A stretch of 64,000 nucleotides of DNA from the NCBI GenBank assembly GCA_964642305.1, contig CAZXOE010000005.1, positions 13,369 through 77,368 of the forward strand, in the 5' to 3' direction. The translations under genes were made by a program, and so were the position numbers. The stretch's first letter is position 1. Each line of letters opens with the position of its first letter. The notes under the pieces were generated by a model, which saw only the letters and a program-made list of their open reading frames with translations, had not been told where the DNA came from and searched no databases. The DNA is from an uncultured Candidatus Saccharibacteria bacterium. GTDB lineage: Bacteria; Patescibacteriota; Minisyncoccia; Phycocordibacterales; UBA1550. Positions 1-64,000 of the stretch are shown piece after piece.

Positions 1-620
1 AGGACAAGATTCTTGGCGAATTAAAGAAACTCATTGGAAAGCGTATCGCGGTGACCATCATTGGCGCGTCTCCAAAAGAAGGCAAGCTTATTTTCTCGGA
101 GAAGGAGCAAGGCGTGAAAGAGAAGCGTGAAATCTCGGGCAAGTACTCAAACGGCGATGAGCTGGACGGTACAATCTCGGGTATCGTAGACTTCGGTGTA
201 TTCGTGAAGCTTGAGGATGGTATTGAAGGACTTGTGCACATTTCAGAAATCGGCTGGGGCCTCGTGGATGACCCACGAAAGATGTTCAAGCTCGGTGAGA
301 AGGTGCGTGTAAAAGTTATTGAAATTAAGGATGGCAAGATCTCACTATCGCTCAAGGCACTCAAGGAGAACCCTTGGAAGGACGCTGAGAAACACTACAA
401 GAAGGGCGACACTGTAACTGGTATCGTTATCAAGTTCAACAACTACGGTGCGCTTGTGTCTCTTGAAGAAGGGGTTGCGGGCCTCGTACATGTGTCTGAA
501 TTTGGCACAGAGGAAGAGCTCAAGAAAAAACTTGAACTCGGAAAGACATATTCGTTCACAATTTCACTCTTTGATGCAAAGGATCAGAAGATGACACTTT
601 CGTACACAGAGAAGAAGTAG
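1..620 (+). CDS. rpsA: 30S ribosomal protein S1, 3' portion; the reading frame is open from base 3, so the start is upstream of the window
   Basis: Repeated S1-domain pattern (GxVxGxVxxIxDFGxFVxLxxGxEGLVHxSE) occurs twice. The frame continues to the window edge. Confidence 0.75.
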   Translation, partial: DKILGELKKLIGKRIAVTIIGASPKEGKLIFSEKEQGVKEKREISGKYSNGDELDGTISGIVDFGVFVKLEDGIEGLVHISEIGWGLVDDPRKMFKLGEKVRVKVIEIKDGKISLSLKALKENPWKDAEKHYKKGDTVTGIVIKFNNYGALVSLEEGVAGLVHVSEFGTEEELKKKLELGKTYSFTISLFDAKDQKMTLSYTEKK

Positions 621-647
621 AAGGAGGAATTAAAAAGCAAGATAAAA

Positions 648-680
648 AGGACCGACCTTTTAAAAAGGTCGGTCCTTTTT
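648..680 (+). terminator. Rho-independent terminator after rpsA
   Basis: GGACCGACC / GGTCGGTCC stem followed by TTTTT. Confidence 0.8.
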
Positions 681-695
681 ATCTTGCTTTTTATT

Positions 696-1571
696 CTAAT
701 CCCTATTCCAAACACGCCCCGCGATTAATCTTATAAGCCTGTATAAAACATATAGAAGAATTCCGTAAAACAAAATCTGCCACTGGAAAACATATTGCCC
801 TATTGTAAGTAGAGCAAGCAGAACATACGCAAATGGTTTTTCTGCAGTGTTTAGCATTGCGTCAGTCTGACTGCGAACAGTTTTTGTGTTACTAGTTAGC
901 GCCTTCACCTCGTCTTCTTTTATTTTTGCAATTTCCTTCTGCTTGTTTTCCTTCGCAAGTTTTAGTTGATACGCTTCACCAATACGAAACTCTTCAATAG
1001 CACTCTTCCCTGACTCCACCCCCTCTTTGACTGGCGCTGGAATTGCTCCGCTCACTGACTGGATTACATTTTCAACTTTCGCAGATGTGCGAGCGCTCGC
1101 CTCTGCTGCCTTTGCTTCTAGAATCTTTGCCTGTGCCGCTTTTGCTACAGGGTCAAGCTCCACTACTTTCTCGCTCTTACCCGCCTCTGCGCTTCCGAGC
1201 ACAGCAGGTTGTTTGCCGTTTGGTCCGTCGGAGATGACATTTGCGAAACGTGCTGTTATTGTATGCTTGCCTTCGGTTGCATTCCAGTCTACCCACAAGT
1301 CACGCACACGTCCGCCACTCGCAAGCGCAAAATCTGCTTTGCCAACAAGGACTCCATTATCCAAAAACTCTACCGCACCAGAAAGATCGTACGCGCTTCC
1401 ATTAAAAATGACTGTGTAAATACGGATCTTGTCCCCAGCATAAAAAGGATCCTTGGAATACCAAATGTTTGACTGCACAAAACCAGCATTGTCTATTGCA
1501 GGGCTTGCAGCGAATACATGGGTTGTGGAAAAAAGAAATAGTATTGAAAAGCCAAAGAGAAGTTTGTTCAT
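696..1571 (-). CDS. Hypothetical secreted protein: N-terminal signal peptide, Ala/Lys-rich middle region, C-terminal TM anchor
   Basis: Long ORF; signal peptide MNKLLFGFSILFLFSTTHVFA; hydrophobic C-terminus. Confidence 0.55.
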   Translation of the reverse strand: MNKLLFGFSILFLFSTTHVFAASPAIDNAGFVQSNIWYSKDPFYAGDKIRIYTVIFNGSAYDLSGAVEFLDNGVLVGKADFALASGGRVRDLWVDWNATEGKHTITARFANVISDGPNGKQPAVLGSAEAGKSEKVVELDPVAKAAQAKILEAKAAEASARTSAKVENVIQSVSGAIPAPVKEGVESGKSAIEEFRIGEAYQLKLAKENKQKEIAKIKEDEVKALTSNTKTVRSQTDAMLNTAEKPFAYVLLALLTIGQYVFQWQILFYGILLYVLYRLIRLIAGRVWNRD

Positions 1572-1590
1572 TTTGTTAGTTTACCATGAA

Positions 1591-1650
1591 CCCCTCTCAG
1601 TGAACAAAACCATGCCACTATCCCCAAATTTTATCTATAGATAAAATTTG
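1591..1650. repeat. Perfect 60 bp palindrome (30 bp arms, no spacer)
   Basis: AACCATGCCACTATCCCCAAATTTTATCTA followed directly by its exact reverse complement. Confidence 0.9.
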
Positions 1651-1734
1651 GGGATAGTGGCATGGTTTATATGTAAAAGAAAAATGCCCGAGATTTCTCC
1701 ACGCGCATTTCTCTAAGAGAAACCGTGCACCACT

Positions 1735-1950
1735 TTACATTGTAGCTTCAACTCCGCAAGTCTTGCAATCTCCTTTGTGCGTTGCCGCAAGGTAAATTGC
1801 CGAAAGTCCAACGAGGATATACACAACCTGTTCAACTACTGGCCAACTACCAACGAGCATAGCTACCAGATTGTAACCAAAGGCATAAAGGCCCCAATTT
1901 AACGCACCTACGATAACGAGCACGAATGCAATTACATGTAATGCTTTCAT
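1735..1950 (-). CDS. DUF378-family small membrane protein
   Basis: 71 aa, two TM segments, GALNWGL motif typical of DUF378 (recalled from memory). Confidence 0.5.
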   Translation of the reverse strand: MKALHVIAFVLVIVGALNWGLYAFGYNLVAMLVGSWPVVEQVVYILVGLSAIYLAATHKGDCKTCGVEATM

Positions 1951-2085
1951 AGTGAAATTTTATTAAATAATTTGCGACCTTTTGTCCACACAGGACATTA
2001 GTATCCTGCCCCCATAATTGTACCCCCTTCATACGACAATAGGAACAAGCTTTGGGTGAAATGTGGGGATAACTTTCTTGAATGA

Positions 2086-2126
2086 AAAAACGCCCGTTTG
2101 GTAAAGCCAAACGGTCGTTTTTTCAT
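2086..2126. terminator. Bidirectional hairpin terminator
   Basis: CCGTTTGG-TAAAG-CCAAACGG flanked by an A-run on the left and a T-run on the right. Confidence 0.65.
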
Positions 2127-2133
2127 CAATCAA

Positions 2134-3138
2134 CTAGTCACGGTCTTCCACTTTTGAGGCTTCTGTCTTCACTTCTTCCTTCCTCTTCTCCTCTAGCTTT
2201 TTTATATCCTCCTGTTTTTCTGTTGAACCAACAACAGAAGCTTCCTGCTCATCTATTGTAGAACGAATTTCCTCTGTGCGTTTCTCTTTTGGTTTTGTAT
2301 CCTTGTTTTCCTTACGAGATTTTGAGCTCTTTTTTTCTTCTTTGGGTTGAGCTAGGGCTTCCTCTACTGTAACATCTGCATTCTCAGCCTTTTCCTTGGC
2401 ATATTTCTCCATTAACTCTTTGTGTTTCTTCTCTGCTACATCGCGCGCGCCCTGAACTTTTTTAAGTGTATTTTTTGACTTCTCACGTGAAGATTGAGCA
2501 ACTGAGACAACCGGGATGACAGTAGGCACGCTTGATGTAGAGTCAACAGCGACAACAGTAGTTTCACTCACACCTAACCCAGCGAGGACCTGCTCGTGTG
2601 TATTAAATACCTCTGAAAGTTTTGAGGCGGTCTCCATTGCATCCTCCTCATCTTCGTCTTCTTCAAACTTTGCAATGCGTTCTTCTACGTGCTTTGTATA
2701 TTGCGCAAGATTCTCTTCGGCGATTTGCTGTACAAGAGGAGAAACATTTGGAATAACGGCAAGCTTTTCAACTTCTTCCAAACGACGCTCTACGAGACGC
2801 ACTTCCCATTCTGCTTTTGCTTTTGACGTTACCGCAACCACTCCACGAACATTCTCGTTCACATGAACTTTCACTGGAAATAGCACATCTCCTGGAACTG
2901 TGTTTTCTGACGCAAACGAAACTGTTCCGCCCATCAAAAGTCCGCCTATTACTAAAATTGAAATTCCCTTCTTGTTTCTAAAATTATTTATGTTAAAGGG
3001 TGAAGGAATCGCGCTGTGGATACTTACTGGATTTGCTTTCACATGACGAATAAGCACGCTCTTCATCTCCGCTTTTTCTGCTACGGAGAGTCGTGTGTGC
3101 TTTGCTCCTTTTTTAATTTTTTTAATTATGTTTTCCAT
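2134..3138 (-). CDS. Putative membrane-anchored anti-sigma factor with one TM and a highly charged K/E-rich C-terminal tail
   Basis: Overlaps the stop of the upstream ECF sigma gene by 17 nt. Single TM (ISILVIGGLLMGGTVSFA). Function inferred from context. Confidence 0.4.
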   Translation of the reverse strand: MENIIKKIKKGAKHTRLSVAEKAEMKSVLIRHVKANPVSIHSAIPSPFNINNFRNKKGISILVIGGLLMGGTVSFASENTVPGDVLFPVKVHVNENVRGVVAVTSKAKAEWEVRLVERRLEEVEKLAVIPNVSPLVQQIAEENLAQYTKHVEERIAKFEEDEDEEDAMETASKLSEVFNTHEQVLAGLGVSETTVVAVDSTSSVPTVIPVVSVAQSSREKSKNTLKKVQGARDVAEKKHKELMEKYAKEKAENADVTVEEALAQPKEEKKSSKSRKENKDTKPKEKRTEEIRSTIDEQEASVVGSTEKQEDIKKLEEKRKEEVKTEASKVEDRD

Positions 3139-3646
3139 GTTGTGAATTGTCCCTCATCTTTTGCAATTTCTCTATCGCTCTGTGTATCCGCACCGAGATA
3201 ACATTTTCTGTTTCCTTTGTGAGATGCGCGATGTCTTTTACCGAGAGCCCATCCACGTGTCGCATCACGAGCGCTTCCCTGTATTTGTCTGGGAGACATT
3301 CGAGGAGAGCCATCGCATTCGCGTGTTCGTCCTTTGTTTCAATATCTCGCATTGATTCAGTGCCGATATCAAAACCTTCTTCGTCACGCATGCGGTCCAG
3401 CGACTCATCCTTCTTTTTGCGATATTCATCAATGATCAAGTTGTTTGCTATGCGGTACAAAAACGCTCGCATATTGTCTATCTCCTTGCCCTGCGCCATG
3501 TATTCCCAAAGGCGGACGAAACTTCCCTGAGCTAAATCCTTTGCCTTTTCCCTGTCAGATACACGGAAAACACAGTGCCGAAAGATTGCGTCGGCAAATT
3601 GGTCATAAGCTTTAAGGAATTCTTGTTCAACCGCATTTGGTTTCAT
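3122..3646 (-). CDS. RNA polymerase sigma factor, ECF (sigma-70 region 2 and region 4)
   Basis: Region 2 (IIDEYRKK) and a region 4 HTH (LSVKDIAHLTKETENVISVRIHRA). Confidence 0.8.
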   Translation of the reverse strand: MKPNAVEQEFLKAYDQFADAIFRHCVFRVSDREKAKDLAQGSFVRLWEYMAQGKEIDNMRAFLYRIANNLIIDEYRKKKDESLDRMRDEEGFDIGTESMRDIETKDEHANAMALLECLPDKYREALVMRHVDGLSVKDIAHLTKETENVISVRIHRAIEKLQKMRDNSQHGKHN

Positions 3647-3713
3647 GCCTACTAATGTTGAAGACGGTCTTAAAGTGCCGTTCTTACATGGAATACTAGC
3701 ATAAACTACCCAT

Positions 3714-4322
3714 TTATTTTACCTTGTCAAAGTGTTCAAAGAGTAACGGCAAACCTACAATGAGAACAATAAAAAGGATAATAATTGCTCCTAGTGCAAA
3801 AAGGTGTAAAAAACTACTTGGGAAAAATATCTGCCTTAGCTCCTTGAATGTTTTTGGGGTCGGCTTTTCATGGTCTAGCAACAAGCCGACTGCGTAACCT
3901 TGTATAATTAGATCATATTTCAAAATAAAGGCAGCGACGATAACAGTTACAAAATTCGTAAAAATAAGGCTTTCTAAAATGAAGTCATTATAAAAAGCGA
4001 AACCAAAATAAACCAGGACGAATACCACAACCACTCCGCCTAAAATTTCCCTCCATTTGTTTTCAGAATCCTCGCCAAAATTTTTTCCCATTTCAGTTTT
4101 TTCCCTAATTTGGTTTTGAATATTTGCATTGCCATATTTAATTGAAAATAATCCCCAAAAAATCATTGTGCACAAAAGTATGGAGAAGTAAAAAATCTCT
4201 TCACCTGATGATGCTGAATAATAAAAAAGAGCTGTGAGGACAAGCACAGGAATACTTTCAAGAGCAAAAAGGAAAGCTGTTATTAGGGTACTCGATTTAT
4301 TATTTGGATTACTGAAAAACAT
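3714..4322 (-). CDS. Hypothetical polytopic membrane protein
   Basis: 202 aa with about 6 hydrophobic helices. Confidence 0.45.
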   Translation of the reverse strand: MFFSNPNNKSSTLITAFLFALESIPVLVLTALFYYSASSGEEIFYFSILLCTMIFWGLFSIKYGNANIQNQIREKTEMGKNFGEDSENKWREILGGVVVVFVLVYFGFAFYNDFILESLIFTNFVTVIVAAFILKYDLIIQGYAVGLLLDHEKPTPKTFKELRQIFFPSSFLHLFALGAIIILFIVLIVGLPLLFEHFDKVK

Positions 4323-4384
4323 ATTTAGTGATCAAAAAAATCTTAAACATACTGATACCAACTATTTTACCACACTGTGTGTAA

Positions 4385-4418
4385 ACAAAAAGCTCACGAG
4401 AGACCCGTGAGCTTTTTG
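4385..4418. terminator. Hairpin terminator downstream of the helicase gene
   Basis: AGCTCACG-AGAGACC-CGTGAGCT with flanking A and T runs. Confidence 0.7.
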
Positions 4419-4423
4419 GGTGC

Positions 4424-5779
4424 CTACCCAATAAACGTAAGCGCCTTGCCTTTCTGCCCCGCTCTTCCGGTACGGCCGATGCGGTGCACATAGTCATCAT
4501 AGGTTTCAGGAATATCAAAGTTGATAACGTGCGATACGCCGGCAATATCAAGACCACGAGCAGCAACGTCTGTTGCAACGAGAATCTGCGCCATACCTTT
4601 TTTGAATGTATCTAGGGCGCGCTGACGCTGACCTTGATTTTTATCTCCATGAATCGACTGCGCTTTGAAACCTTTTTTACCAAGAGCCACCGAAAGCTTT
4701 TCTACACCGTGCTTTGTACGTCCGAAGATGAGAACTTTCTTAAATTCTGGCTGAATCAAAAGGTCGTGAAGCACCTCAAGCTTGTCCTCACCCGCTTTGA
4801 TTTTCACGACATCCTGCTCCACGTTCTTTGAAGTGTCTTGAGTCTTCACCGAAACCATCACCGGCTCCTTGAGAAAATCTTTAATGAGCACAGCAATCTC
4901 TGGTGAGAGTGTCGCTGAAAAGAAAAGTGTATGACGTTCCTTTGGCATAAGCGCAAGCATATAACGCATATCATGAATAAATCCCATGTCCAGCATTCTG
5001 TCTGCCTCATCCAAAACTACTGATTTGAATTCTGCGAGGTTGATGCACTTGCGTTCAATCAAGTCCTTTATACGTCCTGGTGTGCCAATAATAAAGTTAT
5101 GCTGATAGCGAAGGTCGGAAATCTGACGACCAATAGCCGCGCCACCAACGCAACACACCGAGAAAATCTTGAAGCCTTTTACAAAGCCTTTGAGTTCCAT
5201 TTCAATCTGCTGAGCGAGCTCGCGTGTTGGAGCCATCACAATCACCTTCTCCTTTGGATTTGCGAGGACTTTGTTGATAAGCGGAATAAGAAACGCGGCT
5301 GTCTTACCAGTACCTGTATTTGAAATACCCACAAGATCGTGTCCGTGCAAGATGTGCGGAATAACGCGGTCCTGAATAGGAGTTGGCGCTTCGTATCCTT
5401 TCGCAAGAATATTTGCCTTCAAACGCTCGTCGATTATGAAGTCCCTGAACAAGTGTTCAGGAGTAAAAACAACTGCTTCTTCGGTAATGACTGTTTTATT
5501 AATAAATTTTGAGATATCGATGTGCTGACCCTTTCTTGGGCCGCGCTTCCCACCTCCCCTACTAGAGCCTCCACGTGACGCGTTGAAAGAGCGTCCCAAA
5601 GGAGGACGAGAAGAAAAAGAGCGTGCGCCTGAAGGACGAGCACTTGAGTGAGTACCAGAGCCTCGGCTTGAGGACGAGCGTGGAGATGAGCTCGATGACC
5701 CACTTGTGCGTGGTCGTGACGAGCTCGAATGAGGACGGCCTGACCCAGCACCCCTACTAAATGTTTTTTTATGTTCCAT
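4424..5779 (-). CDS. DEAD-box ATP-dependent RNA helicase with an N-terminal S/R/G-rich low-complexity extension of about 95 aa
   Basis: Q motif GYEAPTPIQ, motif I GTGKTAAF, PTRELA, DEAD, SAT, HRIGRTGRAG. Confidence 0.9.
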   Translation of the reverse strand: MEHKKTFSRGAGSGRPHSSSSRPRTSGSSSSSPRSSSSRGSGTHSSARPSGARSFSSRPPLGRSFNASRGGSSRGGGKRGPRKGQHIDISKFINKTVITEEAVVFTPEHLFRDFIIDERLKANILAKGYEAPTPIQDRVIPHILHGHDLVGISNTGTGKTAAFLIPLINKVLANPKEKVIVMAPTRELAQQIEMELKGFVKGFKIFSVCCVGGAAIGRQISDLRYQHNFIIGTPGRIKDLIERKCINLAEFKSVVLDEADRMLDMGFIHDMRYMLALMPKERHTLFFSATLSPEIAVLIKDFLKEPVMVSVKTQDTSKNVEQDVVKIKAGEDKLEVLHDLLIQPEFKKVLIFGRTKHGVEKLSVALGKKGFKAQSIHGDKNQGQRQRALDTFKKGMAQILVATDVAARGLDIAGVSHVINFDIPETYDDYVHRIGRTGRAGQKGKALTFIG

Positions 5780-6093
5780 ATATTGTTCTAAAAGGCCTAC
5801 TAACGCAGGCTTTAATTAATTCTTCGGTACCCCTTTTCCTCAAAATCATTTCCGGCAGTAGTCAAAAAATTAGGCTACGACTTTGAGAAAATTCCTTACC
5901 TTATGCTTATAAGCTTCGTATTTTTCTCCTCGTCTCGCCACAATTTTTTTGCTCCTACCGGAAGCATTTTGTGGAAACGGGGTGAATTCTCTGAAAGCCC
6001 TTGTGTGTTGCGAAGAATGTGCTTTTAGGACAACCCCTTTCGGGTGAAACCCGAGACAAAAACTCTATGAGATGAAGTTATAACAAGTATAAA

Positions 6094-6465
6094 CTATTTA
6101 GGCTTTTTTGTCAAATTTTGTATATTCCTCTCGATTTTTTCTGATATAAGAAAAAGTCTCCTCTCTACTTCATTAAAGACTTCTTCATTTCTCCTTTTTA
6201 TAGTGCCTTCTGTTATTTTTATTGCATTCATCCAATCAATGAGATTCCTTTGATATGTCGCAATATATTCTATATCAGTTGTGTCACCATCGTTGAGCTT
6301 TTTAAGAACTGTATCAAAGATTGGCTCTGTTATAGAAAGTTGCCCTCTAATTTCATCCACACTTAAGCGGACATTTGTTCCTTCGAGTGTGGAATTGTGC
6401 TCTGGACTGTCAGCATTATTAGCATTTTCAAAACTAAATTGTTCCATTTCAATAGTATAACCCAT
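6094..6465 (-). CDS. Hypothetical protein
   Basis: 123 aa ORF with no recognisable motif. Confidence 0.35.
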   Translation of the reverse strand: MGYTIEMEQFSFENANNADSPEHNSTLEGTNVRLSVDEIRGQLSITEPIFDTVLKKLNDGDTTDIEYIATYQRNLIDWMNAIKITEGTIKRRNEEVFNEVERRLFLISEKIERNIQNLTKKPK

Positions 6466-6531
6466 ACACTAAAAAACAAGAACCGCAGACAATTAATTGC
6501 CTGCGGTTAATATTTACTAAAATCAAAGTGC

Positions 6532-7344
6532 TTATGCACGCAACCCTTCACGCACCATTTGCCAAACAAAAGCTATCCCAACAAGAAGATTAAACTGCTG
6601 ACTGACAGTATCGACATTATGACTTGAAAGCTGGCAGCCTCTATCGCCAAAATCTCTTGGCGCAGTCCCTAAACATGCGCAATTACCGCGTGTGTTCATA
6701 TGCAATACACCATTATCACGCAACCGTACCACAAAATCACCATGCCAAGACTTGCAATGAAGCTGCCCTTCAACATGGGGCTGAAAAAAGTGCGCCTTCA
6801 TTGCTTCAATTGCTCTTTCAAGGTCAATATTACTACCGAGCGATTCAAGATACTTGCGTGCTTGCGTAGAGACATACAGTTGGAGTCCTGCACCATGGAA
6901 ATGTCTTGGCTCTTGCGATAAAAAAGTTTCTACGACAAAAAGTTGAGCAGGGCTTCCTTGTTCCGCTTCCACGTTTTGCTCGTCTTCTTCGTGGAGCAAA
7001 TTTTGCAAGATGAACAAAATACTGGCAAAAGTGCCTCCAAGGTCTCGCATTTGAGCAACAGGCTCCACCGCGTTGCTTTCATCAACAAACGCTGGTACCT
7101 CGATACATACAAAACCATCGAGACTCTTTGATACTCTGGCGCAACCATACCAGCCAAACGAGCCACCAAAAATGGACGGCGGAACATACTCCTGCCCAAG
7201 TCGTGAAGCATAGTGCGTTCTGACTCCTGTGAGATTCACAAATTTAAGCCAATATTCAAGGGTCACAAAAATCTGAAAATGCATACCACTAAAGCCAAGA
7301 TGATAGACTTCTGGCAACTTTTTACCCCGTACTAATGGAAACAT
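6532..7344 (-). CDS. Hypothetical protein; the gene is noticeably more GC-rich than its surroundings
   Basis: 270 aa ORF. Many antisense ORFs arise in the track here, which is consistent with elevated GC. Confidence 0.4.
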   Translation of the reverse strand: MFPLVRGKKLPEVYHLGFSGMHFQIFVTLEYWLKFVNLTGVRTHYASRLGQEYVPPSIFGGSFGWYGCARVSKSLDGFVCIEVPAFVDESNAVEPVAQMRDLGGTFASILFILQNLLHEEDEQNVEAEQGSPAQLFVVETFLSQEPRHFHGAGLQLYVSTQARKYLESLGSNIDLERAIEAMKAHFFQPHVEGQLHCKSWHGDFVVRLRDNGVLHMNTRGNCACLGTAPRDFGDRGCQLSSHNVDTVSQQFNLLVGIAFVWQMVREGLRA

Positions 7345-7421
7345 GATTCCCTCCTCAATAAAGAATTGTCTATGTTGATACTACGTAAGATGGCGGTAGA
7401 ATGCAAGGATGGCTATTTATC

Positions 7422-7490
7422 CAAATCCAGCACCTCGTCTATGCGAATCTTGCTTAATAACACTGGTACGTGTAAGACGAGGGGGAATGA
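7422..7490 (-). pseudogene. Displaced remnant copy of the 3' end of the ABC-F gene (encodes ...LVLHVPVLLSKIRIDEVLDLDK*)
   Basis: 29 of 30 nt identical to 8182-8211; reverse-complement translation matches the C-terminus of the 8173..9645 protein. Confidence 0.7.
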
Positions 7491-7546
7491 CTTGATATCA
7501 TTTATCCTATTATTAATTGGATTTGCTACGATACCCACGTGCTTTA

Positions 7547-8152
7547 TTAGAGATCTTTCCACTGTTTGATATGTGCGATTACAGTCCGAAGTTTCTCAAC
7601 TCTGTCATGTTCTGACATGGCTGAAGCAAGGTCAGCCTCACGTTTGAGCGACGCAAGATTATGCCCAAGCGAAGTCTGCAGCGAGTCAAATGCGGCTTCT
7701 ATGCGCCGAGCCTCCCCTAGTACTTCTTGTACCCTTGTCTCGTCCTCAGCGTTATCAGTCAGCCTTGATCGGAGAGCTCTCACTGTGGAACGTGATTCTG
7801 AAATCTTGGCATTAATTTTGTCGTAATCATCGGGCTTGAGGTGAGCTTCGCTAAGAGCAATACGCCAGAACTCCCTGAAGAATGCATCAGCGTTTTCAAT
7901 CAAAACATCACATCTGTTGAGCGAACTCAAGGTTGTTTCGGCATCCATACTCTTTTCTAATCGCTGTTGATCAAGTCGATTTCTGTAGTTTAACCAAAGA
8001 GTGAAGAGAGAGACTATGAGCGACACAGTCGCAAGTGCGAGAAAATAGTGTTCAAGGGTATCTATTTCAAACTCCCACACAACAAAAACCACGGTAACAC
8101 CCGCGAACACAGTCAGTGTCCCGACTATCCACAGAACTATTTTTGTTAGCAT
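7547..8152 (-). CDS. Hypothetical membrane protein (2 TM) with a C-terminal coiled coil; sole cargo of the repeat-bounded insert
   Basis: 201 aa with two N-terminal hydrophobic helices. Confidence 0.45.
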   Translation of the reverse strand: MLTKIVLWIVGTLTVFAGVTVVFVVWEFEIDTLEHYFLALATVSLIVSLFTLWLNYRNRLDQQRLEKSMDAETTLSSLNRCDVLIENADAFFREFWRIALSEAHLKPDDYDKINAKISESRSTVRALRSRLTDNAEDETRVQEVLGEARRIEAAFDSLQTSLGHNLASLKREADLASAMSEHDRVEKLRTVIAHIKQWKDL

Positions 8153-8172
8153 GTTGATAAATTAAGTATACC

Positions 8173-9645
8173 CTACTTCCCCAAATCCAGCACTTCGTCT
8201 ATGCGAATCTGATGCACGAATTCAGGCACGTGAGAAACGAGAATCATAGCGCCCTCATATTGACTGAGTGCTTTTGCAATAACTGGCAAATGGCGAAAGT
8301 TGATATGGTTTGTTGGTTCGTCTAAAATTAGTAACCCTGGTTTCTCAAGTACAAGCTGTGCAAAAGCCACGAGCCCCTTTTGCCCCTCTGAAAGACTGCC
8401 AATCTTTGTATAGATGACATCTGATGTGATGAGGAAACTTGCGGCAACGGCGCGCATACGCTCCTCATCAAGCTTGCCGTCCACCGCCTGTGCCGCACGC
8501 GCGAGTGATTGATATACAGTGTCATTGAAATCCAACGTAGAGAAGTCTTGGCGGTAATATCCCACACGAACACCCTCAGCAATCTTCGCACCTTTTGCTT
8601 TTCCTGTTGCAATTGATTCAAGGAGAGTGGACTTGCCAATACCGTTTGGGCCAGCGAGCAAGAGATGAAACTTTTTCTTAAGTGAGAGTTTTATTTTCTT
8701 TTCAACTGGCTTGTGATTTTTTAACACAGAAAATGATGAGATGTTCAAAAGCTCCCCAGTAAGTTCGGGCTGTGATGGAATAGTAAACGCACGAATAGTT
8801 TTGTCTTCCTTGCGAATATCCACTTTCGCCTCTTCCATCTCCTCTGCTTTTTCACGCATACGCTTTGCAACCATACGCATCTGTCCACCCTTCATCGCAA
8901 AGAAGTTTGCCTTGTCTTTGTTTGCTTGAATCTCTTTCGCGAGTTGCGCATTCTTCATATTTTCTTTTTCAATCTGCGCGGTGATTTGCTTTACCACAGC
9001 GAAATAGTCGCCAACATAGTTTTCAATCTTGCGGGTATAAATATTTAAATAGAGCACGCCTTCGGTAAACGAGTTCAAAAACTCCGCATCGTGAGAAATA
9101 ACGATAACTGTTTTTTTGTATTCTTTTAGAAAATCGGTGAGGTGCGCAATGCCTGCCTTATCGAGGTTATTGGTTGGCTCATCAAGAAGAAGTACGTCTG
9201 GATCCTGAATGAGCGCAGAAGCAAGAAGGAGGCGCGCCTGCTGACCACCGGAAAAAGATTTGATGATTCGCTCGTGCATTTTTTCGTGTCCTTTCAAGTT
9301 CACCACCTCAAGCACCTCGTCTATTTTAGGATCAAGATCGTAGATTTTTTTACTGAAACATTTTTCAAAAAATTCTCTTACCGTGAGCTCAAGCTGATCG
9401 CGAGGAACAACCTGCTTTGAGATAGCGATGCTTATCCCTTTTCCAATGTGAATGTCTCCATCCTCGGGCTTGTTTGCGCCTGTGATGAGCGCAAAAAGGG
9501 ATGACTTGCCAGCGCCGTTTTGCCCCATGAGTGTTAGCTTTGCTCCGCGACGCACAGCAAAAGACACATCATCCAAGATGGGTTTATTGTGCCCGTATTC
9601 AAACGATACATTTTCGAATCGTACGATGACTTCTCCTTGTGCCAT
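8173..9645 (-). CDS. ABC-F family ATPase with two tandem ABC domains
   Basis: Walker A GQNGAGKSS and GPNGIGKST; signatures LSGGQQ and LSEGQK; Walker B LLLDEPTN and LILDEPTN. Confidence 0.85.
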   Translation of the reverse strand: MAQGEVIVRFENVSFEYGHNKPILDDVSFAVRRGAKLTLMGQNGAGKSSLFALITGANKPEDGDIHIGKGISIAISKQVVPRDQLELTVREFFEKCFSKKIYDLDPKIDEVLEVVNLKGHEKMHERIIKSFSGGQQARLLLASALIQDPDVLLLDEPTNNLDKAGIAHLTDFLKEYKKTVIVISHDAEFLNSFTEGVLYLNIYTRKIENYVGDYFAVVKQITAQIEKENMKNAQLAKEIQANKDKANFFAMKGGQMRMVAKRMREKAEEMEEAKVDIRKEDKTIRAFTIPSQPELTGELLNISSFSVLKNHKPVEKKIKLSLKKKFHLLLAGPNGIGKSTLLESIATGKAKGAKIAEGVRVGYYRQDFSTLDFNDTVYQSLARAAQAVDGKLDEERMRAVAASFLITSDVIYTKIGSLSEGQKGLVAFAQLVLEKPGLLILDEPTNHINFRHLPVIAKALSQYEGAMILVSHVPEFVHQIRIDEVLDLGK

Positions 9646-9677
9646 AAAAGTTTCTTCACCTTACCGCATTTTGGTCA

Positions 9678-9713
9678 AAAAACAAAGCGGGGCTTGGGCG
9701 GCCCCGCTTTTTG
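9678..9713. terminator. Hairpin terminator
   Basis: GCGGGGC-TTGGGCG-GCCCCGC followed by TTTTT. Confidence 0.7.
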
Positions 9714-9726
9714 TGACTACAAAAAA

Positions 9727-10068
9727 CTACTCTTCCTTGCGTCGCAGATCCCCTCGGCCCCAATAAGTAAGTTCTCCGTTTGAAAGATTTGCTGCAAAAT
9801 CTTCAAGGGAGAGCTCCTGTGCCTCAACTTTACCAAGGATGCCATAACCGAAAAAGTCACTTTCTGTTTTTCCACAGACAGTGCAAACCCTTAGTCGCGC
9901 ACGCCCCGTGCCAACATTTGTAAACCGCTCGGGAGATTCAATTACCGTGCCGACGTGTTGGCAACGCTCCTGCATTTCGGCATAGAGGGCAGTTCTTTCT
10001 GTCGCGAGTGCTTCGATTTCATCATCTATCACAGCAACTCTTCTCTTACTCTTGTCCAAATCATACAT
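9727..10068 (-). CDS. Hypothetical protein
   Basis: 113 aa ORF. Confidence 0.35.
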   Translation of the reverse strand: MYDLDKSKRRVAVIDDEIEALATERTALYAEMQERCQHVGTVIESPERFTNVGTGRARLRVCTVCGKTESDFFGYGILGKVEAQELSLEDFAANLSNGELTYWGRGDLRRKEE

Positions 10069-10158
10069 GACCTTCTCCTTTCGCTAAATAAAGTCCAAAC
10101 CAAAAGTCTTAAACCTCTGGCACCTACCTGTGACACTACCACAAAGAAACAATTTTGT

Positions 10159-10920
10159 CTACGCTGCGAGCCAGCCACCGTCCACATAGAGAGTTGCGCC
10201 AGTCACATAACTTGCTTCGTCTGATGCGAGGAAAACTACCGCCGCGGAAACTTCTTCTGGGCGACCCATGCGTTTAAGAGGCACTCCTGCGAGCATTGCG
10301 TCCATGACCTCCTTTGGTAAACTTGCCGCCTGCACCATTGGTGTATCTATAGCTCCAGGTCCGATTGCGTTAACATTTATTCCAAGTGGCGCGAGCTCCA
10401 CCGCGAGAGTTTCGGTGAGTCCGATTATGCCACCTTTTGACGCTGTATAGTGCGCGCCTCCTGCAATACCTACGCCAACACCACCTGAGGCAATTGATGT
10501 GATATTGATAATGCGCCCCCAATTATTTTTCGCCATCTCTTTTGCGGCGCGCTGAGCGCAGTGGAAGTATCCTTTCAGATTGATATCAATAGTTCTATCC
10601 CAATCCTCCTCCGTCATTTCCAAAAACGGTTTGGACTGGTAAATACCCGCATTGTTCACCAATATGTCCAAGCGTCCGTATTTAGCAATCACTTGGTCAA
10701 ACACACTCTCCACATCTGTCTTGCTTGAAATATCCATCTTGAAACAAATCACATCACCACCTGCCGAGCGCACCTCATCGGCAACAAGCTCGCACTCCGC
10801 GAGGTCAATATCTGTAATAACCACCTTCGCCCCCTGCCCCGCAAGCGCGAGTGCATGCGTGCGCCCCATCCCCCTTCTGGCCCCCGTAACTAGTGCCACT
10901 TTATTTTGTAGATTGAACAT
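10159..10920 (-). CDS. Short-chain dehydrogenase/reductase (FabG-like)
   Basis: TGxxxGxG (VTGARRGMG), NNAG, and YxxxK catalytic motif (YTASKGG). Confidence 0.85.
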   Translation of the reverse strand: MFNLQNKVALVTGARRGMGRTHALALAGQGAKVVITDIDLAECELVADEVRSAGGDVICFKMDISSKTDVESVFDQVIAKYGRLDILVNNAGIYQSKPFLEMTEEDWDRTIDINLKGYFHCAQRAAKEMAKNNWGRIINITSIASGGVGVGIAGGAHYTASKGGIIGLTETLAVELAPLGINVNAIGPGAIDTPMVQAASLPKEVMDAMLAGVPLKRMGRPEEVSAAVVFLASDEASYVTGATLYVDGGWLAA

Positions 10921-10998
10921 GATGTTAAAAATTAAATGCCCATTGTTAATACCTATATTGTACCACTATTCGACAAAATCTTGTGCTACTATATTAGG

Positions 10999-11187
10999 AT
11001 GAAGACAACTAAAGATACAGATGATATAAAAGAGGTAAAATCTTTAATCAAGAAAATCAAAAAAGGATACGGGAAACCATGCCCCGAGTTAAATGTAGAG
11101 TGTGCCGCTTGCAAAGCAACAATTCTCATCGCATATCTCAACTGGCATTTGGATAACTTAACATGGTCTGACAAACCTTCAAAATAA
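10999..11187 (+). CDS. Small hypothetical protein with a Cys motif (CPx5ECAAC)
   Basis: 62 aa ORF starting at an internal Met; weak call. Confidence 0.25.
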   Translation: MKTTKDTDDIKEVKSLIKKIKKGYGKPCPELNVECAACKATILIAYLNWHLDNLTWSDKPSK

Positions 11188-11395
11188 CCCGACACGCTGT
11201 TAGTTTCCTTATTTTGTAGGAATATGTTATAATGTCTGTGTGAAAATGAGTATTAAAACCAACAAAGAGGCAGGTAATAAATCCTTTTCTGTTCGTAATC
11301 TAGACAAAGGGAGAATAAAAGCTCGCTCTTTTGATACCATAAGGACTTCTTTCTCTATTGAGGGAATCCGTTTTACTGACGAACGGTTTAATGAC

Positions 11396-11998
11396 CTAAA
11401 GACTGGTCATCTGCAAAAATAAACTCTCCATTAGTTTGTGCTCCTTTTGAGCAGCCTGCTGAACAGCAGCAATGTATGTTTTTAAATTTTTATCTAAAAT
11501 ACTAAAATCAAGCTCCTCCCCCGTCTTTGACAGATAAATCATATTCGTAAACAATCGTATTGTTCTTCCGTTCCCCTCTCTAAACGGATGTATGAACAGC
11601 AACTCAGCGTGCATCCTCGCAAGCTGAACAGGTAATTCATCATCTGGTACATTTTTAAGTGGATCTAAAAACTCAATCTCGAAATCCTGCATTAACTGGG
11701 GCAGGAATCCTGCGGACGGAAAGGAGAAGTTGTCTTTGGACATATTAACCGTCCTCAACTTTCCCGCAAAACTATATAATGTGCCAAAAGCATTTTTATG
11801 CAAATTATATAAATACCTAAGGTTAAATTGAATATCGTCAGTCAATTCATCGACCGCAATATTGTGAGCATTAACAAACCCAAGAAACTCTGCTTCTGCA
11901 ATCTCTTCTGGCGTGGTTAACCCTAGTAAATTTGGCAAAACCTCACCCCCTGCTTCATTGTCTGAAACGGTGTATTTGTTGATAGGCGGAGTAGTCAT
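11396..11998 (-). CDS. Fic/Doc family protein
   Basis: Fic motif HPFREGNGRTIRL. Confidence 0.8.
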   Translation of the reverse strand: MTTPPINKYTVSDNEAGGEVLPNLLGLTTPEEIAEAEFLGFVNAHNIAVDELTDDIQFNLRYLYNLHKNAFGTLYSFAGKLRTVNMSKDNFSFPSAGFLPQLMQDFEIEFLDPLKNVPDDELPVQLARMHAELLFIHPFREGNGRTIRLFTNMIYLSKTGEELDFSILDKNLKTYIAAVQQAAQKEHKLMESLFLQMTSL

Positions 11999-12060
11999 AC
12001 GAATTATTATACCCCCACACCTACTTTATTGATAGTCGAAAATTGGTGTGGGGGTATGCT
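11999..12060 (-). promoter_or_regulatory. Conserved upstream module: inverted repeat CCCCCACACC / GGTGTGGGGG plus TATAATAAT abutting the Fic ATG
   Basis: 25 nt ATTATTATACCCCCACACCTACTTT is identical to 45321-45345, which also abuts a start codon. Confidence 0.5.
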
Positions 12061-12089
12061 ACTTTCAAAAAAGGAAAGTAGGGGAAATC

Positions 12090-12122
12090 AAAAATACCGC
12101 ACGAATGCGGTATTCTTTTTTG
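12090..12122. terminator. Hairpin terminator
   Basis: AATACCGCA-CGAA-TGCGGTATT flanked by A and T runs. Confidence 0.7.
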
Positions 12123-12136
12123 CTCATAAACATGTA

Positions 12137-13054
12137 TCAAGCGTTACAACTCCCTCCGCTTTGCTGTTTAGGCATTGTTACTTTTGAGGCGATTTGCGCA
12201 TAACCAGTCGCGCTTGAATAATTAATCCCAAGCACTTCCTGTGGCGACACATCCTTCCATAGAACACCTTCATTTTTCATATAGGTTGCTATTGTTAGAT
12301 ACGTATCAGGAAACCAGTAGGAATTGACAACCAAGGCAGTCCTCCACATCTCCTGCTCACTCGCCCCTTGCGAAGCCATTAGTTCCAGTAGTCCGAGCAT
12401 TGCCATGCCATGATTGCAATCGGGAAAGTGTGTAGAGTTGCCACAACATGGTCTATATATCCCTCTCGACACTTTGTCCACAAGCGCCTGTTGCTCTGTT
12501 GTTAATTCAAAGAACACATGCTTGCTGTAGTGCTCCATAGCGTTCCCTTTTGAGAGCGTCCATCCGCCCGTTGAGGCAAAATTTCCAGCTCCACCATACG
12601 CAATGTCCGCCATTTCACCAGAATCCAAAATAGAATTTTTGCTTGCAAGACCAAGCGCCCAAAACAGATTAAGGAGATATCCAGCGTTGTCTTTCGTTAT
12701 TTTAAGATTACCATTGCTTTGCCCGAGAAGCAGAATTTCGTATTCATCTGTAAATACACCTCTCTGCTCGTACATCGCTTTGAACTTATCAGCGTCTATC
12801 GCTCCAACTTCAACAAGTTTTGAACCTAAATTACCCCACACTACTTGCAATGGAACCCCACCGTGTGGCAGCACTGTTTCCTTTGAAACATGCGTTTGTG
12901 TTTCTGCTACCACCGAGGCATATTTCTTCTGAATGCTCGACACACTACTAAACCCTCCGACGTACATTACGCCAGTAAAAATTACTGAGGCAATTACCAC
13001 ACTGGCAACGGTTGTTATGATGGGTGATATTTTGTTCTGTGTTTCGTTTTCCAT
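12137..13054 (-). CDS. Hypothetical membrane-anchored extracytoplasmic protein with a Cys/His-rich motif (RPCCGNSTHFPDCNHGMAM)
   Basis: 305 aa with an N-terminal TM. Confidence 0.45.
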   Translation of the reverse strand: MENETQNKISPIITTVASVVIASVIFTGVMYVGGFSSVSSIQKKYASVVAETQTHVSKETVLPHGGVPLQVVWGNLGSKLVEVGAIDADKFKAMYEQRGVFTDEYEILLLGQSNGNLKITKDNAGYLLNLFWALGLASKNSILDSGEMADIAYGGAGNFASTGGWTLSKGNAMEHYSKHVFFELTTEQQALVDKVSRGIYRPCCGNSTHFPDCNHGMAMLGLLELMASQGASEQEMWRTALVVNSYWFPDTYLTIATYMKNEGVLWKDVSPQEVLGINYSSATGYAQIASKVTMPKQQSGGSCNA

Positions 13055-13057
13055 AAT

Positions 13058-14611
13058 TTATGGTGTGACGTTTATATCAAGCTCTAGTTTCAGTGTCGGT
13101 GTTATCGCAGAGTCAGTCTCAATGTAGACGACTTTTTTTGCAGGGCCCGTTCCTTGTGGCCCGTGCGCTGCTGGGTCTACTAATACTTCAATGTTTATTT
13201 CTTGACCAGCTTTTACAGTCTCGAAAGCGAGAGACTTTCCTCCATGCCCTGGCATTCCAAACGGCCCCTTGCGCGACGTACCATTTACAATCGTGGCTTC
13301 TGTACACATACAAGATGTGTACACTTTACCAATTTTTAGTGGTGTGCTTCCAGTATTTTTCACCACAAACGAGTGACTGACCTTTCCTTCTGCCATTGAG
13401 ACAGTGCCGAGATCAAAAGTTTTTTCAGTAGCCACTAGTTCGCTGTAATTCCCTTTGCCAACAATTGATCGGTCACCATACCATATACTAATTCCGTTTG
13501 GTGACTTACCTACATTTATCTTTGCAATTTCCTTTTCCATAGAGGTGTCTATTACCGACACGTCATCGCTCTTTAGGTTGGCAACATACACAAACCTTCC
13601 GTCCTTAGAAACGACAACCCCATGAGGAGCCGAGCCGGCAAGAATTGTCTCTGTTACTCTCATTTCTATTAGGTCAATTTTATATACATTGTTACTGACT
13701 GGCTGATCAAAGTAAAAACCTTGGTCGGCAACATAAACAAAGCGAGAATCGGGTGTTGGATAAATCTGCACTGGACCCTTCGCCTCTTTTGGCAAATCAA
13801 TGTAGCTCAATTCTGAGGAAGCTGTATCATAGACTGCCAAAGTTTTTGCGTCATACACTGAAGCCAGCGCGTATTTTCCGTCTGGTGTCACCCCCGTCTG
13901 TACAGCCGCCCCTTTAAGCGGTATATCCTTCATTGTGAAGCTTGCAATATCAAGGACCCCCATACTTTTCCCCGCAACCATCGCAATGTATGCGGTTTTA
14001 CCATCAGGAGAAATACGAAGCCCGTGAGGTTCGCCACCTTTTTTTGTGAATACATTCTTTTCTACCTCAAATGAAGAAGTATTAATTTTGTACACAATCC
14101 CCTTTTTCTGAGAAGCAACAATCGCATACGCACTATCCGGCGTCAGAGAAACGTGCGAAAGGTGTAATCCTTGCCCGAGCTCAATTCTTTTCACAATTAC
14201 ATCTGAGAATGGGTCAATAACGATTACTTCATCCATAATTTCGATAGGTATCGCAACCTCATCACCATGCCCTGTGTCCGCATACGCTATAGGTATTATT
14301 CGGAACGACACCTCCTTTTCTTCAACAGCATTGGCAGTTACCCATACGCTTTTGTTATCGGGAGCGACTTGCACATTGTGAGGCATGTAGCCCACAGTCA
14401 TACCGTTCTTGTCTTCCGACAAATCAATTCTTTTCAAAACTTGATTCGTCTTCGTGTCTATTACCGCTATTTCCCCAGCGCCTTCAATAGCGACGTAAAT
14501 CTTGTTACTATTTCCAGAAACAATATTGTCATTCCCTTGATTCCCCAAATAAATAAGCGCCCCAATCCCTACAATCGCAATCAATGCGATAAGAATTTTG
14601 ATATTTTTCAT
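13058..14611 (-). CDS. YVTN-type beta-propeller repeat protein with a C-terminal DUF1573-like domain
   Basis: Repeated SPDGK..Y / PHGL motifs; C-terminal FDLGTV...CMCT pattern; N-terminal TM. Confidence 0.5.
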   Translation of the reverse strand: MKNIKILIALIAIVGIGALIYLGNQGNDNIVSGNSNKIYVAIEGAGEIAVIDTKTNQVLKRIDLSEDKNGMTVGYMPHNVQVAPDNKSVWVTANAVEEKEVSFRIIPIAYADTGHGDEVAIPIEIMDEVIVIDPFSDVIVKRIELGQGLHLSHVSLTPDSAYAIVASQKKGIVYKINTSSFEVEKNVFTKKGGEPHGLRISPDGKTAYIAMVAGKSMGVLDIASFTMKDIPLKGAAVQTGVTPDGKYALASVYDAKTLAVYDTASSELSYIDLPKEAKGPVQIYPTPDSRFVYVADQGFYFDQPVSNNVYKIDLIEMRVTETILAGSAPHGVVVSKDGRFVYVANLKSDDVSVIDTSMEKEIAKINVGKSPNGISIWYGDRSIVGKGNYSELVATEKTFDLGTVSMAEGKVSHSFVVKNTGSTPLKIGKVYTSCMCTEATIVNGTSRKGPFGMPGHGGKSLAFETVKAGQEINIEVLVDPAAHGPQGTGPAKKVVYIETDSAITPTLKLELDINVTP

Positions 14612-14643
14612 TTTTTTAATAATTTAGTTTGTTAAAAAACACA

Positions 14644-15051
14644 CTAAATCATTGACGGGCTGTTTACCAATAATGAAAGCCAGCGAGTAAGCGCCTGTGG
14701 CCTGTATAATTTCGCAACAAAATCACGAGACAAAATAAATAGTGATACAAGCAGAAGACGTATTGATGCAAAATATTTGCGAAACACGTATGACACCACG
14801 ACAAAAAGTAGGGCGATCAACAACACCTGCGTTACAACAGAAGAGACGAGGTTGTTTGTAAAAGCTTGATACATTGAAAGATAGTGGGAAACAACTGACA
14901 AATCGCCTGTTGGACAAACTGAAGTATGAAGCGGTGACGCTGGGCAGTCTCCACTCACTGATAAGCCCTGACTATGGTTCATAGCAGATATACTGAAAAA
15001 AGCTCCACCTATGAAGCCTGCGAGAACAATTAATGTTAGAAACTTTTTCAT
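14644..15051 (-). CDS. Hypothetical membrane protein with Cys motifs (CPASPLHTSVCP)
   Basis: 135 aa; signal peptide or TM plus two TM segments. Confidence 0.4.
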   Translation of the reverse strand: MKKFLTLIVLAGFIGGAFFSISAMNHSQGLSVSGDCPASPLHTSVCPTGDLSVVSHYLSMYQAFTNNLVSSVVTQVLLIALLFVVVSYVFRKYFASIRLLLVSLFILSRDFVAKLYRPQALTRWLSLLVNSPSMI

Positions 15052-15689
15052 ACGGCAATGATATCACCACGTTTCCTAAAATACAAATATATAGTAACGC
15101 TCAAAACCGCCGCAAAAAAGCACCACACTGATACATAAGAAGCAGTATAGAAATAGTATGTTGCAGCAAAAGACACACCTACAAGGACGCCAAGGATATT
15201 AATAACCCTGTGACTAGATAGTAGTGGACTGACACAGGTTGCAAGCAAATACATCCCGACTAAAAGGACTCCGTATTGCGATGGCATTGAGTAAACGATG
15301 CTTTTGTTTACTATTTGCGAAGCCACTGGATTGCTCAAAATAAAATACATGAGGTACGAACCTACAGCGAGCCCGATAAACTGAAATGCGTACAATATGT
15401 TTTTGCGGCGAGGATCAGTTTCTAGGAGCCCCACAGAAAGTGGCACGAATATCGGCCATAGCACATACGCAAAACCAAGATACGCATAAGTTGCCATCTG
15501 ATTAAAAATTTGCGCGCTGTATTGAAATGAAAGCCATACAGCTCCTTCAACAAACTGCTGTACACCAAACAAAAGCGGTATTGTCGCAAACGGAATTTCC
15601 GATTTTGTTTTCGCCTTTTTGATAGTTACGGCTCCTGTTGCGGACAACACCGTCCCTGCCACAAAACTCGCTGTTACAGAAAAACACAT
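15048..15689 (-). CDS. Hypothetical polytopic membrane protein
   Basis: 213 aa with about 6 TM; overlaps neighbours by 4 nt (operon-like). Confidence 0.4.
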   Translation of the reverse strand: MCFSVTASFVAGTVLSATGAVTIKKAKTKSEIPFATIPLLFGVQQFVEGAVWLSFQYSAQIFNQMATYAYLGFAYVLWPIFVPLSVGLLETDPRRKNILYAFQFIGLAVGSYLMYFILSNPVASQIVNKSIVYSMPSQYGVLLVGMYLLATCVSPLLSSHRVINILGVLVGVSFAATYYFYTASYVSVWCFFAAVLSVTIYLYFRKRGDIIAV

Positions 15690-15694
15690 ATTGA

Positions 15695-17836
15695 TTAGAT
15701 AATACTCAAATTATTCCTCCTGAGCAAGAGCGCGTTTAGCGCCACGATGACTGTAGACACGCTCATAAATACCGCCGCGACTGCAGGTTGCAAAATGACA
15801 CCTTTGTATGCGAGAACACCTGCGGCGAGTGGAAGCGCCAAGAGGTTGTAGCCTGTCGCCCAAAAAAGATTTTGTATCATCTTTGTGTATGTGAGCTGTG
15901 AGAGGCGAATGATTTTTGGAATATCACGCGGGTCGTTACGCACTAAAATAATTCCTGCCGATTCTATCGCAACATTGGTGCCGGCTCCAATGGCGATGCC
16001 GAGGTCAGACTGTGTGAGCGCTGGCGCGTCATTTACCCCATCCCCAACCATTGCGACTTTGTGTCCCTGCGCTTGAAGGATTTTTACTTTTTCAGATTTT
16101 TCACTTGGAAGCACCCGCGCAAAGTATTCGTCAATGCCGAGCTCATGCGCAACCCATTTTGCCGTATCTGGCGAATCCCCTGTAATCATTGCCGTACGAA
16201 TACCGAGCTCACGTAGAGACTGTATCGCCTCACGAGATTCCTCACGAATAATATCCGCAAGAGCGACCGCTCCCACGAGGCGCCCCTGCGACGCTACAAA
16301 AATAACTGTCTTCCCTTCACTTTCAAGCGCGCGGGTTTTTACAAGAAACCCATCTGCGACAACAATAGTCACTTCGTTCATAAACGCTTCATTTCCAATG
16401 AGCACTGTCTCTCCGCCCACATCTCCACGCGCGCCTTTGCCTGCAACACGCTCAAAACTTTTCATCGATCCTAGCACAACCCCGCGCTTGCGAGCCTCAT
16501 CAACAATCGCTTTTGCAAGGGGGTGCTCGGAACCTTGATCAAGTCCTGCGCCTTTTTCAAGAACATCAATATCATTAAATGAACCTGCGGGAATAATTGA
16601 GTGTACGCCAAAAGCTCCCTCTGTAAGCGTTCCTGTTTTATCAAAAAGCACAATGTCTATAGTACGCGCCGACTCAAGAGCGATACGCTGCCGCACTAAG
16701 AATCCGTTCTGCGCTGCCATTGTGGTAGAAATAGAGGCAACGAGTGGCACTGCAAGACCGAGAGCATGCGGGCAAGCAATAACCAATACAGCGACAAGAC
16801 GCTCAGTTGCAAACACTATTCCAGCATTTGCAAAAAACCATGTGATAAATGTAGCCGTTCCAGCAAGAACCGCAATCACTGTCAAATACAGCGCTGCTCT
16901 GTCGGACAAAACCTGCAGTCGTGATTTGCTTGCTTGCGCATCCGCCACTAAACGCATCACACCAGACAAGAATGTTCCTTCGCCGATTTTCTTTACCTCT
17001 ATTGTAATGCTTCCATCGCCATTAATAGACCCAGCAATTACCTCGGAGCCGTTTTCTTTTAAAATAAGCTTTGATTCACCAGTGATTATAGATTCGTCAA
17101 GCTCCGAACGCCCTTCCACAACAACACCGTCGGCAGGAACCTTTGCGCCCGGACGCACGAGCACGCGGTCACCGACAACAAGACTCGCAAGTGGAGTCGT
17201 CTCAGTTTTCCCTCCTCGCAATACTTCCGCAGTGTCTGGTAGAAGCTTTGAGAGTTCCTTGAGCGCACCTTGCGCACCCTTAACAGCTTTCATCTCTATC
17301 CAGTGCCCAAGAAGCATTACGGCAATAAGAGTGGAGAGCTCCCAGAAGAGCGTGTGAGGACTTCCTGTAAGGACAGAAAAAATACTGAACGAATATGCCG
17401 CCGTAATCGCAAGCGCGATGAGTGTCATCATCCCGGGGAGTCGCGCGCGAATTTCACGGTATGCGCCGAGAAGAAACACCGAACCACCATAAAAAAATAC
17501 GATTGAACCTAGCACAAGTATTGCGTACTGCACACCAAGAAACTGTGGTGGCTCCCACTTGAACGCAATAGCAAAAATTTCAGAGTAAACGAGAATTGGA
17601 ATCGTAAGCGCAAGCACTATCCAAAACTTCTTTAGAAAATCTTGTGTATGGTGCCCCGCATGCTTATCGTGCATTTCGGATACTGCATCTGACTTTATGA
17701 AGTTTTTAACTTGCGACTTTTTGACTACCAGTGTCATCCCACACTCGGGGCACATCCCAGGCTCTGCGCGCACAATGTTTGGGTGCATCGGGCAAGTATA
17801 TGTTACTCCATCCATGGTATCTATATAATACCACAC
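15695..17836 (-). CDS. Heavy-metal (copper) translocating P1B-type ATPase, CopB-like (CPH motif)
   Basis: DKTGTLT, GDGVNDAPAL, SEHPLA, TM6 CPH, N-terminal CPMHP...CPECGM and a His-rich stretch. Confidence 0.85.
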   Translation of the reverse strand: MWYYIDTMDGVTYTCPMHPNIVRAEPGMCPECGMTLVVKKSQVKNFIKSDAVSEMHDKHAGHHTQDFLKKFWIVLALTIPILVYSEIFAIAFKWEPPQFLGVQYAILVLGSIVFFYGGSVFLLGAYREIRARLPGMMTLIALAITAAYSFSIFSVLTGSPHTLFWELSTLIAVMLLGHWIEMKAVKGAQGALKELSKLLPDTAEVLRGGKTETTPLASLVVGDRVLVRPGAKVPADGVVVEGRSELDESIITGESKLILKENGSEVIAGSINGDGSITIEVKKIGEGTFLSGVMRLVADAQASKSRLQVLSDRAALYLTVIAVLAGTATFITWFFANAGIVFATERLVAVLVIACPHALGLAVPLVASISTTMAAQNGFLVRQRIALESARTIDIVLFDKTGTLTEGAFGVHSIIPAGSFNDIDVLEKGAGLDQGSEHPLAKAIVDEARKRGVVLGSMKSFERVAGKGARGDVGGETVLIGNEAFMNEVTIVVADGFLVKTRALESEGKTVIFVASQGRLVGAVALADIIREESREAIQSLRELGIRTAMITGDSPDTAKWVAHELGIDEYFARVLPSEKSEKVKILQAQGHKVAMVGDGVNDAPALTQSDLGIAIGAGTNVAIESAGIILVRNDPRDIPKIIRLSQLTYTKMIQNLFWATGYNLLALPLAAGVLAYKGVILQPAVAAVFMSVSTVIVALNALLLRRNNLSII

Positions 17837-17845
17837 GAGTAAAGA

Positions 17846-19537
17846 TTATTTACCCTCATTCTTTGGAGCATGCCCTAAAAGCGCGCGGGCTAGGCGAATG
17901 TGTAGAAACGACACGTTTGGCCCAACTTTATTTTTAATTGGCGTAAGTAGCGCTATCTTTCCGTCTTTTAAAAGTTCCGCTATGGCTTTTTCTATTTTTA
18001 AAAAATGCGCGTGCGAAATCTCATTTTTCATGTGTCGCATATCCACGCGCGACTCCTCTTCCATTAGCTTCTCTATGTGCGAGACAATTGTTTCGGCGGT
18101 CATCTCGCGAGCTTCCGCAATTTCCGCTAAACTTTTTTTCTCTGCAATGAGAGCCTCTGTCTCCTTGTGGGTCGCTATCTTCTTTTCTTTTTGTGGCGGA
18201 CGCGAGCGCGCAAGAAATTCCTCCTGAACTTTTGCAAGATCTTTCTTGTCCATTTTTTTCAACTCCTCTCGCGCCTCGGACGAAACTTGCTGAAAAGTCG
18301 CATCAAGCTCCCGCACTTCATCATGCACGCGAAGGGCATTTTCATTGATACCTAAAATAGTTAGCCCTTCAAGCGAGCGAACACGAGAGAGCGCCACATA
18401 TCCCATTCCAGGCTCAAATGATTTTGAGAGATCCACCTCCACGGCGTCTAGACTCATCCCCTGACTCTTGTGCACAGTTATCGCCCACGCGAGACGAAGC
18501 GGGTACTGCAAAATTTCTGCTTTTACTTTTCCATCTTCTTCAATTTTCCACGAGGCGCGGGGGATGCTGATTCTTTTGCCAGTAGCGGTGCGAATCACAG
18601 GATCTTCCATTTCGTCACACAACTCCACTACGCCCAGAGTGCCATTTACATACCCTGCTTCAAAATTGTTCTTTACACACATCACACGAGCGCCAACTTT
18701 CAGGCGAAGATTTTCTGGAGCAAGGCAAGATTTTTTTAAGGTTACTGCTATTGCCTCTTTACCACGACTCTCCATCACATAGGTAATGATCTCACCACTT
18801 TCAATACTATCCAACTCAGTGTCATTCAATGTATCCACGTCGGCATTGTGCGTAAAAAGTTTTGTTGATGTAGTAAATTTTGGAGAGCGCACATTGTGTC
18901 GCGAGCGAAGGTGCTCGCGTGTATTATCTGAAACTTCACCAGAGCGGATTTCGTTTAATATTGAAATAGCCACATCATCCTGCTGACGAAACTGCTCTGA
19001 TAGGTAGCAAATAGTAAATCCTGCTTCTCGCCAGGCGTCGCTTGCATACACAAACTGCGCAGGCGGTTCGCCGTGTCGCGCCACAGGTGGAAGCTGGAAA
19101 AAATCTCCGCACAAAATGACTTGGATTCCGCCAAATGGTTTTTGAGAGCTCTTCATTGTCTTAAGGACATTATTCACGAGGTCCAGACGGAAATGGTGAA
19201 GCATTGAGACCTCATCTATAATGAGCACTTTAACCTTTTCAAAACGCTTAAAGAGGTAGCTTTTTTCTAGCATTGCTTCTAGGTCGTACGGCGACAAGTG
19301 CGCTGATATGCCAATACCTGACCACGAGTGAATGGTTACCCCGCCCATGTGAGTCGCCGCAATCCCTGTTGATGCAGTAATCCCCATATCAATATCATTC
19401 TCGCGGAGATACGCAATATAGCGATTGATTAGGTGCGTTTTTCCGCTCCCGGCAGGCCCTGTTACAAAAACATTACGTCCTGTTTTTAATATTTCAAATG
19501 CTTCGTCTTGTGTCATACGATAGAGTGTAACATACAA
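17846..19537 (-). CDS. Pif1/RecD-like superfamily 1 DNA helicase
   Basis: Walker A GPAGSGKTH, IIDEVSML, CGDFFQLPPV. Confidence 0.8.
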   Translation of the reverse strand: MYVTLYRMTQDEAFEILKTGRNVFVTGPAGSGKTHLINRYIAYLRENDIDMGITASTGIAATHMGGVTIHSWSGIGISAHLSPYDLEAMLEKSYLFKRFEKVKVLIIDEVSMLHHFRLDLVNNVLKTMKSSQKPFGGIQVILCGDFFQLPPVARHGEPPAQFVYASDAWREAGFTICYLSEQFRQQDDVAISILNEIRSGEVSDNTREHLRSRHNVRSPKFTTSTKLFTHNADVDTLNDTELDSIESGEIITYVMESRGKEAIAVTLKKSCLAPENLRLKVGARVMCVKNNFEAGYVNGTLGVVELCDEMEDPVIRTATGKRISIPRASWKIEEDGKVKAEILQYPLRLAWAITVHKSQGMSLDAVEVDLSKSFEPGMGYVALSRVRSLEGLTILGINENALRVHDEVRELDATFQQVSSEAREELKKMDKKDLAKVQEEFLARSRPPQKEKKIATHKETEALIAEKKSLAEIAEAREMTAETIVSHIEKLMEEESRVDMRHMKNEISHAHFLKIEKAIAELLKDGKIALLTPIKNKVGPNVSFLHIRLARALLGHAPKNEGK

Positions 19538-19545
19538 AAAGCCTA

Positions 19546-19588
19546 CGCGAAGTGTAGGCTTTTTGTATGTTACTTGCTATTTATTCCA
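19546..19588. terminator. 18 bp-stem hairpin between the rhodanese gene end and the helicase gene start
   Basis: AACATACAAAAAGCCTAC-GCGAAGT-GTAGGCTTTTTGTATGTT. Confidence 0.7.
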
Positions 19589-20086
19589 TGGCATAGCCTC
19601 CAGGATGTAAGCCATCAAACAGTACCCACTCGCTCCGGAAAATGTAAGTCCTGCTCCAACAAAGATGGTAAGTCCTATCCAGTATGGATGCACAAAAATA
19701 GATAGAGCAATACCAGTCAATATAAGAAGTCCCGCGCATAGCATCACTTGGCGAATAATCGGCAGACGATTTCCTTTTCCTCTAACTGCCAGCCCGCTGT
19801 GTTGCCATGCCGTAAGCCCGCCATCCAGGTTAACAACGTTCACGCCTTGTGATTCAAGTAGTTCACACGCTTTTTTGCTTCTAACACCACTACCACAATT
19901 TACATACACAGTCCCATATTGTTTCAATCGATCTACCGCATTAGCAATTTCTCCCGCTGGTATATTTTCAGCTTCTGGAATTGCAATGTCACTATATTCA
20001 ACTGGTTCACGAACATCCACTAGAATCTCGTTGTGATCATCATCATGCAACAGCTCGTTTAGTTTTTTTGGGTCAATATTTTTCAT
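19577..20086 (-). CDS. Rhodanese-domain protein fused to a DUF2892/YgaP-like membrane domain
   Basis: Catalytic Cys loop CGSGVRS; C-terminal two-TM tail. Confidence 0.7.
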   Translation of the reverse strand: MKNIDPKKLNELLHDDDHNEILVDVREPVEYSDIAIPEAENIPAGEIANAVDRLKQYGTVYVNCGSGVRSKKACELLESQGVNVVNLDGGLTAWQHSGLAVRGKGNRLPIIRQVMLCAGLLILTGIALSIFVHPYWIGLTIFVGAGLTFSGASGYCLMAYILEAMPWNK

Positions 20087-20168
20087 ATATTCTATATTAT
20101 CACAAAAAACTATTACACAAAAAATCCCGCCTTGTGGCGAGATATTTTGTTTCGAGCCAGATCTAGAA

Positions 20169-20933
20169 CTAATTTGTAGTTACCAATGATGCTGAAGATG
20201 TTGCAATATTGTTTGCAGAATCTTTTGCCTCAAAGAGTAGCTGGTATGTCGTGCTTGCTGTCAAACCAGTTAGGTTGAATGAATGCGTGAGGCCTAATGT
20301 TGTAGTCGCGAAAAGTGTAGACGGTGTGCTTGTTCCAATGTACAGATTTCCTGTTGATGATTCATTTGTAGTCCACGCAACTGTTGCGGTAGTGCTTGCT
20401 ACGGTAAATGGAACAACTGTTGAAATAACTGGCGCTAGAATATCAGGTGTTGTTGTTGCTCCAGGTGCTGTTGGCACATTTGTACCGAATTTTTTAGCAA
20501 ATCCATATGGAAGCTTCATACAATACTTTCCAAGAGCCTTTGAACTATTTTTATTTTTATCTCCAGATAGCGAAACAACATTCCAGCCGGTATCAATCCT
20601 GCATAAAAAATAATTCAATTTTTTTGCTGGATTAATAACAGGAGTTGTTGTGGCAGTTGTTGTTGCAACTGTTGAACTCGCATAATGACGTTTGTAGTTA
20701 TCGTCATCTTTATCGTCATCGTCATGCTCATTTTTTACTTCCTTTTTAATTTCCTTTATTTCTTTAACCTTATCTTTCTTATCTTTCTTATCGTTCTTAT
20801 CTTTCTTCTCCATCATTTGAGCAGATTTGCGAGGGTCCTTGTCGCCATTTCGCGAAGACTTGTCGCTATCAGCGTAGACGAATGCTGGGGAAACGATTGA
20901 TGCCATCAAAATTACCATTAATATTTTTTTCAT
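20169..20933 (-). CDS. Secreted protein with a K/D-rich low-complexity linker and a C-terminal FN3-like domain
   Basis: Signal peptide; KDKNDKKDKKDK...DDDDKDDD region; Thr-rich beta domain. Confidence 0.5.
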   Translation of the reverse strand: MKKILMVILMASIVSPAFVYADSDKSSRNGDKDPRKSAQMMEKKDKNDKKDKKDKVKEIKEIKKEVKNEHDDDDKDDDNYKRHYASSTVATTTATTTPVINPAKKLNYFLCRIDTGWNVVSLSGDKNKNSSKALGKYCMKLPYGFAKKFGTNVPTAPGATTTPDILAPVISTVVPFTVASTTATVAWTTNESSTGNLYIGTSTPSTLFATTTLGLTHSFNLTGLTASTTYQLLFEAKDSANNIATSSASLVTTN

Positions 20934-21010
20934 ATAAAGTGTTTGTTTAAGTGGGAACGTTTATTATATCCCCTTATTTCTGAAGACGCTTTCGTTCCTA
21001 AAATCTTACA

Positions 21011-21631
21011 CTACTTTACAATCCTAATAAGCACAGGGTGGATACGCTCTGCTATCATCCCATAACCAATATCGTTTGGGTGTATAACGTCAGACATATA
21101 TTTATCATTCCCAAAAAGCCCACTCAAAACATCTGGCACAAGCTCTGTGTCGTATTTGTCTTCTAGTATTTCAAACTCTGTGTCAAAACGGTCATTAAAA
21201 AGTCCACCACGAACACCTAGCAAAAGCACAACAGCCCCGCGCGCGTGAATGTTTTCAATAAGTGTAGAGAGATTTCTAAATGTGTCCTCAGCTGGTATCT
21301 TTCTCAAATGATCGTTCCCTCCAAGAAGAAGCAGTACTACTTTGGGATTGTAGTCATCAAGCTGGTGGATACGCGCGAGTCCATCGACAGTCGTATCTCC
21401 AGCACGCCCCAGGTTTACAATTGGCTCTCCAATCTTTTGCGAAAGGAGCGATACAAAATCATTTCCACTTGTCGAGCCGAGCCCCTCCACCAAACTATCT
21501 CCAAAAGCAATGATGTCTGTCCCACTTGATGGATAGTTTGTGATTGTCTTTTCATTGCGAGCAAAATAAAAAATTACGATTATGCCGAGCGATATAATAA
21601 GAACAGTGAGTATTATAGTGCGAAGCTTCAT
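21011..21631 (-). CDS. SGNH/GDSL hydrolase (TesA-like esterase)
   Basis: GDSxxxG (FGDSLVEG), GGNDH, and DxxHP (DVIHPN). Confidence 0.8.
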   Translation of the reverse strand: MKLRTIILTVLIISLGIIVIFYFARNEKTITNYPSSGTDIIAFGDSLVEGLGSTSGNDFVSLLSQKIGEPIVNLGRAGDTTVDGLARIHQLDDYNPKVVLLLLGGNDHLRKIPAEDTFRNLSTLIENIHARGAVVLLLGVRGGLFNDRFDTEFEILEDKYDTELVPDVLSGLFGNDKYMSDVIHPNDIGYGMIAERIHPVLIRIVK

Positions 21632-21683
21632 TCAAACAGTATATCATCTTGAACGAGCGAATGTATTCTGTCATAATCAAGCT

Positions 21684-22310
21684 ATGTTTGGACTCACACC
21701 AGAAGAACTTGCGATTTTTAGGGACCTTACTACCCCTCAAAAAATCCAAGACTACCTTGACACCATCCCAGCGAACTTGAGCAAAAGGGGCGACACATGT
21801 TTTTCCCCAAGAATGGCTCTAGAAAAAGGGCGCGCGCACTGTATTGAGGGTGCGCTCATTGCTGCGACGGCGCTTTGGATGCACGGAGAGAAACCACTTC
21901 TTCTAGACCTCAAAGCGCTAGACATTGACTACGACCACGTGGTCGCTCTGTATAAAAAAAACGGCTACTGGGGAGCAATAAGTAAAACAAATCATCCGGT
22001 GCTACGCTTTCGCGATCCTGTGTACAAAAGTCCGCGCGAACTTGCTCTCTCCTATTTCCACGAATACACCTTCCCAAAAACAGGACAAAAAACTTTGCGA
22101 AGCTATTCTCGCCCATTTTCATTAAAAAAATTCGGCACTGATTGGATTACCTCGGAAAAACATTTGTGGGACATCGCGCTTGCTCTTGATGATTTTCCAC
22201 ACTACTCTATTGTTCCAAAAGGGCAGGAAAAATTTATCCGCAACTTGTCTGATATTGAACTTACGGCAAGCAAGCTCTCCGAATGGGAACGAAAAGACCC
22301 GAGAACCTAA
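21684..22310 (+). CDS. Hypothetical protein, possibly transglutaminase-like Cys protease fold; start moved to an internal Met to avoid overlap
   Basis: Track ORF 21582..22310 overlaps the upstream gene by 50 nt; the Met at 21684 removes the overlap. Confidence 0.4.
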   Translation: MFGLTPEELAIFRDLTTPQKIQDYLDTIPANLSKRGDTCFSPRMALEKGRAHCIEGALIAATALWMHGEKPLLLDLKALDIDYDHVVALYKKNGYWGAISKTNHPVLRFRDPVYKSPRELALSYFHEYTFPKTGQKTLRSYSRPFSLKKFGTDWITSEKHLWDIALALDDFPHYSIVPKGQEKFIRNLSDIELTASKLSEWERKDPRT

Positions 22311-22330
22311 CCCCACCACTCTCTGTACAG

Positions 22331-23176
22331 CTATTTAGCTTGATGTACAACTCGCTGTGGAAAAGGAATCTCTATCCCTTCTTTATCAAACGCGATTTTG
22401 ATTCTTTTTCTTAGCTCACCAGTGACCCCCCACTGTTCCAAAGGTTTAGTTTCACCGAGGATTTTAATATCTATTGCGGAATCACCGAATTTATCAATCC
22501 TCACAAATTCTGGTGCTTTGATAATCTTTTCCTTCCACTTTGAATCTTCTGCAAGTTCCTTACCAACCCTATTTACAACTTTTTCTACGTGCTCTATGTC
22601 AGCAGAATAAGAAACCCCGACGTTCAAATTCACCCGAGCAAATTCTTTTGAAAGGTTTGAAACGATTTTTATTTCTCCATGTGGCACGTGATGCACTGTC
22701 CCATCCAAGTCACGAAGTTGCGTCATTCGTAAACTTATACTCTCAACAAGTCCGCAAGTTTTATCGAAGCAAACAACATCACCAACACGATATTGATTTT
22801 CTAGTATTAAGAAAACTCCTGTAATGACATCGCGTATCAAGTATTGTCCTCCGAACCCAATCGCAACACCAGCTATACCTGCAGCTGCAAGTATTGGTCC
22901 GATTGCAATACCAATCTCAGACAAAAGCGTTAATCCAGCAATGGATAAAATTGCTACTGTTAAAGCTCCACTAAATATCTGTATAAGGGTTTCTTCTCTC
23001 TTTTTTTCATCTTGCTCTGTTCCGTTTCCACGCACCACAAGGCGCTCTACTATTTTACGAACAAAGCTCCCACTGGCCCTTTGTGCAATATACGCTACGA
23101 TAAGAATTATTGCTATATGTACTCCGTTTACAGAAAGCCACTCTAGCGATGCAGAAGTTAAATTATTTATATTCAT
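22331..23176 (-). CDS. Small-conductance mechanosensitive channel (MscS family)
   Basis: Three TM plus the MscS beta domain pattern (GxxxILENQYRVGDVV). Confidence 0.8.
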   Translation of the reverse strand: MNINNLTSASLEWLSVNGVHIAIILIVAYIAQRASGSFVRKIVERLVVRGNGTEQDEKKREETLIQIFSGALTVAILSIAGLTLLSEIGIAIGPILAAAGIAGVAIGFGGQYLIRDVITGVFLILENQYRVGDVVCFDKTCGLVESISLRMTQLRDLDGTVHHVPHGEIKIVSNLSKEFARVNLNVGVSYSADIEHVEKVVNRVGKELAEDSKWKEKIIKAPEFVRIDKFGDSAIDIKILGETKPLEQWGVTGELRKRIKIAFDKEGIEIPFPQRVVHQAK

Positions 23177-23225
23177 ATACTATATGAATAACGCATTATT
23201 AAAAATGATGCAAGGGTTAATCTAA

Positions 23226-24077
23226 TTACTTCCAGTCTACTGATATTGCTATGCTAAAAATCAGAAGAATTATGATCGAGTAGACAAACATCCTGCGCGC
23301 CCAAATTTTGTCGTTTGCTGAATAGAATCCACTTGCTGAAAGACTGAGCCAACCAAAACCAAACACAATCATTACTAAAAAATATGCGTACCCGGCGTAC
23401 CCAAATACTGGAAGCGCGAATAATGCCATCACAAATAGCGCAACATAAATCAATGTCTGCAGTTTGGTGATTTGAATTCCTTTTTTTACGGGGAGAACCG
23501 GGATTCCTGCTTTTTTATAATCTTCTAATCTATAGATGGCAATCGCAAACGAATGTGGCATTTGCCAGAGCGCGAGAATGAAAAACAAAATCACTGCGCC
23601 AAGGTCAATGCTTCCGCTCACCGCCAAATAGCCAACTACTGGAGGCATAGCTCCTGAAATACTACCAACTATAGTTCCGTGCGTTGAGGTGCGCTTGAGC
23701 CACCTACTGTACACAACAACATACACAAAGAGGCCGAGAATTGCCGCAAGTACCGCGAGAAGATTCGTATAAAAATATAAGATGAGAAGACCTAAAATCG
23801 CGAGAACCTTTCCAAAAACGAGCGCGTTTCGTGGAGAAATTGTCCCCATCACCAATGCGCGAGTTTTTGTACGCTCCATAAGTCCGTCTATGTCGCGGTC
23901 AATGTAGTTGTTCATCACACATCCAGAGGCAACCACGAGCGAAAGTCCTGCGAGTGTCGCGAGCATTAGCCACAAATCAATGTTTTTTCCCGAGGCAAGT
24001 AAAAAACCAGCAACAACAGTAATCGCATTGCCACTAATAATCCCCGGCTTGGTGAGTTGGTAATAGTCTTTAATCAA
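23226..24077 (-). CDS. cyoE: Protoheme IX farnesyltransferase (heme O synthase)
   Basis: UbiA-family motif NNYIDRDIDGLMERTKTR; sits downstream of cyoABCD. Confidence 0.85.
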   Translation of the reverse strand: MIKDYYQLTKPGIISGNAITVVAGFLLASGKNIDLWLMLATLAGLSLVVASGCVMNNYIDRDIDGLMERTKTRALVMGTISPRNALVFGKVLAILGLLILYFYTNLLAVLAAILGLFVYVVVYSRWLKRTSTHGTIVGSISGAMPPVVGYLAVSGSIDLGAVILFFILALWQMPHSFAIAIYRLEDYKKAGIPVLPVKKGIQITKLQTLIYVALFVMALFALPVFGYAGYAYFLVMIVFGFGWLSLSASGFYSANDKIWARRMFVYSIIILLIFSIAISVDWK

Positions 24078-24104
24078 ATTAGTAATGATACAGTTCGATA
24101 AAAT

Positions 24105-24377
24105 CTACTTCAAGGAAATCACCTGAATGCCTTTTTCTTGTATATCTTCCAACGGCCAAAATGCTGTCAATTCGTCAATTTTCCACCTGCCGACGTATCC
24201 AACTTTCTTTTCTATTTCTCTACCAGTATAGTTTTTTGTTATTGGGTCCCATTCCTTAAGGAGCAGATTGTCTCCTTCCTCAATATCAAAATCATTGAGG
24301 CGTAGCTCAAAAGTCTTTTTGTTCTCAAGTATTTGTTGAAAATATTCTGGCCAAACTTTTTTCTCTATTTTTTTCAT
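24105..24377 (-). CDS. Small ASCH/DUF3850-like protein inserted between cyoD and cyoE
   Basis: 90 aa; WPEYFQQILENKKTFELR resembles DUF3850 (recalled from memory). Confidence 0.4.
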   Translation of the reverse strand: MKKIEKKVWPEYFQQILENKKTFELRLNDFDIEEGDNLLLKEWDPITKNYTGREIEKKVGYVGRWKIDELTAFWPLEDIQEKGIQVISLK

Positions 24378-24383
24378 AATAAT

Positions 24384-24761
24384 TTACTGCGGAATATATC
24401 CCTCGTTTGAATTTGTGGGGGTCGCGTTCATCATATTGTAATTTAGATTTGCCATAACCCAAAGCGACCCAACGACAAGAATAGCAACGATGATAATTGT
24501 AAAAGTAAGGACGATTATATTCCACTGCGGTTTTGATTTTTTGCTTAAATGAAGAAAGAATATCACCTGCACCAAGAGTTGTGCGACACCAAAAAGAACA
24601 ACTGCCATAACTAAACTTTGCTTTCCAAACATATGATTGACAACAATAAAATATGGGATAAGCGTGAGTATTACAGACAGCGCAAACCCAGTCACGTAAG
24701 AGCGCATCGCAAAGCGACTAGCCTCGTATTGTTCATCAATTACTTTAAAATCATTTTTCAT
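24384..24761 (-). CDS. cyoD: Cytochrome o ubiquinol oxidase subunit IV
   Basis: Three-TM small subunit downstream of cyoC. Confidence 0.7.
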   Translation of the reverse strand: MKNDFKVIDEQYEASRFAMRSYVTGFALSVILTLIPYFIVVNHMFGKQSLVMAVVLFGVAQLLVQVIFFLHLSKKSKPQWNIIVLTFTIIIVAILVVGSLWVMANLNYNMMNATPTNSNEGYIPQ

Positions 24762-24765
24762 ATCA

Positions 24766-25362
24766 TTAAATAGCGCCCATTAGGTATACGAATGTGAAAA
24801 TAAATATCCACACAATATAAAGGAAGTGCCAGAATATGCCTAGGTTTGATATTTTGCCTATCGTCCTCACCGTTAACCCTCTTCTCAGCACCTGCGCAAG
24901 TATGCTCCACATCCAAACAAGTCCTGCTGTCACATGAAGTCCGTGCGTGCCAACTAGCGCAAAAAATCCCGACAAAAATCCGCTCACCTGCCAACTGCTT
25001 CCACTCTGATAAAGCTTCACGAACTCAGACAATTCCATTCCAATAAATGTTGCTCCGAACAAAAATGTCACAACCAACCAAAGAACCACTTTGTCCTTCT
25101 CGTTCTTATGATGCGCGTAAAACGACGCCAGTCCGTATGTGAAACTGCTTGCGAGAAGGACGAACGTTTCCGCAAGGACAAACGGCATACTAAATATGTC
25201 ACTTGCTGACGGCCCACCAAAGGTATTGTTGTGAAGCACAGTATATGTTGCAAAAATCGCGCCAAAAAGCAGAGCATCGCTCATAATATAGACCCAGAAA
25301 CCAAAGAGCGCCTTTGATTCTCTCTTACTTGTTTCTCTTGTGTTTAAAATTTCTGTAGTCAT
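24766..25362 (-). CDS. cyoC: Cytochrome o ubiquinol oxidase subunit III
   Basis: Heme-copper oxidase subunit III pattern; five TM. Confidence 0.8.
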
Positions 25363-27332
25363 AGTAATTGTAATTTTCTCTGTGGGTTTTTTGCTTCTAT
25401 TTTTGCGACCTCGTCCGCTGTTATCACATACTCAGTATCATAATCAAAAGAACGAACAATGATGAGCAAAACAACGCCAACTGCTCCTGCTACAGCAAGC
25501 CACCAAATATGCCATACTAAACCAAATCCAAAAAGAAATGCTGATAGTGCAACATAAAGCCCCATCGCTGTATTTTTTGGCATCTCAATATCCTCATAAT
25601 GAGCTTGCTCTTGCTTGGCTGTGCCGTGCTTCATATCCCAAAACGCGTGGCGTCCATGAACGGTTGGAATAATAGCAAAATTATAAAAAGGTGGCGGGGA
25701 TGCTGTAGACCATTCCAGTGTCCTGCCGTCCCACGGGTCGCCAGTCGTATCCAGATTGTGTCTTCGGTCACGTATACTAATAATGAGTTGTAATATCTGG
25801 AGCGCGACACCAATACCAATAATCACGACACCTGCCATAGAAATATAGAGCATCGGCTCCCATCCAGTCCCAGCATCTATGTGACTCAAGCGACGCGTCA
25901 TCCCCATTAGGCCTACAATATAAAGTGGAACAAATGTCACAAAGAAGCCGATTATCCAGTGCCAAAAAGCAGCCTTGCCCAGCCGTTCGCTCAACTTAAA
26001 GCCAAAAATCTTTGAAAACCAATATGTGAGACCAGCAAAATATCCGAACACCACACCACCAATAATAGTATTGTGAAAATGAGCAATTAAGAACAGGCTA
26101 TTGTGAAACTGAAAATCAGCAGCAGGAACAGATAGGAGTACGCCCGTCATTCCGCCGATAGTAAATGTAAAAATAAAACCAACCAACCAGAGCATCGGTG
26201 AAGCAAATACGATACTCCCGCGAAACATTGTGAAGAGCCAATTGAAAACTTTTACACCAGTAGGGATAGCGATGATCATCGTCATAATACCAAAGAACGC
26301 ATTTACGTTTGCGCCCGCGCCCATTGTGAAAAAGTGATGCACCCAAACCACAAATGACAAAAATGTAATAGCGATGGTCGCGTATATCATTGATGTATAC
26401 CCAAAAAGTTTCTTGCGTGAGAAAGTTGATACGACTTCAGAGAAGATACCAAATGCGGGCAATATTAGGATATAAACCTCTGGATGCCCCCACGCCCAAA
26501 TGAGATTCACATACATCATAGCGTTACCGCCAAAGTCCGATGTAAAAAAGTGCATTCCAAGAAGTCGGTCAAGGGATAGCATACCGAGTGTTGCTGTGAG
26601 AATTGGAAAAGTAATAATAACAAGCGCCATTGACGCAAAAACTGTCCACGTAAAAACTGGCATTCTCATAAGCGTCATCCCATGGCAACGCATCATAAGG
26701 ATAGTCACAAAAAAGTTTATACCCGACATCAAACTACCTACACCCGCTATTTGTAACGCCCAAATATAATAGTCTACACCTACGCCAGGGCTATACAATA
26801 TTCCAGAAAGTGGCGGATATGCGAGCCATCCAGTCGCAGCAAACTCTCCCACGACAAGTGATAGATTCACGAGCACTGCTCCAGCAACCGTGAACCAAAG
26901 ACTGAGCGAGTTAAGAAAAGGAAAGGCGACATCACGCGCGCCTATTTGTAGTGGCACAGCCAAGTTTATGAGCCCAAACATTAACGGCATAGCGACAAAG
27001 AAAATCATAATCACGCCGTGCGCTGTGAATATCTGGTCGTAATGCTCTGGTGGTAAATAGCCAAGTGAGTCACCGATTGACAACACCTGCTGTAAACGCA
27101 TCATCACTGCGTCAGAAAATCCGCGTAAAATCATTACGAAGGCGAGAATAATATACATCACACCTATTTTTTTGTGGTCTAAGGACGTGAGCCATTCTTT
27201 CCAAAGCCACTTCCATCGTTTGAAATAAAACAAAAGGCCGATAATACTGACACCAGCAACAGCCATAAAAATACCAGCTCCAACTGTAAGTGGTTCGTGA
27301 GGAAATGCTCCAAGTGTAAGGTTGCCAAGCAT
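25359..27332 (-). CDS. cyoB: Cytochrome o ubiquinol oxidase subunit I
   Basis: [17 protein letters not shown] and WAHHMF-type His ligands; 657 aa. Confidence 0.9.
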
Positions 27333-27344
27333 AAAATTATTATA

Positions 27345-28241
27345 TTACATGCGCATCTCAGGCATGGACATAGGAACTGACATTTCTCTAGGTATCATAT
27401 ATTTCATTATTATTTTATCATAAAGACTAACTTCAGTGGACGAATAATATGCAACGTTATTATTTCTGCTTTTTTCTGCAAGTTTTTCGTATTCATTAAA
27501 ATTTAAAGTGTCTGGTGACTGTTGTACAATTTGTAACCATTGATCAAATTCTTCCTGAGATGTCGCCTTTGCGATAAATTTCATTCCAGAAAAACCATAA
27601 CCACTATAGTTTGCAGACACTCCATTGTATTCTCCAGCCTCGTTCGCCATTAGATGAAGACTCGTATCCATTCCCGCCATAGCATATATCTGCCCAGCGA
27701 GTTGTGGAATCCAAAATGAATTCATTGGCGCGTCACCAGTGATTCTAAAATGAATAGGAGTATCAACAGGGAATGCTATAAAATTTACAGTTGCAATATT
27801 CTGCTCTGGGTAAATAAACAACCATTTCCACTCAAGTGCCACTACTTGTATCGTGATGGGTGGAATACTTGAATCAATAGGTTTGAATGGATCAAGCTCG
27901 TGGCTACTTACCCATGTCATCCTTGCAATAAATACAATAATTATTATTGGAATAGTCCACCAAATTATTTCAAGTGCATTATTGCTGTGCCAATCAGGAG
28001 TATATTTCGCTTTTGTGTTACTTGCGCGGTATCTCCAGGAAAAAACCGCGAGCATAATGAACACTGGAATGACCACAATTAACATTAGAAGTGTTGTCGT
28101 GACAATGAGATTCATCTCCGCGAGAGCAATAATGCCTTTTGGATTGAACACGCCCATATTGTGAGTGCTGATATAAACGTACAGAAACACAAAAAATACT
28201 AAAATAGCGACGAATAAAATCGCTCGCATATACTTTTTCAT
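27345..28241 (-). CDS. cyoA: Cytochrome o ubiquinol oxidase subunit II (quinol oxidase type, no CuA cysteines)
   Basis: NSFWIPQLAGQIYAMAGM...LHLMANEAG...GFSGMKF closely matches CyoA; lacks the CuA Cys motif. Confidence 0.85.
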   Translation of the reverse strand: MKKYMRAILFVAILVFFVFLYVYISTHNMGVFNPKGIIALAEMNLIVTTTLLMLIVVIPVFIMLAVFSWRYRASNTKAKYTPDWHSNNALEIIWWTIPIIIIVFIARMTWVSSHELDPFKPIDSSIPPITIQVVALEWKWLFIYPEQNIATVNFIAFPVDTPIHFRITGDAPMNSFWIPQLAGQIYAMAGMDTSLHLMANEAGEYNGVSANYSGYGFSGMKFIAKATSQEEFDQWLQIVQQSPDTLNFNEYEKLAEKSRNNNVAYYSSTEVSLYDKIIMKYMIPREMSVPMSMPEMRM

Positions 28242-28283
28242 ACCACCATTTTACCATAAACACCATCAGATAGACATATTGAA

Positions 28284-28838
28284 TCACAAAGCCGCTGCAA
28301 GAGTAACAATAAGAAAAATCCCTGTTGAATTTAGAACAAACGCAAGCAGAACGAACTGCCATGTTTTTATTTTTGAAAGCCCCATTAGAGCAATTCCCAC
28401 TTCATCTGGAAAAGGAGACGCAATAATGATTGCTCCTGCCACAGGAACAACCCAAGCAAAATATGGCGTACGCGCGAGCGCGTCCAAATATGGGCCCTTG
28501 AAACTTCTAAAGAAAGGGCGGAGTTCTTCAAAGACGCCATCTTTTAGAAAACTAAAAATAATAAGGTCTCCAATTACCGCTCCAGCTCCGGAGTAGAGCG
28601 CGATTAAAATTGGATTGAACTCCTCCGCAAGATGAAAAAGTACAAGCGAAGATGGGGCAACTGTAAATGTTGATACAAAGAACACACCAGTCACGAACGC
28701 TCCAAAATATCCAAAATCCCCGATACTCTTTATGATAGAGTGCGCCACCTCGGTGTCTATGAGAAAAAACAGCACAATCAGACTGAAGATCAGGAGTGAT
28801 GTATTTTTATATTTCCACTTTAGGGCTCTATCAATCAT
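28284..28838 (-). CDS. Hypothetical polytopic membrane protein
   Basis: 184 aa with about 5 TM. Confidence 0.4.
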   Translation of the reverse strand: MIDRALKWKYKNTSLLIFSLIVLFFLIDTEVAHSIIKSIGDFGYFGAFVTGVFFVSTFTVAPSSLVLFHLAEEFNPILIALYSGAGAVIGDLIIFSFLKDGVFEELRPFFRSFKGPYLDALARTPYFAWVVPVAGAIIIASPFPDEVGIALMGLSKIKTWQFVLLAFVLNSTGIFLIVTLAAAL

Positions 28839-28876
28839 ATGTTACGGTTCAAAGCGCACACTAATACATCTAATAA

Positions 28877-29131
28877 CTAGTTCTTCTTGCTAAAGAGTTC
28901 GTTAAATTTTAGTTTAAGAATTCCAAATAGATACACGATCTCAAGTAGTCCAAGCGTGTTAACTACAAGCAGTATTGCAAACCACCACACTTGCCCCCTT
29001 CTTCCTGAGTGCCATAGTGAAAGCCCTTTCCAAAGAACACTCCAAAAAAGTATAGCTAAAAGCACCTCTGACGAATACATATTGCCAAAGGCAGGAGAAC
29101 CAAATGCAAGCATGGAATTAAAGTTACTCAT
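28877..29131 (-). CDS. Small membrane protein, DUF5652-like
   Basis: LWKGLSLWHSGRR...WFAILLVVNTLGLLEIVYLF pattern (recalled from memory). Confidence 0.4.
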   Translation of the reverse strand: MSNFNSMLAFGSPAFGNMYSSEVLLAILFWSVLWKGLSLWHSGRRGQVWWFAILLVVNTLGLLEIVYLFGILKLKFNELFSKKN

Positions 29132-29161
29132 ATATATGTGATGTTATTTATATTACAATAA

Positions 29162-29629
29162 CTACAAAATAGAACGAAGTAGCGGGATGCGACCTAGAAA
29201 TGAATTTTTGAGCATCCCGCTAAAACCAAACTCCTGCGCTGGTGTCCAGAGTGCGATAAGTACAAAGACTGCCGCATAAATAATATGCTCCTCAACAATG
29301 TATCCGTGAGTTACAGCTGGAAAATCATAATGTGGGAAATAATAAATGATCATAAGGAGAGCTCCGGCCCATGAAGCAACACGCACACCAACACCGAGCA
29401 AAAGAGCAACACCAATAAGTGTGATCGCCCATGGATTCACAAAATCAACCCATCCAATATTCATTGGGAGGGCAAACCATGAATAAAAACCTTGGAATGT
29501 CTTTGCATTAGTAAGAAAACCAAATGCGGAGAAATTTGGATTAAGAAGAATTCCAATACCATCAAAAAGCATAAACCATCCTAAAAGCATGCGGAGAGCT
29601 GTCGCTGAAATCTTTATTTTGGTGTCCAT
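29162..29629 (-). CDS. DoxX-family membrane protein
   Basis: About 4 TM and DoxX-like composition; adjacent to the cyo operon. Confidence 0.45.
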   Translation of the reverse strand: MDTKIKISATALRMLLGWFMLFDGIGILLNPNFSAFGFLTNAKTFQGFYSWFALPMNIGWVDFVNPWAITLIGVALLLGVGVRVASWAGALLMIIYYFPHYDFPAVTHGYIVEEHIIYAAVFVLIALWTPAQEFGFSGMLKNSFLGRIPLLRSIL

Positions 29630-29720
29630 ACGATAATAAATTATTAACTTATAACACCCTAATTATACTCCAGATTTTAACAAACAAAAAGCGATTCCGT
29701 CGTGTACTATTATTTTCTTG

Positions 29721-29739
29721 GCTGCGAGACCTGGATTCG
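29721..29739 (-). repeat. 19 bp direct repeat identical to the 3' end of tRNA-Gln (attR-like)
   Basis: GCTGCGAGACCTGGATTCG is identical to 31703-31721. Confidence 0.8.
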
Positions 29740-29850
29740 CCTCTCGCGTTGCTACTCTCGAAACCTACGTCACTGTTCCAGGAACCGAATTTGCTAATTC
29801 GTCTTCGAGGACTGCGGCCCGCGGTTCGAATTCGTACACTCGCGTATACC

Positions 29851-29880
29851 AAAAAACACTAGCCCCTGCTAGTGTTTTTT
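29851..29880. terminator. Perfect bidirectional terminator hairpin
   Basis: AAAAAACACTAGC-CCCT-GCTAGTGTTTTTT. Confidence 0.8.
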
Positions 29881-29990
29881 GGTATGACTGGCAGTCCTGA
29901 ATGATATTCGCACACTACACACAAATATGGACGCAGAATTCCAGCACACAATACGACTCGTGCGTCATATTACCCAGGTGTGTACAAAAT

Positions 29991-30185
29991 CTAATCCAGA
30001 AGAGAGGCCTTTCTACTAGAGGCACGTCTTTGCTCACTAGGTAAGGCTTTGGAGAGCTGTGTGTACAGGTGGATCAAGCGGAAGGTCATTTCACTTGCCT
30101 CTGTAATTGAGAGCGTTTCACCGGTATCTTCTCGGTAGATTTCTATAAATTCCTGGAGCTCAGCCTCGCTTAATTTCATGACCAT
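29991..30185 (-). CDS. Small hypothetical protein within the Fic islet
   Basis: 64 aa ORF. Confidence 0.3.
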   Translation of the reverse strand: MVMKLSEAELQEFIEIYREDTGETLSITEASEMTFRLIHLYTQLSKALPSEQRRASSRKASLLD

Positions 30186-30276
30186 CTAATACTAGTCAAC
30201 CTCCTGCATGCAACATAGACGAGAGTATTTGCCAGCGAGGCTGGCTATCGCCCCAAAGCAATCAGCCTAGTGAATA

Positions 30277-31467
30277 TTATTTTTTATTCAGCGAAGCAGG
30301 GATGAAACCATTCTGTTCAAGAACGTGCATCACCCCACGCAGGAGATAATTATTCGCAAAACCGATGGTGTAGATTCTCCCTCCCTTTTTGAGCGGCATC
30401 AGCATCTGTTTTTCCTTAAGCTTTTTAATGATACGCGAGCGCTGCACCGATGACTCTTGCCCGATAATACTTTCGAGGCTACTTGATTTAATGCACATCT
30501 CGGGGGCCTTCACAACTGCACTCAGGATTGCGAATTCTCGCTTAGTGATGTGCTCGCGTTCGAGCGCATATGAAAGTACCGGAAGTAAAATATGTGGGAC
30601 CATGTACGATAGGTCGAGCAACTTGTCGATCTTCTCGATCTCACTTCTCAAGCCACCGAGTACATAGAGGCACCATGCGAGAGTGTTATCACGCTCCCCG
30701 GAGTCTGCTGAAGCGAGCATCTCATAATATTTATCACGATCCATACAGAATATTGCCGTTGGATTTATGATGCGACCATTCTTAACCTGAAATCCCTGCT
30801 TGATTAAAAGTGCATAGGTAAACATTCTAATTAATCGCCCATTACCATTATCAAATGGATGGATCCATGCCATCCGGTGATGTGCAAGGGCAGTAGCAAG
30901 CAAATGATATTGAGTTGCATTTTGGTCGTTGACGAATGCCAATAGTTCGTCAAAGTACTCCTGAACTTTTACGGGACTAGGTGGAACATGCACTGACCCA
31001 CTGATGGATACATCTATTGGCCGCAGGATGCCAGGGTAGCGTGATCCCTCACCTCCTGGAGGTGGAGTAAGTCCATTAACAAGTATCTTGTGAATTTCAG
31101 AAATGAGCGCTCGGTCAAAGACCGTTTTTTTGGTTACGTTCTCATCTATAAAATCAATAGCCTGCTCAATGTTGTAGATTTCCTTGAGACCTTCATCCCC
31201 TGCTTTTTTTGAGGGGTTCTCAATAATCTTTTCCACGAATTCTGCCAGTGTCGTATTGTTCCCCTCTATGCGGGCAGAACCAAGACTTTCAAATATCTGA
31301 AAAATATCCTTCAACTGGAAAAATATGTATGGCGGGACAGGGCCACCGAGCTTTTTCACTCGGAGTTTTTCAAGCTCAATAATGACACCGGCGAGCGAAG
31401 ACCCCCAATCCGGGTCGTAGAGCCGAAGAGGTATTTCTTTGTGCAACTTTTTATTTACCATATTCAT
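30277..31467 (-). CDS. Fic family protein, class II (N-terminal inhibitory helix SxxxEG plus Fic core)
   Basis: Fic motif HPFDNGNGRLIRM; upstream SARIEGN matches the (S/T)xxxE(G/N) inhibitory motif. Confidence 0.8.
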   Translation of the reverse strand: MNMVNKKLHKEIPLRLYDPDWGSSLAGVIIELEKLRVKKLGGPVPPYIFFQLKDIFQIFESLGSARIEGNNTTLAEFVEKIIENPSKKAGDEGLKEIYNIEQAIDFIDENVTKKTVFDRALISEIHKILVNGLTPPPGGEGSRYPGILRPIDVSISGSVHVPPSPVKVQEYFDELLAFVNDQNATQYHLLATALAHHRMAWIHPFDNGNGRLIRMFTYALLIKQGFQVKNGRIINPTAIFCMDRDKYYEMLASADSGERDNTLAWCLYVLGGLRSEIEKIDKLLDLSYMVPHILLPVLSYALEREHITKREFAILSAVVKAPEMCIKSSSLESIIGQESSVQRSRIIKKLKEKQMLMPLKKGGRIYTIGFANNYLLRGVMHVLEQNGFIPASLNKK

Positions 31468-31703
31468 TTTGCTTATTTATCACATTAAAGCATATTCGCT
31501 ATATTATGCAATACATTATGAACGTATAGAAAATCTATTATTTAACAACTCAACCAAATTTATGTAGCTAGCGCTATGTGGCGCTTTTAACATCAGGCTC
31601 GATTCTCAAGCAGCCTCCCCTAAATTTGCAAATCATGAAATCCCCTTATCTCACTTCACTATTTTGAGTTTGTGGTGAGAATGTGCCAATTAGGCAAATT
31701 TAG

Positions 31704-31774
31704 CTGCGAGACCTGGATTCGAACCAAGATAGCGCCCTCCAGAGGGGCGAGTCCTACCATTAGACGATCTCGCA
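31704..31774 (-). tRNA. tRNA-Gln (anticodon CTG)
   Basis: Cloverleaf on the reverse complement: acceptor TGCGAGA/TCTCGCA, anticodon loop CTCTGGA, T-loop GGTTCGAATCC. Confidence 0.8.
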
Positions 31775-31865
31775 ATTACATTGTTATTCCACAATGTAGC
31801 GTCACAATACCCCAAAACCTGCGTTTTTTCAAGCGCGAATAATAACAATTACATTACTGACTGCC

Positions 31866-31911
31866 TATTCGGTACTATAATACCAAATAGGCAGTCAGTG
31901 GATTTGTTTAA
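31866..31911. promoter_or_regulatory. 14 bp perfect inverted repeat bracketing TACTATAAT, upstream of tRNA-Gln
   Basis: ACTGACTGCCTATT ... AATAGGCAGTCAGT. Confidence 0.4.
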
Positions 31912-31934
31912 TTTCATTAATCCACAAACGAGGT

Positions 31935-32249
31935 TTATGCAGATAAATCCATCATATCAAGGACATTCCAGCCACCAGATTTTAGATTTTGTATTGCGCT
32001 AGTGACACTACTCTGATCATCCCCGTATATCTTGAATGTCTGTTTGCTACTATTTACCACAACTACCATTTCAAAGGTTTCATTGTTAAGCTTTTTTAAT
32101 TTTACGCTCTTTCCTTTAGCTTTTACATTTCCCTCTATAACACCAGGAGAAACCTCTACACCGGCTTTTTTCAGAAGTTTTAAAATATCCTTGGAGCCCT
32201 CAATAACTGTCGTATGAGAGCCCCTTTCGTTGATGTGCATTTTTTCCAT
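31935..32249 (-). CDS. Hypothetical protein
   Basis: 104 aa ORF. Confidence 0.35.
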   Translation of the reverse strand: MEKMHINERGSHTTVIEGSKDILKLLKKAGVEVSPGVIEGNVKAKGKSVKLKKLNNETFEMVVVVNSSKQTFKIYGDDQSSVTSAIQNLKSGGWNVLDMMDLSA

Positions 32250-32318
32250 AATAGTTTACTTACAACAAACAACTTACGACTCACAACGGAAGCACCTCTC
32301 CCTTCCCCGTATTTGTGG

Positions 32319-33221
32319 TTAGTTGTCAGTTGTCAGTTGTCTCAAAACATACATATCCTGATTAAAACCACCAACTCCGACTGGTTCCATAGATGGATCC
32401 TTCGTGATGATAAGCTCGTACGGAATGCAATTTGAGCAACCACCCTTCCTCGTCTCCGCGTCATATGCGCCACGAGGACAAACAAATGCATTTTCTACAC
32501 CCTCTCTTTTTGCTGTATCGCGAGCTTCTTTTACTTTTACTGCAACATCTAGCACATCACGACGCGCCTTCTCAATATCTGGCAACTCTTTTTCAACAAG
32601 TTTATCACTTTCCAAATACCAGTAACTCGCTTTTGTCACCTTGCGCTTTTTGTGCAATGCATCGCACAATAATAAATAAATTGGGAGCTGTAGTGAACCA
32701 TTATTTTCCTCATTCTTCCCTGTTTTAAAATCTATAATATGAAGCGAGTTCGTTTCCGGCAGGTATTCAATCCAGTCCACAAGTCCGTTCAAAATAATAT
32801 TATGCTCCTCACTCAGGTAAAAGTTGCACGGCATTTTATCTTGCGGAAGTTTTATACATTTGTTCACGAGAAAACGAGGGTCGCTCGTCACTTTTTCAAG
32901 CATCACTTTTCCTCGCGCTTTAAATTCTGCCTCCTCTTCGTCACTCGTAAACCCGCCCTTTTTGCCAGTCACTTTTTTCCATTCTGCTTCGTAGAGAGCC
33001 AGCAAGTCCCTATTCATACGTTCATCTGACGGGAAATTCGCAAGCCCCTCAAGCACCTCATGAACAGCGACACCTAGCGACATGTGCGGGTTCACAATAG
33101 ACACCTTGTGTCCCGTTTTCGGATCCTTGTACATATTGTGCAAGTAGTATGAACGAGGACATTTAATAAAATCCCCCATTGAAGAGTGTGACACCCATAC
33201 TGCTGAATATTTATCGGGCAT
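32319..33221 (-). CDS. PD-(D/E)xK nuclease, Cas4/RecB-like, with four Cys (probable Fe-S cluster)
   Basis: IIDFKTGK (motif II), QLPIYLLL (QhxxY), N-terminal CPRSYY and C-terminal CPRG...CSNC. Confidence 0.6.
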   Translation of the reverse strand: MPDKYSAVWVSHSSMGDFIKCPRSYYLHNMYKDPKTGHKVSIVNPHMSLGVAVHEVLEGLANFPSDERMNRDLLALYEAEWKKVTGKKGGFTSDEEEAEFKARGKVMLEKVTSDPRFLVNKCIKLPQDKMPCNFYLSEEHNIILNGLVDWIEYLPETNSLHIIDFKTGKNEENNGSLQLPIYLLLCDALHKKRKVTKASYWYLESDKLVEKELPDIEKARRDVLDVAVKVKEARDTAKREGVENAFVCPRGAYDAETRKGGCSNCIPYELIITKDPSMEPVGVGGFNQDMYVLRQLTTDN

Positions 33222-33230
33222 TACTGAACA

Positions 33231-33428
33231 CTAGTTTCTTATTGCTCTTCTATATTCTTCTCCAGCCTGCTTCATTTTTTCGAGAGCCACTACTGCATCC
33301 TGAGAAAGTCTTTGGAACTCGCTATTAATTCGTCGAATCTCCACTATTTGCTCATCTGCCTGTTTTTCATTTTCAGCAATAATCATCTCTATTCTTTTTT
33401 CCGGAGAATTTTCAATTATATTTTCCAT
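33231..33428 (-). CDS. Small coiled-coil hypothetical protein
   Basis: 65 aa ORF. Confidence 0.3.
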   Translation of the reverse strand: MENIIENSPEKRIEMIIAENEKQADEQIVEIRRINSEFQRLSQDAVVALEKMKQAGEEYRRAIRN

Positions 33429-33515
33429 AACATTATATCTACTACCACATTATTAATTCCTTTGTTTTTAAGTATACCACACGATGACTAACCTAAAACC
33501 ACTTTAATCATAGCA

Positions 33516-34034
33516 TCAAATGGTGTTTTTCGCTTGTTTTATAAGTTCATCAAAGATTTTATCATTAAAATTTTCCGGTTTAAATTTCAAAATTGCATTA
33601 GTTGTTTTAATGCAAGTCTGAATTTCCATTTCATTATTTTGACTAACGTACCACTTGAAACTATCAATAGTATCGGCAGCTTTAACGATAAGTGCATCCT
33701 GTCCATTCTGCACACAACGTTTAATCAATTCTATTGTCCTATCTTCTGAATCCTCTATTGAATAGTCTTTGGTACTTGCCAGTACGAGTCGCATTACCTC
33801 ATCACCAAATTTCTCTCGCACCATTTGTTCTGTTGCAGTAGTCCAACCCTCAACCGTGTCATGGAGAAGACCAGCCAAAACGATATCTTGTGCATAACTA
33901 TTTTCGTAAAGATAAACACCGACTCTAATACTATGAAATAAAACGGGTTTTCTACTATTTGCATCTGCAACAAGCACGTATTCAGAAAGAAAGCGCACCC
34001 CTTCTTCAAATTTAATGTTTAGCTCTTTGTTCAT
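33516..34034 (-). CDS. HD-domain hydrolase, RelA/SpoT-type (p)ppGpp-hydrolase-like (small alarmone hydrolase-like)
   Basis: LFHSIRVG ... LLHDTVEG ... FGDEV..LV.ASTKD parallels the SpoT hydrolase HPxxVA ... LLHDVIEDT ... FGxxVAxLVxGVTK pattern. Confidence 0.5.
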   Translation of the reverse strand: MNKELNIKFEEGVRFLSEYVLVADANSRKPVLFHSIRVGVYLYENSYAQDIVLAGLLHDTVEGWTTATEQMVREKFGDEVMRLVLASTKDYSIEDSEDRTIELIKRCVQNGQDALIVKAADTIDSFKWYVSQNNEMEIQTCIKTTNAILKFKPENFNDKIFDELIKQAKNTI

Positions 34035-34152
34035 TGTTATGGTTGATTATATACGAGAAATTATCTCTTGACAAAATAACAGGTATTGGTAATATGTAAT
34101 TAATCACCACGAAAAAGACCCCCGCGAGGTTCCGTCCTCGCAGGGGGCTTTT

Positions 34153-34650
34153 TCATTTTCCTCGCTCAATGTTCTTCCGCTTATCGTTCAAATATACGAT
34201 CGAGGCGTTTGTCCTCTTAAGCAAGATCGAACACTTCTCTTTTAAGCTTGGAGAGATAATGACACTTAATTTATTTATCTCAAGTAAAAATTTCACTAGC
34301 CCTGCATAATCACCATCGCTCGACACAATGACTGCTTGGGAGAATTTATTTTCATATGAATCTCTGGTGATCTGCAAAACCAAATCAGCATCACAATTCC
34401 CCTTAGGCTTCCTGTTGCTATTGTAAACGATTTCTTTAAACACCAGAATGAACCCGCATTCTTGAAGATAAACATATAAATCGGTATATTTATCAATAAG
34501 TCCTATGAAGATATACGCGTTTGCAACACCGTACTTTTCAGAAAGTAAGATTCTAAACTTTTTATAGTCGAGCTTCCATCCGAGCCCTTCAGTTGCATTA
34601 TGGAGGTTTGCCGCATCAATATATGCAAAATTATTCCGAGGTTTTTTCAT
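34153..34650 (-). CDS. NYN-domain (PIN-like) protein
   Basis: AYIDAANL, DADLVL and VSSDGDY acidic triad pattern; begins 5 bp after the pyrG stop. Confidence 0.65.
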   Translation of the reverse strand: MKKPRNNFAYIDAANLHNATEGLGWKLDYKKFRILLSEKYGVANAYIFIGLIDKYTDLYVYLQECGFILVFKEIVYNSNRKPKGNCDADLVLQITRDSYENKFSQAVIVSSDGDYAGLVKFLLEINKLSVIISPSLKEKCSILLKRTNASIVYLNDKRKNIERGK

Positions 34651-34655
34651 GAGAA

Positions 34656-36311
34656 TTACTTCTGTTTCCCCTTTGCGACCGCCGCTTTAATGAACGCGGT
34701 GAAAATTGGGTGCGGACTCAATGGGCGCGCTTCAAACTCAGGATGAAACTGTGTGCCCACAAAGAAGGGGTGTACATCAGACGGGAGTTCAGCAATCTCC
34801 ATCAGGAGGCCGTTGGGTGACTTCCCAGAGAACACTAAGCCTGCTGCCTCAATGGCCTCCACGTACTCTGGGTTGACCTCAAAACGATGACGGTGTCTTT
34901 CCACTATCTGTGACTGTCCGTAGGCCTTCTGTGCAAGAGAGCCCTTTTTGAGCACCGCAGGATATGCTCCAAGGCGCATACTTCCACCCAAATTCCCCTT
35001 CTCCATATTTTCTTTTTGTCCTTCCATGATGTCAACGATAATGTGTTTCGACTTTGGATCAATCTCGCGTGATGTCGCGTCCTTGAAACCAAGAACGTTG
35101 CGCGCGTATTCAATGACAGCGAGTTGCATGCCGTAGCAGATGCCAAAATATGGAATCTTGTGCTCGCGAGCAAAACGAATAACATTGAGCTTACCCTCTA
35201 CACCACGTGAGCCGAAGCCACCCGGCACGAGGATGCCGTCAAAACCAATGAGCTCCGCAAGAGGCGCGTCCTTTCCTTCAAACGTGCCAGACGAGAGCCA
35301 CACAAGCTTTGCCTTTTTACCCTGCGCTATTGCGGAGTACTTTAGCGCCTCAATAATAGAGAGATACGAGTCCGCGAGAACGTAGTCACCAGTGTCAAAA
35401 TATTTTCCTACAACCGCTATGCGCACCTCGTCACTCACTCTGCTTGCCTTCTTTGCAAAAGCCTCCCACTCTTTCCATCTGTCATTGCTTCCGCGTGACT
35501 TCAACTTCAATCGCTTCAATATCTTCTCCCCAAGTTTGTCCTTCTCAAAGTTACCAGGAATATCATAAATACTATCTACGTCAGGAGCAGATATAACGCC
35601 GTCAGGGAGCATGTTGCAAAAGAGCGCGAGCTTTTCTTTTCGCTTGCTATCCAAGGCAACATCACTGCGCGCGATAATAAAATCTGGCTGAATCCCAGCA
35701 CTATTGAGAGCGCGTACTGCATGCTGTGTAGGCTTTGTTTTCATCTCACCAACTTTTGATGGCGTAGGCAAATAACTCACGATTGCAAAAAGAACATCAT
35801 CAGGATTCTTTATTTTGAGCATCCTCGCAGTCTCAAGAAAAAGGATGTTCTCATATTCGCCCACAGTGCCACCAACCTCTATGACGACAATCTCAGCATT
35901 TGCCTTGTCTACAGCATTGTTTATGCGATCGATTACCTCATACGGTATATGTGGAACCACCTGCACACACTTGCCTTTGTACGCCAGCGCGCGTTCCTTC
36001 TCAATAACAGAGAGATATACGCGTCCAGTCGTCATATAGCTATCTCGTGAGAGTGATGTGTCGAGAAAGCGCTCGTAGTTGCCCATGTCCTGATCCGTCT
36101 CGTCGCCGTCCTTGAGCACAAACACTTCGCCGTGCTCTGTGGGGTTCATTGTTCCAGCATCCACGTTTACATACGGGTCAATCTTCATCGCGGTCACCTT
36201 GTAACCATGCGACTGCAAAATCTTTCCAATAGAGGAAGTTGTTATTCCCTTGCCGACTCCAGAAATCACGCCTCCAACTACAAAAATATATTTGCGTGTT
36301 TTCTTTTTCAT
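34656..36311 (-). CDS. pyrG: CTP synthase
   Basis: N-terminal synthetase domain (GGVISGVGKG) and C-terminal glutamine amidotransferase (GICYGMQ, HPEF). Confidence 0.95.
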   Translation of the reverse strand: MKKKTRKYIFVVGGVISGVGKGITTSSIGKILQSHGYKVTAMKIDPYVNVDAGTMNPTEHGEVFVLKDGDETDQDMGNYERFLDTSLSRDSYMTTGRVYLSVIEKERALAYKGKCVQVVPHIPYEVIDRINNAVDKANAEIVVIEVGGTVGEYENILFLETARMLKIKNPDDVLFAIVSYLPTPSKVGEMKTKPTQHAVRALNSAGIQPDFIIARSDVALDSKRKEKLALFCNMLPDGVISAPDVDSIYDIPGNFEKDKLGEKILKRLKLKSRGSNDRWKEWEAFAKKASRVSDEVRIAVVGKYFDTGDYVLADSYLSIIEALKYSAIAQGKKAKLVWLSSGTFEGKDAPLAELIGFDGILVPGGFGSRGVEGKLNVIRFAREHKIPYFGICYGMQLAVIEYARNVLGFKDATSREIDPKSKHIIVDIMEGQKENMEKGNLGGSMRLGAYPAVLKKGSLAQKAYGQSQIVERHRHRFEVNPEYVEAIEAAGLVFSGKSPNGLLMEIAELPSDVHPFFVGTQFHPEFEARPLSPHPIFTAFIKAAVAKGKQK

Positions 36312-36457
36312 AATGATTTTAAATGTTATTTTTTGTAACTGATCACGCGCCTCGCATACAAGGCGTAGGCATATTGTTTTTTTGAGCCGTACTTTGGATA
36401 CGGTGAGATAAAACTATATGTTTACAACGCAGTAGGCGAGGATGTGTGGTCAGTTAC

Positions 36458-37390
36458 TCATTTTGATGTTAAATATTTTCTAACAGCTAGGTAGCTAGAT
36501 ACTGCGCCAAGCGCGATACCAGAAAGTATGATGATGAGAAAAATCTGAACGAAGTTTGCTACAAAATACTGAAGCAAATCAACGCCTCCATAAAATACCT
36601 GCGTGGTGCTTTTAAGCCAATATGTTATTGGGTAAAATAAAATGAGGGTGAGAAATGCCGCAACAAGTCCATACAGGATACCCTCCACAACAAACGGCCC
36701 GCGAACATACTCATTGCTTCCACCAACAAGTCGCATAACACCAATCTCGTCGCGAGCAATGAATATAGCGAGACGGATAGTGTTGAATGTGATCAAAATA
36801 GAAATACCAATCATGACAGCCGTAATGATACTGCCGAGCTTTTTAACACCGGTAATTAGCCTTGAGAGGCGCTCGATTGCAACCTTGTTATCATTGTAAT
36901 TGACCTTGCTAATTATAGAAATCATACTGCCTTCAGAAAGCTCGGATTTATTTGAAAGAAAGTTTGCAATGCCTTGATACTGAGATGGTTCCTTTGCCTT
37001 CACTGTCAGCGCCGCTGGAAGTGGGTTGTCGCCTATCTCGTCTAACGCCTGAATGATGCGATGATCATTTTCATGGCGAGCGCGGAATGCTGTTAACGCA
37101 TCCTCCCGTGAAATATATGTGACCCTTTCAACTTCAGGAATTGTTTCTATCTGCTTTTTCAAGCTAAGAATTGATTCCTCACTAGCTTTCGCGTCTACAT
37201 AAATATTGATATCAATTTTGTCCTGAAGGTCTCGCAATGCTGTACCTAAAAATGCCGTAATGAGCAGAGTGGAGGCAATCATAAACAGCGCAACAATCAT
37301 CACAAAAACAGCAGATAATGAAACACTGCCGTTTCGCCAGAAACTAATAAAGCCTGCTTTTATAATTCGTTTGAGTGCTGTCCAAAACAT
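36458..37390 (-). CDS. ftsX: Cell division permease FtsX
   Basis: Four-TM FtsX topology; follows ftsE. Confidence 0.8.
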   Translation of the reverse strand: MFWTALKRIIKAGFISFWRNGSVSLSAVFVMIVALFMIASTLLITAFLGTALRDLQDKIDINIYVDAKASEESILSLKKQIETIPEVERVTYISREDALTAFRARHENDHRIIQALDEIGDNPLPAALTVKAKEPSQYQGIANFLSNKSELSEGSMISIISKVNYNDNKVAIERLSRLITGVKKLGSIITAVMIGISILITFNTIRLAIFIARDEIGVMRLVGGSNEYVRGPFVVEGILYGLVAAFLTLILFYPITYWLKSTTQVFYGGVDLLQYFVANFVQIFLIIILSGIALGAVSSYLAVRKYLTSK

Positions 37391-37538
37391 GTTGATTGTA
37401 TTATTCTACCACCTATCCTTTAATTGTGAAACTTGCATGATCCAATCAAAATTTCAAATGTCTAATTTACAATTTCTAAACAAAATTATGAATTATTTAA
37501 AAATTAGAAATTTAATATTTAAAATTTTGTAGCTACTG

Positions 37539-38219
37539 CTACAAAGCGTATTTCCCAGTAGAGTCATCTCGTATAACTTTACCATGATCCATCGTTATTA
37601 CACGCTTGCCTAGCGCCTCCACGACTCCTTTATTGTGCGTTGTCAGAATTACAGTAGTCCCCATATCATTGATTTTCTTCAAAATCTGAACAATTTCATA
37701 AGTGTTAATGGGGTCAAGGTTCCCAGTAGGCTCATCGGCAATAATAAGATCTGGGTGGTTTACAATAGCGCGAGCAATGGCAACGCGCTGAAGCTCCCCA
37801 CCTGAAAGCTGACGTGGGAAATTCCACATTTTTTTTGTAAGATCTACAAGCTCCAATACGTGAGGCACGTCGGACGCAATTTCTTCGTCTGACTTACCAG
37901 CCACTTCCATTGCAAATGCAACATTTTCGTATGCTGTCTTATTTGGAAGAAGGCGGAAGTCTTGAAAAATGACACCAATGCGACGGCGAAGCGTTGGTAC
38001 GTCCTTTGCCTTTATTCTCGCGAGGTTAACAGAGTCAAATGATACGCTTCCATTTGTCGGGTGATCCTCTCCCAAAAGAAGCTTCACGAGTGTTGTCTTC
38101 CCAGCGCCAGAATGTCCAACAATTGAGACAAATTCTCCGTCCTTTACCGTTAGCGTTACACCGTCAATTGCCTTTGTACCATCTGGGTAGCATTTTGAAA
38201 CATTGTCGAAGTAAATCAT
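37539..38219 (-). CDS. ftsE: Cell division ATP-binding protein FtsE
   Basis: Walker A GHSGAGKTT, LSGGELQR, ADEPTGNLD. Confidence 0.85.
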   Translation of the reverse strand: MIYFDNVSKCYPDGTKAIDGVTLTVKDGEFVSIVGHSGAGKTTLVKLLLGEDHPTNGSVSFDSVNLARIKAKDVPTLRRRIGVIFQDFRLLPNKTAYENVAFAMEVAGKSDEEIASDVPHVLELVDLTKKMWNFPRQLSGGELQRVAIARAIVNHPDLIIADEPTGNLDPINTYEIVQILKKINDMGTTVILTTHNKGVVEALGKRVITMDHGKVIRDDSTGKYAL

Positions 38220-38336
38220 TCTGACATTTTAGCAAAAAATATTAAATGAGGGAAATGGCACACCATAATGTTTTACTAATATAAAAATGCCCACTACTTG
38301 CTTGGTAGCGGGCATTTGATGCCGAAGGTGTAGACT

Positions 38337-39101
38337 TTAAACCTTCGCGTATTTGTTGATAATTTCAATCGTGGATTTCCCCCCTACAACAGGGATAGAC
38401 TTCACTGCAATAGACACGAAGTGTTCCTCGCTAAGTGCCATCATGTAGGCAACAGCGATATCCTTGATTGATCCATTGAGTGGCATAATGAGCGGGTCTC
38501 CTCTCCATGAGGGAAGTGGGCTCCCATCCTTCATGTAGGTCGTAACGCAGAATCCAAACCCTGCGTTGACCTCGTCATAGTTATAGTGGAACCGATCACA
38601 CGCAAATCCAAACACGGACCTTCGCAGGACGGCGAGTTGGACAGAGGGAGCGCTCCCGTTTGTTACGCATTGCCCGGTAATTCTCGGGGTGAAGTTGGGC
38701 GCATCAGGCTCGTATTGTTGAGCGCGCAACGAGTGCTGAAGGGATTCTCCGTTCGTTCCAAACAACTGCGCATCACGGATTACATCATCAGTTTGAGACC
38801 CATTACTTACCACATAGCAATCCTTGTGCTCAGCCATTGCGGTATAGATGACAAGACTCGGGTCTTGCATTTTCGCCGGGTCTGCCGCTTCGGTGAAAAG
38901 GCGACTATTTTCGTCAGAACAGAAAACTCGATTCCTGCTATTTTCGCTTCGCCCCATAATCCAGTAGACCTGGATTAGATTTTCTCCTGTTTCATCCCGC
39001 CCTATGACAATTCCGCGTCCAGGGTACGAACTTAAGGAAAGATTGAGCAAGTTTACTGCCGCCTTTAACCGATTTGAATCCTTGATAAGACTCGTGCTCA
39101 T
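38337..39101 (-). CDS. Hypothetical protein, possibly PurO-like IMP cyclohydrolase family; somewhat GC-rich
   Basis: N-terminal GRGIVIGRDETG...YWIMGRSENSRNR resembles the PurO N-terminus (weak, from memory). Confidence 0.3.
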   Translation of the reverse strand: MSTSLIKDSNRLKAAVNLLNLSLSSYPGRGIVIGRDETGENLIQVYWIMGRSENSRNRVFCSDENSRLFTEAADPAKMQDPSLVIYTAMAEHKDCYVVSNGSQTDDVIRDAQLFGTNGESLQHSLRAQQYEPDAPNFTPRITGQCVTNGSAPSVQLAVLRRSVFGFACDRFHYNYDEVNAGFGFCVTTYMKDGSPLPSWRGDPLIMPLNGSIKDIAVAYMMALSEEHFVSIAVKSIPVVGGKSTIEIINKYAKV

Positions 39102-39189
39102 GGAAACCTCCTTGTTGGTTAGTTAGAACAAACGTTCCGCCCTCAACTCTAGGTTATCAGCAAATAAATGTCAATCACCACAAATTACT

Positions 39190-40080
39190 TTAGAGACCTT
39201 TTTCCGCCTCTAAAAACACCCCTATCTCCCCGTCTTCAAGAACAGCGTCAACGTTTGAGGTTTCTACATTTGTGCGATGGTCCTTCACCATTTTATATGG
39301 ATGAAGCACGTATGAGCGAATTTGATTCCCCCACTCTATCTCAGTGGTCTTTGAAATATACATTCCGCTTTCTGTGGCCTTTCTCTCGTCATCCTGTTTC
39401 TTAAAAAGTTTACCTTTCAAAATCTGTACAGCCTTTTCGCGGTTCTGCTCCTGCGAGCGCTCGGTCTCCACATGCACAGCGATGCCAGTCGGTATATGCA
39501 CCACACGCACTGCTGTCTCACGCTTGTTCACATTCTGCCCTCCAGGACCAGACGAGCGACTAAACTCAATCTTAATGTCGTCTGCTGGGATATTGATATC
39601 GTCGCTTCCACTGTCCTTGAAATCTGGGATAACTTCAACCATTGAAAAAGATGTGTGACGGAGCTGTTTTGCGTTAAAAGGAGAAATGCGAACAAGGCGA
39701 TGCACGCCAGATTCATTCTTTAGCATACCGTATGCATTCTTGCCGTGAATCTCGAGTGTGATGTTGCGATACCCACCGTGATCATTTTTATTCTCATGCA
39801 GAAGCTTTACTTCAAAATTCTGCTTCTCAAAAAACTTTAGGTACATACGCACGAGCATCCCAGAAAAATCCTCTGCATCATCCCCGCCCGCGCCCGAAAA
39901 AATAGTCATCACTGCATTACCACGATCATATTTACCTACGCCAGCAATTTTTTCTTTAAGCTCTGCGATTTCCTTTATTACCGACTGAGCGTGTATTTTG
40001 TCAGACCAAAAATCCACAGAATTCATTTCTGCCTCAAGCTCTAGAATTTTCGCCTGCATTTGCTCCTTTGACTGTTGCAT
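39190..40080 (-). CDS. prfB: Peptide chain release factor 2, N-terminally short form with no upstream frameshift window
   Basis: SPF tripeptide and GGQ (SGPGGQNVNK). An extended -10 (TGCTATAAT) lies 7 nt upstream of the ATG. Confidence 0.85.
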   Translation of the reverse strand: MQQSKEQMQAKILELEAEMNSVDFWSDKIHAQSVIKEIAELKEKIAGVGKYDRGNAVMTIFSGAGGDDAEDFSGMLVRMYLKFFEKQNFEVKLLHENKNDHGGYRNITLEIHGKNAYGMLKNESGVHRLVRISPFNAKQLRHTSFSMVEVIPDFKDSGSDDINIPADDIKIEFSRSSGPGGQNVNKRETAVRVVHIPTGIAVHVETERSQEQNREKAVQILKGKLFKKQDDERKATESGMYISKTTEIEWGNQIRSYVLHPYKMVKDHRTNVETSNVDAVLEDGEIGVFLEAEKGL

Positions 40081-40206
40081 ATGCTAGAGATTATAGCAGA
40101 AATCCAAAGGTTTTTTTGAGCTTGACAATAACCTCCAAACCTGCTATACTGTTTAAGAAGTAACTGGTCTTTTCACTAATGTAGTCACTAAGGAAGGAAG
40201 TATATT

Positions 40207-40656
40207 TTGAACAATCAACAGAGTTCAGCTGTAAAGAGCAAGGATTCAGCCCTGCTCGTGGCAATCAACCACGAGGGGAAGGTCGTCCTAGTCAAAAAGA
40301 CCAGCCACCGCCACCCGATGCTTCGCATCCCAGGTGGCGAAGTGGAGGACGGCGAGACTCCGCTGGACGCCGCAAAAAGGGAGTTTCTGGAGGAGACTGG
40401 GATGGAGGTTGGTGACAGCCTTGATGTCCGGTTCCTATTCTCGGACTGGAATGATCGGCACAAACACTACTACCACGTGTTCGCGTGCATTGCCCCAGAA
40501 TTTTCTGGCCTGCATGCCCACGACGTCCCAGACGGTGCTGATATGCTCGCCGTCGAGGTATGCGACCTTGAAGAAGCCTTCGGGGTAGGCGCAATGGTCC
40601 CCCAACACCTGAGCATTCTCAGGAAAGCTGTGGAGAAAATAGCGGTGTTTGCATAA
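40207..40656 (+). CDS. NUDIX hydrolase; strongly GC-rich relative to the locus
   Basis: Nudix box GGEVEDGETPLDAAKREFLEETG. Confidence 0.85.
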   Translation: MNNQQSSAVKSKDSALLVAINHEGKVVLVKKTSHRHPMLRIPGGEVEDGETPLDAAKREFLEETGMEVGDSLDVRFLFSDWNDRHKHYYHVFACIAPEFSGLHAHDVPDGADMLAVEVCDLEEAFGVGAMVPQHLSILRKAVEKIAVFA

Positions 40657-40678
40657 CTCACTCACCACCTGCAACAGG

Positions 40679-40710
40679 GCCGAACTTTTGGCCCTGTTTT
40701 TTATTTATGG
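40679..40710 (+). terminator. Rho-independent terminator after the NUDIX gene
   Basis: CAGGGCC-GAACTTTT-GGCCCTG followed by TTTTTT. Confidence 0.8.
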
Positions 40711-40743
40711 CTAAAACATTTGCAGGTCGAATGTTCTCCTGAG

Positions 40744-40816
40744 AAATGTCTTGAGCCAACCCCGGGAATTGAACCCGGAACCTACGGTTTACGATACCGT
40801 TGCTCTACCAGTTGAG
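40744..40816 (-). tRNA. tRNA-Thr (anticodon CGT)
   Basis: Reverse-complement cloverleaf: acceptor GCCGACC/GGTTGGC, anticodon loop ATCGTAA, T-loop TTCAATT. Confidence 0.75.
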
Positions 40817-40911
40817 CTAGGTCGGCTTACTACAAGTTTATAACGTTCATAAGGATTGTAAAGCAAAAATAAATATGTATTTACTTTTAGTCTATATAAA
40901 CTTTCCACTTA

Positions 40912-41047
40912 TATGGAGCCGATGTCCGGGGGCTCACTGCTCGCTCGCAGGCTCGCTTCGCTTTAGAAACCCACGGTTTCTAACTTTTTCCTCCACGGGA
41001 AACTCCCGTTTCCCGACCCCTTCCCAGGTTCAATCCCGGACATCGGC
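40912..41047 (-). other. tRNA-derived hairpin element of about 135 nt: 13 bp terminal stem copied from the tRNA-Thr T-arm and acceptor, internal GNRA-capped hairpins, 3' CCA
   Basis: Minus-strand 5' GCCGATGTCCGGG ... CCCGGACATCGGC-TCCA 3'. Internal CGGGAAAC-GGGA-GTTTCCCG and TTAGAAACC-GTG-GGTTTCTAA hairpins. Confidence 0.45.
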
Positions 41048-41051
41048 ATAT

Positions 41052-41087
41052 CAAATAGATAATTCTTAATTACGAATTATCTATTGG
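41052..41087 (-). terminator. Hairpin immediately 3' of tRNA-Thr(GGT)
   Basis: AATAGATAATTC-TTAATTAC-GAATTATCTATT. Confidence 0.6.
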
Positions 41088-41094
41088 AGCCGAT

Positions 41095-41170
41095 GTCCGG
41101 GATTGAACCGGAGACCTCGTCCTTACCAAGGACGCACTCTACCAACTGAGCTACATCGGCTTATATTTTA
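41095..41170 (-). tRNA. tRNA-Thr (anticodon GGT), CCA encoded
   Basis: GCCGATGTAGCTCAGTTGGTAGAGTGCGTCCTTGGTAAGGACGAGGTCTCCGGTTCAATCCCGGACATCGGCTCCA. Confidence 0.85.
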
Positions 41171-41554
41171 TTCTCACAGTATAGACAGACGTAGTGTTCA
41201 TGCTTACCTACCAAAACAGCTACATCGGCTTACTATACACCACGACACGATACACTATTTAGCGCATTCTTTCAATCAAAATGATAGCAAAAAGGTCCGG
41301 ATTATCGGATCTTTTGCTACTCCGTCACTTTTATCAACTTTGAGTTACGAAACTCAGGTATTCCTCGTATCGTCTTTGCGAACGAAGTGAAGCAATCTAG
41401 AATTAAGCACGCTACACACTGGATCACTTCGTCAGAGTACCTCCTCGTGAGGACGGAAGAATCAGAGTTTCGTAATTCAAAGTTTATCAAAGCTAAACCT
41501 TGATAAAAGTTTAACAAACTTACGAGAAAGACTTCATTGGGGATAGTATTATTT

Positions 41555-41891
41555 ATTAGCGACGTAGACGAATCACCAGATTCGCGTCTTGGACGAAGAT
41601 AAAAAAGTAATCTTTTTCAGTACTGAGCCGAGGAGCTAATATATGGAGTACCATATAATGACGGCACTCGGACGTTGTGAAAGAGATTACTCATTCACAC
41701 GCTCCTCGTTTGTCATTATAGGTCAATACCGCGTGGTCTCAGCGTCCAAGACGTGAATTTGCTAATTCAGCCACGCTTTTGTACTCGACCTTTAGGTCAT
41801 TCTGGTGAATGAGAAGCGAATTCGAAGTATTTTAGGTCCAAGACCCGAATCTACTGATTCGCCTGCAGTCTCTGCCGCAGGGGCCTATATT
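41555..41891 (+). repeat. Copy A (long form, 337 bp) of a three-copy structured repeat family
   Basis: Shares blocks ATTAGCGACGTAG, GAGCCGAGGAGCTAATATA, GCGAATTCGAAGTATT and the terminal hairpin ...TCTCTGCCGCAGGGGCCTATATT with copies at 46840-46998 and 63598-63757. Confidence 0.8.
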
Positions 41892-41912
41892 CGTTGCCCG
41901 TTGCAGTGTTAG

Positions 41913-44840
41913 CTAGAACATTCGGTACTTTATTTTTACAGAACTTCTAGCGCTACACGATGCGGAGCCTGCACCACCAGAGCCAGAGCATGTCCACATC
42001 CATGTCCCCCCATTATCAGAAGGGGTGGAATTACCAGCTGTTGTCGTACAAAGATTTGCAGTCGGCACTGTTGGTGTAGGAGTACCATGAGCGCTACCGC
42101 AAACGCCAGTGATATAACTTAAATTATAAACACGACATAGTGCGTTTGACCCTGTTCCACTATTATTTATTGCCATGCAACCCCATTCATAATACTGAGA
42201 TGTACCTGCTCCCGTAACTGCTGTAGGGGTACCATAGGAGCATAAGTTTGACGTAGGAGCTGTAAAAGAAGGAGTGTCCTCCGCGCTTCCGCACACGCCA
42301 TTTCTAGCAGTGGTGAACGAAACTTCTAGAGAATACCCTGTGCCATGCGAATTTGTTGCGTATCCACGCACGTAATATGTTGTTCCCTGCTGTAGCCCTG
42401 TTACGTTTATTGAATATGCTCCAAGTGTTGCTGGAGGCGCAGGTGTACAAGTTGCGCCGTTTGTATGACTAGGATTATTCATTATCCCATAGCAAACACC
42501 ACGCGCAGAAATTGATGGTGGGGTACGCTTGTGTAAATAAATCTTATTTTTTGGTGAACCTCCCTGGTAATATATTGATTTGCCATCTGGAGAAATTTGC
42601 ATTCCAGAAGTGAAAGAAGCAGAAGCACGGTTGTGCTCATACACAGGAGAAGTGGTGTCTATGCTTCCATCTGCTATACCTCTACGAAAAACAAAGATTT
42701 TGTCGAGAGATAGAAGATCACCAAACCCAAACCCGTAAACAGAATTTCCATCTGGAGATATTTTTATATTATCTATATTTCTACCTAAATTATAACTAGT
42801 TCCACCAGAAAGCAATCCTGTTGTTGTGTCGCGTGAGAACCTAGCTACCGCATTATAAATATTACCACCAATGTTAAGATAATCAGGATCATAAAATGGA
42901 TACACATATTTATCATCTGGTGAAACATAGACTTCCATGCTTGTAGGACGAGGCGCATCGGGGTAAAACACGAAAGTCCTGCCAGAAATCGTGCCAGTAA
43001 TTTGATTTCTAATGAACCTCCAAATCCTACTTGGAGGAGCACCTGATTCGTAATTTGCAGTATACAACGATTTACCATCTGATGAAAATGCGATATCACG
43101 CGCATACGCGGCCATAGTTGAAATATCAATAGTATTGCTCTCATTAGACAATGAACCATCAGCTAAATTTCGTGTACGCAATCTAAGCTTTCCCATGCTA
43201 GAAGTATCAGCAGATGTATATAAATGACTCCCGTCTGGAGATACAATAACCTCATGCGCTACATCAGTTGTTACGTAGGCAATCCTATTTGATAGTGTCC
43301 CATTATTTATATTCCTATCATATTTAACGATATATCTGCCCGTACCACCGGCAATAGAACACCCCGCATACACGTTCTTTCCGTCTGGTGATATAGTGAT
43401 AGGATTATTTATACCAATCGTGCAATTTCCTATATCATAGTTGGAAACATAGGTAAGCTCACCAGATTCATTTCTGTTGTATAAATATATCCCAGCTCTC
43501 TGGTTTGTTACATCGCCAATTGTTACTACATAAAAATGCTTTCCATCTGGCGAAGTAGCATTTGCTTGCAAACTTTCGTTAGTTGTTGCCAATGGTACAG
43601 TATACTCAATATATGGTTCCACCAGCTCCCCGCTGTAAGCTCCAAACGAGGTAACCTCCGCGCCGAGTGTTGCCGTGGTGGCTTTAATATATGTGCTTGT
43701 TGCGTTTATTACTGTAGGCAAAAGAGAAGTCTCTATGACATTTATGCTCGTCCATTCTCCGCAGTTGTTGTCTTCGGCTGTTGCAGGAGATTCAGTAATG
43801 ACACCTCCGCCAGCTGAAGCTGTTTTATCAGCGCACGACCTCACATAATACATACCACCTTCAGTAAATGTGTATGTTGTTGAAGATGCCACAGCGCTTG
43901 TGCCCGCGCCTAGAGCTGGCATTGTTTTAGGAGCAAGGTCGGTAATCGTGCCAGTCGTACTAGTAGCCACCTGAAAGAAATTTGGGAAACTCCCCCCAGT
44001 TGCCCCTGTGCCACTATTTGTTATGGCTGAATAAAAAAGTGTCGGCGAGTCAGTGATTACATTCACAGGGTACGAGGAACCCGCCGTGAGGTCTATATTT
44101 GTGGCTACATAGATACCATTAAAGGTAATCATACCACCAGAAGAAAGAGTGAGAGTTTCTGTTGCAGGTGTTGCGTATCCTGCAACATTCCCCCATGTTA
44201 TTGTGTATGTTCCTGTTGGCTTTGAGGTTGAAGTTTGAGAAGTGCCAGAGCCTGTGATTGTTGCTGGGCCAGTGATGGTCCAAGAGGATGAGATGTTTGA
44301 GGAGACGGATACGGTGCCGGTAGGAGAAGCAACTGTGATAAGGATACTAGAACTTCCGTCAAATCTAGGACTTAAATCATTAACCAGGCAGTCTGGGTCC
44401 TCTGCAGGACACCGTGGGTCACCAGCCCTTTTATAGTAGCTATCTAAATTAATAACATATGCGCCTGGAGTCATTGGAGCAGTAAGTACACCTGAGTGAA
44501 CCAATGTAACAGGATTAGGATTATACGGATGAGATAGAATATCTTCCATATTTTCTAAGTATGCATAATTCCCTTGAAGGGTCACGTAAATAGAATAATA
44601 ATAAAGAAGCTCTATTGGAATAAGTGTAGATAATGAACTGGTAAGATAAATATTTTCTCCTGGAGAAAATATTGTTTTGTTTATATTAACAGTGTAACTA
44701 TTTACATTAGTACCAAGGTAAGGATCTGTGCCCCAATAGGTTACCGCACCCACATCCTCAACTGCTACAATAAAAAACAATAAGGTAAGAAAAGTTGTTA
44801 AAAAGAATGACTTTGTTGTTTTTGTTAGTAGATTCTTCAT
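41913..44840 (-). CDS. Giant secreted surface protein: signal peptide, Ig-like domain shared with the 50058..51221 protein, YVTN-type beta-propeller repeats, Cys-rich C-terminus
   Basis: 975 aa. SPDGK/SSDGK..Y repeats. About 60 aa (SSSWTITGPATITGSGTSQTSTSKPTGTYTITWG) is near-identical to the paralog. Confidence 0.7.
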   Translation of the reverse strand: MKNLLTKTTKSFFLTTFLTLLFFIVAVEDVGAVTYWGTDPYLGTNVNSYTVNINKTIFSPGENIYLTSSLSTLIPIELLYYYSIYVTLQGNYAYLENMEDILSHPYNPNPVTLVHSGVLTAPMTPGAYVINLDSYYKRAGDPRCPAEDPDCLVNDLSPRFDGSSSILITVASPTGTVSVSSNISSSWTITGPATITGSGTSQTSTSKPTGTYTITWGNVAGYATPATETLTLSSGGMITFNGIYVATNIDLTAGSSYPVNVITDSPTLFYSAITNSGTGATGGSFPNFFQVATSTTGTITDLAPKTMPALGAGTSAVASSTTYTFTEGGMYYVRSCADKTASAGGGVITESPATAEDNNCGEWTSINVIETSLLPTVINATSTYIKATTATLGAEVTSFGAYSGELVEPYIEYTVPLATTNESLQANATSPDGKHFYVVTIGDVTNQRAGIYLYNRNESGELTYVSNYDIGNCTIGINNPITISPDGKNVYAGCSIAGGTGRYIVKYDRNINNGTLSNRIAYVTTDVAHEVIVSPDGSHLYTSADTSSMGKLRLRTRNLADGSLSNESNTIDISTMAAYARDIAFSSDGKSLYTANYESGAPPSRIWRFIRNQITGTISGRTFVFYPDAPRPTSMEVYVSPDDKYVYPFYDPDYLNIGGNIYNAVARFSRDTTTGLLSGGTSYNLGRNIDNIKISPDGNSVYGFGFGDLLSLDKIFVFRRGIADGSIDTTSPVYEHNRASASFTSGMQISPDGKSIYYQGGSPKNKIYLHKRTPPSISARGVCYGIMNNPSHTNGATCTPAPPATLGAYSINVTGLQQGTTYYVRGYATNSHGTGYSLEVSFTTARNGVCGSAEDTPSFTAPTSNLCSYGTPTAVTGAGTSQYYEWGCMAINNSGTGSNALCRVYNLSYITGVCGSAHGTPTPTVPTANLCTTTAGNSTPSDNGGTWMWTCSGSGGAGSASCSARSSVKIKYRMF

Positions 44841-44843
44841 TTA

Positions 44844-45320
44844 TTATTTTCTTAATACGCTAATACTCACCTGTGACTTCGCTGAATCTACATCGGAGTC
44901 ATAACTAATGGTCACATTAATATCATTACTTTCTTTTGTGCCATAGATAGAGGAAAGTTTTTCACTCTCGTATTTATTAGAAATATTCCACTGTTGTTTT
45001 TCAAAAAAACCAGTGTAGAGTGCGTAATTTTCTTTAACTGTTTTTGTGGAAAGAAAAACGATAGTGAGTTGCTTTTGACCAACATAATTCAAGCTATAGC
45101 TTTGTTTTAAATTTACCCCTTCCTCAACAGGTATATCTGTTGGAAAATCATTTGGTGCTTTTGCACCAAAATCTGTTCTTTTTGGCACTATATTTGTTGC
45201 AACATCATTTGTAGCTACATTTTTATTTTTTTCACTCCAAGAATACAGCAACAATGTAGCAACTACCAGTATGGCAATCCCAGATATGACAAGCAAGATA
45301 TTTCTATAATTCATTAACAT
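44844..45320 (-). CDS. Small membrane-anchored protein, paralog of 51218..51670
   Basis: 158 aa with an N-terminal TM; about 60% identical to the 150 aa paralog; lies 3 bp upstream of the giant protein gene. Confidence 0.6.
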   Translation of the reverse strand: MLMNYRNILLVISGIAILVVATLLLYSWSEKNKNVATNDVATNIVPKRTDFGAKAPNDFPTDIPVEEGVNLKQSYSLNYVGQKQLTIVFLSTKTVKENYALYTGFFEKQQWNISNKYESEKLSSIYGTKESNDINVTISYDSDVDSAKSQVSISVLRK

Positions 45321-45440
45321 TATTATACCCCCACACCTACTTTTTGCCTACTAGAGTTATCCACAAAGATAAATATATAAATGCGAATATAGTTTGTGAC
45401 TACAAAATCAATATGTAAAAGTAGGTGTGGGGGTGTACCC
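45321..45440 (-). promoter_or_regulatory. Second copy of the conserved upstream module: 17 bp inverted repeat CCCCCACACCTACTTTT / AAAAGTAGGTGTGGGGG plus TATAATAAT abutting the ATG
   Basis: First 25 nt are identical to 11999-12023. Confidence 0.5.
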
Positions 45441-45533
45441 CTAGAACTATTTTTTATATAACCTAATAGGCAAACTGGCTGTGGATAACTATCTAGGGAA
45501 TGCGGGCTATACTGCTCATTTTGACCGCGCAAA

Positions 45534-45574
45534 TACAAAAGTCGCCCAACGCTGTAGCGTTGGGCGACTTTTGT
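45534..45574 (-). terminator. 18 bp-stem hairpin 3' of tRNA-Asp
   Basis: ACAAAAGTCGCCCAACGC-TGTA-GCGTTGGGCGACTTTTGT. Confidence 0.8.
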
Positions 45575-45579
45575 ATTTG

Positions 45580-45654
45580 CGCGGTCGACCGGACTTGAAC
45601 CGGCAACCTCTCGCGTGACAGGCGAGTGCTACTAACCAGTTGAGCTACGACCGC
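45580..45654 (-). tRNA. tRNA-Asp (anticodon GTC)
   Basis: Acceptor GCGGTCG/CGACCGC, anticodon loop CTGTCAC, T-loop TTCAAGT, discriminator G. Confidence 0.8.
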
Positions 45655-46334
45655 AAATTCTTAAATTTGCCATATTTTTCAAACACAGCCTTCTTCCTAT
45701 CAAGAAAAAGCTTGTTCTTTGTATGACTTCTATGATTATACATAAAATCATAGAATTTCAAAGAGTCTTTTGTGCCAAACTGCAGACGGTAGCAATTTTC
45801 CTTTGGCTGGAAAATCGACCCTCCTTCAATGCCATAAATATTGAGCCTTTTGCGTATACTTTCTAAAAATACTTTTGAACACGAGGTTAATGCCACTTGA
45901 ATGGCAAGGCCTTGAGTTTCCCTCTCTTTATGAGTCACCCCAACCCAAACATTTCCATCACCATCAAAGTATCCTCTGACGAAATCAGAAAAATATTTTT
46001 GAGGGATGATTGGAACGACCAGATTTTTTGTTTTTCGCTCAGAGAAGCCAAGCTCTCTCAAATCCTCACACATCTCAATACTTCCAATCTGTAAACGATA
46101 AAGCGTGCTTTCATTTCCCCGCATAACACGAGTACTAATTTTGTGTTCCGACTGGATAGCTTTACGTATTTGCTCAAGAAGCTTTTTGTCAGTTATTTGA
46201 ATGCACCAAAATTGTCCACCTCGCTTGTTAACAGTAATGTACCCGTCAGCTGCAAAAAAACCTAGCACGTATGACATTTCTGGTGTCCATTTTTTAAAAA
46301 AACCTTTGTTTACTTTTTTTAATACTGGCACCAA
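45645..46334 (-). CDS. LAGLIDADG homing endonuclease (two motifs), free-standing; its 3' end overlaps the tRNA-Asp 5' end by 10 nt
   Basis: LGFFAADGY and RGYFDGDGN motifs. Confidence 0.8.
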   Translation of the reverse strand: MVPVLKKVNKGFFKKWTPEMSYVLGFFAADGYITVNKRGGQFWCIQITDKKLLEQIRKAIQSEHKISTRVMRGNESTLYRLQIGSIEMCEDLRELGFSERKTKNLVVPIIPQKYFSDFVRGYFDGDGNVWVGVTHKERETQGLAIQVALTSCSKVFLESIRKRLNIYGIEGGSIFQPKENCYRLQFGTKDSLKFYDFMYNHRSHTKNKLFLDRKKAVFEKYGKFKNLRS

Positions 46335-46398
46335 GTTATTATATCACGTGACAGGAAAGTATACTAGCCAACAAATTTGCATGCAAATTTTTCTATGG

Positions 46399-46470
46399 TG
46401 CCGATGAGTGGAATCGAACCACTATTTAGGGCTTATGAGTCCCTCGTTCTAACCATTGAACTACACCGGC
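46399..46470 (-). tRNA. tRNA-Met (anticodon CAT; elongator type with G1-C72; a lysidine-modified Ile2 tRNA cannot be excluded)
   Basis: GCCGGTGTAGTTCAATGGTTAGAACGAGGGACTCATAAGCCCTAAATAGTGGTTCGATTCCACTCATCGGCA. Confidence 0.75.
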
Positions 46471-46474
46471 TTAA

Positions 46475-47311
46475 TTAATATTTCTTCTTTACGGCATCAA
46501 TTAGCCCAAGTATCTCATATTTAAGTCTTGAACTTCTTCTTACCTTTAGTGACAAAATACCATAATATGAATCATAATTCTCATAAATCTTTTTTTGATT
46601 CATTTTTAAGAACACCTGATTACCAAACTGTGACTCAGGTAACTGTAACAGAGAAGACCAATATTTGACAACTTTTTTTATTCTTGGGCGGTGAATATCA
46701 TTAATAAATATTCTTGGCATAAAATCTTCATCATTCAGCTGAAACACTTTTTTGAACCACTTTTTCATCACAAGGATGATTTCTGGGTCAGAATTAACAA
46801 TTGCAAGAGCACTTCTATCACTCTTTGTACCCTCGCCCCAATATAGGCCCCTACGGCAGAGACCGCAGGGTAATACTTCGAATTCGCTTCGCTCATACAA
46901 AAGCGTGGCAGAGACCACGCGGTATTGACCTATATTAGCTCCTCGGCTCGGTGCTGAAAAAGATTACTTTTCCAGCACTCTCGCTCTACGTCGCTAATAA
47001 AGACCAACTCCTAGCATCAGTAAGTCTCTTTCTGTCATACGTCCCACAGTTTCTAAGGATTTCTTTTTACTGGCGCTCACGATATCCTGCTTTTTCTTGC
47101 GATTCATTTCAGCACCTATCATCCTGCCTTTATGCCCTGCAAGGATGGAACTCTGTCTAAGTCTACTCGTCTGTTTCTGTGTTAACACAACGCCCTGACA
47201 CCAAATACTTGCGGTTCCTTTTGATACGCCAACATGCTTAGCAATCGATCCTATGCTCCATCCCATTCTTCTTAATTTTTGAGCCCTAATCCTTTCTATG
47301 AACTTAGCCAT
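46475..47311 (-). pseudogene. HTH plus single-motif LAGLIDADG endonuclease gene split by insertion of repeat copy B
   Basis: ORF 46994..47311 ends ...LLMLGVGLY*, with the stop supplied by the repeat. ORF 46475..46918 resumes ...GLYWGEGTKSDRSALAIVNSDPEII. Joined, this gives a LAGLIDADG-like motif LGVGLYWGEGTK. Confidence 0.6.
46840..46998 (-). repeat. Copy B (short form, 159 bp) of the structured repeat family, inserted within a gene
   Basis: The reverse complement aligns block by block with copy C. Confidence 0.8.
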
Positions 47312-47351
47312 ATATATAATAATATCAGCTGTTCTAAAATAAACAAGACAT

Positions 47352-47401
47352 GAATTAAAGAATAACAGGTGTCATTTTAGACACCTGTTATTCTTTAATT
47401 C
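47352..47401 (-). terminator. 22 bp-stem hairpin immediately 3' of tRNA-fMet
   Basis: GAATTAAAGAATAACAGGTGTC-ATTTTA-GACACCTGTTATTCTTTAATTC. Confidence 0.6.
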
Positions 47402-47402
47402 A

Positions 47403-47477
47403 TGGTTGCGGGGGCCCGAATCGAACGGGCGTCTTCAGGTTATGAGCCTGATGAGATACCGCTTCTCTACCCCGCTA
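47403..47477 (-). tRNA. Initiator tRNA-fMet (anticodon CAT), CCA encoded
   Basis: Acceptor and 3' end ...GGCCCCCGCAACCA and the overall sequence closely resemble E. coli tRNAfMet; unpaired 1:72. Confidence 0.8.
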
Positions 47478-47586
47478 TATCTCCTATATTTGAACTTGTA
47501 TTATACCAAATCTGCAGAATTTTGCAAGAGGTATGTACACGCCAAGGTTCCTGACTTTACAGACTTTCGACTTTTAACTTTACGAC

Positions 47587-48258
47587 TTACAAATACCCCA
47601 ACTCCTTAAACGCATTGCCAAACTTTGCGATTGTATCTCGCGCCATTTTTTTAGACAGATCCATTTCAATAGCTCCACCGTGGGCAATTTCATTCCTAAC
47701 CTTGTGCGCCTCCCACAGATCATCGTATGAAGCTATTTTCGTACGACTCATTGATTTTAATTTTTCTGCGACAGTTTCTCCTGTAAATCCTAGATCCTCA
47801 AGTATCTGATCCAAAATATCGTCCGCCTCCAAAATAGCGATTTTCCACTCCGCTGGGCTTTCTGAGTTTACATGGTCAAGCACTACCTGCCACTGGGAAA
47901 GCTTTTCCCTTGCAAGTGTCTCATCCAAATGAATGGGGCTATATTTTTCATGTATGACATGATGCACCTCCCATATCTTTAATGTTGCCCAAAAAGACCC
48001 TGCGAGAAACAAAACTCCTAGCACCGCGAGAGCGCTCTTTAAGGAAAAAATAAAATTTTGCATTGTCTCAAAAGGAACGTAGCCTAGTAGAAACGACAAA
48101 ATTGCTGATGGAGCTTCTCCGGATGAAATTGTGTCTGCTGTGAGCGGTGTAATATTGTTACCTACATAAATAAAAAGAGCAATACCAACAACGATAGAAA
48201 CATCGCGGAATAATGTGTCTGGGGTTGGTGCTGGTGCTGAAAGTTTTTTTTCTGCCAT
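47587..48258 (-). CDS. Hypothetical membrane protein (three TM) with a C-terminal soluble domain
   Basis: 223 aa ORF. Confidence 0.4.
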   Translation of the reverse strand: MAEKKLSAPAPTPDTLFRDVSIVVGIALFIYVGNNITPLTADTISSGEAPSAILSFLLGYVPFETMQNFIFSLKSALAVLGVLFLAGSFWATLKIWEVHHVIHEKYSPIHLDETLAREKLSQWQVVLDHVNSESPAEWKIAILEADDILDQILEDLGFTGETVAEKLKSMSRTKIASYDDLWEAHKVRNEIAHGGAIEMDLSKKMARDTIAKFGNAFKELGYL

Positions 48259-48261
48259 ATT

Positions 48262-49695
48262 TTAAATGATATTCAATTTTTGCGTATTCTCAAAATCCTT
48301 ACCAATCGCAAAAAGCTCATCCTCACCAAAGTTTGGAGCAATGAACTGGATACCAAGTGGAAGTTTTGAACCACCCTCTTCCACAAAACCAGACGGAATT
48401 GAAATGGCAGGAACTCCAGCAATATTCACAGGCACGGTAAAAATATCAGCGAGGTACATTTGAAGCGGGTCAGACGACTTTTCACCAATCTTGAATGCTG
48501 GTGTTGGAGTGGTAGGTGTTGCAATAATATCCACGCTTTCAAATGCTTTCTTTAGATCATTTTTAAGCATCTCTCGCACAGCGCATGCGCGACCATAATA
48601 TGAGTCGTAGTAGCCCGACGAAAGAACATATGTGCCGAGGAGAATTCTGCGACGAACTTCTCGTCCAAAACCCTCTCCGCGCGAACGCATATAATCATCT
48701 AGAAGGTTTGCTCCGTCTGCGTGGTGTCCATAACGCACACCATCAAAACGCGCGAGGTTTGAAGAAACTTCCGCGGGCATCAAAATATAATAAACAGAAA
48801 GTCCGTGAGCGAGGGATGGCAAAGAAATTTCTTTTACTTCGTAGCCCGCTTTTTTCATCTTCTCAATTGACTCTTCAAAGTTTTTTATCACGCGTGGGTC
48901 AACGCCTTTTGCGTGCACAAACTCGGTCGGTACACCGATTACTTTAGGTTTAGAAAAAGTCTTGCGCGGAAAATCATCTGGGTAGGATGTACTATCCATT
49001 GCATCATGCCCCTTAATACAATCAAAAATTATTTCTGCATCTTCTACTGTTTTCGCAAAGGGTCCTGCTTGGTCAAGAGAGCTCGCCATTGCAATTAGTC
49101 CAGAGCGTGACACACTGCCGTATGTAGGCTTCAACCCCACTACTCCGCAAAAGGATGCGGGCTGGCGAATAGAACCACCTGTGTCAGTACCAAGCGCGCC
49201 GAGGCACGCGCCTCCTGCAAGAGCTGACGCGGAGCCACCCGACGAACCTCCAGGTACACGAGTTTTGTCATGAGGATTTTTTGTAACTCCAAAAGCAGAG
49301 TTCTCTGTTGAGCCACCCATTGCAAACTCATCCATATTTGTGCGACCAATGAACACCGCTCCAGCTGAGCGAAGTTTTTTTGTCACAAATGCATCATAAG
49401 TCGCTGTATAATTCTCGAGCATCTTTGATGAAGCGCTCGCTATTTTGCCCTTGATCAAAATATTGTCCTTCATCGCGATTGGAATACCTGTCATCATTGT
49501 TGCAAGGCCATCATCTATCATTTTTTGTGCCACCTCTGCTTGAGCACGCACGTCATCAAAAATTTCTAGGTATGCATTTAGATCTTTTGTCTCCTCCGCG
49601 ACCTTCAGAACCGCCTCAGCAAGTTCAAGCACACTCATTTTTTTGCTTACGAGAAGCTCGTGCGCCTGCTTGATTGTAAGATTCTTAATATCCAT
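48262..49695 (-). CDS. gatA: Glu-tRNA(Gln)/Asp-tRNA(Asn) amidotransferase subunit A
   Basis: Amidase signature GGSSGGSASALAGG and the Ser-cisSer-Lys region. Confidence 0.9.
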   Translation of the reverse strand: MDIKNLTIKQAHELLVSKKMSVLELAEAVLKVAEETKDLNAYLEIFDDVRAQAEVAQKMIDDGLATMMTGIPIAMKDNILIKGKIASASSKMLENYTATYDAFVTKKLRSAGAVFIGRTNMDEFAMGGSTENSAFGVTKNPHDKTRVPGGSSGGSASALAGGACLGALGTDTGGSIRQPASFCGVVGLKPTYGSVSRSGLIAMASSLDQAGPFAKTVEDAEIIFDCIKGHDAMDSTSYPDDFPRKTFSKPKVIGVPTEFVHAKGVDPRVIKNFEESIEKMKKAGYEVKEISLPSLAHGLSVYYILMPAEVSSNLARFDGVRYGHHADGANLLDDYMRSRGEGFGREVRRRILLGTYVLSSGYYDSYYGRACAVREMLKNDLKKAFESVDIIATPTTPTPAFKIGEKSSDPLQMYLADIFTVPVNIAGVPAISIPSGFVEEGGSKLPLGIQFIAPNFGEDELFAIGKDFENTQKLNII

Positions 49696-49696
49696 A

Positions 49697-49981
49697 TTAC
49701 ATAATCTTCTTCACAAACACCCTGTTCCCTTCGCGAGATGGCGCCTGTTTGAGAACTTCCTCAGTGAATACTCCTCCTTCGTGAGGTTCGCTATCCTCTC
49801 GCATTACATTACGCAATTCTCCCACCTCAGGCGCGCCGAGCTCCGCCGTGACTTCCCTTACCTGCGAAACATACGCCAAAATCTCCTCCAAATCATGCTG
49901 AAGGATCTTTTTCTCATCATCTGAAACCGCAATGCGGGCAAGCCCCGCAAGGTGTTCCACGTCTTTTAGTTCGATCACCAT
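49697..49981 (-). CDS. gatC: Glu-tRNA(Gln) amidotransferase subunit C
   Basis: 94 aa starting at the internal Met MVIELKDVEHLAGLARI...; sits directly upstream of gatA. Confidence 0.7.
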   Translation of the reverse strand: MVIELKDVEHLAGLARIAVSDDEKKILQHDLEEILAYVSQVREVTAELGAPEVGELRNVMREDSEPHEGGVFTEEVLKQAPSREGNRVFVKKIM

Positions 49982-49990
49982 ATTGTCACA

Positions 49991-50044
49991 ATATACCACA
50001 GCCACGCTTCTCATGCGAGAAGCGTGGCTGTGGTATATTTTTAT
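49991..50044. terminator. 22 bp perfect-stem hairpin between the surface-protein gene and gatC
   Basis: ATATACCACAGCCACGCTTCTC-ATGC-GAGAAGCGTGGCTGTGGTATAT followed by TTTTT. Confidence 0.7.
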
Positions 50045-50057
50045 AATATATAGCTGA

Positions 50058-51221
50058 CTAAAACTGCCAAAAGCGAGTTTTTGGCTTGCAGTCAGCAAGA
50101 CACGATGTCGCTGTTTCTCCATCCTCGCAAACATTGTTACCACAAACAGGCGCAACTACTGTATTAGCACAGATTCCTGATGATAAATCTTGTCCAGCGG
50201 GACAAAGACTACATAGTGGCGGGTTCAATGCCAGATTATTGCATGTTGCGCCGTTCCCATAAATATCCCCAGCTCCACTACATCCACCAGTGCATACGAC
50301 ACAAAAAGAACCGTCGTACGCCTGACCAGTTGGACATACAGTGCAAGAAGAAGCGATTGTTGCTCCGTTTGAACATGATGTTAGTGTAAATGTCGCGCTC
50401 ACAGTACATGCTCCTGTGATTGCTCCTGTAGTGTATGTGGTGCCAGAGAGTGAACCTCCGCAACCAGAAGCTGATGCTGTGTAGCCAGCGTTTGATGTTA
50501 CTGTGAAGGTTGTGGTGTTCCCATGGCTAACTGTACGTGATGATGGAGAAATGGTACCATTAGCTCCCGCAGAGGTTGAGACGGTGTAGGAGTTTAGCGA
50601 GTAGTTCCCACTAAAACTAATCATACCACCAGAAGTTAGCGTAAGCGACTGAGATGCTGGTTTTGTATACCCAACTACATCTCCCCACGTTATTGTATAT
50701 GTTCCCGTTGGCTTTGAGGTTGAGGTTTGAGAAGTGCCAGAGCCAGTGATTGTTGCTGGTCCAGTAATGGTCCAAGTGGATGAGATGTTTGAGGAGACGG
50801 AGACGGTGCCGGTGGTTGGAACAGCAGTAACAGTGAATAGTATCTCTGCAATAGGATAATAGCAATCGGTCCAGCATCCCCATTTACTTAGCATAGATCC
50901 TAAAATATATACACCAGGTGTATTAGGTACATTTATATTAATTGGTCCGCTGGCTGGAAAAAAACCAAGTACCTCAAACCAACTACCGTCTAAAGACAAA
51001 AAATAAAGATCACTCCAATCATAACCATGGGTGTCATTTAAAATTGTTCGGTTTAACGACATTGACTCACCAACTGTATAAACATCCTTATTGCTTGTTA
51101 TTGTATATGATCCATTTGAAGTGCCAAGGAGACCTATAGTAACAGTTGCCCCAAAAACATTTAGTGGTAGAACAAAAAGAAGGATTACAGCAAACAAAAT
51201 TGTTTTAAAAATTTTCATCAT
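50058..51221 (-). CDS. Secreted surface protein with the shared Ig-like domain and a Cys-rich C-terminal region
   Basis: Signal peptide; domain VSVSSNISSTWTITGPATITGSGTSQTSTSKPTGTYTITWG; more than 25 Cys in the last 120 aa. Confidence 0.65.
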   Translation of the reverse strand: MMKIFKTILFAVILLFVLPLNVFGATVTIGLLGTSNGSYTITSNKDVYTVGESMSLNRTILNDTHGYDWSDLYFLSLDGSWFEVLGFFPASGPININVPNTPGVYILGSMLSKWGCWTDCYYPIAEILFTVTAVPTTGTVSVSSNISSTWTITGPATITGSGTSQTSTSKPTGTYTITWGDVVGYTKPASQSLTLTSGGMISFSGNYSLNSYTVSTSAGANGTISPSSRTVSHGNTTTFTVTSNAGYTASASGCGGSLSGTTYTTGAITGACTVSATFTLTSCSNGATIASSCTVCPTGQAYDGSFCVVCTGGCSGAGDIYGNGATCNNLALNPPLCSLCPAGQDLSSGICANTVVAPVCGNNVCEDGETATSCLADCKPKTRFWQF

Positions 51222-51670
51222 TTCTTTAATACACTAATACTCACCTGATCTCTTGTGATAGTAATGCTCATATCATTATTCCATTTTGTGCCATAGAGTG
51301 ATGACACGTTGTCGCTCTCATACTTATTAACAATACTCCAATTTTGTTTTTCGAGAAAATCAGTGTAGAGTGTGTAGTTTTCTTTGACTGTTTTTGCTGA
51401 ATCAAAAACTATCGTCATTTGTTTCTGTCCGACGTAATTCAAGCTATAACTCTGCTCAAATTTTGCACCATTCTCAATAGGTATATTTGTCGGAAAATCG
51501 GTTGGCACATTTGTTCCAAAATCTGTCCTCTGTGGCTCCTTTATAATTACATCTGTCTTCTCTAATACAGGTGCAGGAACCTTGCTTATGTTTTGCTTAT
51601 ACAAAAAAAGAGTGCCTACAACGAGAACAATGATACTGATAATAACTATTATTATATTTCTATAATTCAT
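51218..51670 (-). CDS. Small membrane-anchored protein, paralog of 44844..45320
   Basis: 150 aa with an N-terminal TM; overlaps the downstream gene by 4 nt. Confidence 0.6.
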   Translation of the reverse strand: MNYRNIIIVIISIIVLVVGTLFLYKQNISKVPAPVLEKTDVIIKEPQRTDFGTNVPTDFPTNIPIENGAKFEQSYSLNYVGQKQMTIVFDSAKTVKENYTLYTDFLEKQNWSIVNKYESDNVSSLYGTKWNNDMSITITRDQVSISVLKK

Positions 51671-51678
51671 TGCTTTTA

Positions 51679-54196
<2,518 letters not shown>

Positions 54197-54200
54197 TTTA

Positions 54201-54716
54201 TTAAATTGCCCACTTAAAAAGGTACTCTGTGACAGTAATTGTACCTACCTGTCCACCAGTCTTCCATTCCACTTTGGAGGTAACCTTCCGTTCTATTGCT
54301 CCAGTGACAACACTTTCTATTATTACAAGTCTTGTAAACTGCGTTGGTGTTCCAGCTCCTTCCTGTTTGTAAAATCCAGCATCAATCAACACAGGTTTCT
54401 GAGTGCTATCTGATGAAGTGAGTGGTGTAGTAGAAATTGCATTAACAGTATAATATGCTGGACTTGATAGGGCAAAAATATCAAAACCAACGGCACTATT
54501 TAGCATATTGGTATCCCTCACCTGCCTTACAACCTCTATTCCTTCCTGCGCGAGATTGATTGCGATCATTTGATCTTTTGCATAGTAAAGTTTATGAAGA
54601 GCATCACCAATAAGCGAAATCGGACCAACAACTGCGATGAGCAGTATTGTAATAGCGACGAGCGTCTCTATTAGTGTGAATCCTTTTTTGCTGTGGATGA
54701 ATTTATTGGTTGTCAT
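54201..54716 (-). CDS. Type IV pilin-like (minor pilin or pseudopilin)
   Basis: Prepilin signal [13 protein letters not shown]. Confidence 0.75.
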   Translation of the reverse strand: MTTNKFIHSKKGFTLIETLVAITILLIAVVGPISLIGDALHKLYYAKDQMIAINLAQEGIEVVRQVRDTNMLNSAVGFDIFALSSPAYYTVNAISTTPLTSSDSTQKPVLIDAGFYKQEGAGTPTQFTRLVIIESVVTGAIERKVTSKVEWKTGGQVGTITVTEYLFKWAI

Positions 54717-55290
54717 ATGCGCGTTGTGTTACCGTAGTCTGCATTTTAAAATTTGATGCCGTAGGACCTGAACCAAGTGACCCATCAATGACGATAACGA
54801 CCATTGGCTGTATTGTGTCCGTAGTAATTCCCGCGCTTCCAGTGACAATAAATTTTAGGCTTGTTATATCAACCTCCGGACTTGTTATTAGCTTATTGTC
54901 ACGCAAAATACATCCTTGTGTTCCTGTGTATCCAACTCCACACCCTCCTGGAACAGGATTTGACCCGACCACGCGCCTATATATAACGCGAACAGAAGCA
55001 TCACTGTCATCATTAAACGAGAGTGCGTTTCCTGGTATTGATGCACAGTCTTGTGTCCCACTAGCATATTCTCCACAATAATAGCTTGACCCGGTCTTAA
55101 TCCTTCTTGTCATATCCTCAAGAGAGATGTTGAGATTGTCCGCTGCGATACGAACAGAGCGAGTCTTGCGGTCGGTATTCACAATAGAAAGGAACGCGCT
55201 CGTAGCGATGAACATAATTATAGTAAAGAGCCCGAGAGAAACTGTCATCTCAATCAAAGTGAATCCTTTTTGTTTACAGAGAGTGCTCAT
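54703..55290 (-). CDS. Type IV pilin-like (minor pilin or pseudopilin)
   Basis: Prepilin signal QKGFTLIEMTVSL. Confidence 0.75.
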   Translation of the reverse strand: MSTLCKQKGFTLIEMTVSLGLFTIIMFIATSAFLSIVNTDRKTRSVRIAADNLNISLEDMTRRIKTGSSYYCGEYASGTQDCASIPGNALSFNDDSDASVRVIYRRVVGSNPVPGGCGVGYTGTQGCILRDNKLITSPEVDITSLKFIVTGSAGITTDTIQPMVVIVIDGSLGSGPTASNFKMQTTVTQRAYDNQ

Positions 55291-55291
55291 T

Positions 55292-55972
55292 TTATTGAAG
55301 TGAAATTTGCCCAGTGTTTGTTATCCTTATAGTGCTTGCCTTGGTTCCATTTCCAATTTCTACAGACATATTTGCTATATCGGTTCCTGCTCCATCTTTT
55401 ATAATAGCATCGGGCTTTGGACGTATGAATGTTACGCTTGCGGTACCGCTACCACAAGCACCACCATCGCAAATCAGTGACATAGAAGAAACAACGCTTC
55501 CCCAATTTATTGTTTCAATAATCGTGTCTGAGGTGGTATATCTTCCATTACCTGAGGTCGTGGTTATTGGTGGATTAGCTGAAGGGTGTGTGTCCGCAAA
55601 TATAATAATTTTATTTGGGGTTGTTTGATCAAAATGAACGCCATACGGCGTAACAAACGAACCTCCAGCACCTTTTACCCCCACTCCATACACCTGCGCT
55701 TGGCGAAGAGCTAAAACAATATCCTCAGACGCATTAGCAAAAAGCGCGTTAGTATTGTATCCACGATAGTTTGAAAGAACCACGCCAGTTAGAACAGCAA
55801 AAATACCGAGGGAGACCAGGACTTCAACGAGAGTAAACCCCATTAGAGACGAACGCACGCTGCGAGCCCCCCGCCCGCCATCGCTTGAGTTTAATTGGTG
55901 CTCTGGCGAAAGCGGGCTGGTCGCGGTCTCTAACGGGGCATGCCCGCCTAATTTTAGTGTACATTTGTTCAT
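55292..55972 (-). CDS. Type IV pilin-like protein with an unusually long leader (or mis-set start)
   Basis: MGFTLVEVLVSL prepilin core after about 45 aa. Confidence 0.6.
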   Translation of the reverse strand: MNKCTLKLGGHAPLETATSPLSPEHQLNSSDGGRGARSVRSSLMGFTLVEVLVSLGIFAVLTGVVLSNYRGYNTNALFANASEDIVLALRQAQVYGVGVKGAGGSFVTPYGVHFDQTTPNKIIIFADTHPSANPPITTTSGNGRYTTSDTIIETINWGSVVSSMSLICDGGACGSGTASVTFIRPKPDAIIKDGAGTDIANMSVEIGNGTKASTIRITNTGQISLQ

Positions 55973-56781
55973 ATGAACTTAAAAAAATTTACTGACCCGT
56001 CAAAAAAATTCACTCCTGTAAAGTATACTATAAAAACAGCAAGTATCATGAATGGCCCGAATGGGATTTCACTTTTCATAGTAAGTCTACTATTTGTACT
56101 ATACCAAAACTTCTGAACGACCATTATAGCGAGCGCGTACGCTGCCCCTATCCAAAATGCGAGCATTATCGCTGAACCGCCAAGTGTCGCTCCGAGGAAC
56201 CAGCCAATACCGAGAGCGAGTTTGCCGTCACCAAGCCCGAGCCAGCGTCCTTTTGACACAAACCAAAGAGCCCAAAATGGAAAGAATAGCATCGGCCCTG
56301 CGATGAGTGTCCAATAGTACGGAAATTGCAAAAGTCGCTCAAAGCTCGCCGGAGTTGACCAAATGAACCAAAAAAGTGAAAGTAGCGCGAAAAAAATAGC
56401 TAAACCGTCTGGAATAATCTGATGTCGTATATCATAGACGGCAATAACCAGAAGCGTTGAAAAAATTATGAGCAAGTACCCAGTCTCAATCGGCGTTTTA
56501 CCGAGCAGAAATACTGATACAAAAATTGCTCCAGATAATATTTCAACTATCGGATACTGCCACGAAAGTCGCACGCCACACTCTGAGCATCGTCCCTTTG
56601 ATGCCAAAAAACTAAAAACTGGTATAAGCTGACGCCATGTGAGGGTTTTCCCGCACGAAAAACATTGCGAGCGCCCAGAGAGCGGTGAAGTCCCGCTATT
56701 ATAGCGATAAATCACCACATTCAAAAAACTCCCTATAATCGTGCCGAAAATAAAAACAATGATGAGCATCAGGAAATCCAT
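55969..56781 (-). CDS. pilD: Prepilin peptidase (A24 family)
   Basis: N-terminal CxxC...CxxC zinc motif (CFSCGK...CSECG) and a polytopic TM region. Confidence 0.85.
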   Translation of the reverse strand: MDFLMLIIVFIFGTIIGSFLNVVIYRYNSGTSPLSGRSQCFSCGKTLTWRQLIPVFSFLASKGRCSECGVRLSWQYPIVEILSGAIFVSVFLLGKTPIETGYLLIIFSTLLVIAVYDIRHQIIPDGLAIFFALLSLFWFIWSTPASFERLLQFPYYWTLIAGPMLFFPFWALWFVSKGRWLGLGDGKLALGIGWFLGATLGGSAIMLAFWIGAAYALAIMVVQKFWYSTNSRLTMKSEIPFGPFMILAVFIVYFTGVNFFDGSVNFFKFI

Positions 56782-56856
56782 TGTGTTATTTTACCCTAAA
56801 ACGTTTAGTACTCAAAACGTTCGGACGACTCGCAACTAGCGGTTTTAGCCACAAAA

Positions 56857-56906
56857 CAAAACACTCGCCGAGTGGCGAGTGTTTTGTTTTGTGGCTACCT
56901 ACAGGC
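56857..56906 (-). terminator. 23 bp-stem hairpin at the 3' end of the pilin gene
   Basis: AGCCACAAAACAAAACACTCGCC-GAGT-GGCGAGTGTTTTGTTTTGTGGCT. Confidence 0.7.
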
Positions 56907-57398
56907 GTCCGAACCGTCTATTGCGAAAGCTATATCCTCACCTACTGCATACGAGTAAGCTCTCGAGCTTCCTACACTGTCAACACACCAGGAATCTGGC
57001 TCGTTTGCAGGCGCAGGGCCATCTGATGATTTAAGCTGTACGGCAACCGCCCATGTGGTAGCAGTAGCAACACATCTGCTTAGTGATGCTCCACCAGCCT
57101 TTGTGTATGCCTCACTCACTCCTGAAAAGATCTTGGCGTCTGCAAAGATATTTCCTGACGACACTACTGTTGGACAGGTAGACGAAGCGTATTCATTCCC
57201 AGCAGATGCATACTCCTGACTATTGTCATCATACCAAATGCTTGCCATTCCGCGGAGGTTGGTTATGTTGGACTTGATTGCCGCGTCAGTAGCTTTTGTG
57301 CGAGCAGTATTAAGAGACCCCAAAACAACCGATGCGAGAATACCGATGATTGCAATTACGATGAGAATTTCTATTAATGTAAAACCTTTTTTATACAT
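56895..57398 (-). CDS. Type IV major pilin paralog 1; start set at the internal Met
   Basis: [25 protein letters not shown]. Confidence 0.8.
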   Translation of the reverse strand: MYKKGFTLIEILIVIAIIGILASVVLGSLNTARTKATDAAIKSNITNLRGMASIWYDDNSQEYASAGNEYASSTCPTVVSSGNIFADAKIFSGVSEAYTKAGGASLSRCVATATTWAVAVQLKSSDGPAPANEPDSWCVDSVGSSRAYSYAVGEDIAFAIDGSDACR

Positions 57399-57430
57399 TA
57401 TATGGATAATAACATAATCTTTATTTAAAC

Positions 57431-57466
57431 AAAACAAAACCCCGCAGAATTGCGGGGTTTTGTTTT
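57431..57466 (-). terminator. Hairpin terminator after pilin paralog 2
   Basis: AAAACAAAACCCCGCA-GAAT-TGCGGGGTTTTGTTTT. Confidence 0.8.
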
Positions 57467-57502
57467 ACTAAATTCAACGAACGCTAAATTACTGCTATGT
57501 TG

Positions 57503-57967
57503 TTATAAACAAGCAATAGCTGAATCAACAGTAGCTGATGATGACGCTGAGGTTCCCTTTGAATCAACACACCAAACAGTAGCAGAAGATGACTTCAAAT
57601 TTGCGAAAACAGCCCATGCAGCATCAGGAGATGTTGCAACGTTCGCATATACTGTAGCACCAGAAGCTGATGCGATTGACTTAAGCGCAGTCAAAAAAGT
57701 GGTATCAGCAGTTATGTTTGACGCACAGCCAGCTGGAACACCTGCTGATGTTACAGTACAATTTCCTGCTGTTCCGTAAGTGCTTGCTCCAGCACCATCG
57801 TAATAAATTTCTGCCTGAGCGCGGAGGTTTGCAAGACCAGACTTGATGGCAGCGTCAGCGCCCTTTGAACGTGCTGAGTTGAGTGACGCCAAAACAACCG
57901 ATGCGAGGATACCGATGATTGCGATAACAACCAAGAGTTCAATAAGTGTAAAACCTTTTTTATTCAT
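57503..57967 (-). CDS. Type IV major pilin paralog 2
   Basis: [25 protein letters not shown]. Confidence 0.85.
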
Positions 57968-57989
57968 AATATTTTAAACGAGTAATTAA

Positions 57990-58200
57990 TTTATAAATTC
58001 CTTTTGTGAGAGAGGGTGGCATGGCCCGCCTGCCACCGCCCAATGTTACATCAGTGATGGTAAAACCAATCGTTAATACTTTTGGCGCTCCACCAATGCA
58101 CCTCCGTAAATTTGCGGTTAGGCATTGGCGGGCAGGCCATCGGCCACTCTCTCTCAACACCTGTATATTGTACCATCTATACTATTTTTAATGCAATAGG
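57990..58200. other. GC-rich (roughly 60%) structured region with a long imperfect inverted repeat, upstream of the pilin gene
   Basis: GAGAGAGGGTGGCATGGCCCGCCTGCCACCGCCCAATG ... CATTGGCGGGCAGGCCATCGGCCACTCTCTCTC with nested sub-hairpins (GGTGGCA/TGCCACC; GGCC-ATC-GGCC). Confidence 0.45.
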
Positions 58201-58228
58201 GGTGTGGATAAGTTCACCCTCCTAACTT

Positions 58229-58483
58229 TTAGTCATTTAAAAAGTGCTCGAGTATTCTAGCCAGCTGGTTACGCCCCCAACCTGTCTTCAAAAATTTCTC
58301 ACGGATATAAGCATCTCTTTTGTTAAGAAAAGCTTCGTAATAAATAATCCTAAGGGGCGTTCGGCGTTTGGTTGCGAGCACTTTTTTAGCATTATGCAGT
58401 ATGAGGCGATTTTTTAAATCCTGTGTACATCCAACATAAAGCTCTTTATCCTTTCCACTCTGTAGTACATAAACATACTGCAT
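58229..58483 (-). CDS. GIY-YIG nuclease domain protein (stand-alone catalytic domain)
   Basis: YVYVLQSGKDKELYVGCTQDLKNRLILH. Confidence 0.75.
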   Translation of the reverse strand: MQYVYVLQSGKDKELYVGCTQDLKNRLILHNAKKVLATKRRTPLRIIYYEAFLNKRDAYIREKFLKTGWGRNQLARILEHFLND

Positions 58484-58509
58484 AATGCGATGACTAAAAG
58501 TTGGGCGGG

Positions 58510-59706
58510 TTATACATTCCCCGCGATCTGATAGATAGGGATAAGCACCGACGCAAGCACTCCACCAACGCCAATACCGAGGGCTACAATCATAACTGGC
58601 TCTATCATGGAAATCACTGTTGCGATTGCAGTTTCAACCTCGCGTTTGTAGAAAAATGAAAGCTTTTGCAAAATATTTCCAAGCTCTCCGGTCTCCTCGC
58701 CAACTTTGACCATCTGAATCATCACATTTGGTATTTCTGGATGCCCCATAAGTGTAGCCGAGAGTGGAGCTCCACCCTTTACAGCAATAACTGATTTTTT
58801 GAGAATATCCTGATAGATCTCATTGTTCACAACCTTTGCGCTGATCTCTATTGAGCGCACCATTGAAATACCGTTTGAAAGCATCACGTGCATATTGTCC
58901 GTAATTCGCGACAAATAGAGCGTGCGGTAGAGATTACCTATGACGGGGAACCAAAGTTTTGCGTGCGCCATAAAACTCGTTCCTCTCGTAAAGCGCCACA
59001 CAAGAAAAAGGCTCGCCACAATAATCATCGCCATAAATACTCCATAATTGATCATCGCGTTACTCACACCAATAACAACTTTTGTGTATATAGGCACCTC
59101 CTGTCCGCTCTGTGTAATAATATCTGAAAGCTTTGGAATAACGAGCGTAAGCATAAGTATCATCACAACTATAAAGGTTAAAATAACAAACGCTGGGTAA
59201 ATGAGCGCCCCACGCGCCTTGGACATAAGCTCGTACGAACGCTCAAGGTAGTCCGCAAGCGCGTTAAAGGTTTCAGCAAGCTTGCCAGACTCCTCTCCAC
59301 CAATCACCATATTCACATAAAAATCCGAAAACAAAGCTGGATGCTTGAATAGCGCGCCAGAAATAGGCACACCGTTTTGAATATCGTCGGCTATCTCAGT
59401 AAACTTTTTTGCAACAAGCGGATTTTCTGCCTCGGAGGCAATAAGACGGAATGTTTTTAGCGCTGGCACATGCGCGTCAAGAAGTGTTGCTATCTGGCGA
59501 GAAATAATTGAAATTTCCTTCGCAGAAACGCGATTAAAAATATTGATGTCAATTTCAAAAATATTTCTTGAATCAGCAGAACGAACTGAAATAACTACTA
59601 GACCGCTTCTTTGAAGCGCATTAACCGCGGAATCCTGATTTTGCGCATCAATACTGCCTGTGGTTTCACTACCCTCTTTTGTTACTGCTTTGTATATAAA
59701 TAGCAT
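58510..59706 (-). CDS. pilC: Type IV pilus platform protein PilC (GspF family)
   Basis: Two GspF-type repeats and three TM. Confidence 0.85.
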   Translation of the reverse strand: MLFIYKAVTKEGSETTGSIDAQNQDSAVNALQRSGLVVISVRSADSRNIFEIDINIFNRVSAKEISIISRQIATLLDAHVPALKTFRLIASEAENPLVAKKFTEIADDIQNGVPISGALFKHPALFSDFYVNMVIGGEESGKLAETFNALADYLERSYELMSKARGALIYPAFVILTFIVVMILMLTLVIPKLSDIITQSGQEVPIYTKVVIGVSNAMINYGVFMAMIIVASLFLVWRFTRGTSFMAHAKLWFPVIGNLYRTLYLSRITDNMHVMLSNGISMVRSIEISAKVVNNEIYQDILKKSVIAVKGGAPLSATLMGHPEIPNVMIQMVKVGEETGELGNILQKLSFFYKREVETAIATVISMIEPVMIVALGIGVGGVLASVLIPIYQIAGNV

Positions 59707-59792
59707 GGATTATATAATTCTAAATTTTTAATTTCAAAATTGAGATATTAGAGAATTGTTTAAAAATTTAAAATTTGGTATTGGAAATTATT

Positions 59793-60869
59793 TTACGATT
59801 GCATCATCCTCTCCAGACCTTTTGGATTAAATGAATACAAAAGAGCCGTCTCTTGGCTAATTTCGCCCTTGAGCACAAGCTCTGAGAGGCTTCTGTTCAT
59901 ATCTATCATACCATCCTTCATCCCAGTCTCAATAACTATATCAACCTCATGCGTGCGACCTTCGCGAATAAGACTCGAAACAGCTGTATTGTTAATCAAA
60001 AGCTCATACGCGGGAATAAGCCCACCAGAAATACGTGGAACGAGACGCTGTGAAAAAATACCTACCAAGCTTCCAGCGAGCTGGACGCGAATTTGCGACT
60101 GCTGATCTCCAGGAAATGAGTCAATAATACGATCAATTGTTTGAGACGCATTGTTTGTGTGAAGTGTGGAAAGCACAAGGTGCCCAGTTTCCGCAGCTGT
60201 TACTGCTGTGGAAATCGTCTCTGGGTCACGCATTTCGCCAATCATAATCACATCAACATCCTGCCTAAAAGCAGATTGAAGCCCTGTCCTAAAATCTTTT
60301 GTATCAATACCAACCTCGCGTTGATCAATAATCGCCTTTTGCGAATTGAACATATACTCAACTGGATCCTCAATTGTCACAATATGCTCCGCTCTCTCGC
60401 GGTTGATAAGCTCCACCATAGAAGCAAGCGTCGTTGACTTCCCCTGTCCTACTGGGCCGACAACTAGAAAAAATCCTTGTTTCTTGCGTGTAAACATTTC
60501 AAGGATTGGTGGCAAGTTTAGCTCACTTATTGTCTTTACTTGTGTTGGGATGGCGCGCAAAGCAATACTAACAGCGCCTTTTTGATAAAACGCGCTTCCA
60601 CGAAAACGACCCTTGCTATGGAAATCATAGGAAAAATCAAGCTCTCTGTTTGCAAGAAATCTCTCCATAAAATCTGGTGAAACTAGATGAGCCAACATAC
60701 CCATTGTGTCATCATTGGTAAGCACATATAAATTCATAAGTGGTACTAAATTTCCCGAAACACGGAATGTAGGATAGTGTCCAACAGAAAGATGGATATC
60801 CGATGCTCCGTCGCTTATTGCTCGCGCTATTAGGACGTCAATTTCTTCTTTGTAATTTTTGCTGGTCAT
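59793..60869 (-). CDS. pilT: Twitching motility retraction ATPase PilT
   Basis: Walker A GPVGQGKSTT, IEDPVEY, GEMRD; 358 aa. Confidence 0.85.
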   Translation of the reverse strand: MTSKNYKEEIDVLIARAISDGASDIHLSVGHYPTFRVSGNLVPLMNLYVLTNDDTMGMLAHLVSPDFMERFLANRELDFSYDFHSKGRFRGSAFYQKGAVSIALRAIPTQVKTISELNLPPILEMFTRKKQGFFLVVGPVGQGKSTTLASMVELINRERAEHIVTIEDPVEYMFNSQKAIIDQREVGIDTKDFRTGLQSAFRQDVDVIMIGEMRDPETISTAVTAAETGHLVLSTLHTNNASQTIDRIIDSFPGDQQSQIRVQLAGSLVGIFSQRLVPRISGGLIPAYELLINNTAVSSLIREGRTHEVDIVIETGMKDGMIDMNRSLSELVLKGEISQETALLYSFNPKGLERMMQS

Positions 60870-60888
60870 TTTATATTCCTAAATAATA

Positions 60889-61302
60889 TTATTCTACCTT
60901 TGCAAACGACTCTCCTCCACCCAAAACAGTCATCACTTTTTCCACAACCTCTGATGGAGTAGCAGAAGCTTTTATCACATACCCATTTGCTCCGAGCGAG
61001 CGACCTTTTTCAATATCAGTTGGCTGACCAAGATTCGAGAGCACAAGAACCTTTGCGTCTGGAGCAAGTTTTTCACTCTTAATAATATTTAAAAGTTCAA
61101 AACCGTCCATTGTAGGCATCACTACATCAAGAAGCATAATATCGGGGACAATTCCACCCTTTAGTTTGTTTAGCGCATCCACGCTTCCAAAAGCTTGCAC
61201 AACATCAAACCCCTTCTCCTTAAATTTGAATGTGTACATATCAAGAAGAAACTTGTCATCATCTACGATAAAAATCTTTTTAGGTATTGCTGTTGGTTCC
61301 AT
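60889..61302 (-). CDS. Single-domain response regulator (CheY/PilH-like)
   Basis: DD...D receiver signature IFIVDDDKF, LLDVVMP, and the conserved Lys in VIKAS. Confidence 0.8.
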   Translation of the reverse strand: MEPTAIPKKIFIVDDDKFLLDMYTFKFKEKGFDVVQAFGSVDALNKLKGGIVPDIMLLDVVMPTMDGFELLNIIKSEKLAPDAKVLVLSNLGQPTDIEKGRSLGANGYVIKASATPSEVVEKVMTVLGGGESFAKVE

Positions 61303-61395
61303 AATAGATACAGTATATCACTGAGAAGTTTTTAAGCAAAGGATAGACTTCGAAACAGCGGTGCTGTTAGTTGTCCCGAATGTTCCCCCTGTTCC

Positions 61396-63120
61396 CTATA
61401 GTGTATTTATCTCCTGAAATGGCACAATCTTATCCATACTTTTCAAAATAGCATCTTCTTTCATAGAAATCATCCCTTTTTTGCGAGCAGATTCATAAAG
61501 ACGCGGTTCTGTCGGCTCGGCTAAAATAATTTTTTCTATATCTTTATCAACATTAAATACCTCAAACACAGCGAGGCGTCCCCTTGTCCCAGATGAGCAC
61601 TCGGCTGTTTGAATTGCTTCACAAAGAGGTCTTCCAATATTAAGTTTACTCTTAAACTCATCTGGAAGATCCTGGAACTGTTTCTCTATCATCATTCCAA
61701 TTGCTCCATCGTTTGGAACCTCCTTTTCTGCGCCAGGGCAAACTTTTTTTACAAGACGTTGTGCTACAGAAAGTATCAGTGTTGGTGAAATAAGGTATGG
61801 GTCTATTCCCATTTCTACAAGACGCGGAATAGCACCAATAGCAGTGTTCGTGTGCAGAGTAGAAAGAACAAGGTGTCCAGTAAGAGCCGCCTGAATTGCA
61901 AGCTGTGCTGTTTCTGCATCGCGGATTTCACCAACCATAATAATATCCGGGTCTTGACGGAGAGTAGTGCGAAGCCCTGTAGCAAAAGTATAACCAATCT
62001 CCGGGCGAACCTGAGACTGATTGATTCCTATCATATTATATTCAACTGGGTCTTCAAGAGAAACAATGTTTCTTGTTTCCTTGTCTAATTCATTAAGCAT
62101 TGAATATAGCGTTGTGGACTTACCAGAACCAGTAGGGCCTGTTATTAGAATAATCCCGTACGGACGAGCAAGAGCGCTTTTTACTAAAGCAAGGTGCTCT
62201 GGGCGAAAACCAATATTATCGAGCTTCTGAACACCCTTTTGTGTGTCCAAGATACGCATCACAACTTTTTCTCCATAGTACGCTGGAAAAGTAGACACGC
62301 GAAAATCAATCTTCCGTCCGTCTATGCGGGCCGAAAAACGACCGTCTTGTGGTTTCCTTTTTTCATCAAGTTTGAGCGACGCTAGAATTTTTATACGAGC
62401 CACGACAGAGTTGTGAACATCTGCTGGTAAAATAAGGCTTGTAAAAAGTTCACCATCAACACGAAAACGCACGCGCACGTTCTCGCCAGTGTGCTCAATA
62501 TGCACGTCAGAAGCGCCTCCCTCGGTCGCGTGTCTTAGAATAACTGCTGTAATTTTTGCTACAGGCGCGTCCTCAACAACATGCGTTTCTTTTTTTGCTT
62601 CAGCTCCCTCTTTATCTTCAGTTTTTTTAATTAACGCCTCCTTATCTACATCTTTGATATCAACCTCGAGCTCGGAAAGAGCTTTTGTGACCTCGCCAGT
62701 TAGACCACGATAACTTTCAAGAATTACATTTAGATCGTCGTTTGATATAAGGAAAATTTTAAACGGCATCCCAAGCTTTGTCGCGATGAATTGTAGAGCA
62801 TCACGAGCTTCTATATTTTCTGGGTCTGTGATTCCAATTTCAAGAACTTCGTTCGCTACAGCAATAGGCGCAAAACGATAATAAGACGCAGAGTCTTCGG
62901 GTATATATTTTAAGATTTCAAAATCCACACCTTTCCCTTTCAGGTCACGTGTTGGTAGATTGTAATAAAACCCACGCCCTTTAAGAATATTTTCTTTTGT
63001 GACACCAGCATTTGTGAGAACCTCCTCAATTGAAATTCCATCACTAAGACTCTTAGAAAGAACGGGGATATCTTCCTTTTTTATGATTCCATGAAGCGCA
63101 AATGTGTCTAGAATTGCCAT
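61396..63120 (-). CDS. pilB: Type IV pilus assembly ATPase PilB/GspE
   Basis: N-terminal GSPII domain; Walker A GPTGSGKSTT; tetra-Cys zinc site. Confidence 0.9.
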   Translation of the reverse strand: MAILDTFALHGIIKKEDIPVLSKSLSDGISIEEVLTNAGVTKENILKGRGFYYNLPTRDLKGKGVDFEILKYIPEDSASYYRFAPIAVANEVLEIGITDPENIEARDALQFIATKLGMPFKIFLISNDDLNVILESYRGLTGEVTKALSELEVDIKDVDKEALIKKTEDKEGAEAKKETHVVEDAPVAKITAVILRHATEGGASDVHIEHTGENVRVRFRVDGELFTSLILPADVHNSVVARIKILASLKLDEKRKPQDGRFSARIDGRKIDFRVSTFPAYYGEKVVMRILDTQKGVQKLDNIGFRPEHLALVKSALARPYGIILITGPTGSGKSTTLYSMLNELDKETRNIVSLEDPVEYNMIGINQSQVRPEIGYTFATGLRTTLRQDPDIIMVGEIRDAETAQLAIQAALTGHLVLSTLHTNTAIGAIPRLVEMGIDPYLISPTLILSVAQRLVKKVCPGAEKEVPNDGAIGMMIEKQFQDLPDEFKSKLNIGRPLCEAIQTAECSSGTRGRLAVFEVFNVDKDIEKIILAEPTEPRLYESARKKGMISMKEDAILKSMDKIVPFQEINTL

Positions 63121-63123
63121 AAA

Positions 63124-63591
63124 TTAAATTCCTGAATCAAAATCACCATACATATCAAACGGAATATCAAACTGTGAATCAACAACGGACACAGGCTGTG
63201 TATTTTGTTGAGTAGAGCTGTTTTTTGCTATAGATTCCTCCATCGCCTTCATTTTCAATTTCCATACTGTTGGCAGAAACGGGTTTTCTCTTCCTACTTC
63301 CTCATCTGGCACAGTCACAGAAAAATTTTCAAGGTTGCCAAAGGAGGGTAAGTCAAAAAATACTTTTGACCTAGCAACAGCATCTGAAAGCTCCCTAAGG
63401 TCTCTCACAGTGGAGTCAATTTCTATGCCAATAGATGCTGTTTGCTCTACGACTCTCGCCACAGATATTTTAGGCGTTACAATTTCTTTTTCCTTTTTTA
63501 AAAAAACAAAATAACCTGCTACAAAAACTCCGACAATAACAACTCCGGTAAAAATATTCACTATTAATGTTTTTATTTGTTCTTGTTGCAT
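63124..63591 (-). CDS. Membrane-anchored protein, possibly PilN/PilO-like; start set at the internal Met to exclude repeat copy C
   Basis: One TM after MQQEQIKTLIV; the track ORF N-terminus lies inside the repeat. Confidence 0.4.
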   Translation of the reverse strand: MQQEQIKTLIVNIFTGVVIVGVFVAGYFVFLKKEKEIVTPKISVARVVEQTASIGIEIDSTVRDLRELSDAVARSKVFFDLPSFGNLENFSVTVPDEEVGRENPFLPTVWKLKMKAMEESIAKNSSTQQNTQPVSVVDSQFDIPFDMYGDFDSGI

Positions 63592-63597
63592 ATGATT

Positions 63598-63757
63598 ATT
63601 AGCGACGTAGAGCGAGCGAAATGAAAAAATAATTTTTTTCATTTCCGAGCCGAGAAGCTAATATAGATATAATACCACGTGGCTCGCCACGTGAACAGTA
63701 CGAGCGAAGCGAGTTCTACCAATACCTCGGGGCTCTGCCCCGAGGGTTCTCTATTTT
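63598..63757 (+). repeat. Copy C (short form, 160 bp) of the structured repeat family
   Basis: ATTAGCGACGTAGAGCGAGCG ... CCGAGCCGAGAAGCTAATATA ... GAGCGAAGCGAGTTC ... CCTCGGGGCTCTGCCCCGAGG. Confidence 0.8.
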
Positions 63758-64000
63758 AAAGAATATGTCTCGATTGCCATTGAGTACTGGTATGTTGGAG
63801 TCGGAGGCGTTTTTGTAGCTTTTGTACCTGCATCAGACGCAACAGGAGAAAACGATAGTGATATGACATCAACCAGACCCAAACTTTTTTCAAGATCATA
63901 GAGAAAAGCTTGGAAAGTTTCAAATGTAGATGTAAATGTGAAGCTTGCCTTTGTTGTAGCATATTTCTCTTCTTTGTTTGCCGTCCCCATCACACCTTGC
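63751..64000 (-). CDS. Hypothetical protein, possibly truncated at the window edge
   Basis: 80 aa ORF reaching the last bases of the window; weak call. Confidence 0.25.
   Translation of the reverse strand, partial: QGVMGTANKEEKYATTKASFTFTSTFETFQAFLYDLEKSLGLVDVISLSFSPVASDAGTKATKTPPTPTYQYSMAIETYSLK

Follow-up and report, generated by a model that had tools for sequence, protein, structure and literature searches.

We have analyzed a 64-kb stretch of bacterial DNA (the window) that carries three copies, A, B and C, of a structured repeat. We conclude that these are probably members of a family of small mobile DNA elements, non-autonomous and site-specific, which appears to be confined to the ultra-small Patescibacteria, and that movement probably occurs as single-stranded DNA. 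The elements are mobile and widely distributed, they insert at a fixed target site, and they conserve a fold that is specific to one strand. They have a distinctive hub-and-hairpin architecture and strict TTATT targeting, and are kin to the small structured repeats of bacteria. The mechanism by which they move is inferred from these properties.

The copies in the window

The original prediction had placed copies at 41555-41891, 46840-46998 and 63598-63757, and all three are present there. The ordered blocks that they were said to share are real. Block CCGAGCCGAGRAGCTAATATA has three matches in the window at no more than one mismatch and none in 100 dinucleotide-preserving shuffles, and ATTAGCGACGTAGAGCGAG and GAGCGAAGCGARTTC are each exact in both B and C. 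A covariance model of the first module, constructed from unrelated copies, finds A, B and C as its only sites in the 64 kb. The stems proposed for hairpins 1 to 3 of B and C are also correct, and the differences between the two copies are compensatory. Copy A had been described as having four internal insertions; we count five extra segments. An empty site described below shows that 156 bp were added after a pre-existing TATT, and the inserted units are therefore best drawn with the limits given in Table 1.

Table 1. Positions of the three copies, their parts and adjacent genes in the window.
Feature	Position	Strand	Remarks
Copy A	41558-41891	+	elaborated, partly decayed; 334 nt after TTATT (41553-41557); covariance model 43.6 bits
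Copy A first core block	41558-41568	+	
Copy A mini-module 1	41569-41594	+	extra segment; hairpin GAATC-ACCA-GATTC then GTCTTGGAC
Copy A hairpin 1	41595-41624	+	lower stem broken
Copy A hub	41625-41643	+	
Copy A nested sister-type unit	41644-41720	-	extra segment; 77 nt, exactly at the hub, reverse orientation
Copy A related mini-module	41741-41769		extra segment; opposite orientation to mini-module 1
Copy A small double hairpin	41784-41809		extra segment
Copy A related mini-module	41832-41861		extra segment; opposite orientation to mini-module 1
Copy A hairpin 3	41862-41881	+	
Copy A 3' end	41882-41891	+	
tRNA-Thr	41085-41160	-	
975-aa ORF	41913-44840	-	
Copy B	46840-46995	-	intact long form, 156 nt; covariance model 92.5 bits
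Copy B target	46996-46999	-	TATT
Copy B block	46980-46995	-	AGCGACGTAGAGCGAG
Copy B hairpin 1	46951-46978	-	
Copy B hub	46931-46950	-	
Copy B hairpin 2	46903-46920	-	
Copy B mini-hairpin	46883-46894	-	GCGAAGC
Copy B hairpin 3	46849-46870	-	
Copy B 3' end	46840-46848	-	GCCTATATT
HTH + LAGLIDADG-like gene	46475-47311	-	split by copy B into 105-aa and 147-aa ORFs
Copy C	63601-63755	+	intact long form, 155 nt; covariance model 91.8 bits
Copy C 5' target	63596-63600	+	TTATT
Copy C hairpin 1	63618-63645	+	
Copy C hub	63646-63665	+	GAGAAGC variant
Copy C hairpin 2	63676-63693	+	
Copy C mini-hairpin	63701-63713	+	
Copy C hairpin 3	63725-63745	+	
Copy C 3' end	63746-63755	+	GTTCTCTATT

The genes of the window are cellular; they include ligA (NAD-ligase), gatCA, prfA, ftsEX, pyrG, a cluster for cytochrome oxidase, and genes for type IV pili and pilins. 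Among named organisms the nearest relatives are Paceibacterota (Patescibacteria/CPR). The idea of a phage origin arose because nearly all the genes lie on one strand with scattered tRNAs; it is ruled out by the cellular gene content and by the failure of the window to match any of the phage records searched. The copies had been described as intergenic or gene-disrupting, and this is borne out. Copy A lies between tRNA-Thr and the stop of a 975-aa ORF, antisense to the surrounding genes. Copy C is also intergenic, flanked by two minus-strand genes and antisense to both, and is best explained as a neutral intergenic insertion. Copy B splits a gene.

Copy B and its empty site

Copy B interrupts, and puts in-frame stops into, a gene encoding a protein with HTH and LAGLIDADG-like regions. 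Taking out the 156 bp of the copy generates a 226-aa protein in which the motif GLYWGEG is restored. Homologues of the split gene are 226 aa in length and 84-50% identical, and in these GLYWGEG is invariant and spans the position of the copy B junction. The DNA of one homologue (L118) provides an empty site. It reads GGTCTTTATTGGGGCGA, identical to the window flanks GGTCTTTATT(156 bp)GGGGCGA, so that the insertion has added AGCG...CCTATATT after a pre-existing TATT. The empty site thus has one TATT, while the filled site has TATT at both sides. In a syntenic relative (L119) the gene is intact, and there are no copies of the element in 20 kb. Copy B is best explained as a disruptive insertion into a selfish HTH/LAGLIDADG-like gene.

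Anatomy of the element

Members of the family range in length from about 72 to more than 330 nt. With junctions marked ^, the layout is TTATT^AGC-GA-C-GUA-G-A-GC-GA-G-N-(hairpin 1)-C-GA-GC-C-GA-G-GA-GCU-AAUAUA-(domain 2)-UAUAUU^, which may be simplified to TTATT^AGC-(domain 1)-GCT-AATATA-(domain 2)-TATATT^. Domain 1 is closed by helix P1, in which (T)ATTAGC is paired with GCTAAT(A), and is capped by hairpin 1, the sequence of which is free. Between P1 and hairpin 1 the two strands scarcely vary, and on our reading domain 1 is likely to form a purine-rich rod with two tandem G·A loops, a GUA/GA loop and two bulges.

The hub AATATA pairs with the 3'-terminal TATATT in helix P2, and hence domain 2 of the shortest copies (72-90 nt) consists of no more than a loop of 4-10 nt. 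At the other extreme domain 2 contains several GC-rich hairpins plus nested units. Longer copies of about 100 nt have added one GC-rich hairpin. The form represented by copies B and C (150-160 nt, approximately 20 of 109 copies) adds two, with an AATACC-like motif before each, arranged around a C-GA-GC-GAA-GC-GA-G mini-hairpin.

There are no terminal inverted repeats. The 5' end (TT)ATTAGCGACG and the reverse-complemented 3' ends (AATATAGGCC, AATAAAGG and AATAAAAGCG) share few bases, and the sole inverted pair, ATTAGC/GCTAAT, is internal and closes domain 1. The lack of inverted repeats at its ends sets the element apart from a classical MITE, i.e. a deletion derivative of a DDE transposon, although it resembles MITEs in being small, non-coding and multi-copy.

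Conservation of the fold and its strand

The compensatory changes noted between B and C extend through the family, and hairpin 1 covaries strongly over 99 distinct copies. In the 99 distinct sequences of module 1, 93.9% of cells are standard pairs, compared with 35-48% when the partners are slid. Double changes occur at 13 of 24 pairs, in 199 cells; shuffles average 46.5 and none of 500 reaches the observed value. P1 is invariable in this set because the search pattern fixed one of its strands. Copies found by the model only have the compensated P1 variants TATAAAC/GTTTATA, ATTGAC/GTTAAT and TATAATCAC/GTGATTATA, and covariation of P1 is seen in the variant copies L083, L061 and L027. Hairpins 2 and 3 were compared copy by copy; MAFFT alignments misplace hairpins of unequal length. 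Hairpin 2 occurs in the compensatory types GCGTGG/CCACGC, ACGCCCC/GGGGCGT and CACGTGG/CCACGTG, and hairpin 3 as CCTGCGG/CCGCAGG, CTCGGGG/CCCCGAG and CCCCAGG/CCTGGGG.

The original prediction held that further copies with broken and uncompensated stems would count against it, and this is in part what we find, for decayed copies do exist (L090, L095, L080, and hairpin 1 of copy A). In mobile DNA, however, single insertions are expected to decay while the fold is kept in the lineages that are active.

The fold belongs to one strand. G·U or U·G is found in 50 cells, compared with 16 for A·C or C·A. Taken with the conserved purine-rich internal loops, this indicates that one particular strand must fold. 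The top strand of copy B folds better than the bottom both as RNA (-65.8 versus -48.0 kcal/mol) and as DNA (-32.0 versus -27.1 kcal/mol). The z score of the RNA fold is -4.7 for copy B, and copy C has a minimum free energy of -59.3 kcal/mol as RNA with z = -5.8. Selection at the RNA level had been suggested on the basis of such stems. It is correct that they change on both sides, stay paired and fold on one strand, but the folding strand may equally be single-stranded DNA, which would give the same signal as RNA.

Copy A is a composite

At least three of the extra segments of copy A (the first, second and third) are family-level modules and not private to this copy, since they recur in copies of other genomes. 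Mini-module 1 is found at the equivalent place in L012 with a compensated stem (GAACT-AGCA-AGTTC), and the mini-module of L091 is identical to the first of the two related mini-modules in copy A. The nested unit occurs with covarying stems in L021, L072, L091, L092 and L113 also, and model R1 matches it on the opposite strand in L092 and L005.

The minus strand of the host hub reads CC-TATATT^AGCTCC. The nested unit is clearest in L092, L072 and L091, where it is preceded by TATATT and ends in TATATT. These constitute a second comparison of filled and empty sites, in which the target rule is obeyed. On the minus strand of copy A the unit has TATAAT before it and TATATT at its end, followed by the host AGCTCC. 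The left junction is TATAAT in L113 and L021 as well, a poorer fit to the rule. Copy A belongs to a larger subtype, the extra parts of which occur with compensated stems in L012, L091, L113, L021, L092 and L072. Copy A itself is best explained as an older composite copy.

Target site and mobility

The sequence immediately 5' to the element is TTATT, at 94-100% for each position in 110 copies, with a T-rich gradient further upstream. There is no preference in the 3' flank. About a quarter of the copies are preceded by a strong hairpin, and in several of these a run of T follows that hairpin. Some copies have GATT, AATT or CATT at the 5' side yet TATT at the 3' end, which argues against a 4-bp target duplication of the sort for which the original prediction proposed a search; as (T)ATT stands at each of the two junctions, 1-3 bases may have been duplicated.

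Several further observations reveal movement. Near-identical copies with different flanks are found within one MAG (L075/L086; L034/L088, 93%; L083/L090, 90%), and several Vogelbacteria contigs have an identical hairpin 1. Tandem copies lie head to tail, with one TATT or a similar tetranucleotide common to both at the junction (L080, L045, L076, L112 and L083).

Element lengths are not 3-periodic (35 of 109). There are eight copies whose excision opens a long frame, and just two of these are in frame and stop-free. One is a 96-nt sense copy within alanyl-tRNA synthetase (AlaRS; L077), the other a 99-nt antisense copy within a YfhO-like protein (L110). This pair is the remainder expected after a filter acting on random insertions into needed genes.

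Distribution and novelty

The family was sampled by means of the exact 19-nt core GAGCCGAGRAGCTAATATA, taking one genome per species. Among the matches listed the core is present in at least 114 stretches from at least about 66 species-level genomes, nearly all of them labeled Patescibacteria and from several classes: Yonath-, Vogel-, Nomura-, Wolfe-, Taylor-, Komeili-, Doudna- and Shapirobacteria, 'Saccharibacteria' and Minisyncoccia. Related genomes contain anything from 0 to more than 12 copies, and in one Vogelbacteria MAG they are present on at least 12 contigs. The family is unusually widespread and conserved for repeats of this kind, with the proviso that conservation of the core is overstated by a sampling that needed an exact 19-mer. 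About 40 unpaired core nucleotides are near-identical across lineages separated at the level of class, which is unusual for selfish DNA; this is indicative of horizontal transfer that is frequent or, alternatively, of a function or partner conserved in the hosts.

The original prediction called the family previously unannotated, and we agree that it is apparently undescribed. None of the 4227 families of Rfam, introns and ribozymes included, matched the copies at gathering thresholds, and allowing E up to 10 gave chance-level scores of 15 bits or less. Neither conserved block is present in IMG/VR. In the literature searched, including for the core blocks as text, we found no paper that quotes them or describes such a repeat.

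Gene context and orientation

Most copies (105 of 112) are extragenic, and their neighboring ORFs are unrelated housekeeping genes. Between co-directional genes 34 copies are sense and 13 antisense, or 25 and 14 with stricter spacing; about one third of copies, including A and C, are antisense to their neighbors. There is a mild excess in convergent spacers and an enrichment near gene 3' ends. Recurrent neighbors form clusters of only two or three homologues with no consistent orientation or position; their Pfam matches include NusA three times and S15 twice. A tRNA lies within 300 nt of 4 of 119 copies, compared with an expected 2.3, so that the proximity to tRNA genes remarked upon for the three copies is at chance level in the family. 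No consistent promoter was found at the copies, while B and C contain terminator-like hairpins.

These data bear on the two identities originally offered. A family of small structured ncRNA genes is not supported, given the occurrence of both orientations, the lack of a consistent promoter, one broken gene, and two copies that are translated through. The description as MITE-like holds in so far as there is a disruptive insertion with its empty site, recent copies within genomes, nesting, tandems and no link to neighbors; it fails in the absence of terminal inverted repeats. The element behaves as selfish mobile DNA.

Search for a mobilizing enzyme

No ORF-bearing, autonomous version was found in approximately 0.85 Mb around the copies, among halves separated by more than 140 nt. 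One hundred neighboring ORFs matched 121 Pfam families, and there is no recombinase family among the 25 commonest. Searching approximately 1 Mb around copies by tblastn with the TnpA of IS200 and IS608, using approximate query sequences, gave no match. A RAYT-like Y1 gene does lie beside a truncated copy of the element (L104, 7138-7806), and there is another in L031. The L104 gene matches PF01797 with E = 1.4e-15, and NF047646 with 66.7 bits, below the cut-off of 80. Each of the two genes has inverted repeats of its own at its flanks, different from the element (GGGGACAGTCACGATTG and GGGGGTCAGGTACCC), and in 80 metagenomic loci around RAYT-like homologues (383 kb) there are no copies of the element. 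RAYT is therefore largely ruled out as the partner.

A model for movement, and its alternatives

The element inserts immediately 3' of (T)TATT, with no obvious duplication beyond possibly a few bases, and with TATT at its own end. Insertion after TATT by a unit that itself ends in TATT accounts for the head-to-tail stacking and for nesting within hubs. We propose that copying would require one strand to fold, and that this strand is most probably single-stranded DNA on which an enzyme acts in trans, following the 'peel and paste' logic of IS200/IS605 elements. The hub AATA(TA) can pair with one or other of two TATT sequences, that preceding the element and that at its 3' end, and might serve as the guide for both junctions. 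Only one TATT is added per insertion, as would be expected if the hub were to choose the target and to mark the two junctions. In two variant lineages (L083 4094 and L027 628) the hub, front and end tetranucleotides are jointly TATA. Nested units with the hub ATTATA are preceded by the hexamer TATAAT (A, L113 and L021), and their 3' ends fit less well. The cases are few, and composite units are passed on as a whole, so that we offer the guide role of the hub as a hypothesis. A bolder proposal is that this is a new class of mobile unit, in which one hub guides both junctions, the G·A rod is a dock for a conserved protein of the Patescibacteria or is catalytic, changes in the hub retarget the element, as the variants with TATA at all three places hint, and its presence marks gene flow between distant lineages. 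We give that full set of properties only a small chance of being correct.

The elements might instead be primarily functional RNA modules, transcribed as part of mRNAs or by themselves, and binding a conserved protein of the Patescibacteria or acting as terminators, stabilizers or insulators, with mobility serving only to spread them. The most conserved part of the element is the unpaired nucleotides of domain 1, and the core is identical in very distant lineages. The tandem G·A pairs and GUA/GA loop of that domain form what we take to be a pattern of RNA-protein recognition, like the bulged-G/loop-E module, and the G(CUUG)C loops of hairpins 2 and 3 resemble a common, stable tetraloop of RNA. 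The excess of G·U over A·C, the much better RNA fold of the top strand, the bias to sense orientation, the enrichment at gene 3' ends and the terminator-like hairpins of B and C all point in the same direction. Yet a third of the copies are antisense, no promoter, gene family or position is consistently associated with them, copy number varies widely between related genomes and many copies are decayed. Moreover, a gene has been destroyed by one copy and translation runs through others, and there is no match in Rfam even at E up to 10. In addition, DNA too can form stable tandem G·A pairs and a stable d(GCGAAGC) mini-hairpin, which goes against a reading in terms of RNA only. Copies that are co-transcribed surely fold, and a role for the RNA at the level of the host is possible but secondary; that it should be the primary one we think unlikely. 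The two readings partly overlap.

Involvement of RNA in the movement itself is very improbable. The element might be a retro-element whose transcript is copied into T-rich sites, or an intron-like insert excised at the TATT junctions; in the latter form the interrupted genes (the host of copy B and the L077 AlaRS) would stay functional. Exact excision of 156, 96 or 99 nt between identical TATT contexts does restore reading frames, and pairing of the hub with an upstream exon-like TATT and with the 3' end is formally like that of an internal guide. The quarter of copies found after a strong hairpin, several with a T run, would also be in keeping with this, a similar site preference being known for class C group II introns. 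But we find no signature of a reverse transcriptase or ribozyme and no Rfam match to an intron or ribozyme, lengths are not generally multiples of three, and most copies are intergenic. The L110 copy is antisense to its ORF yet in frame and stop-free, so that translation is predicted and not splicing, and stops placed by copy B in a dispensable selfish gene are most simply a knock-out. We have also considered a REP/REPIN-type repeat mobilized by RAYT, and regard this as extremely unlikely. It would fit the GTAG located 7 nt before hairpin 1 on its 5' side, the mainly extragenic location, and the RAYT-like genes of these bacteria, one of which abuts a truncated copy. REPIN hairpins have been reported to show compensatory changes (PMC3116915), as do those of the element. 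However, the RAYT-like genes carry different inverted repeats and their 80 loci lack the element, which is far longer and more complex (72 to >300 nt). Furthermore, its stems are free and its loops fixed, the reverse of REPs. Mobile DNA that moves as a folded single strand is the reading that we prefer.

Comparison with known systems

As mobile DNA the element resembles IS200/IS605 and the non-autonomous PATEs derived from it. In common with these it has no terminal inverted repeats and no evident target duplication, inserts 3' of a fixed short sequence that its own end repeats, has hairpins near both ends, depends on one strand, and contains a short internal sequence complementary to the junction tetranucleotides. 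It differs from a PATE in that no linked Y1 transposase was found around the copies (the RAYT-like Y1 genes seen are unlinked), that one hub could serve both ends in place of two separate guides, and that its stems are free in sequence while the flanking loops are fixed. Modular growth and a core common to the phylum are not described for PATEs.

The Rickettsia palindromic elements (RPEs) are likewise small palindromic repeats of host-dependent bacteria with reduced genomes and no known mobilizing mechanism. They too occur both between genes and in frame within coding genes, essential ones included, as the element does in L077 AlaRS and L110. The element has no sequence relation to RPEs, is mostly intergenic and not 3-periodic, and in copy B adds stops. 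To our knowledge RPEs are confined to one genus, whereas the present family spans several classes.

BOX, RUP and SPRITE of pneumococcus, Correia/NEMIS of Neisseria, ERIC and REP/BIME/REPIN share with the element a multi-copy, mostly extragenic character, optional modules, strong folding, biases of orientation and toward 3' ends, and likely effects on transcripts when co-transcribed. Those represented in Rfam give no match to the element. Correia, RUP and ERIC differ in possessing terminal inverted repeats together with duplications (TA or similar), while REPs are short and linked to RAYT, and these modular families are specific to a species or genus. The attC sites of integrons are also read as a folded single strand, in which a paired base is conserved, unpaired or extrahelical positions are fixed and the terminal hairpin is variable in sequence; the element differs in lacking an integrase or cassette array, in its core, and in being dispersed and found within genes. 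Structured repeat RNAs with internal loops flanked by helices have been reported from Parcubacteria in the form of TIGR arrays (PMC12045711). In TIGR and the IS110 bridge RNA the loops are variable and bear the guides, and occur in tandem arrays beside a Tas or IS110 gene (PMC12045711), whereas in the element the loops are invariant, the stems vary and the copies are dispersed. Both are ruled out by the invariant loops and by the absence of Tas or IS110 among the commonest Pfam families of the 100 neighboring ORFs.

Significance

The usual description of Patescibacteria is of streamlined bacteria in which mobile DNA is scarce. Here is a repeat family common to many of their lineages, with a core that is near-identical to the nucleotide. 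Were the elements to be functional RNA in the first place, they would join the small number of structured RNA motifs that are specific to this radiation. If they move in the way that we infer, the elements would provide a simple marker for horizontal exchange among these unculturable bacteria, would explain contig breaks and split genes in Patescibacteria MAGs, and would offer a natural case of in-frame insertions in essential genes and possibly a compact, guide-like system of site-specific insertion.

Copies within protein-coding genes and the mini-module

Two copies of the element lie inside protein-coding genes of other genomes (the stretches designated L), and in both the reading frame is maintained without a stop codon (see table). 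In the alanyl-tRNA synthetase the catalytic-domain profile matches twice, with about 140 residues (roughly 225-365) in between, and there seems to be a second, large insert of this size in addition to the element copy.

Copy A contains three occurrences of a mini-module of 26-30 nt, comprising GTCCAAGAC plus a 5-bp hairpin GAAYY-NNNN-RRTTC. The mini-module is present also outside full elements in other genomes and possibly represents a nested mobile unit of even smaller size.

Coordinates of features in the window and in stretches of other genomes (L)
Feature	Position	Strand	Description
Element copy in alanyl-tRNA synthetase	L077 1756-1851		In frame, stop-free; 32 extra residues, SDVEREQSKRRNEVKFLELPSRGANIRRSASI
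Element copy in YfhO-like membrane protein	L110 5374-5472	Antisense	In frame, stop-free; 33 residues
Mini-module, three in copy A	Window 41569-41594, 41741-41769, 41832-41861	Both	
Mini-module, other stretches	L027 934; L091 272 and 362		
LAGLIDADG_3 protein ORF	Window 45645-46334	-	Homing-endonuclease-like, free-standing
HTH plus LAGLIDADG-like gene	Window 46475-47311	-	Homing-endonuclease-like, free-standing; split by copy B
Second repeat family	L104 7085-7890; L031 1860-2600; L033 840-1880 and 3104		
Terminal oxidase cluster, cytochrome bo-type	Window about 23200-28250	-	COX_ARM, COX1, COX3, COX4_pro, UbiA-like haem O synthase
isrJ match (Rfam)	Window 57390-57461	+	38.1 bits, gathering score 37, E 0.002; pilin gene region

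Neighboring genes and a second repeat family

Around copy B, in the region 45579-47476 of the window, four tRNA genes (Asp, Met and Met, with Thr further on) alternate with free-standing homing-endonuclease-like ORFs. The HTH plus LAGLIDADG-like gene belongs to a family with over 120 homologues; those that are named come from Patescibacteria or unclassified bacteria.

A second repeat family, unrelated to the element, has the sequence GGGGACAG(K)CAC(S)ATTG, taking the form GGGGGTCAGGTACCC in L031 and L033, and is multi-copy in the latter. Its inverted copies bracket RAYT-like Y1 transposase genes, and together these look like a REP/RAYT system of Patescibacteria. Metagenomes hold 156 homologous loci.

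Patescibacteria are usually described as fermentative; the terminal oxidase cluster of the window is unusual for a genome of this group. isrJ is an Hfq-binding sRNA of Salmonella, and the match in the window is probably spurious in this organism.

Distribution between lineages

A single element copy was found in the 181-kb contig CAZPMS010000002.1, from a MAG labeled 'uncultured Gammaproteobacteria bacterium'. Either this contig is mislabeled or misbinned Patescibacteria, or it carries the sole copy seen outside that group. Hairpin 3 of copy B (CCCTGCGG-TCTCTG-CCGCAGGG) is nearly unchanged in four stretches (L023, L027, L012 and L049) from MAGs labeled Yonathbacteria and Shapirobacteria, and the scaffold of domain 2, the part following the central hub, has nearly the same form in all four. 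This similarity suggests that sub-lineages of the element have recently spread horizontally among distant Patescibacteria, or else that it reflects binning errors.

Follow-up and report, generated by a model that had tools for sequence, protein, structure and literature searches.

Closest described systems

Free-standing endonuclease genes lie among the tRNA genes of the phages T4 (SegB) and T5 (the F-Tfl enzymes), where they favour inheritance of the tRNA region. These enzymes belong to the GIY-YIG or HNH classes. LAGLIDADG genes are typically inserted at their own cleavage site, and the superfamily has also given rise to a regulator, WhiA, which like the pure maturases has lost the catalytic aspartates. 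I-TevI, a GIY-YIG enzyme encoded by a phage intron, represses its own expression by binding an uncut operator that resembles its homing site. Small group I introns of tRNA genes (~220 nt) that lack an ORF normally self-splice.

In phages, an endonuclease gene and a separate, ORF-less intron can act as a pair, a concept termed collaborative homing (PMC3984707; PMC2790892; PMC6083498); its enzymes include F-CphI (Endo VII-type motif) and mobE (HNH). Bacterial tRNA group I introns were classically known from tRNAs for Leu, fMet, Ile and Arg; a survey expanded these to 21 types and noted that introns are frequent in metagenome-derived genomes from phyla without a name (Williams 2020, bioRxiv 10.1101/2020.01.27.920355). 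In the candidate phyla radiation (CPR), LAGLIDADG enzymes associated with rRNA introns, for example I-ShaI, are reported to be single-domain and encoded within introns with few exceptions (Tsurumaki et al. 2024, PMC11270868); tRNA has 0 occurrences in that article.

The locus considered here lies in a 64 000-nt stretch of contig CAZXOE010000005.1 (hereafter the window). On balance, the segment appears to be an operon of three tRNAs (fMet, Met, Asp), in a genome of the Paceibacteria (CPR/Patescibacteria), that has been colonised by two free-standing, selfish nuclease-type genes, designated gene 1 and gene 2. All evidence on the locus is computational, and cleavage, target site and operator binding are predicted from it.

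Organization of the tRNA operon

ARAGORN and Rfam agree on three tRNAs, all on the minus strand and all complete and uninterrupted: tRNA-Asp(GTC) at 45579..45654, elongator tRNA-Met(CAT) at 46396..46470 and a second Met(CAT) tRNA at 47403..47476. The third is marked as tRNA-fMet by the C1xA72 mismatch of bacterial initiators, and has an encoded CCA. The intron-less tRNA-Asp carries an unusual extra D-arm nucleotide (GGTTAGTAGC). A sigma-70-like promoter (TTGCAA-16-TATAAT, TG-extended; 47500..47527, minus strand) is predicted before tRNA-fMet by consensus match only (10/12). Transcription of tRNA-Asp probably runs through gene 1; with its 5' end overlapped by the gene 1 ORF, the tRNA lacks space for a separate promoter.

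The preliminary description had placed a perfect hairpin of 18-22 bp after each tRNA. The perfect stems are in fact 31 bp long after tRNA-Asp (45523..45586, minus strand, including the last 8 nt of the tRNA; dG -61, z -12.2) and 25 bp long after tRNA-fMet (47349..47404, minus strand, followed by a T-rich tail; dG -40.3, z -14.4), and both are terminator-like. No long stem is found at tRNA-Met, which is followed only by an A/T palindrome of 7-9 bp that folds no better than shuffled sequences (z +1.4). The stem sequence after tRNA-fMet is conserved in the related locus L004. Many further intergenic stretches of the window contain long perfect hairpins of a comparable kind, which are therefore not specific to tRNAs; they are the ordinary terminator-like structures of this genome and not part of the nuclease system.

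A free-standing two-domain LAGLIDADG gene

Gene 1 (45645..46331, minus strand) encodes 228 aa from a GTG at 46331, as in the ENA gene call; the ORF list gives an alternative start at TTG 46334 (229 aa). As first described, the end of the gene overlaps tRNA-Asp: the two share 10 nt (45654-45645), the last of the gene and the first of the tRNA, and the gene's TAG stop codon (45647-45645) constitutes tRNA nucleotides 8-10. The accompanying claim of a free-standing, double-motif LAGLIDADG gene between intact tRNA-Asp and tRNA-Met is likewise borne out by the ORF and by two Pfam domain matches (LAGLIDADG_3, 1.3e-14; LAGLIDADG_1, 1.2e-6). The two motifs, LGFFAADG and GYFDGDG, each contain a conserved acidic residue, and both catalytic Asp (GFFAADG, GYFDGDG) are kept by no fewer than 98% of the 81 orthologs; a single ortholog has an internal stop. 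The AF2 model (pLDDT 88.6, pTM 0.87) contains two alpha-beta-beta-alpha-beta-beta-alpha repeats. Compared with the PDB by Foldseek, it yields 127 matches at E<=0.001, with the archaeal I-Tsp061I as the closest fold (7.5e-10); the best 50 of these 127 are all LAGLIDADG-fold proteins (endonucleases, engineered variants and the bI3 maturase). I-AniI and the I-OnuI family are also among the best structural matches, and the nearest structures and sequences include I-AniI and the bI3 maturase. Gene 1 encodes an intact, monomeric, two-domain LAGLIDADG protein, which is predicted to be an active homing endonuclease.

Gene 1 is not hosted in a group I intron or intein, and intron models have no match in the window. 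The possibility that the ORFs of genes 1 and 2 sit within an overlooked intron of some larger RNA gene, which the preliminary description named as what would refute its reading, can be discounted almost entirely. Group I introns do occur in relatives within 35 nt (tRNA-Asp) or ~120 nt (tRNA-fMet) of the neighbouring gene. However, the tRNAs of the window are complete, and at gathering score Rfam calls neither introns nor rRNA anywhere in the window. Between 44800 and 48300, even a threshold of E<=10 brings up nothing for Intron_gpI, group II or rRNA, and the ORFs of the relatives lie outside their introns.

Like SegB and the F-Tfl enzymes, gene 1 is free-standing and interleaved with tRNA genes. 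Unlike these phage-borne GIY-YIG or HNH enzymes, it is of the LAGLIDADG type, and the LAGLIDADG relatives found on viral contigs are at most 37-40% identical, with only 1/80 located near tRNAs. It belongs to the superfamily of the archaeal I-Tsp061I and I-DmoI, and shares superfamily, phylum and homing logic with the I-ShaI-type enzymes of CPR rRNA introns, but differs from them in being two-domain, free-standing and directly abutting a tRNA.

Distribution and conservation of gene 1

The arrangement, initially regarded as unusual, is far from confined to a single genome: the order tRNA-Met, gene 1, tRNA-Asp is conserved in 80 Paceibacteria species, with tRNA-Met ~60 nt upstream of gene 1, the end of the ORF overlapping the tRNA-Asp 5' end and the stop codon inside this tRNA. 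An independent sample is provided by nine loci reached through gene 2 rather than gene 1. Seven of these lack gene 1 (L004, L209, L210, L007, L008, L213 and L214), constituting a small sample of non-carriers (n=7), and tblastn finds no remnant of the gene in loci without it, including L004. The latter is one of the two closest relatives found, with a GatA 88% identical to that of the window. Empty sites with tRNA-Met/tRNA-Asp spacers of only 40-60 nt occur in L008, L210, L213 and L214. Among relatives, gene 1 is polymorphic for presence and absence at one fixed site.

Where present, the gene is well conserved. Across the same 53 genomes, mean pairwise identity is 0.580 for the gene 1 protein vs 0.578 for the essential GatA; the protein clusters partly by host relatedness, with shallow clusters agreeing between the LAGLIDADG and GatA trees. 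Conservation at the level of GatA is unusual for a selfish gene, since such genes should degenerate once fixed, and would be just as compatible with a function useful to the host. Gene 1 might, for example, have been domesticated, being kept either as a sequence-specific regulator of the tRNA-Met/tRNA-Asp unit in the manner of WhiA, with a conserved upstream motif as its operator, or for another nuclease function. This is an unlikely explanation, though one favoured by several observations: the GatA-like identity and shared shallow clusters, the single interrupted copy among 81, the operator-like motif overlapping the gene 1 promoter (described below), and a tRNA-Asp that has no space for its own promoter and an ORF across its 5' end. 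Against it, gene 1 is absent from seven of the nine independently sampled relatives, one of the two closest included, and is therefore dispensable. Both catalytic Asp, which WhiA has lost, are retained, and the state of the tRNA-Asp site tracks the presence of gene 1 (see below), which would not be predicted of a mere regulator.

Group I introns in the tRNAs of relatives

The preliminary description had called for a search for intron-containing tRNAs that could be the endonuclease target. None is present in the window, but two are found in relatives. The tRNA-Asp gene is interrupted at CUGU|CAC by a group I intron of 203-254 nt without an ORF in 43 of the 80 carriers, with the insertion site 35 nt downstream of gene 1, and a group I intron follows CU|CAUAA of tRNA-fMet in 14 of 80 related loci. 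All 42 tRNA-Asp introns mapped have U-1 and omega-G, and their excision restores tRNA-Asp. Rfam Intron_gpI is matched at gathering score in L012 and L079, and at 38-49.6 bits in six of eight others. The seven sampled non-carriers all lack the tRNA-Asp intron.

These introns resemble other bacterial tRNA group I introns in their anticodon-loop position, U-1 and omega-G, and the fMet intron is at the classical 'fMet.2Ug' position, as given in the accessible part of the Williams 2020 survey. The window, being intron-less, differs from the introns of the survey, and an adjacent endonuclease gene such as that of the gene 1 loci is not described in that part of it.

The proximity of gene 1 to this intron raises the possibility that its protein is a maturase which assists folding and splicing of the tRNA-Asp intron, in the manner of I-AniI or the yeast bI3 maturase, while being encoded beside rather than within it. 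The shared 35-nt spacing in 43/80 species, the lack of the intron in all seven sampled non-carriers and the similarity to I-AniI and the bI3 maturase are consistent with such a role. It is nevertheless very improbable: the window and 36 other carriers are intron-less yet have an intact, conserved ORF (identity 0.595 in intron-plus vs 0.563 in intron-minus genomes), the catalytic residues lost by pure maturases are retained, and ORF-less tRNA introns of this size would normally need no helper to splice.

The tRNA-Asp gene as predicted target

The distribution of site states, together with a mimic of the site in the gene 1 promoter (described below), suggests that gene 1 recognises the tRNA-Asp gene itself, with a predicted site of roughly TGGTTAG-N9-CTGTCACG (24 bp, D-loop to anticodon loop). 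This site is uninterrupted in tRNA-Asp of 7/7 non-carriers vs 3/36 intron-less carriers, while the remaining 42-43 carriers have the CTGT|CACG block of the predicted site divided by the intron (Fisher p=2e-8, with kinship ignored). The three carriers with the strict site, and the 10 of the 36 intron-less carriers with a looser GGT(T)AG-N9 form, count against this target. In the window, the spacing from TGGTTAG to CTGTCACG is 10 rather than 9 because of the extra D-arm nucleotide of tRNA-Asp. As six species with the intron have, in their spliced exons, the very same anticodon arm as this tRNA, any immunity of the window must come from the single D-arm insertion.

In the proposed mechanism, the nuclease would cut tRNA-Asp of genomes that lack gene 1. 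Repair from a carrier copy, for which the conserved sequences of tRNA-Met and tRNA-Asp would provide the homology arms, would then copy in gene 1 along with the linked, resistant tRNA-Asp allele. Some carriers would be protected because the intron lies inside the predicted recognition site; in others, protection would come from a changed D-arm, which in the window is the 1-nt insertion that extends the distance between half-sites from N9 to N10. We lean towards this reading of gene 1, namely a free-standing homing endonuclease aimed at tRNA-Asp whose carriers are shielded by an intron or a D-arm change.

A rather improbable alternative is that the target is the tRNA-Met/tRNA-Asp spacer junction, with classical homing into an empty site; the intron and D-arm variants would then be unrelated or co-converted passengers, and the upstream motif a promoter only. 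Gene 1 always sits in this very spacer and runs right up to the tRNA-Asp 5' end, insertion at the point of cutting is usual for LAGLIDADG genes, and four relatives have short empty sites. However, the sequences upstream of tRNA-Asp differ between species, and such unconserved spacers make a poor long-lived target. A spacer target also leaves unexplained both the contrast in intact tRNA-Asp sites between non-carriers and intron-less carriers and the conserved CTGTCAC that stands in the promoter spacer at a tRNA-like distance from TGGTTAG.

The mechanism favoured above, cleavage within tRNA-Asp, would resemble phage collaborative homing in that an intron lies inside the predicted recognition site, and that co-conversion would spread the gene along with its linked allele. 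The ORF-less intron partner of such a pair is absent in the window but present in 43 of the 80 orthologous loci. The setting differs in being a cellular CPR chromosome, with a tRNA rather than a protein-coding gene as host gene, and gene 1 is a LAGLIDADG enzyme, unlike F-CphI and mobE. Moreover, about half of the gene 1 carriers, the window included, are intron-less and apparently rely on variation of the predicted target site instead.

A putative site mimic in the gene 1 promoter

A conserved promoter/operator-like block (TTGGCTAG-TATACTTTC-CTGTCAC-GTGA-TATAAT; 46338..46371, minus strand) precedes gene 1. First noticed as a sequence repeat, the block mimics nt 16-39 of the tRNA-Asp gene, comprising the D-loop block, 9 nt and the anticodon-loop block at the same spacing. 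CTGTCAC is exact in 60/80 orthologous loci, where its distance to the start codon is constant, and a loose form of the motif occurs in 54/80. The N9 of the mimic is 72% A+T. A weak point of the predicted target is that the mimic does not co-vary with the D-loop form of each species' own tRNA-Asp. The TATAAT lies 6 nt before the gene 1 start, which would suggest a leaderless mRNA.

This block may serve as a non-cleavable, A/T-centred mimic of the target site that overlaps the gene 1 promoter, making it a candidate operator for autorepression. By analogy with I-TevI, a sequence resembling the homing site would overlap the promoter of the endonuclease's own gene. The two differ in that I-TevI is a GIY-YIG enzyme of a phage intron, whereas gene 1 is a free-standing LAGLIDADG gene with an operator that is only predicted. 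The conserved upstream blocks could also be promoter elements (-35/-10) rather than an operator.

Gene 2 and its miniature element

The second gene, between tRNA-Met and tRNA-fMet, had been described as a disrupted HTH-LAGLIDADG gene. Its disruption and its N-terminal HTH stand. The N-terminal part (46996..47311, minus strand) holds the HTH domain and a long helix ending in LLMLGVGLY, and the C-terminal part (46475..46839, minus strand) runs from WGEGTK to a stop codon 4 nt before tRNA-Met. Two remnant ORFs remain in the same frame (47311-46994, 105 aa, with the HTH; 46918-46475, 147 aa), and reading now stops at a TAG (46996-46994) made by an insertion. Alignment with the intact 226-aa homolog of L004 defines this as a clean 156-nt insertion with two in-frame stops. 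The rejoined protein has 226 aa, full-length homologs with 84-40% identity and an AF2 pLDDT of 92.9. In the window, gene 2 is a pseudogene. Members of the family lie between tRNAs at every locus examined, including a 32%-identical one between tRNA-Glu and tRNA-Val, and a homolog is found beside the intron-bearing tRNA-fMet in 8/14 loci vs 1-2/66 intron-less loci.

The LAGLIDADG identity of gene 2 is less secure. In its favour are the motif LLxxGxxLYWGEGxK, with invariant E108 and G109 at the end of a predicted helix (94-108), and a marginal match of the family profile to the second domain of I-DmoI (E 0.019-0.03). Against it, Pfam gives HTH families only for all 54 family members, hhalign between the gene 2 and gene 1 families returns a probability of 1.5%, and Foldseek finds nothing in the PDB at E<=0.001, with I-DmoI ranking 38th (E 0.43). 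A BFVD search with gene 2 gave no match, and the predicted order alpha-beta-alpha-beta-alpha-beta-beta-alpha is unlike the canonical LAGLIDADG fold. Gene 2 is an unproven candidate for a LAGLIDADG enzyme or nuclease.

The insert is a 156-nt miniature mobile element (AGCGACGTAGAGCGAG...GGGGCCTATATT; 46840..46995, minus strand), which interrupts the LYWGEG motif of gene 2 directly 3' of TTTATT. It folds strongly (z -4.9), and two of its hairpins show compensatory changes among copies. Related elements are present on unrelated metagenome contigs (L155, L098, L104, L193, L116 and L107); both ends could be mapped in four of these (L098, L107, L155 and L193; 160-224 nt), the two further matches being partial, and none of the mapped copies is inside a gene 2 homolog. 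In the window and the four mapped copies, (T)TTATT stands immediately before the element, whose own last nucleotides are TATATT, and there is no duplication of the flanks. These features resemble those of IS200/IS605-derived miniature elements (PATEs): insertion 3' of TTATT without target duplication, a right end (TATATT) similar to TTATT, structured subterminal hairpins, and multiple non-autonomous copies of 156-224 nt in unrelated contexts. An autonomous copy (TnpA/TnpB) was not seen among the fetched loci, and the insert is classed as IS200/IS605-like by its behaviour only. A programmed bypass of the T4 gene 60 type, suggested by UAU-UAG ... UAU, was rejected: the 'landing' sequence GGCCTATATT is the conserved 3' end of the mobile element, and is found elsewhere in non-coding sequence.

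Implications

These results correct the annotation of the window, which has a single intact homing-endonuclease gene, a pseudogene interrupted by a miniature mobile element, and three tRNAs of ordinary type. A broader and more tentative proposal, which we consider possible but would not yet favour, is that the locus represents a chromosomal, cellular counterpart of collaborative homing built around an essential tRNA gene. A long-lived Paceibacteria LAGLIDADG family would target tRNA-Asp, force carriers to protect this tRNA and repress itself through the promoter mimic, with gene 2 and the tRNA-fMet intron following the same logic one gene upstream. The compact 228-aa scaffold, with its predicted 24-bp target and candidate natural operator, is also a possible tool.

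Collaborative homing is the leading model for the origin of mobile group I introns, explaining how an intron and the gene of an endonuclease first arrive at a common site, and the cited examples found are from phages. Here, dozens of cellular genomes are apparently frozen at different stages of a single tRNA locus (empty, nuclease with variant target, nuclease with intron), which would form a natural comparative series for testing the model. Such a process would help to explain why standard finders often miss tRNA-Asp and tRNA-fMet in CPR genomes, and why odd D-arms occur. If the proposal is true, a selfish nuclease drives both intron retention and unusual tRNA structure in minimal genomes.

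The tRNA array and its hairpins

The array is made up of uninterrupted minus-strand genes for tRNA-Asp(GTC) (45579-45654) and elongator tRNA-Met (46396-46470), on both of which ARAGORN and Rfam agree, and for a second tRNA-Met(CAT) (47403-47476; ARAGORN and Rfam), which is of the initiator type, its first C and the A opposite forming the C1xA72 mismatch of bacterial initiators. Nearly all genes of the window lie on one strand, GC content is about 42%, and the close protein relatives are all Patescibacteria, mostly Paceibacteria (Yonath-, Vogel-, Nomura- and Kaiserbacteria). At the gathering score, Rfam searches of the window recovered neither introns nor rRNA nor any other large RNA; 44800-48300 again showed no intron or rRNA at E ≤ 10, where the matches were the tRNAs and chance miRNA-like matches on hairpins. 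This rules out that the open reading frames (ORFs) of the array lie within a missed intron or rRNA, in agreement with the preliminary description.

Perfect hairpins follow tRNA-Asp (45523-45586; 31-bp stem taking in the last 8 nt of the tRNA, dG -61 kcal/mol, z -12) and tRNA-fMet (47349-47404; 25-bp stem with a T-rich tail, z -14). A long hairpin had been reported after each tRNA, but tRNA-Met is followed only by a 7-9-bp A/T palindrome that folds no better than shuffled sequence. Many further intergenic regions of the window have perfect hairpins of equal length, which rules them out as tRNA-specific signals; they are the usual terminator-like structures of this genome and lie outside the feature. 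An Rfam match to isrJ, an Hfq-binding sRNA of Salmonella, at 57390-57461 on the plus strand (38.1 vs a gathering score of 37) falls on a terminator-like hairpin (57420-57477); in a CPR genome such a match is almost certainly spurious.

A position-fixed family of LAGLIDADG genes

The gene between tRNA-Met and tRNA-Asp (gene 1, minus strand) opens with TTG at 46334 or, according to homology and the ENA gene call, with GTG at 46331 for a protein of 228 aa, and stops at 45645. It had been described as a free-standing double-motif LAGLIDADG gene whose end overlaps the first 10 nt of tRNA-Asp. Both points hold: two Pfam domains are matched (LAGLIDADG_3, 1.3e-14; LAGLIDADG_1, 1.2e-6), no intron surrounds it, and its last ten bases are by coordinates the first ten of the tRNA, the stop codon TAG being tRNA nucleotides 8-10. 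The protein database holds approximately 1,980 relatives, among which the best 120 share 58-100% identity at a length of about 225 aa. Scanning one genome per species yielded orthologs at 80 loci (53-78% identity), all in Paceibacteria-type genomes; nearly all of these have an elongator tRNA-Met some 60 nt upstream of the ORF, whose end falls within the first bases of tRNA-Asp. The catalytic motifs GFFAADG and GYFDGDG are kept in at least 98% of 81 sequences, and just one of the 81 copies has an internal stop. The AlphaFold model (pLDDT 88.6) consists of two alpha-beta-beta-alpha-beta-beta-alpha repeats, its best matches among solved structures being the archaeal intron enzyme I-Tsp061I (7.5e-10), I-AniI and the I-OnuI family. 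Gene 1 is intact, free-standing and of the LAGLIDADG homing-endonuclease type, and its family is widespread in Paceibacteria and fixed in position. A phage origin was rejected: relatives in viruses reach no more than 37-40% identity and show no link to tRNAs.

Conservation and presence of the gene bear differently on whether it is selfish or useful to its host. Across 53 genomes with both proteins measurable, mean pairwise identity is 0.580 for gene 1 vs 0.578 for the essential protein GatA, and shallow clusters agree between the two trees, which together point toward a host function. Absence from seven of nine loci reached through gene 2, a small sample blind to gene 1, points instead toward a dispensable, mobile gene: it is present in the window and the related locus L005, and absent from L004, L209, L210, L007, L008, L213 and L214. 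The distance from tRNA-Met to tRNA-Asp in these non-carriers is 40-257 nt, no remnants of gene 1 were detected in their spacers by tblastn, and GatA of one of them, L004, is 88% identical to that of the window, marginally above the nearest carrier measured (L010, 86%). A gene that is patchy, dispensable, bound to a single fixed site and still in possession of its catalytic residues looks, in comparative terms, like a homing endonuclease, its durability being unusual.

Partial tRNA-Asp copies were observed at several loci. The non-carrier L004 has two tandem pseudo-tRNA-Asp units of about 107 nt each (L004:4763-5019), each opening with the first 17 nt of tRNA-Asp and having the D-loop and anticodon loop replaced. 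One such unit lies between the end of the gene 1 ORF and the real tRNA at the locus L047 (L047:1466-1557), and at L035, L060 and L076 nucleotides 1-12 of tRNA-Asp are duplicated around a 35-75-nt insert starting GTTTTGG, just past the nuclease ORF. These partial copies may be the traces of repeated cutting and repair, or else of a nuclease gene that was lost. The tRNA-Met/tRNA-Asp spacer of several species also contains a structured-looking conserved element of about 130 nt (GGGGTCGAAAAGGTTGAG ... GAAACCTGTAC ... GATCCCCACC.CGACAC), seen at L007:3524-3706, about 100-250 nt upstream of the nuclease ORF at L013 and L015, and at L016, L045 and L062. No Rfam family is matched at the gathering score; the element may be a small RNA that has yet to be described, or a further mobile element.

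tRNA-Asp as the predicted target

ARAGORN failed to detect tRNA-Asp at 45 of the 80 loci. In the split genes the 5′ half stands at the ORF end, broken after CCTGT, between anticodon nucleotides 35 and 36, and the interrupting sequence has a group I core. With an nhmmer profile built from the first mapped cases, full-length intron-bearing tRNA-Asp was counted at 42 of the 80 loci, with one more cut by a contig end. These introns are 203-254 nt long (median 220), are all preceded by U, have a final G and leave a normal tRNA-Asp when taken out; Intron_gpI of Rfam is matched at the gathering score in two of them (L012 and L079) and with 38-49.6 bits (E 1e-9 to 4e-6) in six of eight others. At L030:6870-7115, some 2 kb downstream of gene 1, the profile has a third, weak match, which could represent a further tRNA with an intron in the same array. 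tRNA-fMet carries a group I intron at 14 of the 80 loci, between CU and CAUAA, the classical 'fMet.2Ug' position. No ORFs are present in the introns of either tRNA, and the window has neither intron.

A repeat search of the window revealed that 46344-46360, just upstream of gene 1, resembles the anticodon arm of tRNA-Asp. Across the family, the 35 nt preceding the start codon are the best-conserved non-coding sequence of the locus (consensus TTGGTTAG-TATAATGTC-CTGTCAC-GTGATATAAT-N6-7-(A/G)TGCC), with CTGTCAC exact at 60 of 80 loci, within one mismatch at 71, and at a fixed distance from the start. Of the two conserved blocks, one is the D-loop sequence of tRNA-Asp (TGGTTAG) and the other that of its anticodon loop (CCTGTCACG); they are spaced by 9 nt, as in the tRNA, with an A/T-rich centre including TATAAT in place of the GC-rich stems. 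A second TATAAT lies 6-7 nt ahead of the start codon, a placement that would suggest a leaderless mRNA. The conserved blocks could be promoter elements instead of an operator.

The tRNA-Asp intron of the relatives falls exactly in the right-hand block, between CTGT and CACG. The state of the corresponding 24-bp site in tRNA-Asp goes with the presence of gene 1: all seven non-carriers have it uninterrupted and canonical, only 3 of 36 intron-less carriers have it intact, and in the other 42-43 carriers the intron splits it (Fisher p = 2e-8, without phylogenetic correction and with only seven non-carriers). A looser form, GGT(T)AG-N9, is kept in 10 of the 36 intron-less carriers, whose D-arm alterations are of several kinds and scattered over the tree; in the window, L009 and four more, the D-arm has one inserted nucleotide (GGTTAGTAGC), and the spacing is 10 instead of 9. 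The anticodon stem is not supported as a source of immunity: in its anticodon arm the window matches the joined exons of intron-bearing species exactly, the difference lying in the D-arm. Three independent observations, namely the upstream mimic, the position of the intron and the state of the site, point to the tRNA-Asp gene as the target, and gene 1 probably cuts this gene itself.

The tRNA-Asp of the window equals the spliced tRNA-Asp of the intron-bearing loci L012 and L013, save for the 1-nt D-arm insertion and one compensated anticodon-stem pair. GatA of these loci is only 61-64% identical to that of the window, and many T-arm positions differ between the window and its much closer relative L004. 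The likeness could reflect gene conversion along with the nuclease gene, or a limited tRNA sequence space.

Gene 2 and its mobile insert

The region between tRNA-fMet and tRNA-Met (gene 2) contains an HTH ORF of 105 aa and, in the same frame, a second ORF of 147 aa. Alignment with an intact 226-aa ortholog in the same tRNA-fMet/tRNA-Met position of L004 (78% identity) shows that gene 2 is interrupted by exactly 156 nt (46840-46995), which break the invariant LYWGEG between Y and W and bring in TAG and TAA. The rejoined protein has 122 database relatives and a predicted fold with pLDDT 92.9. The preliminary description of a disrupted HTH-LAGLIDADG gene was correct as to the disruption and the N-terminal HTH (Pfam HTH_23 and others, 50 of 54 members), but the LAGLIDADG label is unproven: the C-terminal domain gave no such match in Pfam or by Foldseek against PDB or BFVD, hhalign against the gene 1 family returned a probability of 1.5%, and the sole support is a profile match to the second domain of I-DmoI (E 0.02).

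Every member of the gene 2 family examined has two flanking tRNA genes. One, 32% identical, lies between tRNA-Glu(TTC) and tRNA-Val(GAC) on a 360-kb groundwater contig (L212:3001-3702), so the link of the family to tRNA arrays reaches past the fMet/Met pair. Gene 2 homologs adjoin, and are divergent from, tRNA-fMet in 8 of 14 loci where this tRNA bears an intron, vs 1-2 of 66 where it does not. Copies are frameshifted or truncated in L005, L007 and L008, a decay expected of a selfish gene. In the window, a miniature mobile element has split gene 2, leaving a pseudogene of an HTH protein whose family resides in tRNA arrays.

The insert preserves the reading frame and has a strong predicted fold (z -4.9). 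Its junctions, UAU-UAG on the 5′ side and UAU on the 3′ side, resemble matched codons with a stop after them, and the two 'GLY' copies there differ only synonymously. A metagenome search for its two identical hairpin loops (GGTCTCTGCC-N27-57-GGTCTCTGCC) returned mostly chance matches and needed a BLAST filter, which left six true relatives (L155, L098, L104, L193, L116 and L107). These are 73-82% identical over the 3′ 100 nt and near-identical at the 5′ end in four cases, and none of the six lies in a gene 2 homolog. The copies have common ends, (T)TTATT being followed by AGCGACGTAGAGCGAG and the element closing with GGGGCCTATATT, in unrelated flanks; they are 156-224 nt in size, with one variable internal hairpin and two conserved hairpins carrying compensatory substitutions. 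These sequences mark the insert as a mobile element, miniature and non-autonomous, that is placed 3′ of TTATT without duplication of the target, in which it resembles IS200/IS605; no transposase-bearing copy was present among the loci retrieved. Same-ended copies in unrelated, non-coding contexts rule out a mini-intron or a gene-60-like ribosomal bypass, and the apparently duplicated GLY codons arise because of the element's own conserved 3′ end. As for a group I intron, no boundary gives an omega-G save one, which is superseded by the mobile-element evidence.

Other features near the array

Perfect DnaA-box nonamers (TTATCCACA) occur at 45357-45365 (plus strand), 45480-45488 (minus) and 58203-58211 (minus), the first two 115 nt apart, intergenic and just downstream of tRNA-Asp; three compare with 0.64 expected by chance and were reached in 4 of 100 shuffles. 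The window shows no GC-skew switch, so this region is probably not a replication origin. In L021 and L025, TGTGGATAAG-like sequences are also seen upstream of gene 1. The 14-mer ACCCCCACACCTAC is present three times (0 expected), at 45324-45437 and 12002-12064, forming 21-26-nt inverted repeats, each followed by TATAAT. The repeats immediately precede two genes of the minus strand, one of 158 aa at 45320 and one of 200 aa at 11998, and may represent either a regulatory site common to both or a short repeated element.

The 3′ part of tRNA-Thr(GGT) has a 26-nt inverted copy (92%) 41 nt downstream (41022-41047 vs 41089-41114), which may have been left by an integration or may belong to a long hairpin that involves the tRNA. 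Between tRNA-Asp and two tRNA-Thr genes, 41161-45578 holds the 158-aa gene and a 975-aa secreted-looking repeat protein. The corresponding gap in L004, L209, L210 and L008 is tens to a few hundred nucleotides (up to about 720 nt in L004), indicating that the array of the window was split by an insertion of about 4.4 kb.

Comparison with known systems and proposed mechanism

LAGLIDADG genes of CPR bacteria have been described within rRNA introns (PMC11270868; PMC8172020; PMC11809585), where the enzymes are reported to be almost all single-domain (PMC11270868). Group I introns of CPR tRNAs are mentioned in passing (PMC8172020), and a 2020 preprint catalogues tRNA group I introns by position (bioRxiv 10.1101/2020.01.27.920355). 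'Collaborative homing', in which a free-standing endonuclease and an ORF-less intron share one site, is a concept from phages (PMC3984707). Full-text searches for 'free-standing LAGLIDADG' returned only three papers, all on organelles, and the literature outside subscription journals yielded no account of a free-standing LAGLIDADG family linked to tRNA-Asp, of its target mimic, or of a link between gene presence and tRNA-Asp state.

The proposed mechanism draws support from the three comparative observations, which converge. The enzyme would recognise TGGTTAG-N9-CTGTCACG in the tRNA-Asp genes of genomes that lack gene 1, and the break would be mended from a carrier copy, with the conserved tRNA-Met and tRNA-Asp sequences providing homology. 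Such repair would copy in gene 1 together with a linked resistant tRNA-Asp allele, predicted to be intron-bearing in some lineages and D-arm-variant in others. The upstream mimic may serve as a self-repression operator; I-TevI is a precedent for an endonuclease that represses itself at an operator. On balance, we lean modestly towards this overall explanation, in which a homing endonuclease of Paceibacteria would target the tRNA-Asp gene, be kept from its own genome's copy by an intron or a D-arm change, and regulate itself.

Follow-up and report, generated by a model that had tools for sequence, protein, structure and literature searches.

Two open reading frames on the minus strand between positions 46475 and 47311 of the window, the 64,000-nt stretch of DNA analysed here, raise the question of whether they are two genes or the remains of one and, in the latter case, what has come between them. 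The first-pass annotation, made from the letters alone, had proposed that a repeat copy is inserted into an HTH-LAGLIDADG gene and has turned it into an inactive split pseudogene.

A single gene carrying a 156-nt insert

In a one-frame translation of 46475-47311 both ORFs lie in the same frame, separated by 52 codons with two in-frame stops, TAG and TAA. The upstream ORF (46994-47311, minus strand) encodes a 105-aa HTH fragment with Pfam HTH_23 at residues 3-37 and terminates in ...ERDLLMLGVGLY*, with its TAG at 46994-46996; the downstream ORF (46475-46918, minus strand) includes ...RGLYWGEGTKSDRSALAIVNSDPEII. Excision of 46841-46996 yields a 226-aa protein with ...LLMLGVGLYWGEGTKSDRSALA..., and a search with this repaired protein returned 122 homologs, almost all of which align over the entire query and measure 218-240 aa. 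The repaired length is thus that of more than 100 intact homologs, and the motif agrees as well, since the homologs show an unbroken ...LLMLG(I/T)GLYWGEGTKS..., so that the joined halves do restore a conserved motif. The best homologs, P0001 and P0002, share 84% and 78% identity with the repaired protein, each at 100% coverage.

P0002 is a positional ortholog, encoded in the order GatC, GatA, a protein of about 221 aa, tRNA-Met, the gene and tRNA-Met, and the window keeps this synteny (GatC-GatA-223 aa-tRNA-gene-tRNA). At the insertion point the orthologous DNA reads GGTCTTTAT|TGGGGCGAAGG in L005 and GGTCTTTAC|TGGGGTGAGGG in the syntenic L004, compared to GGTCTTTAT[TAGCGACG...GGGGCCTATAT]TGGGGCGAGGG in the window, where the inner brackets enclose the insert. 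Removal of the insert recreates GGTCTTTAT|TGGGGCGA, the empty-site sequence of an ortholog; the empty site of the window is GGTCTTTAT|TGG or, in a longer reconstruction, GCTAGGAGTTGGTCTTTATTGGGGCGAGGGTACAAAG. Positions 46475-47311 (minus strand) are thus a single gene of 226 codons with a 156-nt insert; its product starts with an HTH, continues with a long helix and has, at the C terminus, a conserved alpha/beta domain that bears the motif GxxLYWGEG. Codons 106-226 and the stop codon (WGEGTKSDRS...KKKY*) occupy 46475-46840, and a tRNA-Met (CAT) gene at 46396-46470, likewise on the minus strand, follows 4 nt downstream, a linkage that is conserved in the gene family.

The TAG after Tyr105 consists of the first three bases of the insert in the gene register, which bears out the proposal that the repeat supplied the stop codon. 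In the gene frame the junction reads TAT|TAG and a TAA comes 11 codons on, so that readthrough is no option in the window. The ORF 46475-46918 begins with a GTG inside the element, and its first 26 codons are element sequence; a direct reading of the start context revealed no Shine-Dalgarno sequence or ribosome-binding site at a usable distance. The product of this ORF is identical to P0035, which has been recorded from five contigs.

Repeats can misjoin metagenome contigs, and the split could accordingly be an assembly or chimera artefact, as the first-pass annotation had also considered. However, the full 837-nt interrupted gene was assembled independently, with 100% identity, in three separate ENA assemblies (ERZ27247837, ERZ27247828, and ERZ27247830), and the contigs concerned measure 164, 59, and 1.7 kb. 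Moreover, the two flanks are in-frame parts of a single gene, they match the ortholog empty-site sequence exactly, and the GatC-to-tRNA synteny is kept. We therefore give an artefact practically no chance. Empty sites in the orthologs, contiguous homologs and identical independent assemblies together exclude both an artefact and a naturally split gene: this is one gene split by a repeat insertion, and naturally separate genes were not seen among the intact orthologs. No intact allele of the same population was seen either, the interrupted allele being present in every assembly that carries this gene copy.

The interrupted gene encodes a conserved HTH protein linked to tRNA-Met

The HTH part of the proposed HTH-LAGLIDADG protein is well supported. 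Pfam HTH_23 was found in 48 of 52 family members, and the HTH region gave a profile match to the PAI subdomain of Sleeping Beauty. The LAGLIDADG part fared differently. None of the 25 Pfam families listed for these 52 members with a cutoff of E = 1 is a LAGLIDADG family, and the Pfam matches of the repaired protein (E up to 0.1) include none either. An hhalign comparison with a genuine LAGLIDADG_3 neighbour protein returned nothing (probability 0.1), and Foldseek searches of PDB and BFVD with full-length and domain-only models (pLDDT about 92) gave no significant match. LAGLIDADG or intein proteins were scattered among the insignificant fold matches. What remains in support of the label are weak profile matches to I-DmoI (E 0.017-0.03).

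LAGLIDADG proteins have an alpha-beta-beta-alpha-beta-beta-alpha fold with an acidic residue ending the first helix. In a structure model of the 84%-identical ortholog (pLDDT 92.9), the predicted motif helix ends in an invariant WGEG and is at most compatible with a distant LAGLIDADG relative. The genomic setting points elsewhere: a tRNA-Met(CAT) gene lies directly downstream on the same strand, at a distance of a few to about 200 bases, in all 34 of 34 loci, which include family members down to about 35% identity. With this constant linkage and a dN/dS of 0.05-0.10, the gene does not resemble a roaming homing endonuclease. It belongs to a large family (of the 600 matches listed from one metagenome scan, 558 were confirmed as relatives) and can decay, as L123 harbors a frameshifted copy. 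Thus, the interrupted gene encodes a conserved HTH protein tied to tRNA-Met, and its description as a LAGLIDADG homing endonuclease, like that of the restored motif as LAGLIDADG-type, is unproven; the gene label should be corrected accordingly.

Junctions and ends of the insert

The insert, copy B of the repeat (46841-46996, minus strand, 156 nt), runs from TAGCGACGTAGAGCGAG to GGGGCCTATAT on the gene-sense strand. TATT is the only sequence common to both junctions, so that the boundaries may shift by up to 3 nt to the left or 1 nt to the right and are fixed within 4 nt. Similar heptamers at the junctions (GGTCTTT and GGCCTAT) had been taken as a possible imperfect target duplication. This idea has to be abandoned, since one of the heptamers is the element's own 3′ end: GGCCTATAT belongs to this end, where it pairs with the internal ATATAGGTC, and the terminal GGGGCCTATAT recurs in copy A, with different flanks, as well as in L036, L041, L077, and L089. 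Likewise, in a permutation analysis of 50 copies with defined ends, the 5′ flank resembled the 3′ end of its own copy no more than those of other copies, TAT aside (p = 0.5). As the target is always identical, a duplication of 2-4 nt is indistinguishable from none, and the maximum shared at copy B is 4 nt.

Terminal inverted repeats are missing: the 5′ end TAGCGACGTAGAG does not match the reverse complement of the 3′ end, ATATAGGCCCCTACGG, and a repeat finder was also negative. Guide pairing between the 5′ flank and the internal ATATAGGNN was considered as well and rejected, because the complementarity did not exceed the permutation expectation in the 50 copies (p about 0.5).

A structured element family in Patescibacteria

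The repeat is real and occurs twice more in the window. Copy A, an expanded form of 334 nt (41557-41890, plus strand), is intergenic and lies in opposite orientation to the flanking genes; additional small hairpins of the GAATC...GATTCGCGTCTTGGAC type are nested in its loops. Copy C (63600-63754, plus strand, 155 nt, 89 bits) is located in a pilus-like operon, where it separates two minus-strand genes and directly adjoins the start codon of one of them. Copies A and C are therefore antisense to their neighbors, in contrast to the sense orientation of copy B in its gene. Copy B folds with -65.8 kcal/mol on the gene-sense strand versus -48 kcal/mol on the other strand.

The element consists of two modules. 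Module 1, which in copy B was matched by a covariance model at 46933-47000 (minus strand; 88.5 bits, E 4.6e-27), starts with a 7-bp P1 helix, TATTAGC/GCTAATA, that closes a GA-rich internal loop with near-invariant GACGTAGAGCGAG and CGAGCCGAGGA. This loop carries GACGTAGA on one side and CGAGGA opposite, and its invariant part can also be written GACGUAGA/CGAGGA. It is followed by a short GCGAG/CGAGC helix, in which 62 of 62 sequences have a tandem G-A/A-G pair; a one-base bulge then leads to a variable hairpin. In module 2, a helix ATA(T/C)AGGNN/NNCCT(A/T)TAT encloses zero to three GC-rich hairpins that each follow an (A/T)TACC. Element lengths range from about 70 to 340 nt and are bimodal, with modes near 100 and near 150 nt and expanded forms up to the 334 nt of copy A.

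When a single genome of each species was scanned with the pattern TTAGCGACGTAGA-N(30-60)-GAGCCGAG, at least 117 loci and 124 non-redundant copies were identified. Because this pattern demands both core blocks, their invariance is partly by construction; neighboring columns that were not required (GCGAG, GAGCTAATA, and the TTA flank) are nevertheless at least 90% conserved. An nhmmer search detected 138 copies in 1.1 Mb of collected Patescibacteria sequence, 14 of which depart from the pattern by one to three core bases, some of them with compensating changes in P1. The carriers among the loci listed are MAGs labelled Paceibacterota, Minisyncoccia, 'Saccharibacteria', Yonath-, Vogel-, Nomura-, Taylor-, Kaiser-, Azam-, Komeili-, Magasanik-, Buchanan-, Doudna- and Shapirobacteria, and several genomes contain many copies. 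A few element-bearing contigs have been binned under the names of other phyla.

The predicted structure is supported by covariation. In the P2 hairpin, compensatory changes were observed in 12 of 14 pairs, with 137 double-change cells versus 31 in shuffles, and 89% of the cells are paired, a share that falls to 43-49% once the partner is shifted by one to three columns. An alignment of 21 rows, one of which is an unrelated sequence, shows covariation at 23 of the 35 predicted pairs, those of the module-2 hairpins included. Mismatches in P2 comprise 33 G-T and 25 A-C and show no strand bias, so that wobble asymmetry does not separate an RNA from a DNA structure.

In Rfam searches of the whole window, only tRNAs passed the gathering thresholds, and around the insert nothing meaningful appeared at E up to 10. 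Viral contigs contained no copies, and the searchable literature, queried with sequence strings as well as by topic, held no account of the element. The 'TTAGCGACG' elements thus form a family across the ultra-small Patescibacteria that is apparently undescribed so far.

Target choice, placement, and mobility

The 5′ flank of the element is TTA(T) in 105-113 of 115 copies and T-rich further upstream, and the 3′ end reads ...CCT(A/T)TAT with mostly a T as the next base. Copies with GAT or CAT in place of TAT in the 5′ flank also occur. The conserved flank and end indicate an orientation-specific insertion at TTAT|T, a consensus with which the target in the window, GGTCTTTAT|T, agrees. As the end of the element rebuilds this target, tandems can arise, and head-to-tail tandems are indeed present in L026, L075, L101, L109, and L116. 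Of 103 copies, 17 directly follow a terminator-like hairpin with a T-run, compared to 2.5% of control TTAT|T sites. The orientation relative to neighboring genes is mixed, with 43 copies in the same and 26 in the opposite orientation to the upstream gene and 30 versus 31 for the downstream gene, which disfavors a fixed cis-acting RNA role.

Copies within genes are rare (about 3 of 124) and document that the family is mobile, as the first-pass annotation had suspected, through three independent events. Besides the window, where ortholog empty sites are available, a 154-nt antisense copy in L106 splits a gene of about 308 aa that has intact homologs of up to 93% identity and full coverage, and a 96-nt sense copy in L111 lies within the essential gene alaS, where its translation adds 32 residues in comparison with a solved AlaRS structure. 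The length of the alaS copy is a multiple of three, and it is read in the only stop-free frame of the core (ATT AGC GAC GTA GAG ... CCG AGC CGA GGA GCT AAT). An apparent in-frame insertion in L107 may instead be a fusion of two adjacent glycosyltransferase ORFs. No copies were found near 80 genes related to the interrupted gene.

Searches for a partner of the element were negative. Among 1033 clustered ORFs within 2.5 kb of copies, no protein family was enriched and the genes present were scattered housekeeping genes. In L026, ribosomal protein and SSB genes lie between inverted copies. We found no transposase near the copies and no RAYT in 8-kb windows, and a tblastn search with an approximate IS200 TnpA query sequence had no match in the 1.1 Mb of Patescibacteria sequence. 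A longer, autonomous or ORF-carrying version was not seen either, as every copy ends at ...TAT within about 340 nt, and a search of 5.8 billion proteins for element-encoded peptides produced one marginal match.

Consequences for the interrupted gene

In this Paceibacteria (Patescibacteria) genome, a non-autonomous, hairpin-structured element has entered, in one defined orientation, the TTAT|T site between codons 105 and 106 of a conserved HTH-domain gene that is closely followed by a tRNA-Met gene. With TAG as the first codon of the element and TAA further on, translation would halt after Tyr105, and since codons 106-226 lack a plausible start, the result would be a truncated HTH fragment or a null allele. 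Insertion of a structured element with truncation or knockout is the outcome we consider clearly the most likely. The gene is split as had been proposed, and loss of function is the likeliest reading of a locus in which both halves are intact. The dN/dS relative to the L005 ortholog is 0.10 overall, 0.15 in the upstream half and 0.05 in the downstream half. As both halves are undamaged, the insertion appears to be recent, and it would be fixed in the sampled population. The low dN/dS would fit a very recent insertion and, equally, a gene still under selection, and three alternatives in which the gene remains functional have to be weighed.

The split might be tolerated, with the HTH protein and the C-terminal domain made as separate polypeptides, the latter from an internal start. 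Both halves are intact, the predicted structure comprises two separable parts with a long helix between them, and short C-terminal-only ORFs of this family are on record (P0104, P0110, and P0111). However, the start would have to be the GTG inside the element, with no usable Shine-Dalgarno sequence and 26 element-derived residues, and P0110 derives from a frameshifted gene copy rather than from a designed split. The 558 metagenomic relatives among the matches listed all have a contiguous motif, although the search pattern itself required contiguity. We therefore regard separate functional halves as unlikely.

The geometry of the insert also recalls ribosomal bypassing, in which the peptidyl-tRNA-Tyr would leave UAU before UAG, slide over the folded 156 nt, land on the 3′ UAU and resume at UGG. 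Precedents are phage T4 gene 60 and the mitochondrial 'byp' elements of Magnusiomyces, which are mobile inserts in coding regions. As in these systems, the take-off and landing codons are identical (TAT TAG ... TAT TGG), a stop directly follows the take-off codon and the gap is strongly structured; moreover, the downstream half is undecayed (dN/dS 0.05), and the interrupted allele is the sole one seen in several samples. On the other hand, the matching TAT codons are a by-product of the conserved element ends and the TTAT|T target and are found in nearly all copies, intergenic ones included. Known bypassed gaps measure 27-55 nt, so that the 156-nt gap is three to five times longer. The in-frame copy in alaS, which uses the sole stop-free frame and is translated, looks as if the element were unskippable and is what is expected if it is neither spliced nor skipped. 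The rarity of in-gene copies and the single marginal match in the element-encoded peptide search count against bypassing as well, and we judge it highly improbable.

A self-removing, intron-like RNA that repairs the mRNA by joining ...GGUCUUUAU to UGGGGCGAG at UAU|UGG would find some support in the conserved, covarying multi-helix structure, in the better fold on the gene-sense strand and in the sense orientation of copy B. Group I introns need a terminal G and group II introns GUGYG...AY together with a domain V, but none of the five boundary registers has a terminal G or GUGYG...AY, and Rfam gave no match at E up to 10. At 70-156 nt the elements are far below the size of self-splicing introns. 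The mixed orientation to neighboring genes (43/26 upstream, 30/31 downstream), the antisense placement of copies A and C, and the L106 copy, which is antisense to the very gene it splits, do not agree with a splicing function, nor do the alaS copy, which is translated and not removed, or the P2 mismatches (33 versus 25) with their lack of strand bias. Taken together, an intron is barely credible here, and an insertion that truncates or knocks out the gene remains the preferred reading.

Relation to known mobile elements

We regard the element as a structured repeat, small and non-autonomous, that stands out by its unusual architecture and by a distribution that is unusually wide and conserved. 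It resembles the classical MITEs (Correia, ERIC, and RUP) in being small, non-autonomous, multi-copy, and gene-disrupting. MITEs need terminal inverted repeats and a fixed duplication by a DDE enzyme, in contrast to the element with no such repeats and at most 4 nt shared between its junctions. For want of such repeats it does not qualify as a classical MITE, nor does it qualify as a self-splicing intron.

Closer parallels are found among elements that move with HUH enzymes. REPs are GTAG-tagged extragenic palindromes with RAYT/TnpA-REP tyrosine (HUH) transposases, and their families are described as specific to one species or shared by a few (PMC3733652). Like these, the element is small, non-coding, high in copy number, mostly extragenic, often downstream of genes, and occasionally intragenic. 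It likewise lacks terminal inverted repeats and would need an enzyme in trans, and it contains an imperfect palindrome beside a candidate unpaired tag: an invariant GTAG, which was part of our search pattern, is located one base 5′ of the extended hairpin GCGAG...CGAGC. In contrast to REPs, which are single hairpins of 20-40 bp and usually occur as inverted pairs, the element measures 70-340 nt, comprises two stem-closed modules with up to four or more hairpins, and usually occurs singly or head to tail. Moreover, its core is almost identical across many Patescibacteria candidate phyla, and no RAYT gene was found in the 8-kb windows.

Elements of the IS200/IS605 group offer a second parallel. 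As in IS608, the hairpins of the element keep a characteristic distance from its ends: P2 is located about 18-19 nt from the left junction and the last hairpin ends about 9 nt from the right end, a spacing that resembles the one in IS608, and both hairpins covary. With the IS200/IS605 elements, which move by a single-strand mechanism (PMC6006769), and with their non-autonomous derivatives, the PATEs, the element shares the absence of inverted repeats, a single orientation 3′ of TTAT and no demonstrable target duplication. Differences are the lack of a TnpA in or near the copies and, with the approximate query, in the 1.1 Mb of sequence; the dissimilarity of its left and right hairpins, whose stems vary freely while unpaired loop bases are invariant; and a 3′ end (xTAT) that mimics the target. 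The element is therefore most like the REP/RAYT and IS200/IS605 world on these analogies, with membership in the HUH group claimable only with the enzyme in hand. Our best guess, which we put forward tentatively, is that a trans-acting enzyme of the HUH tyrosine transposase type, recognizing folded single-stranded DNA as in IS200/IS605 and REP/RAYT, might move it.

More generally, the elements might represent a new class of structured mobile DNA across Patescibacteria in which the invariant GA-rich loop serves as the recognition site of a trans-acting enzyme that inserts at TTAT|T, a possibility that we rate as distinctly short of probable. Such an enzyme could act on single-stranded DNA hairpins or via an RNA route, and the identity of the protein that recognizes the invariant loop is a concrete question posed by these data. 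Patescibacteria have tiny genomes that are generally thought to be poor in mobile elements. If this model is true, the family would be the first set of mobile repeats in these reduced genomes to extend across the phylum, with members that split genes, add peptides to essential proteins, and accumulate behind terminators. The window provides a clean, recent disruption with an exactly recoverable empty site. The family can serve as a marker of recent genome change in uncultivated lineages, and annotators should expect broken or extended ORFs where it occurs.

Translated copies also have a counterpart elsewhere. Rickettsia palindromic elements are short structured repeats that can lie in frame within protein-coding genes and be translated as additional peptide, and no enzyme is known to mobilize them. 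The L111 copy in alaS with its 32 added residues is similar in this respect. Sequence and host lineage of the two families are unrelated, copies within genes account for only about 3 of 124 in ours, and copy B brings stop codons rather than an open peptide. Bypassing elements such as T4 gene 60 and the byps share matching end codons, a stop after the first and a structured gap with copy B; the differences are the longer gap, end codons that are explained by target and element end, and the alaS copy, which favors translation over skipping.

Conservation of the gene neighborhood

Analysis of the loci carrying relatives of the HTH gene that is split by element copy B showed a constant linkage to tRNA-Met. 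A same-strand tRNA-Met(CAT) gene lies directly 3′ of the family member in all 34 loci inspected (among L004, the syntenic ortholog locus, and L123–L201), which include members with protein identity down to ∼35%, and a second tRNA-Met is often found 5′ of the gene. Our window has both: the downstream tRNA-Met (46396–46470) is separated from the HTH gene by a gap of 4 nt, and the upstream one is located at 47403–47476. This constant adjacency points to co-transcription of the HTH gene with a CAU-anticodon tRNA, or to a functional tie to one such tRNA.

Between tRNA-Met and tRNA-Asp, the window harbors a genuine LAGLIDADG_3 gene (45645–46334, minus strand; Pfam E = 1.3e-14), which encodes a 229-aa protein with two motifs and has a 10-nt overlap with tRNA-Asp. 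The LAGLIDADG_3 gene is absent from L004 and several other relatives, where only ∼10–260 nt separate the two tRNA genes, a presence/absence pattern that is that of a free-standing homing endonuclease.

In GCA_027082835.1 (L123, 1071–1986), the orthologous HTH gene is split, apparently by a frameshift, over two overlapping ORFs of 75 and 161 aa. Decay of this gene can thus happen in other lineages with no involvement of the element.

Element copies in other coding sequences

At L107 (2259–4478, minus strand), a 739-aa ORF consists of two glycosyltransferase-like parts bridged by an element-encoded linker (ISDVERERLKSEASQPPSRGANM), which may reflect fusion of two neighboring genes by the element. 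The alanyl-tRNA synthetase of a Paceibacterota MAG (L111, 298–2667), which contains 32 element-derived residues, carries a separate insertion of ∼150 residues in its catalytic domain (NVMLIDGMHCLYDKNF...) that looks like an inserted HAD-like domain.

Nested hairpins and tandem arrays

Some element copies carry a ∼25-nt hairpin module that is nested in loops and has GCGTCTTGGAC at its end. Such modules are located at 41563–41595, 41743–41775 and ∼41830–41860 within copy A, the expanded element copy of the window, and likewise in element copies of L019, L021 and L039. A search of ∼1.1 Mb of sequence for CGTCTTGGAC returned five exact matches, two in the window and one in each of these three loci, all of them inside copies of the element family. 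Module 1 of the element forms head-to-tail tandem arrays on its own, repeating every 76–79 nt with the linker GGAAGGGTTTTATT (L026, L075, L081, L094 and L101). These arrays belong to the genome of Vogelbacteria SpSt-1164, the source of more than 12 of the element loci found. Within the window, the module-1 covariance model gave a weak match at 6119–6179 (minus strand; 17.2 bits, E = 0.013), representing either a degenerate relic or a chance hit.

Other repeats in the window

A ∼1.2-kb duplication with 77–88% identity (44110–45330 versus 50602–51685) comprises a 158-aa ORF and the end of a 975-aa surface-protein-like ORF. Four perfect inverted repeats with arms of 25–31 nt and loops of 0–6 nt, which may be bidirectional terminators, are located at 631–693, 1607–1668, 45523–45586 (just past tRNA-Asp) and 47349–47404 (between the upstream tRNA-Met and the HTH gene start).
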